A stretch of 63,072 nt of DNA, filler included, from Intoshia linei (GCA_001642005.1; 9 parts of 9 records of this genome joined end to end with filler, not necessarily neighbours in it); one strand, 5' to 3'; shown: positions 1 to 63,072, counted from the first letter of the whole stretch. Made by a program: numbers and translations. The notes: generated from the sequence alone by a model not told the origin.

Positions 1-264
1 ATAGGCTCAAAAAAAGGAATTGTAAATTTAATGCAAGAACATTTAAAAAATGAACCCATTTCAATTTCTCTAAAAAACTTTCATTGTATAATTCATCAAG
101 AAGCATTATGTGGAAAAATATGAAACTTAACGATATAATGACATTTGTCATAAAAACTAAATTTTATTTTGTATAATAAAAATTTATAAAATAAATATAT
201 TCAAACCAAAAATTCTTAAAATTTATTTTTCCGGCCCGCTATTACAGAAAGTTGCCCATCCGTG
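1..264 (+). mobile_element. 3' remnant of a hAT (Charlie/SPIN-like) transposon, inside an intron of the thrombospondin-like gene
   Basis: Frame 1 reads IGSKKGIVNLMQEHLK...FHCIIHQEALCGK (hAT CxxH region). Ends in a hAT-like terminus GGCCCGC...GTTGCCCATCCGTG. Confidence 0.7.
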
Positions 265-357
265 GTGTAGTTGCTTCTCATGAAATACTCTCTAACATTG
301 ATAGGTCAGCTGTAGATAAATATACTGTCATTCAATTTTATATAATTTAGGGTATAC

Positions 358-3300
358 CTATCGAGTTTAAACAGGTTAGACAAATCATCACATGAGTCCC
401 CAATAAAATTGAAGTTATGATCTGTTTGCTTTGAATTTTTAATTTCAGGACAATTATCACAGACATCACCAACACCATCTCCATCTTGGTCTAATTGATC
501 TTTATTGGAATGATAAACACAATTATCCTGTGTGTTATTGATACCTGCAAAATTTAAATGAATATATTTAGAATGTGCTTATATTGAGTAATTTATAATG
601 ATGTTCCAATATCTATACTATCTTATAATATAAATCTATAATAACCATCATTATCGGCATCTTTATCACAAACATCACCAATATTGTCAGAATCAAAGTC
701 AGTATTAATAACTGACGCTTTGGAAGCACACTTGTCACAGACATTTCCAAAATAATCCTTGTCTTTGTTCTTTTGTAAAAAATTTGAAATAAAAATGCAA
801 TTATCCTAAATTTAATATAAAAAAGAAAAAGTATGCATTAATAGTATTTAAATTAATAAAACACACATAATTATTTAATATTCCATCATTATCTATATCA
901 TCATCGTCAACATCGCCAATTCCATCATTATCCGTGTCTTCTTGTCCAGAATTAGGGACATGAATGGCATTATCCTAAATAGTATTTGAAATGTAGAATT
1001 AATTTGCTTAGAAACTCATCAATATTATATATAATATATATAATATATTAACTAGGTTGAATGTTATCTACTTCGTACAAATAGCACTTGGCTCTGCCGA
1101 GGGTGAATTTTTTTAATTCTACCATAAAATAAATTCATATAATTTAAATAAAATTTAAAAAATGGACACTCTTAGAATTTAAAAAATTCAATTTCTAATA
1201 AAGTTTTTCGCAGGAGATGTTGATCTCTGTCAGTTTTCGAATTTGTAGTACAAACTTTTTGATACAAAGTCATTTTAAACTTTTTAAAAATGAAAAATTA
1301 CGTAGTAATGAAAAACCCGAAGGAATCAATTTATGAGATTTCAAACCATATCTCTTAATTGTAAATATAGAGATTGTTACATTCTCACTGTCACATCTCG
1401 TTACAGAGACGTTCAATTTAAATTTTTTTTGAAATTGTAAGATGATATTTACATTTTAATTTTTAATGTTAATCCAAACATTTAAAAAATATTGGTTGAT
1501 AATATATTAAAATTTATTTTTCACGAAGAATGCGTAGATTACTGGGGTTGAAATTTTGTATCTATATCAACTAGAATAAGCTGTATCATCTGTAATTTTG
1601 TTTAAAATTCTAGGACTATTTTTATTTTTTAAAAAAGGGTAATTTGGGGTTTTTGGCATTGAAGGACTCAATTTGAGAAAATGAAATTTTCGATAAAACA
1701 TCGCCGTCGAAAAACTGTATTATAAATGATTATTCTTACAACTATACCATTATATTATATATACATTATAACTATACATTATATATTAACATTTAATTTC
1801 TTATATATATGGTAACAGACAAATAAGTAAAAAACATACATTTTTAATTAACTTTATATAAGTAGGGATTATTATACCTTGAAACAAACTTTGTCCAGGA
1901 AACAAATTAAGTTATCATCAGGGATTTCATCTAAGTCACTGTCTTTACCACAATAAAATCCATCACCAGCAAATCCAACGTTACACTAAATACTAAGTAA
2001 ATATCTAAATTCGTGTAGTTACGTTGCACATAAATATTCCTGGACCACCATAAACACAAGTAGATTGAGAATGGCAAATTTTATTCGAAATACAAAAATT
2101 TTTTGGGACGCATTCTTTACATTCGTTAAAAATGTACCCTTCTTTGCATTTTAAACAGTTGAATCCACCCTACGATGTAGTTCATAAATTATAATTAACA
2201 ATTATAATCTAATAATAAATTGTAAGTAATTACTTCAAATGAAATTAATAATAATATTTATGCCTAATATTAATTTCTTTTCTATTTAATCAAAAAGTTA
2301 TCACCCTACTATACATATAAACCAGGGGTTGCTACACTTTTTTCACGGCGGACCGGTAATAAATTACAATATTTATCTCGGATCATCAAAGAGGAATTTC
2401 TAGGCAACATTAAAAAAATTTAAAAAAAAACATAATAAATTCACTTGTAATTGGTAAATATTTTTAACTGACCAGTCCTGGTCTGCTTACCGGTATTTGA
2501 AAAAATTTAATATAAACATTTCAAAATGTTTTGTTTTTTTAATTTTTCTTGTATAAATTTTAAATCAACACATTTAGTTTTCGAATATTTTTTAAAATTC
2601 TAATTTAAAATTAATAAATAAATTAATAATATTACAGGTTCGTTTTGACAGATAGTATAAGATGGGCAAGCGTTTACATCTTCTTTGCATTCATTAATAT
2701 CATTGCATTCTTGGTTCAATCCAAGTTGTTCAAGTTTGATAGTATTCCCATGCATGAAAATTCTACTTTGTTGGATATCTACGCCGTCTCTATAAGTCCC
2801 CCTATACCCATACGGGCATGCTAAACACTGGAATCCAGAGTTTCGATTAATACAACGATTGTTCCAGCATATGTTTGGAATTTTGCACTAAATGGTGTTA
2901 TTCAAAATTTTTAATTATAAAATGATGATTCATTACAACAATGTTTCTCAAACGGTGTGTCAGCGAAACACTAACTATAAACCTATTACTGAGAGAGAAG
3001 TTACATCAGATTTAAGAAATTATTTAAAAAAATAAAATTAACATTAATATTAATTAATATAAATAAAATAATAAAAAAATAATAGTAATAATATAAATCA
3101 GAGATTCCCACACTTTTTTCACGGCGGACCAGTAATAAATTATGAAATTTATCATAGACCATTAAAATAAAATTACTAGGCAACATTAAAAAAAATTTTA
3201 TAATTATTTCGCGGACCGTCATTTGATTTACTCTGATTTTATATTTTTTCTAAACCCTTCAGCGTAGTTGCATAAATACATTAACAACATACACAACATT

Positions 3301-6300
3301 TGCATCTCTTAATATTTGACATGTTCAAATACATCCATAAAATCAACCATTAAAATTAAAATTGTCTAAATATATTAAAAAGATAAAGCCATTTAATTAT
3401 CTTATTACCTATATCAAGGTGGTTCAAACAAATGGGGAGTGAGGGCCAAAAATTAATTTTACAACTTTTGCAGACCGCAACAGTAAAATTTAACATAATT
3501 AGTTCACCATCCCTTCACCCATACTGTTTTGTTCTTACTCCAACTGAAAAAATATTTTTTCCGGTTTTTTTACAATTTCATAGTAGTTAAAAATTTTTAA
3601 TTAGTACTACATGTATAATAAAATTCTAAATAAGATAAATAAATAACGATTGAAACTCTTGATTTGAACTACAAAAAATGTAAATACATGGAACCGGCAT
3701 TTTAAAATCTAGTATGAATACCTCGTCTATATCCACACATATTTGATTAATTGCATGCATTCCTATAGGACACTCAACACATTTTTTGTTGTAACTGTTA
3801 TATATTTGGCAACTACCATCATAACAAGGAAAATCGAGACAGGGACATTTTTTTTCAGCAGAATCAATGCAAAGGGTACATTTTGAGTCAGAATCGGTTT
3901 TAGTAAACGAACAATTTATAATTTCTCCATTATTACATATTATATCGCTACCACATTTTTTGCATGGTTTTGTACAACCTAGTAATGAATTACAATTGGT
4001 GTGAAAATTTAATGGACATATTTTGGCTCTTCCTTTTTGACAAAACTAAATTTGATTATACAAAATCTCTAGTAATTATACATATCCGTTCAAACAAGAA
4101 GTGCATTGACCATAACTTCCAAATGAATGTTCATACGAATCTTTAGTGCATGTAATATCACTACTACATCGTGCACATTCATTGATAGACCCATCACCAT
4201 GACAATAATACGTAGTCTCACATCTAATACATGTTTCTCTATCTACACAATTAAAATTAATAGACATAATTATGATAATACAATAATTCAGTTCCTCCAT
4301 TGAAATTCCAATGTAATCAAATCTAATACTAATTTCCTTTTCCCATTCAATAGGATAAATCAAAATTGTATCTGTAATGATGATTGGTTTAAAATCTATT
4401 TTTACGACGGTGGATTGATCAATATTGCCATTTAAAATGTTGGTAATGATATTATTTGACGTGAAATAATAAAATACAAACTCATTATCGATAGATTTCG
4501 TATTTCTGTAAGCAATCTTAAATTTAGTTACCCAGTATGGATTGTTTCCATTTCCTTGGATCAATAGAGCATGAAAATTGTATACATTCTTCAAAGAAAG
4601 TTTAATCCATTCTCCTGGATCAGATTTAAAGGGAACCCAACCAGAGCCGCTAAGTAGAATAGGATCTATTAATTCTGTATATGCATGTAAATTATAAATT
4701 TTAACCATAAGCTTCATTTAAACGTGATCTGGTTGCTTCATTTCTTTCTTTATTACTAGATGCTTTGATTTGTTTATCTAAAATCCAACCATGCTCCATT
4801 CCAATTTGTTTTATTTTTTCTATAACATTTTAAAAAAGTAAATACTGTCATATTATTAAAAGTGTGGAAAATTTTAAGTAATCGTTAAAATTATCTTTTT
4901 CACTTTTAGTAATAATAATTATTTACCATTTTGTAAATAATATCCGGGTGATAGAATGTTTATATAGCCAAAATTTTGATCAATATCGACTTTGAGAGGT
5001 ATTTCTTGGAAATTATGAGACAGTAAACATGTATTTCCCATGGAATATTCAACATCAAGTTTTGTAGCTAACGGTGGAGTGCCTTCATCAACACCTAGTA
5101 TTGTTACAATAACATTGGTTTTATCTCTTATTAAACTGTCATAATTTGTATCTGGATTATACTGCGTATTGATATTTGGACTAAATTTACAATTTGTTCA
5201 TTTATCTTTAAAAAGTTACACAGTATTTATGGCATGCAAATGAAACTTAGTTTTTTTATTTATTCCCTCATCTTTATCATCAATAGTAATTTTAGCAATG
5301 TAAGACAAGTCCAAAGACCTTCTACTCTTGGATACAACATTTTCATTATATTGAATCAGCATCGTAGGGCAATTGTCATTTGAATCTTGTATTTTAATCT
5401 AAAACAATATCATTGTAATATATTTTCTTTATTACTTGCACCAAAAAGATTCCAATTTTATTATTAACAGTACATTGTATATATAAATGTATATATTTAT
5501 GTGCCTCATAATCCAAATTATTTTTAATTATGACTCGAACATTGTTTATCGGAAAAGAAATGGATAATATTTCGAAACTTGTTTTGTCTATTGGTATTCC
5601 TCCAGTATAAATCCCGCTTTCACAAACTATAGTAAAATTATAAATATATTACAATTCAATACTATTCATTAGGGGTGTGAACAAATTTTTATATCAAAAG
5701 TGCATCCTTCCACAATATGAAAATTTTGAAAATATTCAATTTGCACCCAATCTTACCTCTCAACTGTTAAAAAAAACCGATTCCAATGAGAAAACTGAAT
5801 ATTTAAAAAAAAATATAAATTAAAAATTAATTGTTATGGAAATAATTATTACTATAAAATTTACTATACAAAATAAATTAAATTTTGCTCATTATTCATA
5901 TTTTGAAGTGCTTTGACCCAGAGTTTTTTTTAATCCTTTTTATATAATTTTTTGATAATTGTGTATCATTCAACCCCATCTTCCACGTATGGAGTGGAAC
6001 TTTTGTATTTTCGCAAAAAAGTGAAAAAATTCACACCCCTACTATTCATACTACATTTTTTATTATATATTCTATTTATGTATTAAGTCGTTCACTAGTG
6101 TTGTTTTTGAACAAATTTAAAATGTACTATTTGGTTATCAGTCTTAATTACATTCTAAAATACTCAACACTGTTTTTCACGATTTTTTCTAAATGAACAA
6201 TATCAGCGTTTCCCAAACCAAAGAAACTGTCAGCGAAATAATTTTGAAAGAATTTTTACTAATTACAAGTCCATTTATTATGCTTTTTATTAAAATCCAA

Positions 6301-9300
6301 CCATTTTTACTAAAGATCATAAATATCAAAAACCTAAAATTGGATTTTTCATTTTATGATTGGTAAAATAGGAATTTTCCCTAAAGGGTTATAAAATTTT
6401 GATTTTTAGTAAAAATGGTTAATTAGGCGCCCATTTTTTAGTGCTCAATGTGGAAACATTATGCCATCATTTTACAAGAATTTCGTCAAGTCCCCAACGA
6501 GGAGTCTCAGGGTACAGTAGTTTCGACACTGGGTTGAGCAATGCATCAACTTTAAAAAAATTCGATCAATGATAAAAAATTTATTAAAATCAGAAATTGC
6601 GAAATTTGCGAAAAGAAGGAATCAATTTATTTCAGTCAAAAACTTTCAGTAAACTGAAACCATATTTCTGCATTACAATTTGTAATTTGCAAATACAATT
6701 TTGAACGTTCCATTTTATTTTTTATTTATTATTTCAAAATTTTGAAAAATATTGGTGTATAATATAAAATACACTATCAGTCATTTATAGCGTATATTGA
6801 AATTTTTTCTCTAGGTCATTGATTCCCAACCTGTGGGTATTTACCGAAGAGTGGATAATTGGATATTTTTCATAGGTAATCGCGAAATTAGTATAAAAAT
6901 TAAGAATTTTTTTTATTTTTTTTTGCGTCTAATGCACACTGCAAAATATATATATAATTGAATGTTTATGTGTGTGTCACAGTTTATTTAAAAAACTAAA
7001 AGTCGTAATTTAATAAAACCAATTTCTAATACAGTTTTTCGCATGTCATGTTTACATCTAGTTATATTTCCCTATATTGAATCCTTCAGCGGCATAAACC
7101 CAATTTGCCATTTTTTACTAATAAAATAAAAATAATAAAATAAAATAATTAAACCAAAAATTAAAAATAACCTACATTCTTGGAAAGTTATTAAAATCAT
7201 AAGCATTATCATGAATCGCAACCTTCAAAAAGTGCATTTTCAAATAAAAACTCCAGATTACCCTTTTTTTAAAAAATTAAAATAGTCCAAGAATTTTTAA
7301 AAATATTACAGTTGATCCAGCTGTATCCAGTTAACACACACAAAAAATTTCAATCGACAAAGTGAAGCCTTCACGGTTAAAAAATCATTTTAGTATTAAT
7401 TTTTTTTATTTTAAACTATTTTATCATTATCAAAAAAGAACATTTTATTGTATGTGAAAAAAATTAAAATGTTTTATATTTTATCTTAAGCCGACATGTC
7501 GCGACAGTCTCAGAAAGTTAAAAACACAAATTCTAATTAAATTTATTTCTGGTACAGCGAGTAAGATATATTTCACTCTCAGAAATTTGCATCTTTACCG
7601 GCAAAAACAAAATTTACTCCCGTTTTTTAAAAATGAAAATTTAAATATTCTTCCTACAATGTCAAAAAAATCAGGAATTATTTTAAAAAATGTGTTAAAC
7701 ATGAAGGTATAAATTGTTCAATTTGATATTTATTTTATTTTATACACCGGAAAAAACGGACGTAGGAGTTTTGTTTTTGAAATGTCAGGTATTGTAAGTT
7801 TTTTAAAGAGATTGTTACACAGATTACACAGATTGTTACAGACAGACATACATTTTTGGCAACTTTTACTATATAACTATTAATATATTATACTATTAAT
7901 ATTATTAAATGTATAATAAGGATATGCATCAATTTTAAATATTACTTATAACGTCCTTATTTGCGTCTTTAATAAATACAAAGTTGGTCGGAATGTTTTT
8001 CTTGGATTTTTTGATTAATTCGTGTAATGTATTGTCATCTTGTTTTATGTCAAATACATTTTCTTCGTTACCTAATATAATATAAATTATTCATGTTTTT
8101 TTATTTTTTGAATGTTAAACAAAAATACACAATGTGATTACCCGATAAAAATGAAATTTTATAAATATCATTCCTCGACGGTTTGTATTGATCAATTACC
8201 GAAATGGAGTCAGTAACGCCATAATTTTTACCCACATTTTCATCCAATGTGGAACAATTTATCAAACCTCCATCTCCATTTATATTTAGTATTTTTTCGT
8301 TCAAAATAATATTTCTAGTTTCTAATAAAAACACACTTTTATTCCATTTATATCGATTAATGACGAATATTTCAAACTTGTAGTAGCAGTTGGACTAAAT
8401 TTAAAAATTTAAATATTTTAAATTTTTTTTTCTAAAAATTGAAATGAAGCAATTACTGTTAATCCTAAATTTATTATTTTTAAGGTATTTTCATCAACTA
8501 CGCATTTTCCACTGGATATACTTCCATATTTTACTTTCACTGAATCTAAACACAATTTTATCTCGACAATTCGCAATTTTATAGTTCGTAAATTCTCTAT
8601 ATCGACATAAATAATTTGGAAAATATATCTTTATTGAGAGTGGACCAAGGCATGAAAATCTACCAATACAAATGGATAGTATTTAGTGATTTTTCTATGA
8701 TAGAATTTTATCTATTATGCCAAAATTACAATTAGGTCGATTACAAAATGGCGAACAGAGATAGAATATTTGAATTTTACATTACTTAAAAAAACCTGAT
8801 GTACTAATATTAACATTGATGCATTCATCAAATTGGTTTTTATTCAAATAAGCGAGTTTCTTTCCGTGTATGAAAAATAAAAGTTCATCTCCACCTCCAA
8901 TTTCAAAAGTCCCCAAATTATTATAAAGGAAATATCCATACAACTTTACTGTAAATCTATATTATTATTAATGGTTTATTAGTAAATCATGCTAATAATA
9001 TAATTATTTAATTTAATTTAAATTAATTAGTTTATACCCAAAATTACGAAATTTGCCATCAAATGCCATTTGATTTTCGTGTTTATATCCAATCCCATCA
9101 ATAATAAAAAAATTTTCACTGTAATATCTAAAATAAATTAAAATGTTATATCACGTATTATAAATTTAGTAATATTTTACCGATTATAATTGAGAGTATT
9201 AAATTTTAAATTCAAAATTTGATTATTTAATTCAAAATTTAAATTTTCTTCCTTTCTGAACCAATAATCTTGTATTAAATGTTTCGATCGAACGTAGGAA

Positions 9301-12300
9301 TGAAACACATTTTGTTTATAATCAACAGTATCAACATTTTGAACTAAATTGTATTCATTCGAATTGTCACCATTTCCACTAAATTGGTAATAGGATTTGC
9401 TAAAATCGTGTATATATAACGGTAATAGGTAGTCTTTATCATTTGATTTTGTTTCATCAACTAGAAATTTTGAAAATGTATTATTATTTTATCTAAATAT
9501 TATAATAATTATTTATTAAGCTAGCGTGATTGATTTGAAACAACAGTTATTCTTTTTAGGAGTAAATTTCTATTTATGTATTTTTACACACTTACAACCA
9601 GATTTTTAAATTAAAATTTAAATTTAAATTTTTAAAGACCCTTTTTTTAAAAAATAAAAATTATCCTATAATTTTATCAAAAATAAATTCTAGGATAGTT
9701 TTTAAAATCATAATTTTAAAGAAGTGTATTTTTACCATCAAAACCACAAATTACCCTTTTTTTAAAAAATGAAAATTGTCCAAAAATTAAAAATAAAATT
9801 ACTACTTATACAGTGATCTCTTGTTAACACACACAAAATTTTTTAATCTTACAAAGTGATGCCTTGACGCTCAATAAAGCACTTTGGATTTTATTTTTTT
9901 TTTTTGATTTGATAACTATTTAAAACAAAAAAATTTTAAATAATTCATGGCTCTAGAATTTAAATAAAAATTATTCTTATTCCGCTATTTTTCATCTAAT
10001 TTAACTAATGTTGAATAAACTGTATCAGACTAATTTTTTTACAAAATTTTGGGTAATTGTGATTTTTGGCTTTAATATAAAAATTTCAGATAATAAAATT
10101 TACGAAACTGTATTGATTTAAAACATTATTAGAATTCTTAAAGTGTTTTTTAAAATTCTACGAATTTTATTACTATTTTCATTTTTCAAGAAAAAGGGGT
10201 AATTGGGGATTTGACCGTGGAGATGTAAAATTTCTGACATGAAATTTAAAATGATACAACTGATTTGAACTTTATATTTTAATTTCAATAAATAAGACAT
10301 TTTTTGAATATTTGAGTAATTAAAGCAATTTTTGTGACAATTATAAGATTTTACAATATGTTATCTATAATAATTAACTATACCATATTTTAAATTTGGC
10401 GTAATGATAAAAACAGGAAAACTTGAAACACTACTGTATTTATCAAGATCTAATTTTAGTCTACATGTATATTGTACAGCCGGTATCACATTTATGTTGA
10501 ATTCTACATAAATGAAATTTTTCGAGTAATTATCATGAATAATTTTTTCTAAAATTATTTGATTTTTAGCTAAACAAGTTGCAGTGTATTTTCTAAAAAG
10601 TATATAAACAAAATTTAAAAAAAAAAACCTAGAAAAAGTATAAAGTGGGCTGTTACTGGGAGAGTTTGGGAAAATTAAATCATCATTTTTCCATTTCAAT
10701 ATAATTGTTCCTATTTCCACTTTTTCTATTGATAAATCAAGTCCATTACACAAAAATTGAGAGGCATATAAATTGAATAGTTTGGGCTCAGTAGTTGATA
10801 CAATTTTTTTAGAATATTCTTGACATTTCAAATTTACATCTTTATAATTCTGAAAGATTTGTTACTGTATTCAAAAATAAAATTGAATAAAATAAAATAC
10901 ATTAAAATTGAATATACAAAATGTAAATATAATGTACCTGAAATGTTTGATATAAGGCACAGTCACATTGAATTTTATTATTTTTCAAATCAAACTTTTT
11001 AATTTTAGAGGGTAGTCCATTAGGATAAAAGGATATAATTTTATTATTATTTAACTGTAGCGAGTTTAAATTTTTTATAAAATTGATATTTGGTAAATAT
11101 TCTATTGCATTGTATTCAAAGTTTAAAGATTTAAGTGAATTTAAACCATTAAACGCATTTTGATGTAGAAAAGTAATTTGATTATGAGATAAATCAAGTG
11201 AATTTAAATTTTTTAATTCTTTAAACGAAAATTCGTCAATAAAAGAAATTCGATTATTTTCCAAATATAAATTTAAAATGTTAGAATGAATCAATGGATT
11301 AAACGTAGATTGAATGATTTTTGAAATATGATTTTCATTCAGATATAAATTTTCCACATGGACATTATACATGGATACTTTTGGTATGCGCCACAGATAG
11401 TTTTTGTTTAAATATATTGACTTGACTTTTAGTTCCCCAAAGCATAAATTACATAAATAATTCAATTCGTTATTATTAAATGTCAATTTATTTGTTATTT
11501 TTGACATGTCGTTGAATATCGGTGTTTGTATACTTTTTAAGTTGTTATTATCCAAAAATCTAAAATTAGTATATTACCGAACATAGTAGTATCAAACAAA
11601 TTTTTAACAACAATATTATCAAAAACGTTGTTTTCAATTTTTTGGATTTTATTATAACTCAAATCCAATTGTTTTTCAATTTTTGAATTTTTAAATGCAA
11701 ATTGTTTGATTTTGTCAATTTTCAGATTCTTCAAATTTAATAATCTATTAATTCATTATTATTTTCATGATTATTGTATAATTACTTTAAAATTGAATTT
11801 TCAAATGCAGACTCATATATTGAATTTAATGGATTGTTTTTTAAAATAATTGTATCTACTTTTATGTTGTAGAATGCTCTTTTTCCTATTGTGTATATTT
11901 GGTTATCATTTAAATTTCTAATTTTTTTTTTATTTAAAAAAATTTGTATTTTTACATATTTGAACATTGAATATTTTTGAATGCTTCTTGGGTGACATCT
12001 TGGATGTAATTAAAAGATAAATCTATGTCATTTTTAACAATTATTCCATTTAACATGTTTGGATAGATTTTTTGCAATTTATTGTTGTTAAATTTCCTAT
12101 TAAAATTAATTGATTATTATGTACTATACTGGCATATCACACACAACAAATTTACCGCATACACGAATAAATTAAAAAAAAGTGAAAGTTTGACTAAATA
12201 TATATATATATATATACTTTGGGAAACTTAACCATCTTTTTTACGTTGCGCCATGCAACCAAATTCTTAACAGAATCCGTGCTTCAGAATCAAATATTCG

Positions 12301-15300
12301 AGCGAATTAGTTTAAATCAGGTAATATATTAATTTATATATTATTTTTTATGTATTCCTGAATATAATTAAACTAATCCCACATTATATATATTTTTTTA
12401 TATATAATTTGAATGTTTTCTCATCTGTCTGTTACCATTATAGTCAAAAACTAAAAATCGTACAATTCTACAAATAACAACTTATTTTTTTTCAACGACA
12501 GTTTTTTTCTGTGAGTAAAACGAGCTAAATTTTAATTTTACATCTTCACCGCCTAAAAAGTATATTAACATTTAAAATAAATTATTTTTATAATTTTGAA
12601 AGTGATAAATTAACTTCTGTATTCACATATTAAAATATAACTTAATTATAAATGGATAAATATAATATTACACGGTTTGTGTTGATTTTACATGTGCGAA
12701 TGTATTAATGTTGATATATTGCAAATTGTTGAAAGAAAAATCTATAGTATTTGATAGAGGTGAATCCATAAATCTGTAAAATTGTATTTATTTTAACTGC
12801 ATATATAATATAAGAGTAAAGTATACAACACCCGTCTGATACCAATAATAATACAATCTATATAATTTAACTAAATGCATTAATATCAATCAATCCGAAA
12901 AGTTTCTGACTTTTATCAAAAATTATTTTTGGTTAATCTGCGATTAATATTCAAAATACTAAGAATTATAAAAAATCAAATTATTAGAATAGAGTCTACG
13001 AAATAAATTTTTTATCAAATGTTATGATGTTGTATTACTCTGTCACCCATCAATTAACCATAATAAATTACGCCTTTGGTGGAATTTCTGACATCAAATT
13101 ATTTTTAAATATTCTAAGAATACATTTAATAGATTGAAATAATTTCTTAATTAATTAATAATTAATTAAATAATTGTAATTCTATAGTAAAATTAAGATA
13201 ATTACATTATTTTTAATTTTAAACAACCACGAAAAGCCAAATCAGGAATTGTGGTGATTTGATTTGAATCAACATTTAAAGTTTCCAATTTATTCAAAAA
13301 CTAGAATTAAAATGAACATAAATTTACATATACTGAATATCATATATACAAGAGGCATCTAATTCATTTTGCCGTTCGGGTTAATCACTTAAGAAAACAC
13401 TTAATCCAATCAATGAAAATTTTAAAATTACAATCAGAAATAGAGAGAGCCTCCATTATTTGCCAATAATTTTTGAAAATGATAATTGATTTAATTCAGA
13501 ACTCATTATAGTATTTATAATAAACATGTAAACATATTAACACGCAAGTACAAAACAAGTGGTTCTCACAATTTCTTTGTAATGCTTTCTTGACCGTGAA
13601 GGCGTCACTTTGTCAGATTGAAAATTTTTGTGTGTATTCACTGTATATAACTGTGTCTGCATAATTTATTTAAAACTCTAGGATTATTTTTATTTTTTAA
13701 AAAAGGGGCAATCTGGATTATTCAATTTTTTCATTTTAAGGGGTGTTTCCTAGAAATTTTTTTTTTAATCAAACTTTCAAGTTAGGGGTTTAAGATTTTT
13801 TTTGAACTTTTGATTTTTTTTAAAATGTTAAAAAACACAAATTCTAATATAGTTTGTCGAGGCTCATACAGTATTAATTTTTGAATTTAAAAATCTTAGA
13901 GTTTTTTCCTTCTAAAAATCTCTCGAAAAATTGTTAAAAATGAAAACTGAGAATCATACAATTTTATAAATATCATATCTATACTGATAATTGCATTTCA
14001 ATCTCAAAAATTAACCTCTTGGCGTTTTTATATTAATATTAATTATATTAACGAAATTTAACATTTTTAAAAAAACAGCAACAAATGAATGCAAGATTCT
14101 AATATTGAAATTAATTATAATGCCAATAATTCATAAACTTTCATATAATTTGTGTTTTTTATAATTCTATGCTTCTTACTTATTAAAATAAATGTTTACA
14201 AAAAAACAGACACATTTTTAGCTGTATTTTGTATTTTAATATATAATGTAGTAATGTATTTGAATATTATTGTGTACTTTACATCTATTCATAAATATAA
14301 TCTACTGATTAACCTGGAATGCATTTTCGTCATGAAATGTATACAAATTATTAGCCATTAATCTAAAATTAATATTAAATATATTTAAAAACGAATAAAC
14401 TGCGTTCCAAGTTATTATGCAACGATTAAAAACATTAATAATTAAAAAAGTAGTCACTTAATTCTATTAATTTTTTCATCATAATTTAATCATTGATCAT
14501 ATAAAACTTTAATGTCACAAAAAAATTTATCACGTTTCCAAAAAAGCATTATATTTAACATTTTATATTTTTGGGTAATTTTTATTTTTATTTAATTATA
14601 TTAAAAACGGTTGGTAAAGTCAGGCAAGCTAAAGGTAAACCAGGAAGGATTTAACCAAAAGACACATTGAATTACGACTATCCTGGGCTAAAAATTACAT
14701 AAAGATTAATTTTTCAAATGTAATTTTTACCGATGAAACCAGAATATCTTTAGATGGGCCAGGTTCGTGGAGTAAGGGTTGATTAGTATATAACAGATAA
14801 CCACCAAACCGTTGAAGGCGGTATCAATAAGGTGGGAGCATAATGATTTGGGCAGGCATTGTGAAAGACACTATTATTGGATATTAAAAAATATACAGTG
14901 AGAATATACAATATCAATCAAAAATGATCTCTGGCATGAAATTTTCAAAGAAATCAAAACAATCACTGAAAAAACAATTGAAAACATCATGAAATCCATG
15001 GATAAAAAACTTTTTCTTGTAATATCCCGGAAAGGGGTATATTAATATGTAAAATTTAATTACATTTTTTTTGCTTGAATTTGGTTTAAAATAAAATGGA
15101 TTATATTATTTAAATATTTTTAAAAATTTATTTATTCGTATTAACAAGAAATTATTGTTTAATATTCATTTGCATAATAATTTGGCACACCAAAAATCAC
15201 AAAATTTTCCTAAATCTTTGTGTATTCATTTTTTTTGAATACATTACATTTTTCTTGGGACTTTAAAGTATTATTAGTTAAATATATAAATATGATAAAA

Positions 15301-15902
15301 AAATTAACCAAATTTAATAACTCCTATTTAATTGATTAATGTTTTTAATGTTTACATAATATCTTGGAACGCAGTGTATATTAGTTATTTCACCAACCCG
15401 AAGGGTGACTTCTCAAGATTTAAAATAGCTCTAAATTGGAGTTTTCCCAAAAACACGTATCTAAATTTTGCACAAAGGGACTGAACGTGTTTATCCGATC
15501 CTACACGCTATCACTAATCGGAAAACTATTATTATCCTATTAATTAAAATTTTTGTCAATTTTCTTAGTCTAATGAAAACCTGTTGAAATCTGTGTTTTT
15601 TTTCCCATTTTATGCATACTCAGTTAAATATATTAAAAATATTACATTGTTTGAAGTGATTTTGGAAGTGCATCATTATCAATGCCTACCAATCGATTTG
15701 AGGACAAATTTCTACAAATATTAATATTTGATAATTAAAATTGAGACAAAATTACAGTTCTTTCAATGTTATTAATTTTTTGAAATCATCTTGATTTACA
15801 TGTGTTATTGTGTTACCGGCCAAATTAAGATTTATCAATTTTTTTAAATCAGAATATATAAATACTTTTGGAATCAAAGTCAGCTTATTATATTCGAGTT
15901 TT
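358..15902 (-). CDS. Giant multi-exon extracellular matrix protein of the thrombospondin superfamily (mega-thrombospondin-like): LRRs - FN3 - fibro-slime/PA14 - cadherin - F5/8C - EGF - TSP type-3; incomplete at both ends
   Basis: LRR exons at 15756-15902, 15646-15711 ([16 protein letters not shown]), 13206-13300, ~11960-12096 and ~10940-11920. FN3-like 10385-10830. PA14-like 8310-9460. Cadherin-like ~5000-5400 (QDSNDNCP). F5/8C ~4300-4820 ([16 protein letters not shown]; WVTKFKIAY). EGF/Ca-EGF 1880-4045 (CNDINEC). TSP3 repeats 358-975 ([27 protein letters not shown]). GT-AG boundaries are frame-compatible where checked. Confidence 0.85.
1130..1830. repeat. Copy of the modular AT-rich foldback-like repeat family
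   Basis: Shares modules (AGAATTTAAAAA..CAATTTCTAAT..TTTTTCGC; AAAAAAGGGTAATTTGGGGTTTTTG; AATGCGTAGAT..TGGGGTTGAAATTTTG) with copies at 6945, 9520, 13560, 29488 and 41112. Confidence 0.7.
5670..6041. mobile_element. hAT-type MITE
   Basis: TIR TAGGGGTGTGAA...TTCACACCCCTA with a perfect 8-bp target-site duplication CTATTCAT (5662-5669 and 6042-6049). Confidence 0.9.
6945..7880. repeat. Copy of the foldback-like repeat family with inverted ends
   Basis: Left end ATATATAATTGAATGTTTATGTGTGTGTCAC; right end GTTACAGACAGACATACATT...ACTATATAA in inverted orientation; shared internal modules. Confidence 0.7.
9520..10350. repeat. Copy of the foldback-like repeat family
   Basis: The CAAATTACCCTTTTTT module occurs forward (~9747) and inverted (~10190-10210); also carries the ACACACAAAATT..CAAAGTGA.GCCTT module. 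Confidence 0.65.
13560..14030. repeat. Partial copy of the foldback-like repeat family
   Basis: TGACCGTGAAGGCGTCACTTTGTC..TTGAAAATTTTTGTGTGT is the reverse complement of the module at ~7335-7380. Confidence 0.6.
14398..15376 (+). mobile_element. Internally deleted Tc1-like element in a thrombospondin intron
   Basis: TIRs ACTGCGTTCCAAG.TATTATG / CATAATATCTTGGAACGCAGTG followed by TA. Decayed transposase motifs [17 protein letters not shown] and [10 protein letters not shown]. Confidence 0.85.
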
Positions 15903-16510
15903 CTAAATTTAACAATATTAACATATGAACCAGCGCTTCTCAAGTGAGGTCACTGGGCCTTGAAATTATAAGTCCGGTAGATTATTTTAATGTAATAATA
16001 TATTTAATTCATTATACATTATGTATTTACTTTGATAGTTACGTCTATTTATTGATTTCTATTACTTTAAAATTATTATACATATTATAAAAAAAAAATT
16101 AATAATGTGAACATCTCTAGTCAGTTCAATAATTCACGATTTTTCAGATATCCATTGTTGGTGAAGCTTAACTTTCACTATACAGTATTGGCCATATAAT
16201 TATAATAATTCATAAAAAATTGTAAATATGGTTATATTTTTTGTTATTTTAACATTAGATTATAATATAAAGCATATATAGAAAGCTGAATTTTCATTCA
16301 TTTAGAAAATGCATTGTTAAGCATTAAAACATTAATCCAACACATAATTAATTCTAATTCAAATCAGCATCCAAAATATTGCGTATTTAGATTAACACTA
16401 TAGAGAGACGAAAATATCAACTTCTCTTTGTTATTCACGTAATCGGTGCTAATATCGTTTTAATATAAATCCTATCATTGTTATAGTTCTGCACGTTTAT
16501 TTTTATTTTT

Positions 16511-16610
16511 NNNNNNNNNNNNNNNNNNNNNNNNNNNNNNNNNNNNNNNNNNNNTTAATTAATTAANNNNNNNNNNNNNNNNNNNNNNNNNNNNNNNNNN
16601 NNNNNNNNNN
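16511..16610. other. Artificial 100-bp assembly spacer; also at 34918-35017, 39665-39764, 46960-47059, 48139-48238, 55301-55400, 58508-58607 and 61563-61662
   Basis: Identical N-TTAATTAATTAA-N structure eight times; the core gives stop codons in all six frames. Confidence 0.97.
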
Positions 16611-17403
16611 GAATTTGCTAGCATCAGCTATTTACAATCAAGTTGATGAAATAACTTTAGCCAATTGTTCTCCTCGTTTTATTAAAACTGTTGGTGATAT
16701 TCACAAAATTCCAATATCTATGCTAGTGACTCCAATTTCTAAAGTATTGATAGATGTACTTCAAGCTACTGAAATTTTGACCAAACCAGCTGAAACATAA
16801 ACCCAAAATGGATAATTACATTAAAGCTGTGAATATTGCGAAAAGTTTCAATGTAGTCAACGACTGTGAAGAGCGTGGTGTCAAACTAATTGATGATTTT
16901 AATACTTTATTAACAAAAGATGAAAACCAGGAACAATATTTACTGAAATTTGTTGCAGCTCACCGCAAAGATCTTCCAAGGCCAAATAAAAATTGCTTGA
17001 AGTGAATTTCTGTGTTAAATTAAAGTTGCTAGTGTTGGATACATTTTCTTACAGTCATTTATTTATTATAAATTCATCACTGTATGAAAATGTTAATTAC
17101 TTCATTAATAAATTTTTTTAGGCTTAAAAATGTTTACAATATTCACAAGTCATGTGATCAAATTACAATTTGAAAAAAATTTCCCCATATATGGACTATT
17201 ACATTAGAAAATTCAGAGTAATTGATGAAAGTTTAATCAAAAATTATTATTAAAAAAATTTACTATACCTCTCAACTTAATCAAATTTAGGAAAGCTGAA
17301 GATGACATCCAAAAAAAATTCTGGTGATATCTAATACATAATCGAACCATATAAGCAACAATCCTAAGAAATTTTAGACAATAGTGATTTTTTGGCCACC
17401 CTA
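16611..17403 (+). mobile_element. 3' part of a decayed hAT-superfamily (hATm-like) transposon
   Basis: ORF 16808-17005 contains VVNDCEERGVKLI, resembling a transposase C-terminal motif. Terminus TTTTTGGCCACCCTA (TAGGGTGG-type TIR). Confidence 0.6.
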
Positions 17404-17662
17404 ATATTATATAAGTTAGGATTCTTAACATTTTAGTGGTTAATATTGGTTTTTGTAAGAAAAATCGCAATTTTTATTCGATTTTATTTATTTGAATTTA
17501 TTTATTTTTTGTTATGTGACACTACGAATCGCAATGACATTTTTATTGCTTATTTTACATTTTCGGGTGGCCTCGAGTTTGGTAGATTCGTTCATTAGTT
17601 CTCTCGTAGAGATTATGGTATTGATTCTACTATATTATAGTATATTAAAATTTTACGTTTAG

Positions 17663-19387
17663 ATAAAATGGTTGCCGTACAATCTTGTGTAAAGATTATT
17701 TAATTTATTTTTAATTTATTTAGGGTAAAGTTGGTTTTAGGAATGCAAAAAAACAATCCAAATTAGCTTCGCAAACGGCTGGGTTCGCTATGGGAAAGGT
17801 TTTACTTATTTAATAACTTGACTGTCATGTACTTGTTACAAACAACAGTTAGCTCTACCGAGGGCCGATTTTTTAATTAATTAGAGACAATGAATGTATA
17901 ATCTTAAAAACATTCCAATTATGATAATAACTAGGGCAGTTTTTTATGGCAAAATGCCATTTTTTATATGATAATCAGAACGAAATTACAAGCATCATAA
18001 TATCAATATTATGTTTATTAATTAGCTAATTAACAATTTATAAAGTCAATAAATGGCATAAAGTAAGGTTTTTTTTAAATGCCATAAAGTCAATATTTTT
18101 TTAAAAGGATATTCGATTAAAAAAATGATATTTATGATATAATGAACAATAAAATTCAACAAATACCACCTTATTTATACAATTTATTAAGAAAATCGCC
18201 ATATACCACAAATAGTGTTGAACGGAGTTTCAGTTTGTTAAAAAAATTTCTAACTAAAGTTTAGTTAATTTTTACCAGATAATGTTAAGAAATATATTAT
18301 GTTATGTACTACCATAAACATTAATAATTTTCAACATCTCTAACATCACACAATGAGATTTACATATTTTTGCAGTTCCTTGTATAATACTATACAAATA
18401 TTGCAAAGCATATTATATAAATAAGGATGTGTAAGTAATCTGTTGATTTTTCGAGTCTTTTCTTTTTTTATTAGGCATAATTAAGGAAATTTTTAATGTT
18501 TCAATTTTGTGTGTTTTAATAAAAAGATGGTGTCATACATTTTGTTTAATTAGATTTTAAAATTAAAAAAATTAGCTCCACTAAATTATTTTAAATTAAC
18601 TAATTTTATCGTAATGGTGTAAGTTTTGCACAATATAAATTGAATTAAAAAAAATTTAGAGAACTGCTCAATGTGGATTTAATAATGTAAAAGTGATTGT
18701 TCGTGGTATTGGTGGTGGAAGACTGGTAAAATTTCTGTAAAACTTGATATTATAGAAAAATAATGTCAGTTTACCTGTCAGGGCTAGAACTTGTGAGAGG
18801 GGTTGGGTTCGATTAAACTGGTCTACTATTTAATGTTTTATAAACAATTCTAATTTTTATTCTTATATCATTGTTCAGTGAACAATGTATATTGTACAAT
18901 TTTCATCTAGCTTGTGTCTACAGTAGTACGAGTAAATTGTTTAATTAATAATCAACTGTAGTCGTTAACCCTTTCACTGTCTAATACTATTTTATGATGT
19001 ATCACCTATCACCACACGTCTGGAATTTATGTTTTAATTTAAACTTGTATTATTTTTAAATAATTACCTATGTGAAAATGTATGAAAATAAAAGAATAAA
19101 GTTTTTCAAAATTATGATGTGTATAGTATAGAATACACAGACAGTGAAAGAGTTAAATGACTTAATTTTTCTAAAGTTTAATAAAATTTATAACCGTAAA
19201 AGGCCCATTTAAAAGTGATGATTTGATATATATTCTTGATTTAATTATTATTTAAATAACTTAATATATAAAATAGTCATCGATAACGGGATTGTCACTA
19301 TCCGGAATCAATATTATTAGCATTACTGATGGAACCAGAAACCCAACATACAATGGATCAAGATCAAAATGTAAAAGACGTGTTTAA
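17663..19387 (+). CDS. MRPS11: Mitochondrial ribosomal protein uS11m; 5' exons not found
   Basis: Exons 17663-17688, 17724-17798, 18660-18725 and 19277-19387 splice to DKMVAVQSC-GKVGFRNAKKQSKLASQTAGFAMGK-RTAQCGFNNVKVIVRGIGGGRL-SSITGLSLSGINIISITDGTRNPTYNGSRSKCKRRV*, matching uS11 motifs. Confidence 0.88.
17932..18330 (+). mobile_element. hAT transposase C-terminal remnant in an MRPS11 intron
   Basis: LRKSPYTTNSVERSFSLLKKFL at ~18187-18255 (ERxFS motif); begins TAGGGCAG. Confidence 0.5.
18969..19152. mobile_element. TTAA-flanked (piggyBac-type) MITE in an MRPS11 intron
   Basis: TTAA-CCCTTTCACTGTCT ... AGACAGTGAAAGAG-TTAA. Confidence 0.75.
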
Positions 19388-20025
19388 TTATTCGCAATAA
19401 AATGCATAAACATTTAAAGTTGCAAAAAAATTTTTTCTTTCTATTGTAATTGTCATCATATTGTCGTACAGATCATTCAACAAACACCTAGTTGAAATGT
19501 CCATTTGTTGCTGCAATTTTTCACCTATAGTGCAAAATGTTATAATTTTGTATCTGTGTATCATAATTTTTTTTGAAATTTCTTTGGCTTTCTATAAATT
19601 TATTAAATATATAAATTAAAACTTGAAAAATACATTAATTAATGGGAATTAAACGATTTACATCTGCTATAGTTTTAGACAATTTAGCAATGACTACTGG
19701 CTTGTATATGCAATTTGAAAGTTTAATTTTCATTAAATTTAATAACTGAGTATAAATGTCTTGAATCGGAAATTTTTTCATTGGTTCAAGTCGGTATGTA
19801 TTGTTTACTACTGAATTTTTCATTACATTGCTCTTTGGGTCATCAAAATGAGTGCAATTTGTAATTATACTAAAAAATTAACAATAATTTTTAATGTCAA
19901 TAAAGTGTTAAAGTACACTACCCATTCTGGTCTTTTTTTGCTGATTTTTCTTTTTTGTTAGACATGACTACATTTCCTTTTAAATTTTGATAAGCTCTAG
20001 CTTTTGCATTCCCTTTAACCGTCAT
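19388..20025 (-). CDS. Tctex1-domain dynein light chain (TCTEX1D/DYNLT-like), 3 coding exons
   Basis: Exons 19922-20025, 19662-19869 and 19388-19591: NNTYRLEPMKKF ... HRYKIITFCTIGEKLQQQMDISTRCLLNDLYDN ... FATLNVYAFYCE*. Confidence 0.85.
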
Positions 20026-20433
20026 TTTAATGATTTTATATTACTACACAAACTTATTCTATATATCTTGTATTCAATGTCTAGCAATCATAAATAGATA
20101 ATTCCGATTTTCCCAGTTAAACAATGCTTCAATGTTAAATGACTCATCACAGAAACCGTGTAATTAGTTACCTGAACTTTTAATAAATTAGTAGTGATTC
20201 ATGCACAACAAATTATTTCAAATTTATTTAGATTTGTTCAACTTGAAAAAAATAAAAAATTTAAATGGAATAATGCTGTGTACCAAAATACAAAAGTGGG
20301 CTCAGTAGTGTTGAAAAATAATAATATGAATTATTATTCATTTGAATACACCAATAAAGTTTAATTATAATACCATGCGGTAACTAAATACATTTTTGAA
20401 AATAAAAATAAGTTTATTTCTTGCACGTGAAAA

Positions 20434-21330
20434 ATGGTAATTATATTTTTGGCTAGTTAAATCAATTAATATGCTACAATTTACAAATTAATTTTCATTT
20501 ACTAGTCTGAAAATCAAGTAACTATTAGAACTCGCCACTACATGACAAACCGACTAATGTGTCGAAAACAGATGGTAATATTTTTAAAAATGGATGAGTT
20601 ACTTAGATTTTGAGTAAACCTTGAATTTCAAATTATTTTGATAATTTAGTGTTGGATATATTAATATAATGTAAAGTTATGAAATTTTCCATTTGTGGTT
20701 TGATTTCACTAATATTAATTTTTTAGCTATTGATTTATAGTATTTCTTACTATTTAATTTATAATATTACATATTTGGTTTAATTTGTTAATCAATATTT
20801 CCTCTTTTTAAGAGTTTCAATTTAAATTTTTAATAATTTTGTAAAGTGCCTTTTACCAAGTGTGTGGGATGGTTTACTTTTTTAGTTGCACCATGTATTT
20901 ACAATTTTAATTGATAATAATAGATTATTGATGTTCTGCACCCAAATATATGTGTACCAAGTAGAGAATATATCAAGAAATGGATGTCTGCTCGGTTCAA
21001 AACTGCTGCTGATTTGATTGCGTTGTATGGTATGCAAACAAAATTCGGTGGAGGTCGTTCAGTTGGATATGCCTTGGTTTATGATAATATGGATATGATG
21101 AAAAAATTGGAACCTAGACATCGATTAGTCAAAGTAATTTTTTTTTAAGTAATTTTCCATTTGTATGCTTTATTTTAGGCTGGACTTGTAGAAAAGATTA
21201 AGAAAGCTACTAATCGACAAACTGTTAAAAAAGATAAAAATAGAAGAAAGAAGGTTAGAGGAATAAAGAAATGTAAAATTGGAGCAAAGGTTTATTTATT
21301 TAAAATTTTTTTATTTTTATTTAGAAATAA
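20434..21330 (+). CDS. RPS24: 40S ribosomal protein S24 (eS24), 5 coding exons
   Basis: ATG|SENQVTIRTRHYMTNRLMCRKQM|IIDVLHP...TKFGGGRSVGYALVYD...EPRHRLVK|AGL...KNRRKKVRGIKK...|K*. Confidence 0.95.
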
Positions 21331-21974
21331 AACGAAATGCATATTATTGAAAATTTAATTTATAATTAAATTGTTTATATTAATTTTTTTTATTTTTTAA
21401 TTGTAAAATTGATGTTCAGCGTAGTTGTCTTTTTCTGCCTCACTAATTTTTATTATTTTAAGTTGCATCAAAAATAATGTTAATTTCTCAAATCTATTCG
21501 ATTAAGTTTAGATGTATTCAAGTGTACTGTAATACAGTACTCACCAGAGTGGATTATGAACCTGAAATTTATATAAACTGACTGGAACATGCGAGAACGT
21601 AACCGGCACAAATATCCTTGAAATAAGAATGAGGATAATTTTTTAAGTGGTTCAATCGTAATTTAGGAATTTTTAGTTAACTAACCATGTTTCAAAAATT
21701 CACATGATAGATGTCTAAAGATTGGGCCGCATGCTGTGTTTATTTGATGATGAAGTGCGGTCCTTCCAAAAAAAAGTTGATCACTGATTTACATCTTTAT
21801 CAAAATGAAGGCATTTTATAACTGATAGATATGATTACTGAGTCAGTCCGTTAACTGACACTAAAAATTACATAAATGAATAAATCTGATGAATTCATGT
21901 GGCGTATCACAACAATAAAATCTGTAAAACGTAACCCAAAATTACACTTAATTTTAATGTTTAAATATATTAGT

Positions 21975-24900
21975 CTATATTTTAGGTAATTTTGGTGCTT
22001 CAACATGTGGGTTATTTTTTTTAATTATTTCTTTTCCTTGAGTTTTGTAATCGTATGTACATTTATGCATTTCTGGGTATCTGTGTTGAGCACAAAACCA
22101 CAAATTGCATCTAAATAAAAAATTAAGTTTTAGCAAACAATAAATATATAACCAAATATTTATAGTATCGAACCAGCCTAATTTACCAAGAAGAAACCTT
22201 TAAATCTATATTTTCATGTATACTTTTTAATGTATTCAGACAATTTAAAAATTAACTAACAAGTAATTACAACAAACGTGTTTTCTATTATTAAATCATC
22301 AATGTAATTCATTGAATTATTGATATGTGAATGATTATAACTAGAACAGTACCCCATTATAAATAACTAACAAGTTTTCATAGATTTACGAATAAAAGTG
22401 GTAAAATATTTCAAAAATTAACGTTAGGAAAACTTATCACAATTAACATAGATATACAGAAATAAATCAATTCAAAATTACTAAAAATAACAGTATGCGA
22501 CAGAATTTAAGACGATATCAATATTAATTTAACTGACTAATAACTATTATAAAAAATTAACAAGCACTTTTTATAAAAATATTTTATCACAATGAGTTTT
22601 CCAATCTAATTGTTACAAACTTGTTATATACTTCATATGCAATAGTTGGAAAATATAGAAATGCTAATAAATTTCAAATGTTAGCACACGCATAGTGTTA
22701 ATATGCTGGAACAGGGTATCGTACAACTTTTTTAAATTTTTAAACCTAACTGGGCAACGAGGATCACCTTTTTACTAAATTTATTTATTATTCATAACTT
22801 TTTTGTAAACTAAAATTATTTTTACATACATAATACTTGACCAATTTTCAATTTTGTTACTTCATGACATATTATCATCATTCATACATATTCTCTAAAT
22901 ATGTTGAAAAACTTGACCATACAAATTACTTTTTATGTTTATGTAAAATTTTTAACATTTAATTTTTTATTTTCGCCTTAGTGTCTAAGCCAGGGTGCAC
23001 AACGTGCAGCCGTACGGCTGCATGCGGCCGCGGGCAATACATCTGCTCATAATGCAATATATCATTTTACTACAAATTAAAAAGTTAAAATGAGATTTTA
23101 TTCAAAGTTTATTTAAAATATTTTAATCAAAAAGTTACATTCTTAACTTTGCCCCAGTTTCTCAAATGTTAGCGAAGGACTCACAAAATCAAGGGAGTCA
23201 CTGATATCTTTTTTATGTCATTATTAATATTTACATATTTTTATGTTTTCCACTCTAATGTACCAACAAATCGGTTTTTAATGGAACTTTTTTCTGTTGT
23301 CCAATTATTATTAATTATTTACCGAAAAATTAATGATTAATGTTTTTTAAAAAAAATATAAAGTAAATATATAATAATTTAATGTACATTATAGTCAACT
23401 CTACTAGATTTTAATAGTATGTAAATTAGAGAAAACGAAAACTTGTATAAAAAAATTGGCACGATTCCAAAAAAATTTAATTAAAAACTATAATAAATAA
23501 AACTAAATTACCTGCAATCGTATTTAACAGTAAACCCCAACTTTCTACGACAAACACTACACCGATCCAATTTTGTATGTTTAGTTTTAGAAATAATAGG
23601 TAAAGCGTAATCCTTTTTATTCATGGTTGTGCTCAAACAATTTTCAACAGTATCACTTGATTTACGACTAGTAGATACTTGTGAGTCAATACGTGGTTTA
23701 TATTCATTTAATGATAAGAGTTTAGAATAATTATTATCCAATTGGTGTCTAGACTGTTTTAAAAAGGTAACAGGTTGGTTTTTTAAACTGTTGGAAGGTA
23801 ATGAATAGTTCCTAACGGTGCGGTTAATTTTTTTGTAATTTTCTACAAGAGAATTATTGCTCAATTTAATTGAAGTTTCAGGACTACACTGAGTAAAATT
23901 TGTAACAGGATTAGACACTGTCAATCTCCTTGGTACACCAAAACCCAAAACTGGGTTAATACTAGTGAATGGTAATTTTGAATTTAAATCTTCCTTCTCA
24001 CCTTGGTGGTAGACATTTGAAATTGATTTTTTGTAATTATTTTCGATCGATTTGACGCGTTTATAATTTGTGTCAGAAATGTCTGGTACTTTTATTAAAG
24101 TTTCTTTTTGGTTAACATAGAAAGGTGAAATTAGGGGTTTTTGAACTGAGCATTTAACATTGTTACCATTAATTATACGTGGTTTGACAATGTTGAAAGA
24201 AATGTCCATTTCGTGATGAACAACGTTGTACACGCTGGGTTCTCTAACAGAAGAAATGTTTGCAATTTCAGTTGATAGGTTAGAAATTGTTTCTTTGCAC
24301 ATTTCGCTGCAACTATTAGTAGGAATTGAATGCATTATTTTGGCATTGTGTTTAATTTTGTCTTTTAAAACCATTAAATCGTCTTTTTTAGATAGTTTTT
24401 CAAATTCTGAGTAACTGGTATCTTGTAGTGTGGTGTTGGATTCATCATAGTAGGACGGTCCTAATGACTCTAATTTTTCCAGTGATATTAAAGGCTCCAA
24501 AGGTTTCAAACTTTCCAAGGTTTTCTATAAATCATAATACAAGCAAGTCAAAATTTATCTAATTTAATTTTAATTACTTTTTTTCTATTTCCAATAGTTT
24601 TGATAAGATTACTCATTTTTGATTTCAAAACTTTGTCAGCATTGATCTGTTCGGAAGAAACACTAAAAAAATATGAAAACCGTCAACTGGACTAACCTGG
24701 AACAGCTTGAATGCGAATCAAAAATTTTAATGTGTTCATCAAATTGCTCGTCCATTATTCTATAATAGTTGATATTATCACCTTCTCGGAAGAGAACTAG
24801 GGCAAATGGTGACGCTTCATTGCTCTTCATAGTATTACTACGGGTAACAATATTTGATGCAGCAGAATCAAGCCTTTCATCGTTTTTTTTTGTAGAATCA

Positions 24901-25363
24901 TTTGAACATTTTTCAGCCCTATCCAAAGTATTTTCCAAAATATCCATGATATCCACATACGAACCGCGCAGGATGTCTGTAATGGTGGAAATTAATCAAA
25001 AACATTAAATCTATACCTCGAGTATTTGTTGCAGTGATGGGTCCACCCTTAAGAGTCGTAATCATTTTAATTGTAGCTCCGTCGTGTAATCCATAATCAA
25101 TAAGATGTTTACCATTCTGCATTTCTTCAGAATTCCAAATAAGATTAATATATGATATTGGAATTTCTAAAATTAACAAATTACACAAAATTAGAAAAGG
25201 AAAGTTTACAACACTTCATTTCATTTTAAATTTTAAAAACAAACAAACAATTATCAATACCTTTGAGTTGCTGAATTTGAGTCTTTAAAGACAAAACTGT
25301 TTCAAAAGGTGAAACTCTTAATTGAAACGTCTTCCCAACTATCGTTTCAATCTTTATTTCCAT
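21975..25363 (-). CDS. ZFAND4: AN1-type zinc finger protein with N-terminal ubiquitin-like domain (ANUBL1)
   Basis: UBL MEIKIETIVGKTFQLRVSPFETV...LKGGP; long low-complexity middle; AN1 finger RCSVCRRKLG...CR|CNLWFCAQHRYPEMHKCTYDYK...PKLPKI* (last exon 21975-22110). Confidence 0.92.
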
Positions 25364-26344
25364 CGTTTCGGTTGAATGTGTTAATTTATTTCTCAAATTA
25401 AATAAAAATAAACTCAAAATTGCAAAGCTAGACTGTTTTTATATTTGTTGTCTTAGCTAGAATTCGCGTTCTATGAATTTATTCTCGTATTCACTTGAAT
25501 TAGTGAATGTTTTTAGTATCTTGGAAACTTTTTCAATTCAAAATTTCGCAGTTTTGATAAATTTGAAATCAGATATATTTATTGGATTATGTAGTCAAAT
25601 GTTTGTCCATTTTTAAGATATATATATTTTGTGAGTTTAAATTTAGTTTATATTATGATAAAATGTTATATTTAGATAATTGGGTTATACTATCAAATAA
25701 TTGTGTCGATATTTGTTCCATTTTTTTATTTGGATTATATTCTATTTTTCATATCCCACTTATTAATTTGTAAGTCTTAATATAAATGATTTAGTTAAGG
25801 CTTGTATATTTTATACACGTACATTTGTTTGCACGTTTACTTTTACTTGATATATTTAAAGTTTAATATTCAATGAAATTAATGAATATTTTTCGATATT
25901 TATGTGGAACTTTTTAAGTTGATATTGATAGTTTAAATTTTATTAAATTTAAATTAGGTTTTGATATATTTTCTAAAGTGTAAAAGTGAGGTTAATGAAT
26001 TTTACTTGTTTGTTGTGTTCAATTTTTATTTTTTATTAAAATTTCAATAGCTAATTACCATATAAATAGATAAAGTTGCCAAATTTTTTCATTTTTTGGA
26101 TTAATCTCAAATGCTGGTCTGCGAAGTATTTGAAAAAATAGAAAAGGAAAGTACAATGTCAAGATAAATGTAATGCAATACAAATGTATTTGTCGATTCT
26201 ATTTAATTTAAAATACATAATATTAAAATTCACTTTAGTTTTAAACAATGTTTAATAAACATAATAATTTTGCTTTATACTGTTTCTATGTAAAAAAAGT
26301 ACATAATATAAGACTTATACTTATAATAAGTACATAATAAGTAG

Positions 26345-28230
26345 TGTGTCCATAACTACTAATTTTAACAAAATTATGTATTTTTATAAGTACTAAATAC
26401 TTTATAAATACCATAGATAAATTTAGTCAATATTTTATTTGTAATTTTTCACTTTCTTGATAAATTTATATTTTATAATAACTCATTTTATATCGTTTAA
26501 TTTGGATCACTTCAAATTTATTAATTAATAAAAATTAATTATTTTTTTAATTNTAATGATAATCTGTGATACATGTAATGTGAATACGGGCAAAAAAAAT
26601 GGAGTGGTAAAAATGCTCTATGATAATGTTTTTAATAAGAAAGTGAAGTATTATAAGTACCAACGCCATATATTGGATAGACTCCTTAGAATATACATGG
26701 ATGGAATATTTGACCCTTTTACAATAAGTCCAAACATTAACTACTTGTTTGTATCATGGTTAATGTCGATTTATGACAACCTTATTCAACAATACGTAGA
26801 AAAAATTAATGTACCACAAAGCACTATTTGGTGTAGAGGCGATTATGCTGAATTAGAAAAATTAGTTAATTCCTATAAAATGTTAAAAGTTTCTGGAAAT
26901 AAACCAAAAATAAAATTTAATAAATTTCCAAATCTCTCAAGTGCTAGATTAATCATTCATTCAATCATAAGATTAATTAATAGAAAGAATTAATCATGGA
27001 TGCCATTCAAAAATTGAACTACTATATAATTAAAAAAATTTCGAAAATGTCTAAATACTTTACAAGAAAATATGCAAACATCTTTCTTTTGAATTTTTGT
27101 AAAAATTGTTATTTTTACATAGTAATCTACAACTTTTAAATATAAATTTTACGAAAATATGATAAATTATCCAATCATATTTGTTAATAAAGTAATTTTC
27201 AATATTTTTTTATTAAAAATTTATTTTTCTTTGCGCAACTCAACTCAACCAGAAATTTTTGTGTGAAAATTAAACTCACATAGTAGTTTAAATATGAATA
27301 ATAGCTTAATTTTTCCTACCTCAACAAGAAACTCGCAAAATTTCTACTTTTTGAAACACCCTAGTGTCCATAAGTACTTATTTTAATAAAAGTACGTATT
27401 TTTATAAGTATTAAATACGTACTCCATAAGTACTCCATAAATACCATTAATAATTTTAGTTAATATTTTACTTGTAATTTTTCACTTTCTTAATAAAGTT
27501 AAGTTTTAATAAATTTATATTTTATAAAAACACATTTTATATCGTTTAATTTAGATGACTTCAAATTTATTAATTAATAAAAATTAATTATTTTTTAATT
27601 ATGCCATAAAAATATAATTGTAAAGAGAGTTTATTGATTTTTACCAACATTTCGATTAATTATAATTTGAATTAATTATAAGTCTATTAAATTAATAGAC
27701 TAAATAGTAAAAGATTAATTTATTATTAACCGTGTACGTCAATTGTTATTAACATTTTTTGATTCACGTATAATCAATAAATGTGATGAAATTTAAGAGC
27801 TATTAAGTTTAAATACGACAATTTATAAGGATTAAATTTTANACTAAATAGTAAAAGATTAATTTATTATTAACATTTTTTGATTCACGTATAATCAATG
27901 AGTGTGATGAAATTTAAAAGCTATTAAGTTTAAATACGACAATTTATAAAGATTAAATTTTATGTTCAGTGAAAAACATTAAAATCCGTAATTATGTTAA
28001 GGGAAAATTGTATTGATTTTACCAAAATTTGCAAAATGATAGTAAATTATGTAAAAAAATGATTTCCAATGATAAATATCAATAAAACTTATATTTACAT
28101 TTCATATTTAAATTGTTCATTCTTTCAATATCAAATCGCTAGAACTTTTAATTCCAATTTTATTGTTCTTTTTGTTTCTAAGACATTTCGAAAAGTACGT
28201 ATTTAGTACTTATAAAATCTGGACACTCTA
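26345..28230 (+). mobile_element. Rearranged hATm-like transposon region with a transposase fragment (ORF 26556-26993)
   Basis: DTCNVNTGKKNG..QRHILD motifs. Terminal motif GTGTCCA..AAGTACT..ATACGTAC forward at ~26345 and ~27362, inverted at ~28195-28230; a related end occurs at ~55180. Confidence 0.65.
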
Positions 28231-28518
28231 ATTAAAGTATACATATGTAATAATAAATATTATATAATGTGTGTTTATAAGTATGCATTTGTGTCTGAAT
28301 TTATGTTTGTGGTTTGTTATACTAGCTTGACTGTTATGTACTTCGTACAAACAGCATCCTAGCTTTGCCGATGTGGGACTTTTTAATTTTAAATCTTTTT
28401 TTACAGTTTCACACTTTATCGTTTTATTTTGCTTGTTTAAAATCACTTGAAATTCATATAAAAACATTAAAAAAAGTAATTTATCATCAAATTTTATACT
28501 AGAGGATTTAGTTTAGAG

Positions 28519-29480
28519 CAGTGTTTCCCAACCTTTTTTACAAATTGTATCATATTAGTTGGTTTAATCATTAGTTAAATGAATAAATTAACAAGGAAGT
28601 AAGGCTTGATAAGCATACCGACTGACATTTTGTAAATTAAATGGAATTTAATGGTTGTATAAAGTAATTAAATTCAATGCACAAAATAAAAAGAGCGTGT
28701 TTTAGAATCGCTCATAGAAAAAAGTAGGCCCTCATGGTTGCGTTTATTTAATTATGCTTGTTATCATTTTTTACGTTCTATGTATTATGTACTATTAATT
28801 TGTTATCGGACTTAACCTTGTTGACAATCGAAAGAAACTTGCTGAAAATATCGCTTTTGATGCAGTTGTTGAAAAATTTAGTAGAATGAAAACTAGAAAA
28901 AAATATAAATTATCATTTACAGCAGGCACTCTCAACTCATCTCAACATCATTATCATAAAATAAATGTATCCTTGTGCTAGCTAAAAACAAATCAAACTG
29001 GAGGTAATAATAAACCAACCTATTAAAAATTTTTACCTTATTAATAAGATATGATGCAATTGATCATATGAAACATTCAGAATTTACAATAAGTTGTCAA
29101 TTCTGTAAAAAAAACAAGAGAATCATTTCCTTTGAGTTCAATTTATATTTATGAATAAAACATTTTAACTTTCATTTTTTCGAGAAACCTCCAATGTTTT
29201 TAATATTATTGTTATTAATAATTGCGTTATTATAAACATTTATAAACAACCGAGAAAACAAAATGGAAGTTTGTTTTGAAAAAATTCCTTTACAATTTGA
29301 ACTATCACGACGTTAACTATGAAAAAGTGACTTTATGTTTTGAAAATATGACGTTAGTTATAAGATTATAAGAAAAAACGACTTTATAAAACTGAAAATG
29401 TATAATATGTAATAAATGTATATAATTTTCATGGACCCCAAAAAAGTGATGTGGACCCTGTTGAGAATGTCTGATTTACA
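28519..29480 (+). mobile_element. Nested hAT remnants including a Tip100/ZMYM1-like transposase C-terminus
   Basis: CAGTGTTTCCCAACC end; 28803-28905 reads, across a frameshift, LSDLTLLTIE..AENIAFDAVVEKFSRMKTRK. Confidence 0.55.
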
Positions 29481-29487
29481 GTACTGT

Positions 29488-30600
29488 ACTTATATAAAAA
29501 TGAATGTCTATATCTGTGTGTGTAACCATTTATTGAAAAAATTGACAGTCGTAGAATTTAAAAAACCACAAATCTAATAGTTTTACCCAGGATGTGTTTT
29601 TATCTATTTTTTAGTATCAGATTTGAGCCCTTCAGGGTCAAACCCAAAATTTTTCTCTTTTGTTTAAAAAAATCAATCCAAAAATGAAATAATTCAATAA
29701 TTGCGTAGCAATAAAAAAAATCACGAAGGAATCAATTATATAGATTTCCACCCATATCTATTTATGGGAAATGTGTAGACGTTCAATGCACATTTTTTTT
29801 GAAATTATAGGATCATTATTTTACATTTTCATTTTTGTAATTTTAATCCAAAATTTTAAAAATATTGGTTGATATCATATTAAAAATTATTTTTCACCGA
29901 GAATGCATAGACTTGTGGGGTTGAAATTTTGTATTTATATAAAATGGAATAAGCTCTATCAGAATAATCTTTTTTTAATTGTAGGACCATTAATTATTTT
30001 AAATTTTTTGTTTTAATAATTTAATTTAATAAATTTTAATAAAATAGTTTCGAAATAAAATAAAATTAATAGTAAAGTACTTTTTTGACCCTGAAATGTC
30101 CCTTGTCATATTGAAATTTTTTGTGTGTGATAACTGAATATAGCTCTATTAACTGTAATTTTTTTTATTTTTTAAAAAAAGGTAGTCTAGGGTTTTGATA
30201 GTGAAAATGCACTTTTTTAAGGTTGTCGTTTATGGTAATACTGATAGTTTTAAAAAATATCAGAGAATTTGTATTTTATAAAATTTTAGGACATTTTATT
30301 TTCAAAACAAAGCGTAATTTGTATTTTGATCATGAACGTGTACGTTTATGAGGCTGAGATTTACAACGCGTCCTAGAATTTATGTTTTATGAACGTTTTT
30401 GGTTGATTTTATTTTTAAACAAAAAGGCAAATTGGGTTTTTGATCATGAAGGACGCAAATTCTGAAACTGAAAAATAAATATCAATATTCCTGCGAAAAA
30501 TTAAAATAGAAATTGGGTTTATTTAAATTCTACGATTGTCAATTTTTTTAATATACGGTAACATACACACATACATTAAATTTAATTTAAGTAAAGATTC
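29488..30600. mobile_element. Best-preserved foldback-like element, with imperfect terminal inverted repeats of roughly 150-170 bp
   Basis: Left GTGTAACCATTTATTGAAAAAATTGACAGTCGTAGAATTTAAAAAACC matches the reverse complement of right GGGTTTATTTAAATTCTACGATTGTCAATTTTTTTAATATACGGTAACATACAC. Confidence 0.75.
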
Positions 30601-30724
30601 CTTAATTTATAATTTTCACCTTATATTATTTAGACAAAAAATCAGGAAACGTTTGTTATTGGAGGTACAGATGGCTCATTACATCACATTGTGTATTATT
30701 ATAGTAAATATTATTAATTTATTT

Positions 30725-31648
30725 TTAAAATACAGAATTTTTCGTAACTGGTAAATTTTCACTGTCAGAATTTGAAGTATTCGATTTATTTAATTGAATA
30801 TCCGAAATATCGACATTACTTCTACTACCATCATTTGTACTACATTTGCCACTAGATCCAGTTTGTATTAAATTGGTCGATGGGGTTGATTCAATGCCTG
30901 GTAAAAAACTTGTAGTTTGATGTTGATCGTGTGTCCAAATACTCTCATAAACATGATGTAGCGACGGTAAATTTTGCATGGCCATATCAGGAGGAATATA
31001 CGCATGATGTGGTTTTAAGTGAGAACATTGACCAGGAGGTGGCATTCTAAACGGATCACAAACATAATGTTGCCGATTAGATCGTTGGCCTGGTCCACGG
31101 TATAAATATCTTTTATAATTTGCATCATCGGCTTTTAAATTTTGATTCATGTTATGATAGTTAAATTGGTACATATTGCTCATTTTACTTTCTTGAATGC
31201 TAAAATTAAAATGTCATTACATAAGACATGTGTCAGTCCAATTGGAATATTTATTGACATTGTGAAATAATTTTTCAAATTAGGATAGTAAAAAAATACA
31301 AAATATGGCGGTCAACCCTATTATTCTGGAATAAAAATTTATCGTGTCAAAAGTATTAAAACAAAAAATATATAATTTTCAAAGTGGGGGCATAAATCAG
31401 GGATTCTATAAATTTGACATCCATGATTTCATCCGCATGATTTTATTTGTTTTTTGTAACATAACAATACATATTTATATATTTAATTATACCTAGGAAT
31501 GCGCACATTTTTAAAAGAAGAATGTTGATAATTTAATGGGATATTGCGTTTGTCTCTTTGACGTCTATTTTTAAACCAATTACGGATTTTGGATGTTGAT
31601 AAATCCGAACTCATCGATAATTCGTTTATTGTAGCCACAGATGGATAC
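30725..31648 (-). CDS. SIX-class (K50) homeobox gene, last two coding exons
   Basis: Exon 31493-31648 reads YPSVATINELSMSSDLSTSKIRNWFKNRRQRDKR and splices in frame to exon 30725-31199 (P/S-rich tail). SIX-domain exons were not identified. Confidence 0.8.
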
Positions 31649-32462
31649 CTTTAATTCGTATATCAACATAATAATATGATAAGTAATATTTAGTGTAGTA
31701 AAAAGAATGGATTTTTTCCTTCCAATTAAAAAATTATTTAAAAAAAAAGGTTATAAAAATAGTATAAAATTAGATGAATCAAAAATTTTAAAAATAAACC
31801 ACTTTACGTGATCTTGATGCACACAAGACTCTACCTGGTAGTAAAAATATTACCTTTATACAATGTATTTTAACATTTTAAATTTTAAAACAGTCATCCA
31901 AATGTAATGCAGTTTGTCACTATACTAGCTATGAAAATGGTTTAATGGTTAAAATTTCCAGAGAAAAACGGGTATAATATGCTTTAAATCAGTGGTTCCC
32001 AATTATGGGTCCATGGACCCCTTAGGACTTTAAAACTATATGCATTCGTGTCCGATAGATTCAAATAAAATATAAAAAAAAATTTATCAACTTTTTTTAA
32101 TTTCAGAATTTAGACGTATTTATGACAGAGTTGCCAGATGTTGTGAAATTATCCTAAAGCCTAGACGACGCAACATTATTAATTAAAAAATCTTACTTTT
32201 ATCCCACCATTAATAAAATTTAATAAAAAATTCGATTTTACCAAATCCCAGCAACAACTTCTTAATCCAATACCAAAAATAAAAAATCAATTTTACCAAC
32301 CTAACTTAAGGGAAATATATCCCTGGGAAATATTGAATCGGGAAACACTGCTCTAGATTCTAGAAATTGTGAAAATAAAATAATCGAAAGTGAATACAGT
32401 AGTCGTGATATAATTAAAATAATTAGTCATTATAATGAAACAATTTTAGACAATGTGTTCAT

Positions 32463-33334
32463 TAGGGCTATTCCATTTTCTAATATAAAAATATAAAAAT
32501 GACAAATATATAAACTGAGCGCCGCTTAATTTGCTGCAAAATGATATTAATATATTTAATTTTTATCTAAAAAAACCCCGCATCTAGAAGTTTAAAGTTT
32601 TCATTTTATGTTTTTTCAGTTAGTTTATTGAAAAGTTTCACATCATTGCCAATTAATCCGTTGTGTTAATAAATTTAAATAATACAAATTTTCATTTTAT
32701 CTGAATTAATAACATTTTTAAAAATGTCGAATATTGAAATGATATCATCATTTGAAAGTTTACAAGAAATGTCTGAAATATTTTCATATTTTGTTGAATC
32801 AAACGGTATAATAATGACATTGACACAAAAGTGATGAATTAATTTTATTATTTTTAAAATTGTTTTACTCTTAATATTATAAACTTAACAAAATGATTTT
32901 TTTACAATAGTACTTAAAAAATATTTGAGTAGAAGCATTTAAAATAATATTTTGATCCAGTTCATATAATTTCATGTCTTTTTTTCAAATATAATTTTTT
33001 AAAAATAACGTAAAGTTTGTCCATTAACTGTGTCTAAAATATGTCAAAATACGATTTTTTATTGATTTTTTTAAATTAATATGATTAGTGTCACATGATC
33101 TATTATATCTTAAAATTATAACAAATGCATGGCAACTACGGGGGGAGGAGGGAAATGTTGCCATATTTTTTTACTATGAAAAATGTTAGGAAAACAAAAA
33201 AAAATAAAGACACGGAGTTTTTTGTGATGAAAATAAAAAAAAATTTTATATCATTCTGCAGCAAATTAAATGGAGATTATTATCTATATATCTTTTTTAA
33301 ATTTCAAATCAAAGTTCAAATTGGAATAGCCCTA
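32463..33334. mobile_element. Non-autonomous hAT-type element
   Basis: TIR TAGGGCTATTCCA/TGGAATAGCCCTA, subterminal inverted TTAATTTGCTGCA.AATGATAT, and an 8-bp TSD with one mismatch (GTGTTCAT/TTGTTCAT). Confidence 0.8.
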
Positions 33335-33581
33335 TTGTTCATATATTTTCGTATACCTTCGATTTCTAAACAGATTAAAATTGTCTAAAATTGGCATTGT
33401 ATACAATTTTTTGGTTCCTTTGTTTTCTGTCCTCTGTCCATTGCTTAATCAAGCGATTATTGGTTAACTTTTTATCAGTGTTATCCTGCAGGAGTCAAAA
33501 AATTTTTCTCAAATCACTATTAAGTTAATAGTCATTTAATGTATTAATTAGTAGAGCTTCTTCACGAGCATGTATACAATA

Positions 33582-34917
33582 CAGTGCGCGACATAAGTCT
33601 TAGGCACCCCCATTGTAATTAATTTAAACACTCCTGGTTCATGATTTAAGACATTTTCTTATATCATATCTAGTGTATGATTAAGAACAAATATTTAACA
33701 ACCCTAAAAAAGTAAAAACTATAAAAAAAATTTAATAATCAATGAAATATAGGTATTTTTAATTAAAATTACAAAATTCCGAGCGACATAAGTCTTAGGC
33801 ACCTTAATAATTTAAATTAAACTAAATTAAATTTCAATAAAAACTAAAATGTAATGATCTATAAATGAAATATTATTATTTTTTTAGTAAATGACGCCCA
33901 TAAATTACGAAAAAAATGCAATGTTGTGTCCTTATTCAAGGAAGGTAAAAGTCAGGTTTTTATAAATAAAACCTTAATAATGTCCCGATGTGCGGTTCAA
34001 AATATAATGAAATAATATAAAAAGTGGTTAGGCATAGCTGACTTGCTAAGATCATGTAGAAAACGCATGCTAACATTTAGGGAAAAGGCTATTATAAAAA
34101 GGGAATCAATTAAAAACCCATTCTTGACAGCTTTGGAGGTCAAACACCACTTGAATAATTCCAAAAATTCAATTTGAGGACGGTGGAACGTGTATTATAT
34201 AAATTTGGATTATATGGAAGAATTGCAAGTCGAAAACCGTTTCTGAAATGAAATGATTAAAGCGTTTAAAATGGTGTAAAGCAAAAGTGGCATGGACGAA
34301 CCAATGGAAAAATGTAGCCTTTACTGATGAACGTAGATTTGAATTGTTTTTAAAAAGGAGAGTATATGTACGAAGACCCAAAAAAACAACGTTTTTGTCA
34401 AGGTACACAAGTAGAAGCATAAAACATAGTCAATCAATTATGATTTGGGGAGGTATTAGGGCAGATGGAAAAAGAATATTGATTAAATGTGAAGGAAAAG
34501 TAAACGCTCAAGAATACCAGAGAATCCTTGGAAAAGCAAATGAGTAAAATTTATTTCATGGAGTGAAGATGCAGCAAGATAAATCACCGTTCCATACATC
34601 AAAGATAACCCACCGATTTATCAGGGTAAATCGTATAAAAACATTAAAAGATTGGCCCGTGTAAAGCCCAGATCTAAATATTATCCAATATATGTGAAAA
34701 ATTTTGAAAGATAAAATTTATAAGCTACATCCAACCAATTTAGAAGAACTGTGGAGATTTATACAAGAAGAATGGGACCGCGTACCTCTAGAAACTATTC
34801 AAGGTTTGTATGTCTCATTGCCCAGAAGAATTGCATCAGTTATACAAAATAAAGGATGGAATATTAAATATTAGTAATTTTATATATATTTATCTAATAT
34901 TTTCATTTAATTAACAT
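33582..34917 (+). mobile_element. Tc1-family element with decayed transposase, truncated by a spacer
   Basis: TA-CAGTGCGCGACATAAGTCTTAGGCACC end, with the motif repeated at ~33785 (IR/DR type). Motifs WKNVAFTDE, SIMIWGGI, MQQD, WPV*SPDLNII, with stops and frameshifts. Confidence 0.92.
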
Positions 34918-35767
34918 NNNNNNNNNNNNNNNNNNNNNNNNNNNNNNNNNNNNNNNNNNNNTTAATTAATTAANNNNNNNNNNNNNNNNNNNNNNNNNNN
35001 NNNNNNNNNNNNNNNNNCAACAAAATTAGAAACTATTTTCCATTGCAAAAATAAATACTTATACATTTGTGGTTATATTCACTTAATCCTAAATTTATAT
35101 TCATATTGTACAACCAATTCTATTATGAATATTCTAAATAATTGGTCCCTTGACATATTGTACAGAAACCACTGTATTAAAATTTAAAAATTTGTTTAAT
35201 ATTAATAGTTCATTAACTTTATCATCTCGAAAAACTGGAGTACTCCATCTCATTTGGCCATCATTCGTTTCACAAAAATGTAATGATTCATTAAAAATTG
35301 TAATTATTATTAATTTTTTGGGGGCTCCACAGGTTTTTTGTAATATCATTTTAGGGGTCCACAGCGAAAAAGAGTTGAGAACGCCTGATGTAAATGATGG
35401 AGCTTTATGCAATATATTGAGTTTTATGAAAAAAATTGTAAGTTATGCAAATTAATTTATTCTTTTTTAAAGACGATGTTTTATTAATTTGACTAAGTAA
35501 ATCAACAACATTTTCGTAGTTAACAGATCACCATATGTCTATCAATATTATTTCGTTTTATCTATTTGACATAATAATACAAATAATAGCAAGTGTTGTT
35601 ATTTTTTATCCAGTGAAGATGAATTATGAAACAGTGTATAATATCTGTATATCTTATACTGTAGTAAAGATTTTCAATAAGCGACAACAAATATAAAATC
35701 TTTACTTTTTTGTTATATGCCGTAATCCTAATGGAAAAAAGGTTGAGAAACACTGCTTAACTTATCT

Positions 35768-36516
35768 TAGTGATTGTGATTTCCCGCGAAAAATAAATAT
35801 TTTTTATTTATATATAATATAGAAGCATTAAAAATTTTAGAGACCTTAATTAATTTTAGAAACAAAAAGAATTTAATTAATGAAATAACACGAATCTAGA
35901 TTGAAATTTACAAATTTAATTAGAAAAAATTTTATTTATTTTAAATTGTTGAAAAAGTGTTTCAAAACACACATAATATTGATAGATTCGTCTTTTAAAC
36001 GGGTTCTACGTTTTGTAAAGAAATTAGAAGCAGTAGAGAAATTTCTTTCATTTTGTGTTGACGTAGGTTCAACGATCATAAGGGCTTCTTTTAATTTTAA
36101 TAATCTTGATAATAGCGTTCTATTTCGTAACAACTCATAATATTTTTTAAAATAATATTGGAAGAGGATAATTCCCTTAAGCGTTATTAATTTGTGGTTG
36201 GAAGGTTTTTAAAAAAAAAATATTTTTTTATTAAGGACTAGAAAATAATATTTTTTATTTGTGGTTTGATGAAGTGGATTTTTTTCATAAGATTTTGTAA
36301 AATCGAATTTTTGAAAAGAATATCGGTGTAAAACAATTTTTCCATGAGGGCGTGAAATGGTATTTTTGATTAAATTTTATTAGTGGTGGGATTTTAAATA
36401 TTATAATATAATCATATTTTCATAGTAATAACAAACATAAATCAAATACAGGTATGCCTCAATTTTTTTCGGGAAATCGTAAAAATCCCGGAAATTTTGT
36501 CCCGGCACAATCACTA
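35768..36516 (-). mobile_element. Deleted hAT element retaining the C-terminal dimerisation region
   Basis: TIR TAGTGATTGTG/CACAATCACTA; ORF 35936-36133 reads PTSTQNERNFSTASNFFTKRRTRLKD. Related subterminal repeats at ~32230, ~42100-42340 and ~61470-61560. Confidence 0.75.
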
Positions 36517-37271
36517 CTTACTCTTAGCATAGCCAAATAAATGACGATACTAATATTCTTTGACTCTTTAAATTAGTCAAACTATTTTTATGTGAAGAAA
36601 TGTACATTATTATTATTATTTCCTGAGATAATTTAACATAAATGTGTATAATATTTAAACAATTTAGATGAATTGATATATTCAAAACTACACACTGGCA
36701 CAATACCAAGTCTCCCAATCCTCCACAATCTCATTGCCACCGGTTTGAAATAATGGTTTTCAGAAACAATGACACATTAATATAGAAATAATATGATAAT
36801 GTACAAGATAAATAAAAATTTGTATATTTGAAAATTTCTTGAATTAAATGTTTCACTAATGTATTCTTGAAATATATAAAAATGCAAACATGTGCCAACC
36901 TACTAATGTAAATAGAATAAGGCTAAATTAAAAACTGATCCCATTGTTTGATTTACATTCCATGGCGATATTTTAACTAGTTAGGCAACACGTCTATAAA
37001 TTTTGCAATTAAAAATTGAATGGTTGCGAGAATATTGGCTTTGTTTTAATATTTATCCAATTTTGTGCGTTATTTTTAACAATATTTTTAGCTCAAATTT
37101 TCATGGTTCTTCTAGCAACTAATTATAGTCATATAAATACCATGGTTATTTTGAAAATTGGCAATTCGTGATAAATTTTTGCATGCCAACCATTTAGATA
37201 TCTTGGCGACCTTATTTGTCGATCATTTTGTACAATTTACTTTTATCCTCAGGTCTGGCCAATTTTAACAA

Positions 37272-38410
37272 ATGATAAACGGATATGAAGCAAACCACCA
37301 AACTCGAGTAATCAATGTGATGGCGGATCGGAATTTTCTGTATTATCGGCGTAGTGCTAATGTTAATATGCAAGACTTGCACAATACTGAAAAATTGTGC
37401 ATGAATGTATTATCAAATGATCCTCGTAATGTGTCAGCACTGTTACTCTTGGCTACCCTTTACCTTAGAAGTGGAAGTTTGGAAAAGTAAAACATTGTAT
37501 ACGTTTATATTTGATTTTATCTAGAGCAATGAGATATGCTAATCTGGTCATTGATCGCAATCCAACCATACCAGAACCTTATGATTTACGCGGCAATATT
37601 TTTCGTACTGCCGGAAATTTAAAATTAGCAGTCGATAATTATCGTTATTCCGTTCACGTCAGAAGCGATTATGTGAGTGGTTATATCAATTTGGGTGGAG
37701 CTTATGTTGCTAATGAACAACTCCAAGCTGCAATTGAAAGTTACTCGACTGTACTTCGTATAAATCCCGTAAGTTATATTACGTGCTCATTTTAACGTTT
37801 TTTTAGAATCTTTACTGTGTCAGAAGTGATTTAGGAAACGTGTTTAAAATATTGGGGAAGTTGGAAGAAGCCAAGGTAGAATATAGTTGAGATTTTTAAC
37901 ATAAAAAATCAGAAATTGTGACCATTTTGGCACAATTTCTCAACTTGCCATTGCAATGTTGATCTATTTTAGCTAAATGTGTTTTTTATTTTTCCGTGCG
38001 TTCAATCTTTTTTATTTGGTATAAGGGTCATTTTTAATTGTGCTAAAATGTGTCAGTTTTTATTGAGATTTTTCAGAATTTATAACCTATTTACTCAAAT
38101 AACCTACCAAAGAAGTGAAGGTTAAGCCAGTTACGAGTTTACCTGTTCGGTGGAAAATTTCGATTGTAATTAAAGTTAGCCAACTCAACAGCTTCATAAA
38201 GTGAGTGATTCTTTCTCACGTTTTCAGGTTATACAACTGAGAACAATTTTATATAATTTATTTTTTTTTGTTTTTTATTTTCAAATTTTTTAGAGGTGTT
38301 ATCTAAAAGCAATTGAAACTAAACCGGAATTTGCTGTCGCTTGGAGCAATCTAGGATGTATTTTTAGTGCTCAAGGCGATGTGTGGCTAGCCATTCATCA
38401 TTTTGAAAAA
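37272..38410 (+). CDS. OGT: O-GlcNAc transferase, N-terminal TPR exons only
   Basis: Exons 37272-37486, 37525-37768, ~37807-37875 ([23 protein letters not shown]) and 38294-38410 ([38 protein letters not shown]). Confidence 0.93.
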
Positions 38411-39257
38411 GTAATTTTTTAAATTAGATGATTTAAGGGGCTAAGGGTAGATGTAATTTGATTTCGGTTAGTTGGTTTTTAATTATACTTGAAAAATAGT
38501 GGATACTTAATTTCAGATTTGATTATGTGTTATGTAAATGGTCAAAGGTCAAACATTACAAATTAAATACAGTATGTTACTATATAGAACAGTGATATCT
38601 AATAAGTGTGTTGTTTTAGCTAAAAAATTTATGAAATGATTTTAACATTTTAATCAAATGACGAAGATAAATTTTAAATTTCCATTAACAAAATTTAATA
38701 TTATTTTTATCTTAAAAAGATTTTTTAAATTATTTATTTTGTGAAATAGAAAAGTCACCCCAATGGACGATTCGTTCGCCGTTCAGAACCACTAGATAAA
38801 ATGTATTTTGGTTTTCGACTCTCTAAATCTATTTATTCTTAAATTAACGCTTTAATTTAACGAATTTTATGTAAAAATTTCAGTATATTCATATTTTCTA
38901 TATTCTCACTTGTAAATAAACAACTTGTGTAATGTATTATGCAACGTATACATTTGAATTTTATATAATCAAATTTGGATCATGAGATTATCGTATGTTT
39001 TTAATTTGTTTTGTTATTTCAGCTAGGTGTACAAAATTTGGAATAATTAAGGGGAATGTGCACTCCGTCCACTAATTATAACAACAGTCATATTTCTATC
39101 AATAAATATAATTACAATACTGGTAAGTTACCAGTGGTAACATCAAAAATTTGGCAGAATATAAAATTAACGAAATGCTATTACATGTTTATTTAAAAAT
39201 TGTGAAATTATTAGTTTTTGATCAATTTATACCATATTTAGTAAATTAGTGGAAATA

Positions 39258-39600
39258 TAGAGTGTCCACAATTATAACAACACAACTGTTTATTAATTAT
39301 AATAACTATAAATACTACATGAATACTTCTTTCAATAATTAATTGACTTTCATCCAACCTTTAATCTTTCCATTTTTTACAGAATCTGACAGTTTTGAAA
39401 ATGTTTCATTCAAAATTTCCTCCCATGAATCCATTACAGCTTTTGTTATATTAACCATTATACCCATAGTATTTTCTATAGGGTTGATATCTGGAGACAC
39501 AGCAGATCAGTCCAAATATTAAAAAAATGATAATTTAAAAATAATATTGTCGTCCTAGATTGGTGACAACTCGCATTATCGTATTGATAGATCAATTTTT
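39258..39600 (-). mobile_element. Tc1/mariner transposase 3' remnant
   Basis: Minus strand reads SAVSPDINPIEN...SWEEI...SVKNGKIK; terminal motif GTCCAC(T)AATTATAACAACA occurs twice (~39067, ~39264). Confidence 0.65.
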
Positions 39601-39764
39601 TTTAAATTTTAATTTTAATTATTAAATTAATTATTATTATATATATATATAATTATAAATATATNNNNNNNNNNNNNNNNNNNNNNNNNNNNNNNNNNNN
39701 NNNNNNNNTTAATTAATTAANNNNNNNNNNNNNNNNNNNNNNNNNNNNNNNNNNNNNNNNNNNN

Positions 39765-42700
39765 CAAAGCTTCATAAGTTTTATAAGATTCCAATAATTC
39801 AACAATCCTCAGTGGACCTAATTCTTGATGATACTTAACAGCAATTTTAATGCAGATTTTAAGGTTTAATTGTAAATTATTGGAAAGCATTTCCTTAATA
39901 CAATCAAAAGAATTTTCGACATTTAAAGTATTGAAAAATTGAATAACCCAATCTACATTTAATTGATTTGCATTCACTAGTGCGTGCTTAATATCATAAA
40001 TATCTGTATAATGTTCTATGGCTCGTTGTATGAGACCGGCAGACTCACATAAACCAGCAATTGTAGGACGATCGTAATAACTAAACATGTTGTTTCCCAT
40101 AATAGCATCTGCTACTTTAGGAGCTGCTTTCAAATTGACTTCCAATAACATCGTTTGCAAAGGTCCATCATTTGGATCATTGTTTTTCAAAGCTTCCAAT
40201 AAAAATGCAGTAAATTCTTTGATCATATTTTTTCTAACAAACAATTCAGCTACATCACGAACATTGGTTAACTGTCCACTTTCAATTAGCATATTGGCAA
40301 AAATAATACTATTTGATGCATCATGTTCAATAACATCATTCAAAACCACCGCATAATCTGGTTTCAATCCTATTTTATCGGCATATATAATTATATTTTT
40401 GTATTGCCCCGTTTTTGCCATACAACTAATAACTTTTGATGGACATTCTGCTCTAAGGTAAATTGACATGGCAAATTTAAGGTTATATTGGGAAATGACA
40501 TCGCCAAGTTTTTCCGTGTATTGCAATTTGTTCTCTTTTAACCATTTTTCAATCATGGAACTACGATCTTGAGATAAAGCTATCTGACAAATTTCAATTG
40601 ATTCGGTTTCATTCAAGGTAGATCTCTCCAACAATAATGCAAAGTATTGTAATATCCAAGGACTTTTTCCCGGTTGATTTGGTAATGATTTAAAATACTG
40701 GATATTTTTTTCAGTTCTTAGCATTCCTTGAGGTGCACTGGCTGCTAGTTTTATGGCATCTTCATATCTTTTTTCCTCACAGAATCGATTAAATCTAAAT
40801 TATTCATTTTTAAATCAAAAAAAATCTCAATATATCAATCTATTATAATTATAATAGATTACACTAGGGCTTATCAACCTTTTTTCATGCATCGCCCACT
40901 TTTTATATTTTTATGGTGATACATTTTATGATGTATAATGTTTTATTGCCTACCTGTAGAATAATCTATTTAAAAAATCAAAATTTTTAATGAATAAGGA
41001 AGTTTTTTGTAATTAAAATGTGATGTGAACCTTGACTTAGATTAGACTTAGAATTATAACAACGTTGAAATTTTAAAATCGCTCACGTTGGAGAGCCCTG
41101 GATTATAATCCTAACTTATATAATATGCTACGCGATTTTTGTTTGTTTCTGTGTCTGTATGTGTGTTACGCTTTATTTAAATAACTACCCGTCTTAGAAT
41201 TTTATAAAGTCCACATTTAAATTATAGTTTTTTCCGCGGTGTGCGCAAACATAATTTCAATCTCCCAATTTCACATCTTACGGGTCAAAAACCCCAGTTG
41301 TCCCTCTTTTTGAAAATTAAACGAGTTGGAGAATTTAAATAAATATATACGCTGATACAGATTTTAAAATCATAAACATTATCATAAATTTAAATGCTGA
41401 TGCGGATTTTAAAATCATAAACATTATCATAAATTTAAATTTAAAAAAATACACTGATGCGGATTTTAAAATCATAAACATTATCATAAATTTAAATTTA
41501 AAAAAATTATATTTTCAAAGCCAAAACCACAAATTACCCTTCTTTTTTTAATGAAAACAGTTAGAATTTAAAAAAATTTACAGGTGGTGTAGTTGTATCC
41601 TGTTAACACACAAAGAAATTTCAATGCAAATAAGTGACGACTTCACAGTCAAAAAAGCATTTTCGTATTAATATATTTTTTTTGTCAAAATATTTTATTA
41701 AAACAAAAAATATGAAATCATTAACAATCCGAAAATTAAAAAAAAGATTATTCTGATAGAGCTTATTTCAGTTAAAATAAAAACAAAATTTCAACCCCAG
41801 AAATCTACGCATTTCCGGTGAAAAATAATATTTAATATATTATCAACCAATATTTTTCAAATATTTTGATTAAAATCAAAAATTGAAAATATAAATATTG
41901 ATCCTAGTGCACCGGAATTGTCGGTTTTTTACCAGAAAAATTAAAAAATTTTGCAGAGTTTCCAGATGTTGTGTGACGTTATGTCAAAGTCTAGACGACC
42001 GCTACATTATAATTTCAAAAATCCCCCTTTTATCCCACCATTAATAATATGTAATAATATTAAATAAAAAATACCATTTTAAACCCTTTATGTAAAAATC
42101 GGTTATTCCAAACCTTATGAGAAAATCCTCAATTATTATTACTAATTTAACTCAAATTAAAAAATTCAATTTTACCAACCCTATAAAGCCTCAAGGAAAA
42201 AACCCTTTTCCGATATTTTTATGAAAAATTCGATTTTACCAAACTTTACTTGAAAAAACTCGTAATCCAACCACAAAATAAAAAATAAAATTTTACCAAC
42301 CATTAACGAAAAAATCTCTTTTTCCGATATTTTTTTGAAAATTCAAAAACAGGAATAAATAATTAATTGAATTATTTCATCAAAATTAAAAATTTAATTA
42401 ACTTGTTTCGTTTTGACTCTACTCTAAGACTGTCGTTCCTGATTAGAGCAACCCAAAAATGGACTAAATTTATAGCAAGTTGATGATAATTTGCTTGAAC
42501 ATTCCAAGCAAGCAAGCTTTATATTTTATATAAAATTGTTAGGTTGGCAAGTAAAGTCAATTGACAATAGTTAGTTACTGGCAAGCAAGCTACAACTCTA
42601 GCAAGCAACTTTAGTTAGTCACTGGAAAATTTTGATAGCAATTGGCAAATTCTTTAACGTTCAAATAAAATCACAAAATAAATAAAAATTGCTAACGTAA

Positions 42701-44219
42701 AACTGAAAATTGTCAATTTTGTCAATAACAATAACAACAACAGTTACTGTATTTAATGACAAATTGACAATGGTTGCTCTATTCCCGATTCAAATTGTGT
42801 ACGGATCCCAATTTCAAAATATTTATTTTTTTGGATCCCAAAGGAAGCATGAAATATAAAATTTATGAAAAAATTAAATAGTTGGTAAAACCGTGTTTTT
42901 TAAAAATATATTGGAAAAGTTGAAAACTCCTTCTATAGAGCTACAGTACATAAATATTAATAAAAGCTCATTTTGATTAAAATTACTTGGACACTATTAA
43001 TTCTTCCGAACCCTCAAGATTGTTTTTCGATGCAAATCGAATTGCTAATTCAGGATTTTTAATTTCGTTTTCAATGTGACTAATAATAGTTGTTTCGTCA
43101 ACACTAATGGATAAAACTTGTCCCTTTTTGTTTACTCCCAGAATACCAGATACTAGATCATGTGGACACGTAACAAAAATGGTATCACTGCTGATTCTGT
43201 TCATGTAGAGACACGCTGCACTTTCGATGTCATAAATATATATGAATCCTCTCTTGGTTATCAAGTAAACCACTCCAAATTTTTCACCACACTGCATAGC
43301 AACGGGGAAATCATCACTGGCTTCAGGAGGAAAAAAAAGTTCAACATTCCGTTTCGGGAATGGTGTATTTTTAGGCGCAGGTTGCCCAAGTTCAATGAAA
43401 TGAATCTAATAAATTAAACTAAATGAAATAAGTTAACAATTTAAATTACCAAAGACGCATTAGATGATTTAACTGAAAAAGAGATAATGTTGGATTTTTC
43501 TGGGTTATGAAACAGTTTAACCATGCAGAATACGGCTGCATGACCTTCTATGATTTGCGACGCTTTCTTTTCTGTCGAATAAAGTTGCATATTGCCTGCA
43601 ATTCTATTTTCTTTTGATGCGATAGATATAACAATCAGCCATGTTAATTCATCATTAGTTCTATAATTTATAATTTGAGAATCGATAATTGATTTGTTCA
43701 ATTCAAAAATTTTTGTGGGGGCTGAATCGTCATCAATACTCCAATGCAACACATTTGTCGAGGTAATAATGGCTATTTTATATTGAGATATCCATTTCCA
43801 AAAAACAACATTAGTGTTCATAGAATGTGATTTAATCTTTTTTTTCTGGTCAATATTGAAAAGTTGAATAGTCAATCCAGCTACCAAAAAATACATTTAT
43901 CTGTAATATAAAAAAAATTACCCCTCAAACCGATTATACCACCTTTCGGGTTCATAATAACTGCGTCAGCAGAAATTGGTCTTCTATTAACTTGGCTTGG
44001 ATTATTTAAATCAATTATAGCAACTTGAGTAGCATTCTCGTTAGATTTTTCACAAACGCAAATGTACTTGTCAGACTCCATTGTCACTGTTTTAAAACCG
44101 ATACTCGATGGGTCCACACCGATACTTGTCAACTAAATTAAATCCAAGTTGTATCATAATTTGTATTAATTAATTACCTGTAGCACTTCATTAAATTTTA
44201 TCGGCAAATTATTGCTCAT
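39765..44219 (-). CDS. CLTC: Clathrin heavy chain, N-terminal part; truncated at a spacer
   Basis: MSNNLPIKFNEVLQ|LTSIGV..TMESDKYIC..RRPISAD; GNMQLYS; LYMNRISSDTIFVT; PQGMLRT; AGLIQRAIEHYTDIYDIK. Confidence 0.97.
41112..41900 (+). repeat. Foldback-like repeat copy in the clathrin intron, with an internal three-copy tandem repeat
   Basis: Start CTTATATAATA..GTGTCTGTATGTGTGTTACGC; GATTTTAAAATCATAAACATTATCATAAATTTAAAT at ~41360, ~41404 and ~41462. Confidence 0.7.
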
Positions 44220-44715
44220 TTTATTTGATATTCAAAATAATAACTTTTATCTGTAAATTTAGACAATTATATGAAACCTATTTTATTAAATATCATCTTA
44301 ACTTAAGCAATAAATATTGACTCGAAACAAATAAATTGTTGCTACTATCAGAACTACCGATTGTGTTAACTTATACAACTTTATATTTTCTTTTTAAAAG
44401 CAACATAATGTTTTTTATATGGACTGGTATTAAAATATTTTTATTTTCAAAGAATGTATGATAAATTTACTGTATGATAGAATACTGTAATTCACAAAAT
44501 TTTTAAATATTATTCATTTTTTGTTTATTTTTTTAATGATGACGTGTTACTAATACATTTGCTATATTATTTATCAGTCAATCTGCTCAGAATTTATCAA
44601 CACTTTAATGTAAAAATGAAACATGTATGAATGATGAATAAATAATAAATTTGAAAGGCAGAATAGAAAAAAGTCATTTTTTCAACACATAGGGATTTTA
44701 TCTCAATTTCATTAG

Positions 44716-44914
44716 CCCATTTTCTCCCAAGCCAATTTTTTAATTTTTTTTTCTCCGATTTTAATAAAATTTTAGAATTTTACTAATTGAACCATTTAAC
44801 TATGTCCTACAAAATTTAAAAGAATTTGCTCTAGTAGTTATTTAGATATTACATGTGACCATATGGTCACGTTGGGAGAATGTGTACAAAAATAAATTTA
44901 AAATATATTTATTT
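44716..44914. mobile_element. Duplicate of the piggyBac terminal ~200 bp
   Basis: Near-identical to 45721-45920; ends at a single N. Confidence 0.75.
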
Positions 44915-45217
44915 NAAACTCATCATGAAACAAAAAAAAAATAAATTTTCGTATTAAAAATGGCTAGTATTTATCGCTTCAGTATTTTAATCTATAAAAT
45001 GTAAGTATTTTAGATGGTTTGTCAGTAGAAATATTGAATTTTCAGTTGATATAATGGATTCTCAGTGTTTTAGGTGTCAGTATAAATCAGGGGTTCCCAA
45101 ACTCATTTTTTCTACCGCCCCCTTTTAGCAATATATTTTCTCAACGCCCTTACAAAAATTTTCGACTACGTCGTATATATATTTAAAAATTTACTTATTA
45201 TTAATGTGTGTAATGAG

Positions 45218-45379
45218 TAGGGCGGCCAAAAGTTAATTTTTGTTATGTTAATTTCCTAAAAGTCGATTTGAAAAAAAATATTGCAAAATAGAAATTTACA
45301 TTTGTCAATTTGAAATATTTTATAGGTTAATAAAGTTACATAATTTTTTTATTTTATAGGTTAAAAAAAAACCGCCCTA
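45218..45379. mobile_element. Small hAT-type MITE nested in another hAT MITE that starts CAGGGGTTCCCAAAC at ~45088
   Basis: TAGGGCGG/CCGCCCTA ends; 8-bp TSD GTAATGAG/GTCATGAG. Confidence 0.7.
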
Positions 45380-45720
45380 GTCATGAGTCATTATGTGCAA
45401 AGTCGATATTTAATAATTAAAAAAAAAAAAATATATATTTATTACGGTCACTTTTTATATCAGTAGATCCCCAACTTGCTATAAAAATATCCCCTTACAA
45501 CCAAAAAATTCATCAACGCTCCACTCTATCCATCTAAAATAGTTTTTTGGGTATACAGTGTTTTTATATATTTTTTGCACTTTACAAATTGTTTGAACAA
45601 AACTCCATTGTTTATAATTAAATAAAGTACAAAAAAATATAAAACCACTTGTAAATAGAATATTTAATTGATTTTATAATAAAATTTTACAAAGAAAAAT
45701 ACAGAATGTAGAATTATTAA

Positions 45721-46959
45721 CCCATTTTCTCCCAAGCCAATTTTTGAATTTTTTTTCCTCCGATTTTAATAAAATTTTAGAATTTTACTAATTGAACCAT
45801 TTAACTATGTTCTACAAAATTTAAAAGAATTTGCTCTAGTAGTTATTTAGATATTACATGTGACCATATGGTCACGTTGGGAGAATATGTGTACAAAAAT
45901 AAACTTAAAATATATTTATTAATAATTGTACAAAATAATTTCTTTGAATGGAATTTTTGAATATATTCTAAATGAAATATATTAATTAACAATTAATGTA
46001 AATGAATTTACCTTTATATTAATTATAATTATTTAATTAAAAGTATAATTTACCTTAATTATTTGGTATGGTATGAAACATGCTACACATAAACCTACGT
46101 CACATTTTGAACATTCAGTGCGACCAACACTACTACATCTTAGCATTACACACCTTATTCTTGTATTGCGTGAAACATTCCTAACCAAATGAGACGTATC
46201 ATCATATCTCAATTCAGAAAAATTGCAATTATACCTTTTCCGCTTATTTTTTAGGGGTAGACCATATTTTTCTAAATAGTACATAGATATTCTCTGTCTA
46301 AAATGAAGATTGGTAATATTGATTCCACTCTCTTTACATAATACCCATGCATCCTGTAACTTGTTGTCTTGATACATAACTTGTTGTCTTTTGTTCAGTC
46401 CGGCGAATCCTCATCGGTTAAGTCGTGAGCATCAGGAGGATTAATAAATATATAATAATTTAATGGTTCAAATGCATTCTAATAACTTTATTTATTAATA
46501 AATTTATTAATTATTAAAATTCAATTAAAATAAATTTAATACAAAATGTATAGCAAAATGACTGATATAAAATATTTCATACATTAAAGTTAGCATATTC
46601 TCCCAATGTGACCATATGGTCACACACGCTTAAAAGTGGATATATTAAACTACTGGTTGAAATCCTTCCTAATTTTCAGAAATCATAAGAAATGAATGTA
46701 TCCATAATATTGTTTATCTAAAATTGAACCTAGTTGTACATAACCTAGATCAAAAAATCTTCCATTTTCAGTTTATTTTTATTTCAGAACAAAAAATGTT
46801 TTTACCTGTGGACACTAAGTTACGACATTATTAACCTAATGACCGTCAAAAATACATTGTAAATGCTTACACGATTCTAAATATGCCATGCATTAATATT
46901 TACCCTGTTTAATTCAAAACTTATTCACCTTTTAATATTTTATTTTTGTGTGACCATAT
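45721..46959 (-). mobile_element. Internally deleted piggyBac element with the transposase Cys-rich C-terminus
   Basis: TTAA-CCCATTTTCTCCC terminus; ORF 46033-46377 RIRCVMLRC..RTECSKCDVGLCVACF; subterminal palindrome GTGACCATATGGTCAC at both ends. Confidence 0.88.
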
Positions 46960-47459
46960 NNNNNNNNNNNNNNNNNNNNNNNNNNNNNNNNNNNNNNNNN
47001 NNNTTAATTAATTAANNNNNNNNNNNNNNNNNNNNNNNNNNNNNNNNNNNNNNNNNNNNATCGAGACCAGCTGAAAAATAAAATTATATTAAATTACTTT
47101 TTTTAAATGATCAGAGTTTCAGATTTCTAAAAAACATAAATTATGCGAAAGTTTTTAAAAATTTTTTAATATGCACATATTTATAGTTACATTACAATAA
47201 ATTTGACAGTAACAATGAATTTTTCCAGTAGCATGAGTATAAGGACTCCTGATATATGCTACGATAAACTAAATAAATTGAAAATGGTTGATAATATTTT
47301 TATAATTCTGATTTGTTGTCAAATTTATGAATAATATGATAAAAACTACAACTAAACATAACTTTAGGATCTTTACTCAAATCAAACAATTTATGATGTG
47401 GCCAAGGATTTTAGAAATGAAAGATATTCATATTATTAATTTATTAAATAAAAATTACA

Positions 47460-47729
47460 TAACATCGGCAGCTTCCGAAAATGTGCAACAACATGAAATG
47501 AACGATTTTCGTATCATGGGTGTAAAAATTAATAAAAGTAGTGGTGCAAATGTAAAATATATAATGTACATAAAATCCATTAGTACCAAAATTCCGACAG
47601 AAACAGATACGCTTTCATCAATATAATAACTATATATCTGTAGTCCAATTCTGGGAGCCAAGAATATCAGGAATAAGAATAATAATGTTACATAAATTAT
47701 AAAGTTTTGTTTTGCATAATCAAATGATT
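47460..47729 (-). CDS. Exon of a divergent 7TM/GPCR-like protein (TM6-TM7-helix 8)
   Basis: AG/GT-bounded exon KSFDYAKQNFIIYVTLLFLFLIFLAPRIGLQIY...FMYIIYFTFAPLLLLIFTPMIRKSFISCCC: two hydrophobic helices, an amphipathic helix and a Cys cluster. Confidence 0.6.
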
Positions 47730-48563
47730 TCTAAATTCAATCCATTAATGATTAATCTTTACTGTAAACATGACTATTCACATTATCATTCATCATCTCA
47801 TCAGTAATTCATATTATCAGTTTTTTTTTAATTGTTTCAATAATTTAAGATTAATATTAAATATAAATTAGTAATAGACTATATTATTACTAATACAATT
47901 CCTTGTTAACGGAAAAAAATTCCTGAATAACCGACTGTCAATTTTTCTAAAGTATAAAAATTAAGTCAAATTTTAACTTAAAATAACTAGCATCATCATT
48001 GTACAATAGCCTTTTAGGTTCAAATTAAAAACTTAAGATACGTAATATAATTACTAGGGCAATTATAAGTCCAAAAAGTCAAATTTTCACAGATTAATTA
48101 GAAAATTCTTACGAGTATCATGATATTAATATTATGCCNNNNNNNNNNNNNNNNNNNNNNNNNNNNNNNNNNNNNNNNNNNNTTAATTAATTAANNNNNN
48201 NNNNNNNNNNNNNNNNNNNNNNNNNNNNNNNNNNNNNNTCAATAAAATTAGCATTATCATCGAATTTTTAGTGCTATAAAATGTCGACTCTATTTATTAG
48301 ATTCACTATTTTTAATTATGTTTTTAAAAAATATTGTTACCCAAAATAGTTCACTTAATGACTTAAAATATATAATAATCGTTTTATGTAAAATAATATT
48401 AATATGATATTATTACGGTAACTAGGAGACACATTTCCCTCTATCTTTCAGAATATGCATTTTGCAATTCGGTCTATCATTTAAAAATAAAATCTAACAG
48501 AAATTTTTTTAAAACTGTAAAAATGTTGTCCTGTGTTATAATTAAATATTTTTAAATATATAG

Positions 48564-51064
<2,501 letters not shown>

Positions 51065-51225
51065 ATATTATTCTAATTTTACAAGACCTGCATTATAATG
51101 TTTAATAATAATTCTTTAATCAACTTTAATTAAATTATTTTTAATTACGATTCAATATTTTAAGACAAATCACACGATGTGATTCATATCAAGTAAATGA
51201 TAAAGGAATTTATAATGAGTTTAAT

Positions 51226-54200
51226 TCAATTAAATTTACATTTACTAAAATCCATTTCAGGGTGTTGATTTTTAAATCTAATTAATACAATATAAATGAA
51301 CATTTGTGAAATAAAAAAAATACAAATTTGCATAAATTACTTTTCAAACATGTCGAATTTATTTTGGTCGTCAGTAGATGGTAATCCTTGTTCTTTTCGT
51401 CTCTGATCAACCATCATTTTTTCAACCATTGATCGTGTTTCTCCGTCCAAATCAGATAACTGTAAAAAATGTAATCATACAACTTTAATTAAGTACTTTG
51501 GAATTTTCAGGTTGAATTTTTTTTGTGTTTATTACAGGATCAGTTGTTATAAGTTTGTCCCACCAACTCATTTGATCAATCTAAATCATTAATTTATAGA
51601 TGTTAAATTTGTGGTTTTATGGTATTAGCTTCATTTTGCCACAATTTTTATGCTAAAAATCTACATTAGAGTAGATGACCAATATATGGTAAAGTTCTAG
51701 TAGTTAATTAAATTACAAGCAAGCTACAAATAATTGTAGAACTATATGGTATATAAACCACTTTATCATATTACCTTGTCAAATTCAATGACCAATATAT
51801 CTTTTTTTGGTATCAGCCAAGACGATTCGTCTACTTTAATTTCTTTACAAAGTTCTCCATCTAGTAAAGCTTCATTGTCACCAATTTTAACGCAGAGTTT
51901 CTAAATTGATATAAAATTAAAAAAACTATTCTCCATGTGACCTAAACATATAATTTTTACAACCAAATGGAAATTGTAGGCCCCTATCATTTTTTCTAAA
52001 AAATGGAACCTCTATACATAACTTAATCGTTCGTTCATTATCTCAAAATTAAAAATAACTGTTGGAAATCCCATTGGTTATCGAAATATTGGTATACGTA
52101 AGAAATTTTTCAACTTCACCTATTAATAAATTAAAAAAGTAGGCCCCTCATGACTGTAGACTCGGGCCATATGAACCCTAATACCCTCTCCACCATCCTG
52201 TGTATGGTTGAATTAACATTAAACATATTTTATCATAAAAGCAATTAAAAAAACGTCAACCATTTATACCGCCTGTACTTAATTTCTGTATAACCTGAGA
52301 TAAAGACATAACCATACATCAGATAACACTAGACAACACTGAAAAATACATCTACATAAAAATAATATCATCTTGTGGATAATCTAGCGCTGATTTTAAT
52401 GATATATATTTATAAGTTTTAGTTCATATAACCCATTTATTAACACTTTAAATGTTAAAAAAATATAACAAAGTTTCACTTTAATTACTTTAAAAAAGGT
52501 GAAGTTTTTTAAGTTTGCATATTTATTTATAAATTTAAAATGCATGTCTACGAAATAAACGAAACATTATTGCTTTTGATGTGGTATATATTTGCCAAAC
52601 ACTAAAAAATATTACTCTATAACTGATAAATGTAAAAATTTGATAATGCAAATATACAGTTTAATATACGAGAATCAACTTTGAAATCCCTCAAATCTAT
52701 ATCAAACGTGCCATTCGTCTATAATGAGATTTAAAAAGAGATTTGTGACACCTAGAATATGGAAACATTCAGAAAGTGCGAATGACTGCTATTTCTGTAT
52801 TCTGAAAAGAAGAAAACAAACAAATAAATTAAGCCTTTACTCTTATCCGACCACCATAAGTTCAACTTTACCAATTCCAATAGAAGTATATAATTTAGTT
52901 TCATCATCTCAAGAAACAGTTGTTTCAATGTATACTGATAAATTAAATTTATTAATAGATTTTTTTTAAATATCAATAATATCGATAAATAAAAATATCG
53001 AACTACATCTTTTCCTTAAATTTGGATTTAGACACTAGAATGTATTGTTAAAAGGTTCATTATAGCTCATATCAGATGTTCATCCGGTTAAAGCGCCTGT
53101 CGTCAGTTAAATTTTTGTACACCTGTAATTTATTTAATATTCATTTCTTTTTAATTTAAATGTGATCATGTAATTATCCGCTATCAATTCCATAGATATT
53201 GAAAAAAAAAATTTAAATCTCATTATATACTATAATTAAATTAAAAATTAAGAAACTAAAATTAATTAAAATAGCTTAGTTGCTATGATGTTGTAAATCA
53301 TTATCTTTTGATAGCGAACTGTAAAATTAAAAAGAGAAGTATCATGTTGATCAGGAAAATTTCAGCTTTTTATTTGTATGGGTCTCATGCAGATCCTCGA
53401 AAAAAGTTTTAAATTTGTTGTCTAGTGTAATAAACATTTAACTTTGCCTTATTACAGTGATCATATTTATTCAGATCTCCCTAACTGTATAATTTTTTTA
53501 TTTTGACTTATATTGAGTATTACCTAAAGTAGTAGTTACGTCAAACTTATTATATTAATTATTATCACCGTGGTTCTTAGTAAGTAAGTACAAACTTTAC
53601 ACATTGTCACAGAAAGTGACACGAGCTAATAATTTGGAAGAAACTCAGCATTTATATACATAATATAATAAATCTGATACTCCCCTAAAATATTAAAATT
53701 CCTCCAAGGTAGAAATTCCCCGGTTGAGAAGCACAAGTATTAAGACAAAAAACTAATCATTAGACATTCTATCCAACCTAAATTTTTTGATAACGTTTAC
53801 CTTTTTTTGAATTTTAACAACTAGATTTTTTTTTAAAAGCTTTTGATCCATTTTTGGTAATTTCACAGTAACCTAATTTAAAATTAAAATTCATATTTCG
53901 TATAAACAATCAAAAAAAACCTCGACATCCTTAAGTGTTTGGATCCAGGAATAATTAACCAAATCACACCCGTTTCCACTATTTGGCTTTAATTTTCCCT
54001 TATCTTCTTCATCCTCTTCTTCAGCAGCATCCACAGTCGTTTCAACGGGTTCAATCTAAATAATTGTACATAAAATCATTTTTAGTGCATTTCTAACAAT
54101 AATTTAAACTTAGACATTCACAATATATAAATTGTTTTGTCATGAACCCTCGTAAAAAGATCAAGCATTATAAATAAAAAACTATTATCATGATTTTTCA

Positions 54201-54849
54201 TTCTCTGGACATGTCAGTACAGCTATTTTAAAATTTTAAAATTTTAAAATGTTAAAAAAAAGATATTTGAAGTGAACATAATCAACAAATATTTTTCATT
54301 TTAAATAAAGAAACTTAAAATACTAACCATTTTCACATTACGGTTTAAAAAGTTTTCCCACTCATGAATCATAATCCACATGAGTAACAGCTGAAATATT
54401 AATGGCATATAAATTAAAAAACCTTTTTTTTATTCAGTTCTTTGGCTTCATCTTCAGTGATTTCAATTATACCGCTTTCGGTCTTTTTCTCTTCTTCTTT
54501 TTTCTTCCTGATCCTTTCCAGTCTCCTTTTTTCCACCTTTTCATCTTCTAAATCAATTTCCTTTTTTCGATTTAAGGCGATTTCCTTATATTCATCAAAT
54601 TTTTTAATAACCAACTATAAATAATAATAAAAATTTAAATTTTTGACAGTTTGCTACATCTCGAGAAGTTTTCAAGTCAGCATTTCCAGTATAAAAATCG
54701 GTTTTTCTCGATAAAAACCCAAAAAATGAATCCAATAGCTAAAAATGATAATTTTATCTTTTTTATCATAAACTTACAGAATTTATTCCTCCGGGACAAT
54801 TTTGAGCCATCGTCATAAACATTGCATCAAAGCGTTCAATATTTTCCAT
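51226..54849 (-). CDS. NUDC: Nuclear migration protein NudC, about 9 exons, complete
   Basis: [16 protein letters not shown]; [12 protein letters not shown]; [19 protein letters not shown]; KVDESSW; [16 protein letters not shown]; [13 protein letters not shown]. Confidence 0.95.
52327..53427 (+). mobile_element. Deleted DNA transposon in a NudC intron
   Basis: TIR CACTAGACAACA/TGTTGTCTAGTG followed by TA; remnant [16 protein letters not shown] resembles the P.VWREP...DCYFC motif of a TA-targeting transposase group. Confidence 0.65.
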
Positions 54850-55459
54850 TGTAATTAAATTAACTTAATTTAATTTGACGATATTAAATTTCTGTGATAG
54901 TTACTATGATTTACCAAACATGTATTGCATAATTATAATGCATTTTGTATGATTTTGCTTTAATGTGTGGATTTTAAAATTTTAACTTGAGTAGATTCTG
55001 GGTTTTAAAATCAATTAATCAAAATTTTTTAATTTTTGATTTTAAATGTAGCTATACATCTGGTAATTCTACGGTATACACTGTAGATTCAGGGCCTTTA
55101 TGACTTTTGGAACATTTCTTAATTTTTTTGAAATGTTAAAAGCAAATACAGTTAATGTATATTACGGTATAAATTTAACTAAAGTGGCCAGATTTTTAAC
55201 GTACTAAATACGTACTAGTTACTTAGAAACCAAAATGAAATTAAATTTAAAATCTCAGTCGAAATTGAATTTAAAATTAATATTTATTTATACATTTATA
55301 NNNNNNNNNNNNNNNNNNNNNNNNNNNNNNNNNNNNNNNNNNNNTTAATTAATTAANNNNNNNNNNNNNNNNNNNNNNNNNNNNNNNNNNNNNNNNNNNN
55401 GTCATCAAATACACCTTTTAATATCGTTCACGCACATTTTTGAAATAATGAAAACAGAA

Positions 55460-57410
55460 TTTAAAATATGGTTTATACAAATTTGATTTTATTAGATTTG
55501 GTTTCACATTTTTTGATGACGAAAACAATTCTCGTTCACAGTGTGTAGTTTGTAGAGACATTCTTGCTAATGAAAGTATGGTACCTAACAAATTAAAACG
55601 TCATTTGCATACAAAACAGTAATTTATCAGGAAAATCCAGAATTTATTTTGTCTAATTATCAAAATGTTTCAAAAAGCAATGTGAAATTTTTACGAACAC
55701 TGAAAATATCAGATAAAGCTTAGGAGGCCAGTTACCTGGTCGCTCATATAGTGGAAAAAAATAAGCAACCACACTCAATAGCAGAAAAGACGATTAAAGA
55801 ATCTTGTTGTGCAATTGTTTGGATTTGAATTTGAGTCTACAATTAAAAAAATTCCTTTAGCAGACAATACAATTGGAAGACGTATTCAAAATATGTCCGA
55901 AAACGTAAAAATGCAAATCAAAGATATTTTTAATGATAATGATATTATGTTTGCATTGGAATTTGATGAGTCAACAGATGTAAGTGGTCTAGCAAACTTA
56001 ATGGTTTTTATAAGATTTACTGGAGATGACAATATAATTGAACAATTTTTATGTTGCCTCCAAATGCTATTGCGAACGCGAGGAGAGGGTATTTTCAAAT
56101 CTTTAGATTCGTTTATGAAACCAAATGGTTTGTTGTGGAAAAATTGTATTGGATTATGTAGTTATTATTATTATTATTACGGTGCACCCTCAATGGTAGG
56201 CTGTTTAAAAGGTTTTACATTGTTAGAAAAAACTGAAAATGCACATATTATAACCACACACTGATTTATACATCGTGAGGTCTTAATTTCCAAGACTATT
56301 GGAAATGATCTAAAACAAGTCATGGAATAATGTTGTTAAAATGGTTAATTATATTAAAACTTGACCGCTTATATCCAGATTTTTCTCTATTGTATGTGAA
56401 GAGATGGGAGCTCCATATTCTAAAATTACTATACATTCTGATATTCGTTGGCTTTCTATGGGACGTGTCCTTTTTCGTGTATATGTATTGAGAGAAATGA
56501 TGCATGTATTTTTTAAAGATAATAGACAGAGTGAATTTAGTATATTAATCGAAAATCAACTTTAGTGTACTAAATTGGCTTATCTCTCTGATATTTGTGA
56601 TCATTTCAATAGAGTAAATGCAAGTATGCAAGGGAAAGAAGAAAATATATAAACTTTAGTTGATAAAATTCATTCCTTAAAAAAGGAGTTGGGGGTCTGG
56701 AAAAGGCGTATATAATAAAAGTATATATATTATAATAGAAGGAAATTTTGCCATGTTTATAAAAACCAATGAATGTAATTTGAAATATAGTATCACTTCT
56801 TTAATTGTCGATAATTTAACGGATCTAAAAGATAAATTGCACCATTATTTTCTCAATATTAATACAAAAGATTATAACTGGATTAGAAACCCATTCATCT
56901 CAATACCAAAAAATGTTAAATTTATTGAGGAAGAAGAATTTATAGATATTAAAAATGACAGAAGTTTATTAGTTATGTATAATAACGCACATCTCAGCAG
57001 TTTTTATATAAATGTCTCGAAAATATGCCCTACTGTAGCTAAAGAAGCATTAAAAATATTTTTACAGTTTTCAACCACATACATATGTGAAATTTCATTT
57101 TTTGCGATGTTACTAATTAAATCTTACAAACGAGGAAGCTTTAAAATGTTGGATGACGAATTGCGAGGATCATTAACACAAATACCTACTAATGTTAAAA
57201 GAATATGTTTATCCAAACAATCACAAATCTCTTATTAATTTTGTAATTTATTAGATATAAACATTTATATTATACAATGTATATATTATATACAATATAT
57301 TAGTGTACAGTATTAATATTATAAAATAAAAATTTTGTAAATAATTTTTTTTATATTGGTCAAAATTCTGGTGGCTGCAACCCGCAGCACTCTATAAAGA
57401 GCCGCCACTG
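55460..57410 (+). mobile_element. Decayed, near full-length hAT (Buster/Charlie, ZBED8/SCAND3-like) transposon
   Basis: QCVVC..LANESMVPNKLKRHL; PLADNTIGRRI; DESTD; WIRNPF; FSTTYICE; multiple stops and frameshifts; end GAGCCGCCACTG. Confidence 0.92.
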
Positions 57411-57665
57411 TATATTACTAACATTACACTGTATTGTAAATGCATTTAGTCTGAAATACAGGCCGGTTTAATAAGTAAATAAATCAAGATTATAAAAAAA
57501 AATTAGATAATATCCGAATCGTAATAATGAAGTGAATTGAGAGGAAATTATATTTTTATCTATTACCACAGATGCAATTCCTTTTATAGTACTGATCATA
57601 ATAGGTTTTTCATAGTTGCATAATCTTACATATGTATACGATAATACGGTATTATGCGAGGTATT

Positions 57666-57732
57666 AGTAATACCTCGCTTAACAAACAAGATCTCGGAAC
57701 GAATTGGTTCGTTATAGTGAGGTATTACTGTA
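57666..57732. mobile_element. Tiny hairpin MITE with pogo/Tigger-like ends
   Basis: AGTAATACCTCGCTTAAC ... GTTATAGTGAGGTATTACTG followed by TA. Confidence 0.55.
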
Positions 57733-57838
57733 CACGAATTCTCGTTATATTTTGGAATTATAGTTTTAATATTAATTTTTAGTTGTTTTATTGTCATAAA
57801 TTAAAAATTTATTATTAAAAAATTATTTCTACATTCAA

Positions 57839-58507
57839 TTAACAATATATTTTTAAAACATTTTCAGCATATTTATGAGCTGATTCGATAGAATAATCAT
57901 TAATTAACTTTACGTGTAAATCATCCTCAATTGATGCAATTGCTTTTAATTCATCAAGGTTGTAAAGCCAACCAATTCCTACTGAAAAGATTTCAGCTCC
58001 AAATATTTTTGATTTATCAGATTCAGAAATAACGGAATCCGTCTTTTTAGAAGATTTCGTATTTGTCATAAAAATAACAACTCGATCATTAGAAGAAGGG
58101 GAATTTAATAATTTATCATTCATGAGTTTAAAAGCTAGATATGAGTTAGTTCCTTCTTCCAAATTTGAGATTCGCAAAAATTCAATCATATCTTGTGGTA
58201 TGGAATATTGTTCGAAATCAAACATCAAATCTAAACGTAAAATTACATATACATGTTCACTATCTATTATTTTTATCTTATCATCATAAATTTTAATTTT
58301 ATATATTATTAATAATAATATATAAATACATTAATAATGGCGTTAACAATAAAAATAAAATAAACCTGATTTATCTCCATACATAACCATAGCCAATCTA
58401 TAACCTTTTTGATAATTCAAGCCATATATAATATCGCTAGATATAGTTTCAATTACATTATAATACTCTTCAACACCAGAAGTATAATCAATAATTAATA
58501 CCACATC
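57839..58507 (-). CDS. von Willebrand factor A domain protein, 3' fragment
   Basis: DVVLIIDYTSGV..YRLAMVMYGD (58366-58507), then GTNSYLAF, RVVIFMT, GAEIFSVGIG, LDELKAIAS. Confidence 0.8.
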
Positions 58508-59307
58508 NNNNNNNNNNNNNNNNNNNNNNNNNNNNNNNNNNNNNNNNNNNNTTAATTAATTAANNNNNNNNNNNNNNNNNNNNNNNNNNNNNNNNNNNNN
58601 NNNNNNNGAAAAAAAATTTGCTGGCATTGGAAAATGCCATGATATTGAAATAGATAAAAATCTCCTAATTTTAAGTATTGTAATTTGTTTCTCTCTAAAC
58701 TAATGCTAATTAAAATATTTTCAATTTTTCTGTGGTTAATTTAAAGCTATTTCTGGACAATATATTATATTATTTTGTCATCTACATCTATTTATCTGTG
58801 AATTTAACCATTTGGACGTTACAAGAATGGGCCTATTATTCCTACTGAAACAAAATCAATTGCAAATAATCTAATTTTAAACGCTTAGAAAAATACAATT
58901 TTATCAACACTAAAAATATTTTGAATATTTAGAAAAATGACATTAAAATTATATCTTTGAACCCAATTCTCTAAATTTTAATATTTGCTGTTATATTAGA
59001 TTTCACATCAGATTCATCATAAAACAAGTGACTGAAATTTCTTAAATATGATTAATGAGAGAAAACTGTTTTGATTCCTGATTTGAAAAATCTTAAGGGT
59101 TATAATAAGATATTACTCATAAATTTTTTTGGGGCTCGAATATTCAATTATTGATTAACAGAGATTTATCAAAAGAATGTATGAAAATTTTACATAAATA
59201 CTAAATAAATAAAGCAACTACTCCTGTAAATAAACAAGTTGTGATAAAATCTTATTTTAGTACATGAAAAAAATTGTAAAGTCACATCACTGGAGGATAT
59301 AAATTAC

Positions 59308-61437
59308 ATCGTTTTCGTTTAAATATATTTCTCCAAGACGCATGTAACATATTCGTATATTTTCCGGTTGTTGTGTCAAAAACATTGTCCTTTCGTAGCA
59401 GTCCTTAGCTTGATAAAAGGAATTTTGCATATAGTAAGCATGTCCAAGTTTAGCCCAAATATTTGAATTCTATTTTAATATTATAATTATAATAGATGGA
59501 TGTACAAATTACTTGATAATTGGAGCTAATTGCTTTAAAGTAATTTTTTTCTCCGTTTTCGTAATCATCTATCAACATGTAGTAATCCCCCAATACTACG
59601 AGATATTCAGTATTTTCAGTCCCGTTTTCTAATACGTAGTGTGCTAGCGCACGCTCCATGAACTAATATACAATAAATATTTAATTGGACATTAAACAAA
59701 ATTATTAATGAATGCATTCTTTTATCTTCAAATAAAAAGTAATTTATAAATTTTTAAAAGTTATATATTGTAGGACAAATGTGAAAAAATTAAAAAAAAA
59801 GATTATTCTGATTGTAATAAAATGTAAGTGTAAAAACGATTTAGTAATTTTAATTCAAGACGATAAAACAAATAATTAAATAATCTATAGTGAACATATG
59901 TTTACTACACCTCCCTTAAGAGGTCCATAATTGTTGAAAACAAAAATGGAACATTTAATATTTTAAATTAATAAACTACCCATCTGTTTCAACTTAGAAA
60001 ACAAATATTTATATATCTTTCCTTGATAACTTTTATACACTCACTACCATGACAGAAAGATTGTCCGAAGATGAAATATCAATATTTCAAGAAGCATTTT
60101 CTCTATTTGACCAAAACAATGATGGTCTTATTAGTAAAAATGAACTCTTACACGTTTTAAAATCAATCGGAGAAAACCCTACTGAAAGTGAGTTGGATGC
60201 CATGATGAGTAGAGTTGATACCGACGATAATGGTACAATAGATTTTACCGAGTTTTTGACAATGATTGTGACTCAAACTACATCAGACTCAAATACTAAT
60301 GAATTGCGTAGTGCTTTTGAAATTTTTGATAAAAACGGAGATGGTGAAATTTCAAATACAGAATTAAGCTCTGTCATGTCGTCTCTTGGTCAAAATTTAA
60401 CTTCACATGAAATTAACGCAATGATTGAAGCTTGTGACACGGATGGAAATGGTAAAATTTCATTTGAAGAATTTAAAAATCTAATGGGTTCAAAATGACA
60501 AATAATGGTTAATGTTGGATTAAAAAATCATTCCTTAATTTTTTATATTACTAAATAAATTAAATATACCTGTGAACATTTCAATGTAAGCAGTTTTTTA
60601 GCTGTTGTTAAATACATATTTTCTCCTTTTTCTAATGTAACAGAAGCTATATTTTCATTTGTTTCTTGATGTTCATTATTCGGTACAATTTTAGTTACAT
60701 GTTTACTGGATCGCTTTTCTTTTGATAATGTTTCGTTTTTCCTAATACTTTGTGATGTTGATGTTTGAGTGGAATCGGAAATTGAATGATTTTTGTATTT
60801 CGACTCTTCTGATTCGGTTTCAGTTACTAAAATAATAATAATTCATAATTAATAGAAACAGTCGGTAAGCTTACCTCAATTTTGACACCAAATAATATTT
60901 CCAAAAATAACTTAAAAAGTAACTTTACAAATTTTAGTTTTTGATTATGAATTTTTCAACTGAGTTATCAATCTTACAATTGTATTTGTGTATTTTAAAC
61001 TAATGATGCTAGTTTAATTTCTTTTTTATATTTGATTCACAATTAGTATAATTAAAATACATTTCTGAAATATTGAATCATTTGAATTTTCTTTAACGGG
61101 AGTATTTTCACTTTCTGCAATTCTATTGGCATGACTTAATGACATTTCTAGTCCAATTTCATTTCCAATTGCCTCGAAAAAAAGAGCTAATATCATAAAA
61201 TTTTACTTTTATATATTTCATCATACCTTGTGTAATCCAAACTGCAATATCATTTTCGTTGCAATTTATAGCTGCTTCAAAAAATATTTCTGTTTTATCG
61301 TACATTGACATTTCATATAAGACGATTGCATACATTACCAATCTAATATTATATTTTAGTCTCATCTCATGAATGTATAGTATACATATCGCATATCATA
61401 TATTATGATGAAAATATTCTTAAATCCAACAATTTTT
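59308..61437 (-). CDS. CFAP70: Cilia- and flagella-associated TPR protein, internal exons; both ends lost at spacers
   Basis: TEIFFEAAINCNENDIAVW; ENMYLTTAKKLL..Q|FMERALAH; WAKLGHAYY..AKDCYERT..YMRLGEIYL resemble the CFAP70/TTC18 C-terminal TPR region. Confidence 0.75.
60049..60498 (+). CDS. Intronless calmodulin-like protein, 149 aa, four EF-hands
   Basis: EF loops DQNNDGLISKNE, DTDDNGTIDFTE, DKNGDGEISNTE and DTDGNGKISFEE; clearly diverged from canonical calmodulin; AATAAA at ~60554. Confidence 0.95.
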   Translation: MTERLSEDEISIFQEAFSLFDQNNDGLISKNELLHVLKSIGENPTESELDAMMSRVDTDDNGTIDFTEFLTMIVTQTTSDSNTNELRSAFEIFDKNGDGEISNTELSSVMSSLGQNLTSHEINAMIEACDTDGNGKISFEEFKNLMGSK

Positions 61438-63072
61438 ACTAAAAATTCACTTTTACAAACTCCTAAGATGAAAATTCCAATTTTACCAACCCTTAAGTAT
61501 TGATTGTGCCGAAAAAAATTAAGACATACCTGTATTTGATTTATGTTTGTTATTACTATGAANNNNNNNNNNNNNNNNNNNNNNNNNNNNNNNNNNNNNN
61601 NNNNNNTTAATTAATTAANNNNNNNNNNNNNNNNNNNNNNNNNNNNNNNNNNNNNNNNNNNNCTTTTACGATACAAGTATTTTTAATTTTATTTTTTTTA
61701 TAAAATTTAATATTTTCAGTCAAATATCAATACAAAACTTTGTGCTACCAGAATCATTCTCAATAAAAATAGTTTTGAATATTTTGGAGTCATTTTTCAG
61801 TATGCTAAATCAATTGACGGTAATTTAAGATTTCTTGATTTAGATTTTTTACACAAATTATTAATGCAAATTATTTTATTCAGTGTTTACATCATAAAAC
61901 CCCCAAATTGACGAAATTTTTTACATGAGAAAAACGCTAGTCGGTTAATTAGTATTTCTCCAAATTCAAGTGGAATCCTGTTAATCAGGCATTGGATAGT
62001 ATTATAATTTTTATCATGTTAAAAAATGTTTTTTGAAACAATTGTTAACTGGTCAAAATAAGATTAAGATTAAACACTAAAAAAGCTAAAATTTTATGAA
62101 TGGCATAATTATGGGTCCCCTGTTGAACTTAAGATATTCGAGAGCCTCTTCGAGTAGTGCAGTACTCGTCGTAATTTTTGTAAAATTGGGCTTCATTTTT
62201 TCAAATTTAGCAATAAAAATTTAAATTACAATTCTAACAATTTCTAAACGCTAGAGCAGTGTTCCCAAATTGGTCCACTGGAAATTCTAGGTTATCCACT
62301 AAAAAAATTTAAATAAAATGAAGATTTTGGATGCTAAATTTAAAATGTTAAGTCAAGAGCCTTGGATAGGTGGATAGGGACTATATGACACTAGGCATAG
62401 TTTGCAAAAAAGTTTTTTGAGCCTATTTATTTTCGGTGGCCTCGAGCTTTGTAGGTTTGGCTCTGTGCACAAGGGTCCTTACCGTAAAATCAACCAAAAT
62501 TTGTGATAAAATAAAGATATATTTACAAATAATATTCGCTGCCATTTCCTACACTAATATTTTGTCCATCGGTTCAGAAACAGTGAAATGTTGAATATTT
62601 TATCCATAATTAACTCAAGAAATGTCATCTTATTCATAAATTCTATTTTTTTTTAATGAAAAATTAATAATTTTATTAATTGGGTGGGCCAAGGAATGAA
62701 AAATTGTTTTTGGAATAAATTACAATTTGCAAACCGTCACATGGATGATAATTTGTATAAGAATGAAAAGAAAATCAATCAATGTTTTTTAATTGAATAA
62801 TGGAATGGGCGAATAGTGGAGGGTTCGCTGTATTAATTAATTATAAAGTCACATTTATTTCACTTCAATACTTCATGTACTTTAAAATTATTAAAAATTA
62901 CATAACCCCAAAAAAGTAGCGTTACAAAAATCTGGCTTTTACAGAGATCGACATGTTTATGATGACCCCTGGCTCCCCATGGACCCTGTGTATAATGCTT
63001 TGTTTATATTATATTTTATTAATGTAAAGTATTTTAGAGTCTGGCGTTATTATCTATCTTAATAATGACGAA

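What the first reader, a model, noticed from the sequence alone, without database searches (positions are those of the whole stretch)
8310..9460. Fibro-slime-type PA14 domain hidden in five small exons of an animal mega-thrombospondin-like gene
Seen: exons 9182-9460, 9038-9127, 8796-8956, ~8458-8525 and ~8310-8395, largely absent from the ORF track, splice to [10 protein letters not shown]...QDYWFRK..N...[14 protein letters not shown]...[15 protein letters not shown]...[19 protein letters not shown]...[16 protein letters not shown]. Known: this motif order (xRDF, WF, FFPID.GF, HNF.FT, F.F.GDDDVWVFINGKL, Y.F.FF.ER) typifies the fibro-slime PA14 subfamily of Dictyostelium psi-factor-like and Fibrobacter/myxobacterial proteins. 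Inference: a module best known from slime moulds and bacteria is built into an animal matrix protein between FN3 and cadherin domains. Its GDDD acidic motif has become GGDE, which may alter Ca2+/sugar binding. I cannot tell whether this has been described before.
Basis: partly seen in the sequence, partly recalled or inferred. Interest (0 to 1): 0.8.

Follow-up and report, generated by a model that had tools for sequence, protein, structure and literature searches.

The report
PA14-type domain in orthonectid mega-thrombospondin
Five small exons of the already catalogued mega-thrombospondin gene of the parasite Intoshia linei encode a divergent "fibro-slime"-type PA14 beta-sandwich domain, and the same domain is in every cnidarian and bilaterian mega-thrombospondin examined but scores below the cut-offs of the standard domain libraries.

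Summary

- **Gene identity:** the contig is Intoshia linei (Orthonectida). The gene is NCBI A3Q56_05607, a partial 1860-aa protein, listed as the Intoshia mega-thrombospondin "IlMT" by Shoemark et al. 2019.
- **Curated cut-offs not reached:** TIGR02148 Fibro_Slime scores 23 bits against a cut-off of 45. Pfam PA14 gives no hit.
- **Homology is nonetheless firm:**
  - All five exons match, in order, a profile of the same segment from 25 other mega-TSPs.
  - That segment's profile matches a bacterial fibro-slime profile over the whole domain (hhalign 99.9%, E 2e-33). Intoshia alone scores 93%, E 3e-7.
  - An AlphaFold model of an orthologous segment has PA14 structures as 9 of its 10 best PDB neighbours, nearly the same list as a bona fide fibro-slime protein.
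- **GGGDE motif:** replacement of GDDD by GGG[DE][DE] is family-wide, not special to Intoshia.
- **Prior literature:** PA14 was already noted in the Hydra mega-TSP.

This is a new member of a known kind. The useful extra is that the domain is a general, under-annotated part of mega-TSPs. Ligand binding is inferred, not shown.

The parts
9181..9460 (-). Domain exon 1. It carries the N-terminal strand motif (..LPLYIHDFS..) and the WFR motif.
   Evidence: Translation. Acceptor ..TTTCTAG, donor GTAAAA. Matches mega-TSP segment profile positions 11-92, E 1.2e-4. 100% identical to P0001 residues 645-736.
9038..9127 (-). Domain exon 2. It carries the FFxxDGxG[YF] motif and the first residues of the (H/R)NFGFT motif.
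   Evidence: Translation. Introns of 53 and 81 nt, both GT..AG. Profile positions 103-135, E 6.4e-8.
8796..8956 (-). Domain exon 3, the core strands. It has GGGDE in the place of the fibro-slime GDDD.
   Evidence: Translation. On its own it hits GLEYA PF10528 at E 0.045 and TIGR02148 at E 0.04. Six-frame TIGR02148 scores 17.7 bits at 8761-8964. Profile positions 133-189, E 1e-5.
8457..8596 (-). Domain exon 4, the animal-specific insertion loop with the second loop cysteine. The NCBI model starts it at 8596. An in-frame acceptor at 8547-8546 would start it at 8545.
   Evidence: Both acceptors are AG and in frame. The 17 extra residues of the annotated version are an insertion relative to all 25 orthologues. 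The profile match starts exactly at the codon spanning the nearer acceptor. Undecided without RNA data.
8142..8394 (-). Domain exon 5. It holds the last strands of the domain (..[18 protein letters not shown], to about 8295) and then the linker towards the cadherin-like region.
   Evidence: Open frame 8394-8104. Profile positions 230-259, E 5e-3. Aligned to the fibro-slime Y.lDlFhAERht..SnFr.eT block.
10364..10861 (-). FN3-like exon directly upstream of the domain.
   Evidence: Open frame. No Pfam hit in Intoshia. Orthologues have weak fn3 hits at the equivalent place, E 0.02-0.13.
10905..15949 (-). N-terminal leucine-rich-repeat exons of the same gene. They run to the piece's edge.
   Evidence: LRR_8 E 1.5e-20 on one exon. 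LRR_8 E 4e-44 and LRR_5 E 2e-27 on P0001.
4922..5648 (-). Cadherin-like region downstream of the domain.
   Evidence: DSNDNCP motif in open frame 5398-5219. No Pfam Cadherin hit in P0001. Cadherin hits at the equivalent place in orthologues.
4079..4717 (-). Discoidin (F5/8 type C) domain and the start of the cysteine-rich region.
   Evidence: PF00754 E 4e-12.
309..974 (-). Thrombospondin type 3 repeats. The gene runs off the left edge of the contig.
   Evidence: TSP_3 E 1.2e-13 on P0001. Open frames with DxDxDGxGDxCD motifs.

Best explanation
Window positions 9460 to about 8295 (minus strand, five exons) encode residues ~655-897 of the Intoshia linei mega-thrombospondin. This is a divergent PA14-fold beta-sandwich of the fibro-slime type. 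It sits between an FN3-like domain and the cadherin-like region of a secreted matrix protein, whose order is LRRs, FN3, this domain, cadherin, discoidin, Cys-rich/EGF, TSP type 3 repeats.

Shown here:
- The exons and their splice signals.
- Homology to the same segment in mega-TSPs of corals, annelid, bivalves, echinoderms, a hemichordate and amphioxus.
- Homology of that segment to bacterial fibro-slime domains over their whole length.
- The PA14 fold of an orthologous segment.
- An animal-specific insertion of about 20-25 residues carrying an invariant cysteine pair.
- GGG[DE][DE] in place of GDDD.

Inferred:
- The domain was in the mega-TSP of the cnidarian-bilaterian ancestor and is inherited, not recently transferred.
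- Like other extracellular PA14 domains, it is a ligand-binding module. The ligand is most likely a glycan, possibly bound with Ca2+ at the acidic pair.
- The Intoshia copy is a fast-evolving version that may have relaxed or changed that binding. It keeps 26 of 47 near-invariant positions and has lost one cysteine pair.
For: - **Exons and splice sites:**
- **The public spliced model includes all five exons:**
- **Exon-by-exon colinear matches** to an Intoshia-free family profile.
- **Similarity to orthologues:** phmmer of P0001 640-905 hits 26 of the 27 mega-TSPs searched at residues ~500-1450, E 1e-10 to 1e-21 (P0032 too at full-sequence E 0.07; only P0015 fails). The alignment shows shared YYDFS, WFR, FFPVDGxG, HNFGFT, GGGDELWxYxN and YxFDxFHxER blocks.
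- **TIGR02148 hits:** E 7.5e-5 on P0001 and E 3e-10, 4e-9 and 4e-8 on Owenia, amphioxus and Montipora.
- **Link to a certified fibro-slime protein:** the P0010 segment finds P0124 at E 5.7e-6 against 5.8 billion proteins. P0124 scores 104.8 bits on TIGR02148 and 24.2 bits on PF07691.
- **Custom profile of 41 bacterial fibro-slime domains:** 59-91 bits on mega-TSPs, 35.5 bits on P0001.
- **hhalign:** 99.9%, E 2.3e-33, 195 columns. Against P0001 alone: 93.3%, E 2.8e-7.
- **Protein-language-model neighbours** of P0001 650-900 are PA14 clusters, score 0.89 with 184 shared features.
- **Structure:** the AF2 model of the orthologous segment has pLDDT 80 and pTM 0.83. Its best PDB neighbours are PA14 domains: Cea1A Z 9.3, 6qe7 8.4, RTX adhesin PA14 8.1, KmBglI 7.9, GH31 7.4, MpPA14 6.9, 7pjj 6.8, Epa6A 6.6, Flo5A 6.5. 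The model of P0124 returns nearly the same list.
- **Tree:** the 26 animal segments, Intoshia included, separate from 25 bacterial ones at 100/100 support.
Against: - No curated model reaches its cut-off. TIGR02148 gives 23 bits (orthologues 29-40) against 45. PF07691 gives no hit at all, even at E 10 on the orthologous segment.
- Foldseek against the PDB gave nothing at E <= 1e-3 and mixed legume lectins with PA14 domains.
- VIA Z scores of 7-9 are in the range the tool calls middling.
- The fold was predicted for an orthologue, not for the Intoshia sequence.
- No RNA evidence for the junctions was available.
- Nothing here tests ligand binding.
- The Intoshia copy is very divergent (branch length 2.47 against a median of 0.22). 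It has Asn for the conserved Glu of the ER motif and Leu for the Trp after GGGDE.
Confidence: 0.85

Rival explanations
1. The segment is a PA14-fold domain that has lost ligand binding and serves only as a rigid spacer or packing module between the FN3 and cadherin domains.
For: The GDDD motif is replaced by GGG[DE][DE] across the family and by SGGEG in one orthologue. Intoshia has also changed the conserved ER and Trp positions. No binding data exist.
Against: About 47 near-invariant columns are kept from corals to amphioxus, including an acidic pair at the motif in 25 of 26 sequences. That is more than a spacer would need.
Confidence: 0.3
2. The segment is a legume-lectin or ConA-like jelly roll, not PA14, and the fibro-slime resemblance comes from convergent motifs.
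For: The best Foldseek rows are legume lectins (E 1.3e-3, TM ~0.3).
Against: The profile-profile match to fibro-slime domains covers the whole length at E 2e-33. An exhaustive structural alignment puts PA14 domains in 9 of the 10 best places, and legume-lectin domains only at Z about 5. A certified fibro-slime protein gives nearly the same neighbour list.
Confidence: 0.03
3. The exons are a gene-model artefact: decayed or unexpressed pieces that are not spliced into the mega-TSP mRNA.
For: No transcript data were examined. The exon 4 boundary is ambiguous. The copy is highly divergent.
Against: All five pieces are open, have canonical GT..AG borders and compatible phases, and keep the order, strand and spacing of the orthologous domain. 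The NCBI model joins them. The invariant loop cysteines and most core motifs are retained.
Confidence: 0.05
4. The domain entered Intoshia recently by horizontal transfer from a bacterium or a slime mould.
For: The closest non-animal relatives found are myxobacterial proteins.
Against: The same domain lies at the same place in mega-TSPs of cnidarians, spiralians and deuterostomes. It is split by four spliceosomal introns. It shares the animal-only insertion with its cysteine pair. It falls on the animal side of a 100/100 split.
Confidence: 0.01

Closest known systems
Fibro-slime domain (NCBIfam TIGR02148), as in myxobacterial, Fibrobacter and Dictyostelium secreted proteins
   Same: The order of conserved blocks is the same over about 200 aligned columns: [Y/R]DF..(H)xDF, W[FY]R, FFP[IV]DGxGFG, HNFxFT, G-acidic-LWV[FY]IN, G..Y.fD[IL]FHAER...S.F..ET. 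hhalign gives 99.9%. The predicted structural neighbours are the same.
   Different: It scores below the model's cut-off and matches only positions 2-42 of 90. GDDD is replaced by GGG[DE][DE]. The DLGG.H...IDLD stretch is replaced by a longer loop with two invariant cysteines. It is embedded in a giant animal matrix protein and split by introns.
PA14 domain annotated in the Hydra magnipapillata mega-TSP (Shoemark et al. 2019, PMC6526912)
   Same: Same protein family and same central region. The paper lists this very Intoshia protein as a mega-TSP.
   Different: The paper reports PA14 (InterPro IPR011658) only for Hydra, as an extra, and lists FN3, discoidin and Cys-rich domains for bilaterians. 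Here the domain is found in all cnidarian and bilaterian mega-TSPs examined, and it is specifically of the fibro-slime type.
Lectin-type PA14 domains of adhesins (Flo5A, Epa1/6, Cea1A, Marinomonas MpPA14, RTX adhesin PA14)
   Same: These are the best structural neighbours, Z 6.5-9.3 over 140-152 residues. They are also extracellular and adhesive in context.
   Different: Sequence identity is only 6-12%, and there is no Pfam PA14 hit. Those lectins bind sugar through Ca2+ held by a cis Asp-Asp pair (my knowledge of the Flo5/Epa/MpPA14 structures). I infer, but did not test, that the D-E or E-E pair of mega-TSPs lies at that site.

Membership tests
NCBIfam TIGR02148 Fibro_Slime | Whole-protein score at or above the curated cut-off of 45 bits | tested here: not met
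   P0001 scores 23.1 bits, E 7.5e-5. Exon 3 alone scores 14.4 bits. Orthologues score 29.3-40.3 bits. The positive control P0124 scores 104.8 bits.
NCBIfam TIGR02148 Fibro_Slime | Homology over the full fibro-slime domain, with the same order of conserved blocks | tested here: met
   hhalign of the family profile against a bacterial fibro-slime profile gives 99.9%, E 2.3e-33, 195 columns. The fibro-slime profile against P0001 alone gives 93.3%, E 2.8e-7. The custom fibro-slime HMM scores 35.5 bits on P0001.
Pfam PA14 (PF07691) | Score at or above the gathering cut-off of 24 bits | tested here: not met
   No hit in the six-frame search of the genome, in P0001 at E <= 0.1, in three orthologues at E <= 1, or in the orthologous segment at E <= 10. 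The bacterial fibro-slime control only just passes at 24.2 bits.
PA14 fold | Beta-sandwich whose nearest solved structures are PA14 domains | tested here: met
   Tested on the orthologous segment of P0010, not on Intoshia. Nine of the ten best PDB representatives are PA14 domains, Z 6.5-9.3. The model of P0124 gives nearly the same list. Foldseek alone was inconclusive.
Lectin-type PA14 | Ca2+-binding cis Asp-Asp pair and a sugar-binding second loop | tested here: inconclusive
   The motif reads GGGDE in Intoshia, and D-E, E-E or D-D in 25 of 26 family members. Residue-level equivalence to the lectin site could not be checked, and no solved fibro-slime structure was found by sequence.
Mega-thrombospondin (Shoemark et al. 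2019) | Long N-terminal LRR region | tested here: met
   LRR_8 E 4e-44 and LRR_5 E 2e-27 on P0001.
Mega-thrombospondin (Shoemark et al. 2019) | Central cadherin domain(s) | tested here: inconclusive
   No Pfam Cadherin hit in P0001. A DSNDNCP motif lies at the orthologous place. Orthologues do hit Cadherin.
Mega-thrombospondin (Shoemark et al. 2019) | EGF, TSP type 3 repeats and TSP C-terminal domain | tested here: inconclusive
   TSP_3 at E 1e-13 and EGF_3 are present. The contig ends inside the type 3 repeats, so TSP_C cannot be seen here. TSP_C exons lie on contigs C898 and C2241. P0001 residues 1000-1860 are 31-34% identical to full-length mega-TSPs, E down to 5e-143. The paper lists the protein as IlMT.

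The most novel reading that the evidence does not exclude
A fibro-slime-type PA14 domain is an ancestral and universal part of eumetazoan mega-thrombospondins that the domain libraries miss. It carries its own disulfide-stapled insertion and a Gly-rich acidic motif. It is the same module that myxobacteria and dictyostelids, two other lineages with aggregative multicellularity, use in secreted proteins, and it acts as the Ca2+/glycan-binding site of the mega-TSP.
Probability: 0.3. Interest if true: 0.5.

Novelty: new member of a known kind. Interest (0 to 1): 0.35.

Why it matters
Mega-thrombospondins are among the oldest animal matrix proteins, and the Hydra one is needed for head regeneration (PMC6526912). 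Their central region has been described as variable, with PA14 noted only in Hydra.

This work shows that a PA14 domain of the fibro-slime type sits at a fixed place in every cnidarian and bilaterian mega-TSP examined. That gives the family one more conserved candidate ligand-binding module, and it gives annotators a profile that finds it. For Intoshia itself, the finding only adds a domain call to a gene that was already catalogued.

Tried and rejected
- **Pfam PA14** gave no hit on the genome in six frames, on P0001, on three orthologues, or on the orthologous segment.
- **phmmer of exon 1 against 1.84 billion representatives** returned only the gene's own product and three proteins (P0002-P0004) with scattered short hits. 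None has a PA14-type Pfam hit, and I judge them spurious.
- **Word-index search of P0001 640-905** found only itself. The segment is too divergent for shared 5-mers.
- **Sequence searches of the PDB** found nothing meaningful, either with the orthologous segment or with the bacterial fibro-slime profile.
- **Foldseek against the PDB** was ambiguous. The exhaustive VIA search was needed.
- **The joined step was left out.** I did not splice the exons into a peptide. The Intoshia exons were searched one by one by reference, and the only joined sequence used is NCBI's own model P0001 as returned by the tools.
- **The Intoshia segment itself was not folded.** No intron-free reference of at most 1200 residues exists for it. 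The orthologous transcript segment L003:3603-4385 was folded instead.
- **Not retrieved:** The domain tree therefore has only bacterial outgroups.
- **The contig is not human.**
Full report
**What is in the window.** The piece is 25% G+C. On its minus strand it carries one long, intron-rich gene. Stop-to-stop open frames show leucine-rich repeats from ~15949 to ~10905, an FN3-like exon, the exons of the finding, a cadherin-like stretch with a DSNDNCP motif, a discoidin domain, cysteine-rich and EGF exons, and thrombospondin type 3 repeats that run off the left edge. The window is contig C3495 of a 41.6-Mb assembly. The contig is not human.

**The observation.** I read the borders on the sequence and checked them by script.

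| Exon | Coordinates | Note |
|---|---|---|
| 1 | 9181-9460 | reader gave 9182 |
| 2 | 9038-9127 | exact |
| 3 | 8796-8956 | exact |
| 4 | 8457-8545 or 8457-8596 | two in-frame acceptors |
| 5 | 8394 to the donor near 8141 | domain ends near 8295 |

Every intron begins GT and ends AG. Intron lengths are 53, 81, 199 or 250, and 62 nt.

**Identity of the gene.** A phmmer search of exon 1 against 1.84 billion representative proteins returned one true hit, P0001 (1860 aa), identical over residues 645-736. Its source name is 'hypothetical protein A3Q56_05607, partial [Intoshia linei]'. Shoemark et al. 2019 (PMC6526912) list Intoshia linei OAF66671.1, partial, 1,860 aa, as the orthonectid mega-thrombospondin IlMT. 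I match that entry to P0001 by organism and length only. P0001 carries LRR_8, LRR_5, F5_F8_type_C, EGF_3 and TSP_3. Its residues 1000-1860 are 31-34% identical to 2,200-3,000-aa proteins of scallop, pearl oyster, mussel, Owenia, sea stars, sea urchins, crinoids, an acorn worm, amphioxus and corals, with E down to 5e-143.

- Exon 3 alone gives GLEYA (a PA14-clan family) at E 0.045 and TIGR02148 Fibro_Slime at E 0.04.
- The six-frame genome search gives 17.7 bits at 8761-8964.
- On NCBI's own spliced model P0001, TIGR02148 reaches 23.1 bits (E 7.5e-5) for residues 764-801. That is still under the cut-off of 45 and covers only positions 2-39 of the model.
- Pfam PA14 gives nothing.

By curated thresholds, the segment is a member of neither family.

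**The segment is conserved in other mega-TSPs.** None of the orthologues carries PF07691 in its precomputed Pfam list. Yet phmmer of P0001 640-905 hits 26 of the 27 searched (E 1e-10 to 1e-21), each at one place just after its LRR and FN3 region. One of the other two (P0032) still gives a marginal full-sequence hit at E 0.07. The alignment shows blocks shared from corals to amphioxus: YYDFS..DF, WFR, RY.s.FFPVDG.G[FY]..EgQRDC, HNFGFT.AIR, GGGDELW.Y.N, a loop with two cysteines, and Y.FD.FH.ER..C.S.f.E. A profile built from the 25 non-Intoshia sequences was run against all 1095 open frames of the window and of a paralogous locus. It picks the five exons as the five best window hits, colinear with the profile. 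Owenia, amphioxus and Montipora proteins hit TIGR02148 at E 3e-10, 4e-9 and 4e-8, again under the cut-off and only over the first half of the model.

**Link to bona fide fibro-slime domains.** One orthologue, P0010, comes from an intron-free transcript assembly (L003). Its segment could therefore be given by reference (L003:3603-4385).
- The only short relative of this segment in 5.8 billion proteins is P0124 (E 5.7e-6). P0124 is a 322-aa secreted-type protein that scores 104.8 bits on TIGR02148 and 24.2 bits on Pfam PA14.
- Relatives of P0124 are mostly Polyangia, Sorangium and other myxobacteria.
- A profile of 41 such bacterial domains scores 59-91 bits on the mega-TSPs. On P0001 it scores 35.5 bits, in two colinear stretches at 691-800 and 862-894.
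- Profile against profile, the mega-TSP segment and the bacterial domain align over 195 columns at 99.9% probability, E 2.3e-33.
- The bacterial profile against P0001 alone gives 93.3%, E 2.8e-7, over residues 708-894.
- Protein-language-model neighbours of P0001 650-900 are PA14 clusters from Planctomycetota, Fibrobacterota and Myxococcota, score 0.89 with 184 shared features.

**Fold.** The P0010 segment was folded with the 27-row alignment A1 and gives pLDDT 80.4 and pTM 0.83, an all-beta domain. Foldseek against the PDB was weak and mixed legume lectins with PA14 domains. The exhaustive VIA search of 48,161 representatives gave these ten best entries:

| PDB entry | Z |
|---|---|
| Cea1A (5a3l) | 9.3 |
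| anti-sigma-factor-associated domain (6qe7) | 8.4 |
| RTX adhesin PA14 (6m8m) | 8.1 |
| KmBglI (3abz) | 7.9 |
| GH31 xylosidase (2xvg) | 7.4 |
| MpPA14 (6x95) | 6.9 |
| BcpE2 (7pjj) | 6.8 |
| a GH2 enzyme (6ncw) | 6.7 |
| Epa6A (4cou) | 6.6 |
| Flo5A (4ahw) | 6.5 |

To my knowledge, nine of the ten contain PA14 domains. These Z values are only middling, so I ran a control. The model of the certified fibro-slime protein P0124 returns nearly the same list with similar Z. No intron-free reference exists for the Intoshia sequence, so I did not fold it.

**What is particular to the animal version.**
- The GDDD of fibro-slime proteins reads GGGDE in Intoshia. It reads GGG[DE][DE] or a close variant in 25 of 26 sequences (GGGDD in bivalves, SGGEE in corals, SGGEG in P0010).
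- Where bacteria have DLGG.H....IDLD, the animal proteins have a longer loop with two cysteines that are invariant in all 26.
- A second cysteine pair, in QRDC and ER..C, is present in 24 sequences. It is lost together in Intoshia and in one Montipora protein, which is what a disulfide would predict.
- Intoshia keeps 26 of 47 near-invariant columns. It has Asn for the Glu of ER and Leu for the Trp after GGGDE.
- Its branch in the domain tree is 2.47 against a median of 0.22, with deviant composition.

**Origin.** In a tree of 26 animal and 25 bacterial domains, the two groups separate at 100/100 support, with Intoshia on the animal side. The domain also has a fixed position in the protein, four introns and the shared animal insertion. 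Together these exclude a recent transfer into Intoshia. The domain was most likely in the mega-TSP of the cnidarian-bilaterian ancestor. Whether it came earlier by descent or by an old transfer cannot be said without protist sequences, which I could not fetch.

**Gene-model detail.** NCBI's exon 4 starts at 8596. Its first 17 residues form an insertion relative to every orthologue. The profile match begins exactly at the codon that spans the alternative acceptor at 8547-8546.

**How it most likely works.** Shown: this is a PA14-fold, fibro-slime-type domain in the extracellular part of a matrix protein. Inferred: it is a binding module. Solved PA14 domains of adhesins bind sugars through Ca2+ held by an acidic pair (my knowledge of the Flo5, Epa and MpPA14 structures), and the acidic pair is kept across the family. 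I put Ca2+-assisted glycan or matrix-ligand binding at about one half, and a purely structural role at about one third. In Intoshia the function may be relaxed.

[quoted passage not shown] No other paper in the library links PA14 with thrombospondins. All 'fibro-slime' papers concern Fibrobacter and other microbes.

**Verdict.** This is a new member of a known kind. The modest added point is that the domain is general to mega-TSPs and is of the fibro-slime type.

Noticed in passing
G000:C2241 (L084 501-800, 1296-1391, 1549-1815, 2655-2900; TSP_C at C2241:14774-15870): This is a second Intoshia gene with the same domain (motif GGGNE). It lies about 9 kb upstream of TSP_C exons on the same strand, so it is probably a second mega-TSP paralogue. 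Its core exon matches the family profile much better (56.9 bits) than the window's copy does (20.8 + 28 bits). It appears to lack the intron that separates exons 2 and 3 in the window.
   Followed up: partly
G000:C898:6469-7151 (minus strand): TSP_C exons on a third contig. They could be the missing 3' end of the window's gene, which is cut inside the type 3 repeats, or they could belong to a separate thrombospondin.
   Followed up: no
window 8546-8596: The NCBI model extends exon 4 by 17 codons that have no counterpart in any orthologue. An in-frame AG acceptor at 8547-8546 would remove them.
   Followed up: partly
window 1548-1654, 7237-7355, 9617-9684, 9730-9848, 13662-13727: A dispersed repeat of roughly 60-120 nt (72-84% identity, both orientations) sits in several introns of the gene, including two copies in the long intron just upstream of domain exon 1. 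It is probably a small interspersed element of this genome.
   Followed up: no
window 2315-2421 and 3091-3197: Two copies of a 107-nt direct repeat (81% identity) lie in neighbouring introns of the EGF region. Both contain a similar short open frame (..REKSV..).
   Followed up: no
window 14395-14529 and 15245-15379: A 135-nt inverted repeat (71% complementary) lies within the LRR part of the gene, with arms 715 nt apart.
   Followed up: no
alignment (P0001 and P0051): The cysteines of QRDC and ER..C are lost together in Intoshia (Phe, Trp) and in one Montipora mega-TSP (Gly, Trp). All 24 others keep both, which points to a disulfide between them.
   Followed up: partly
NCBIfam hits on P0001 and orthologues: The type 3 repeat region of animal mega-TSPs hits the myxobacterial 'cell-cell cohesion MYXO-CTERM protein MtsC' model at E 1e-30 to 1e-60 (below its cut-off). 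Two modules of this animal matrix protein therefore have their nearest prokaryotic relatives in myxobacteria.
   Followed up: no
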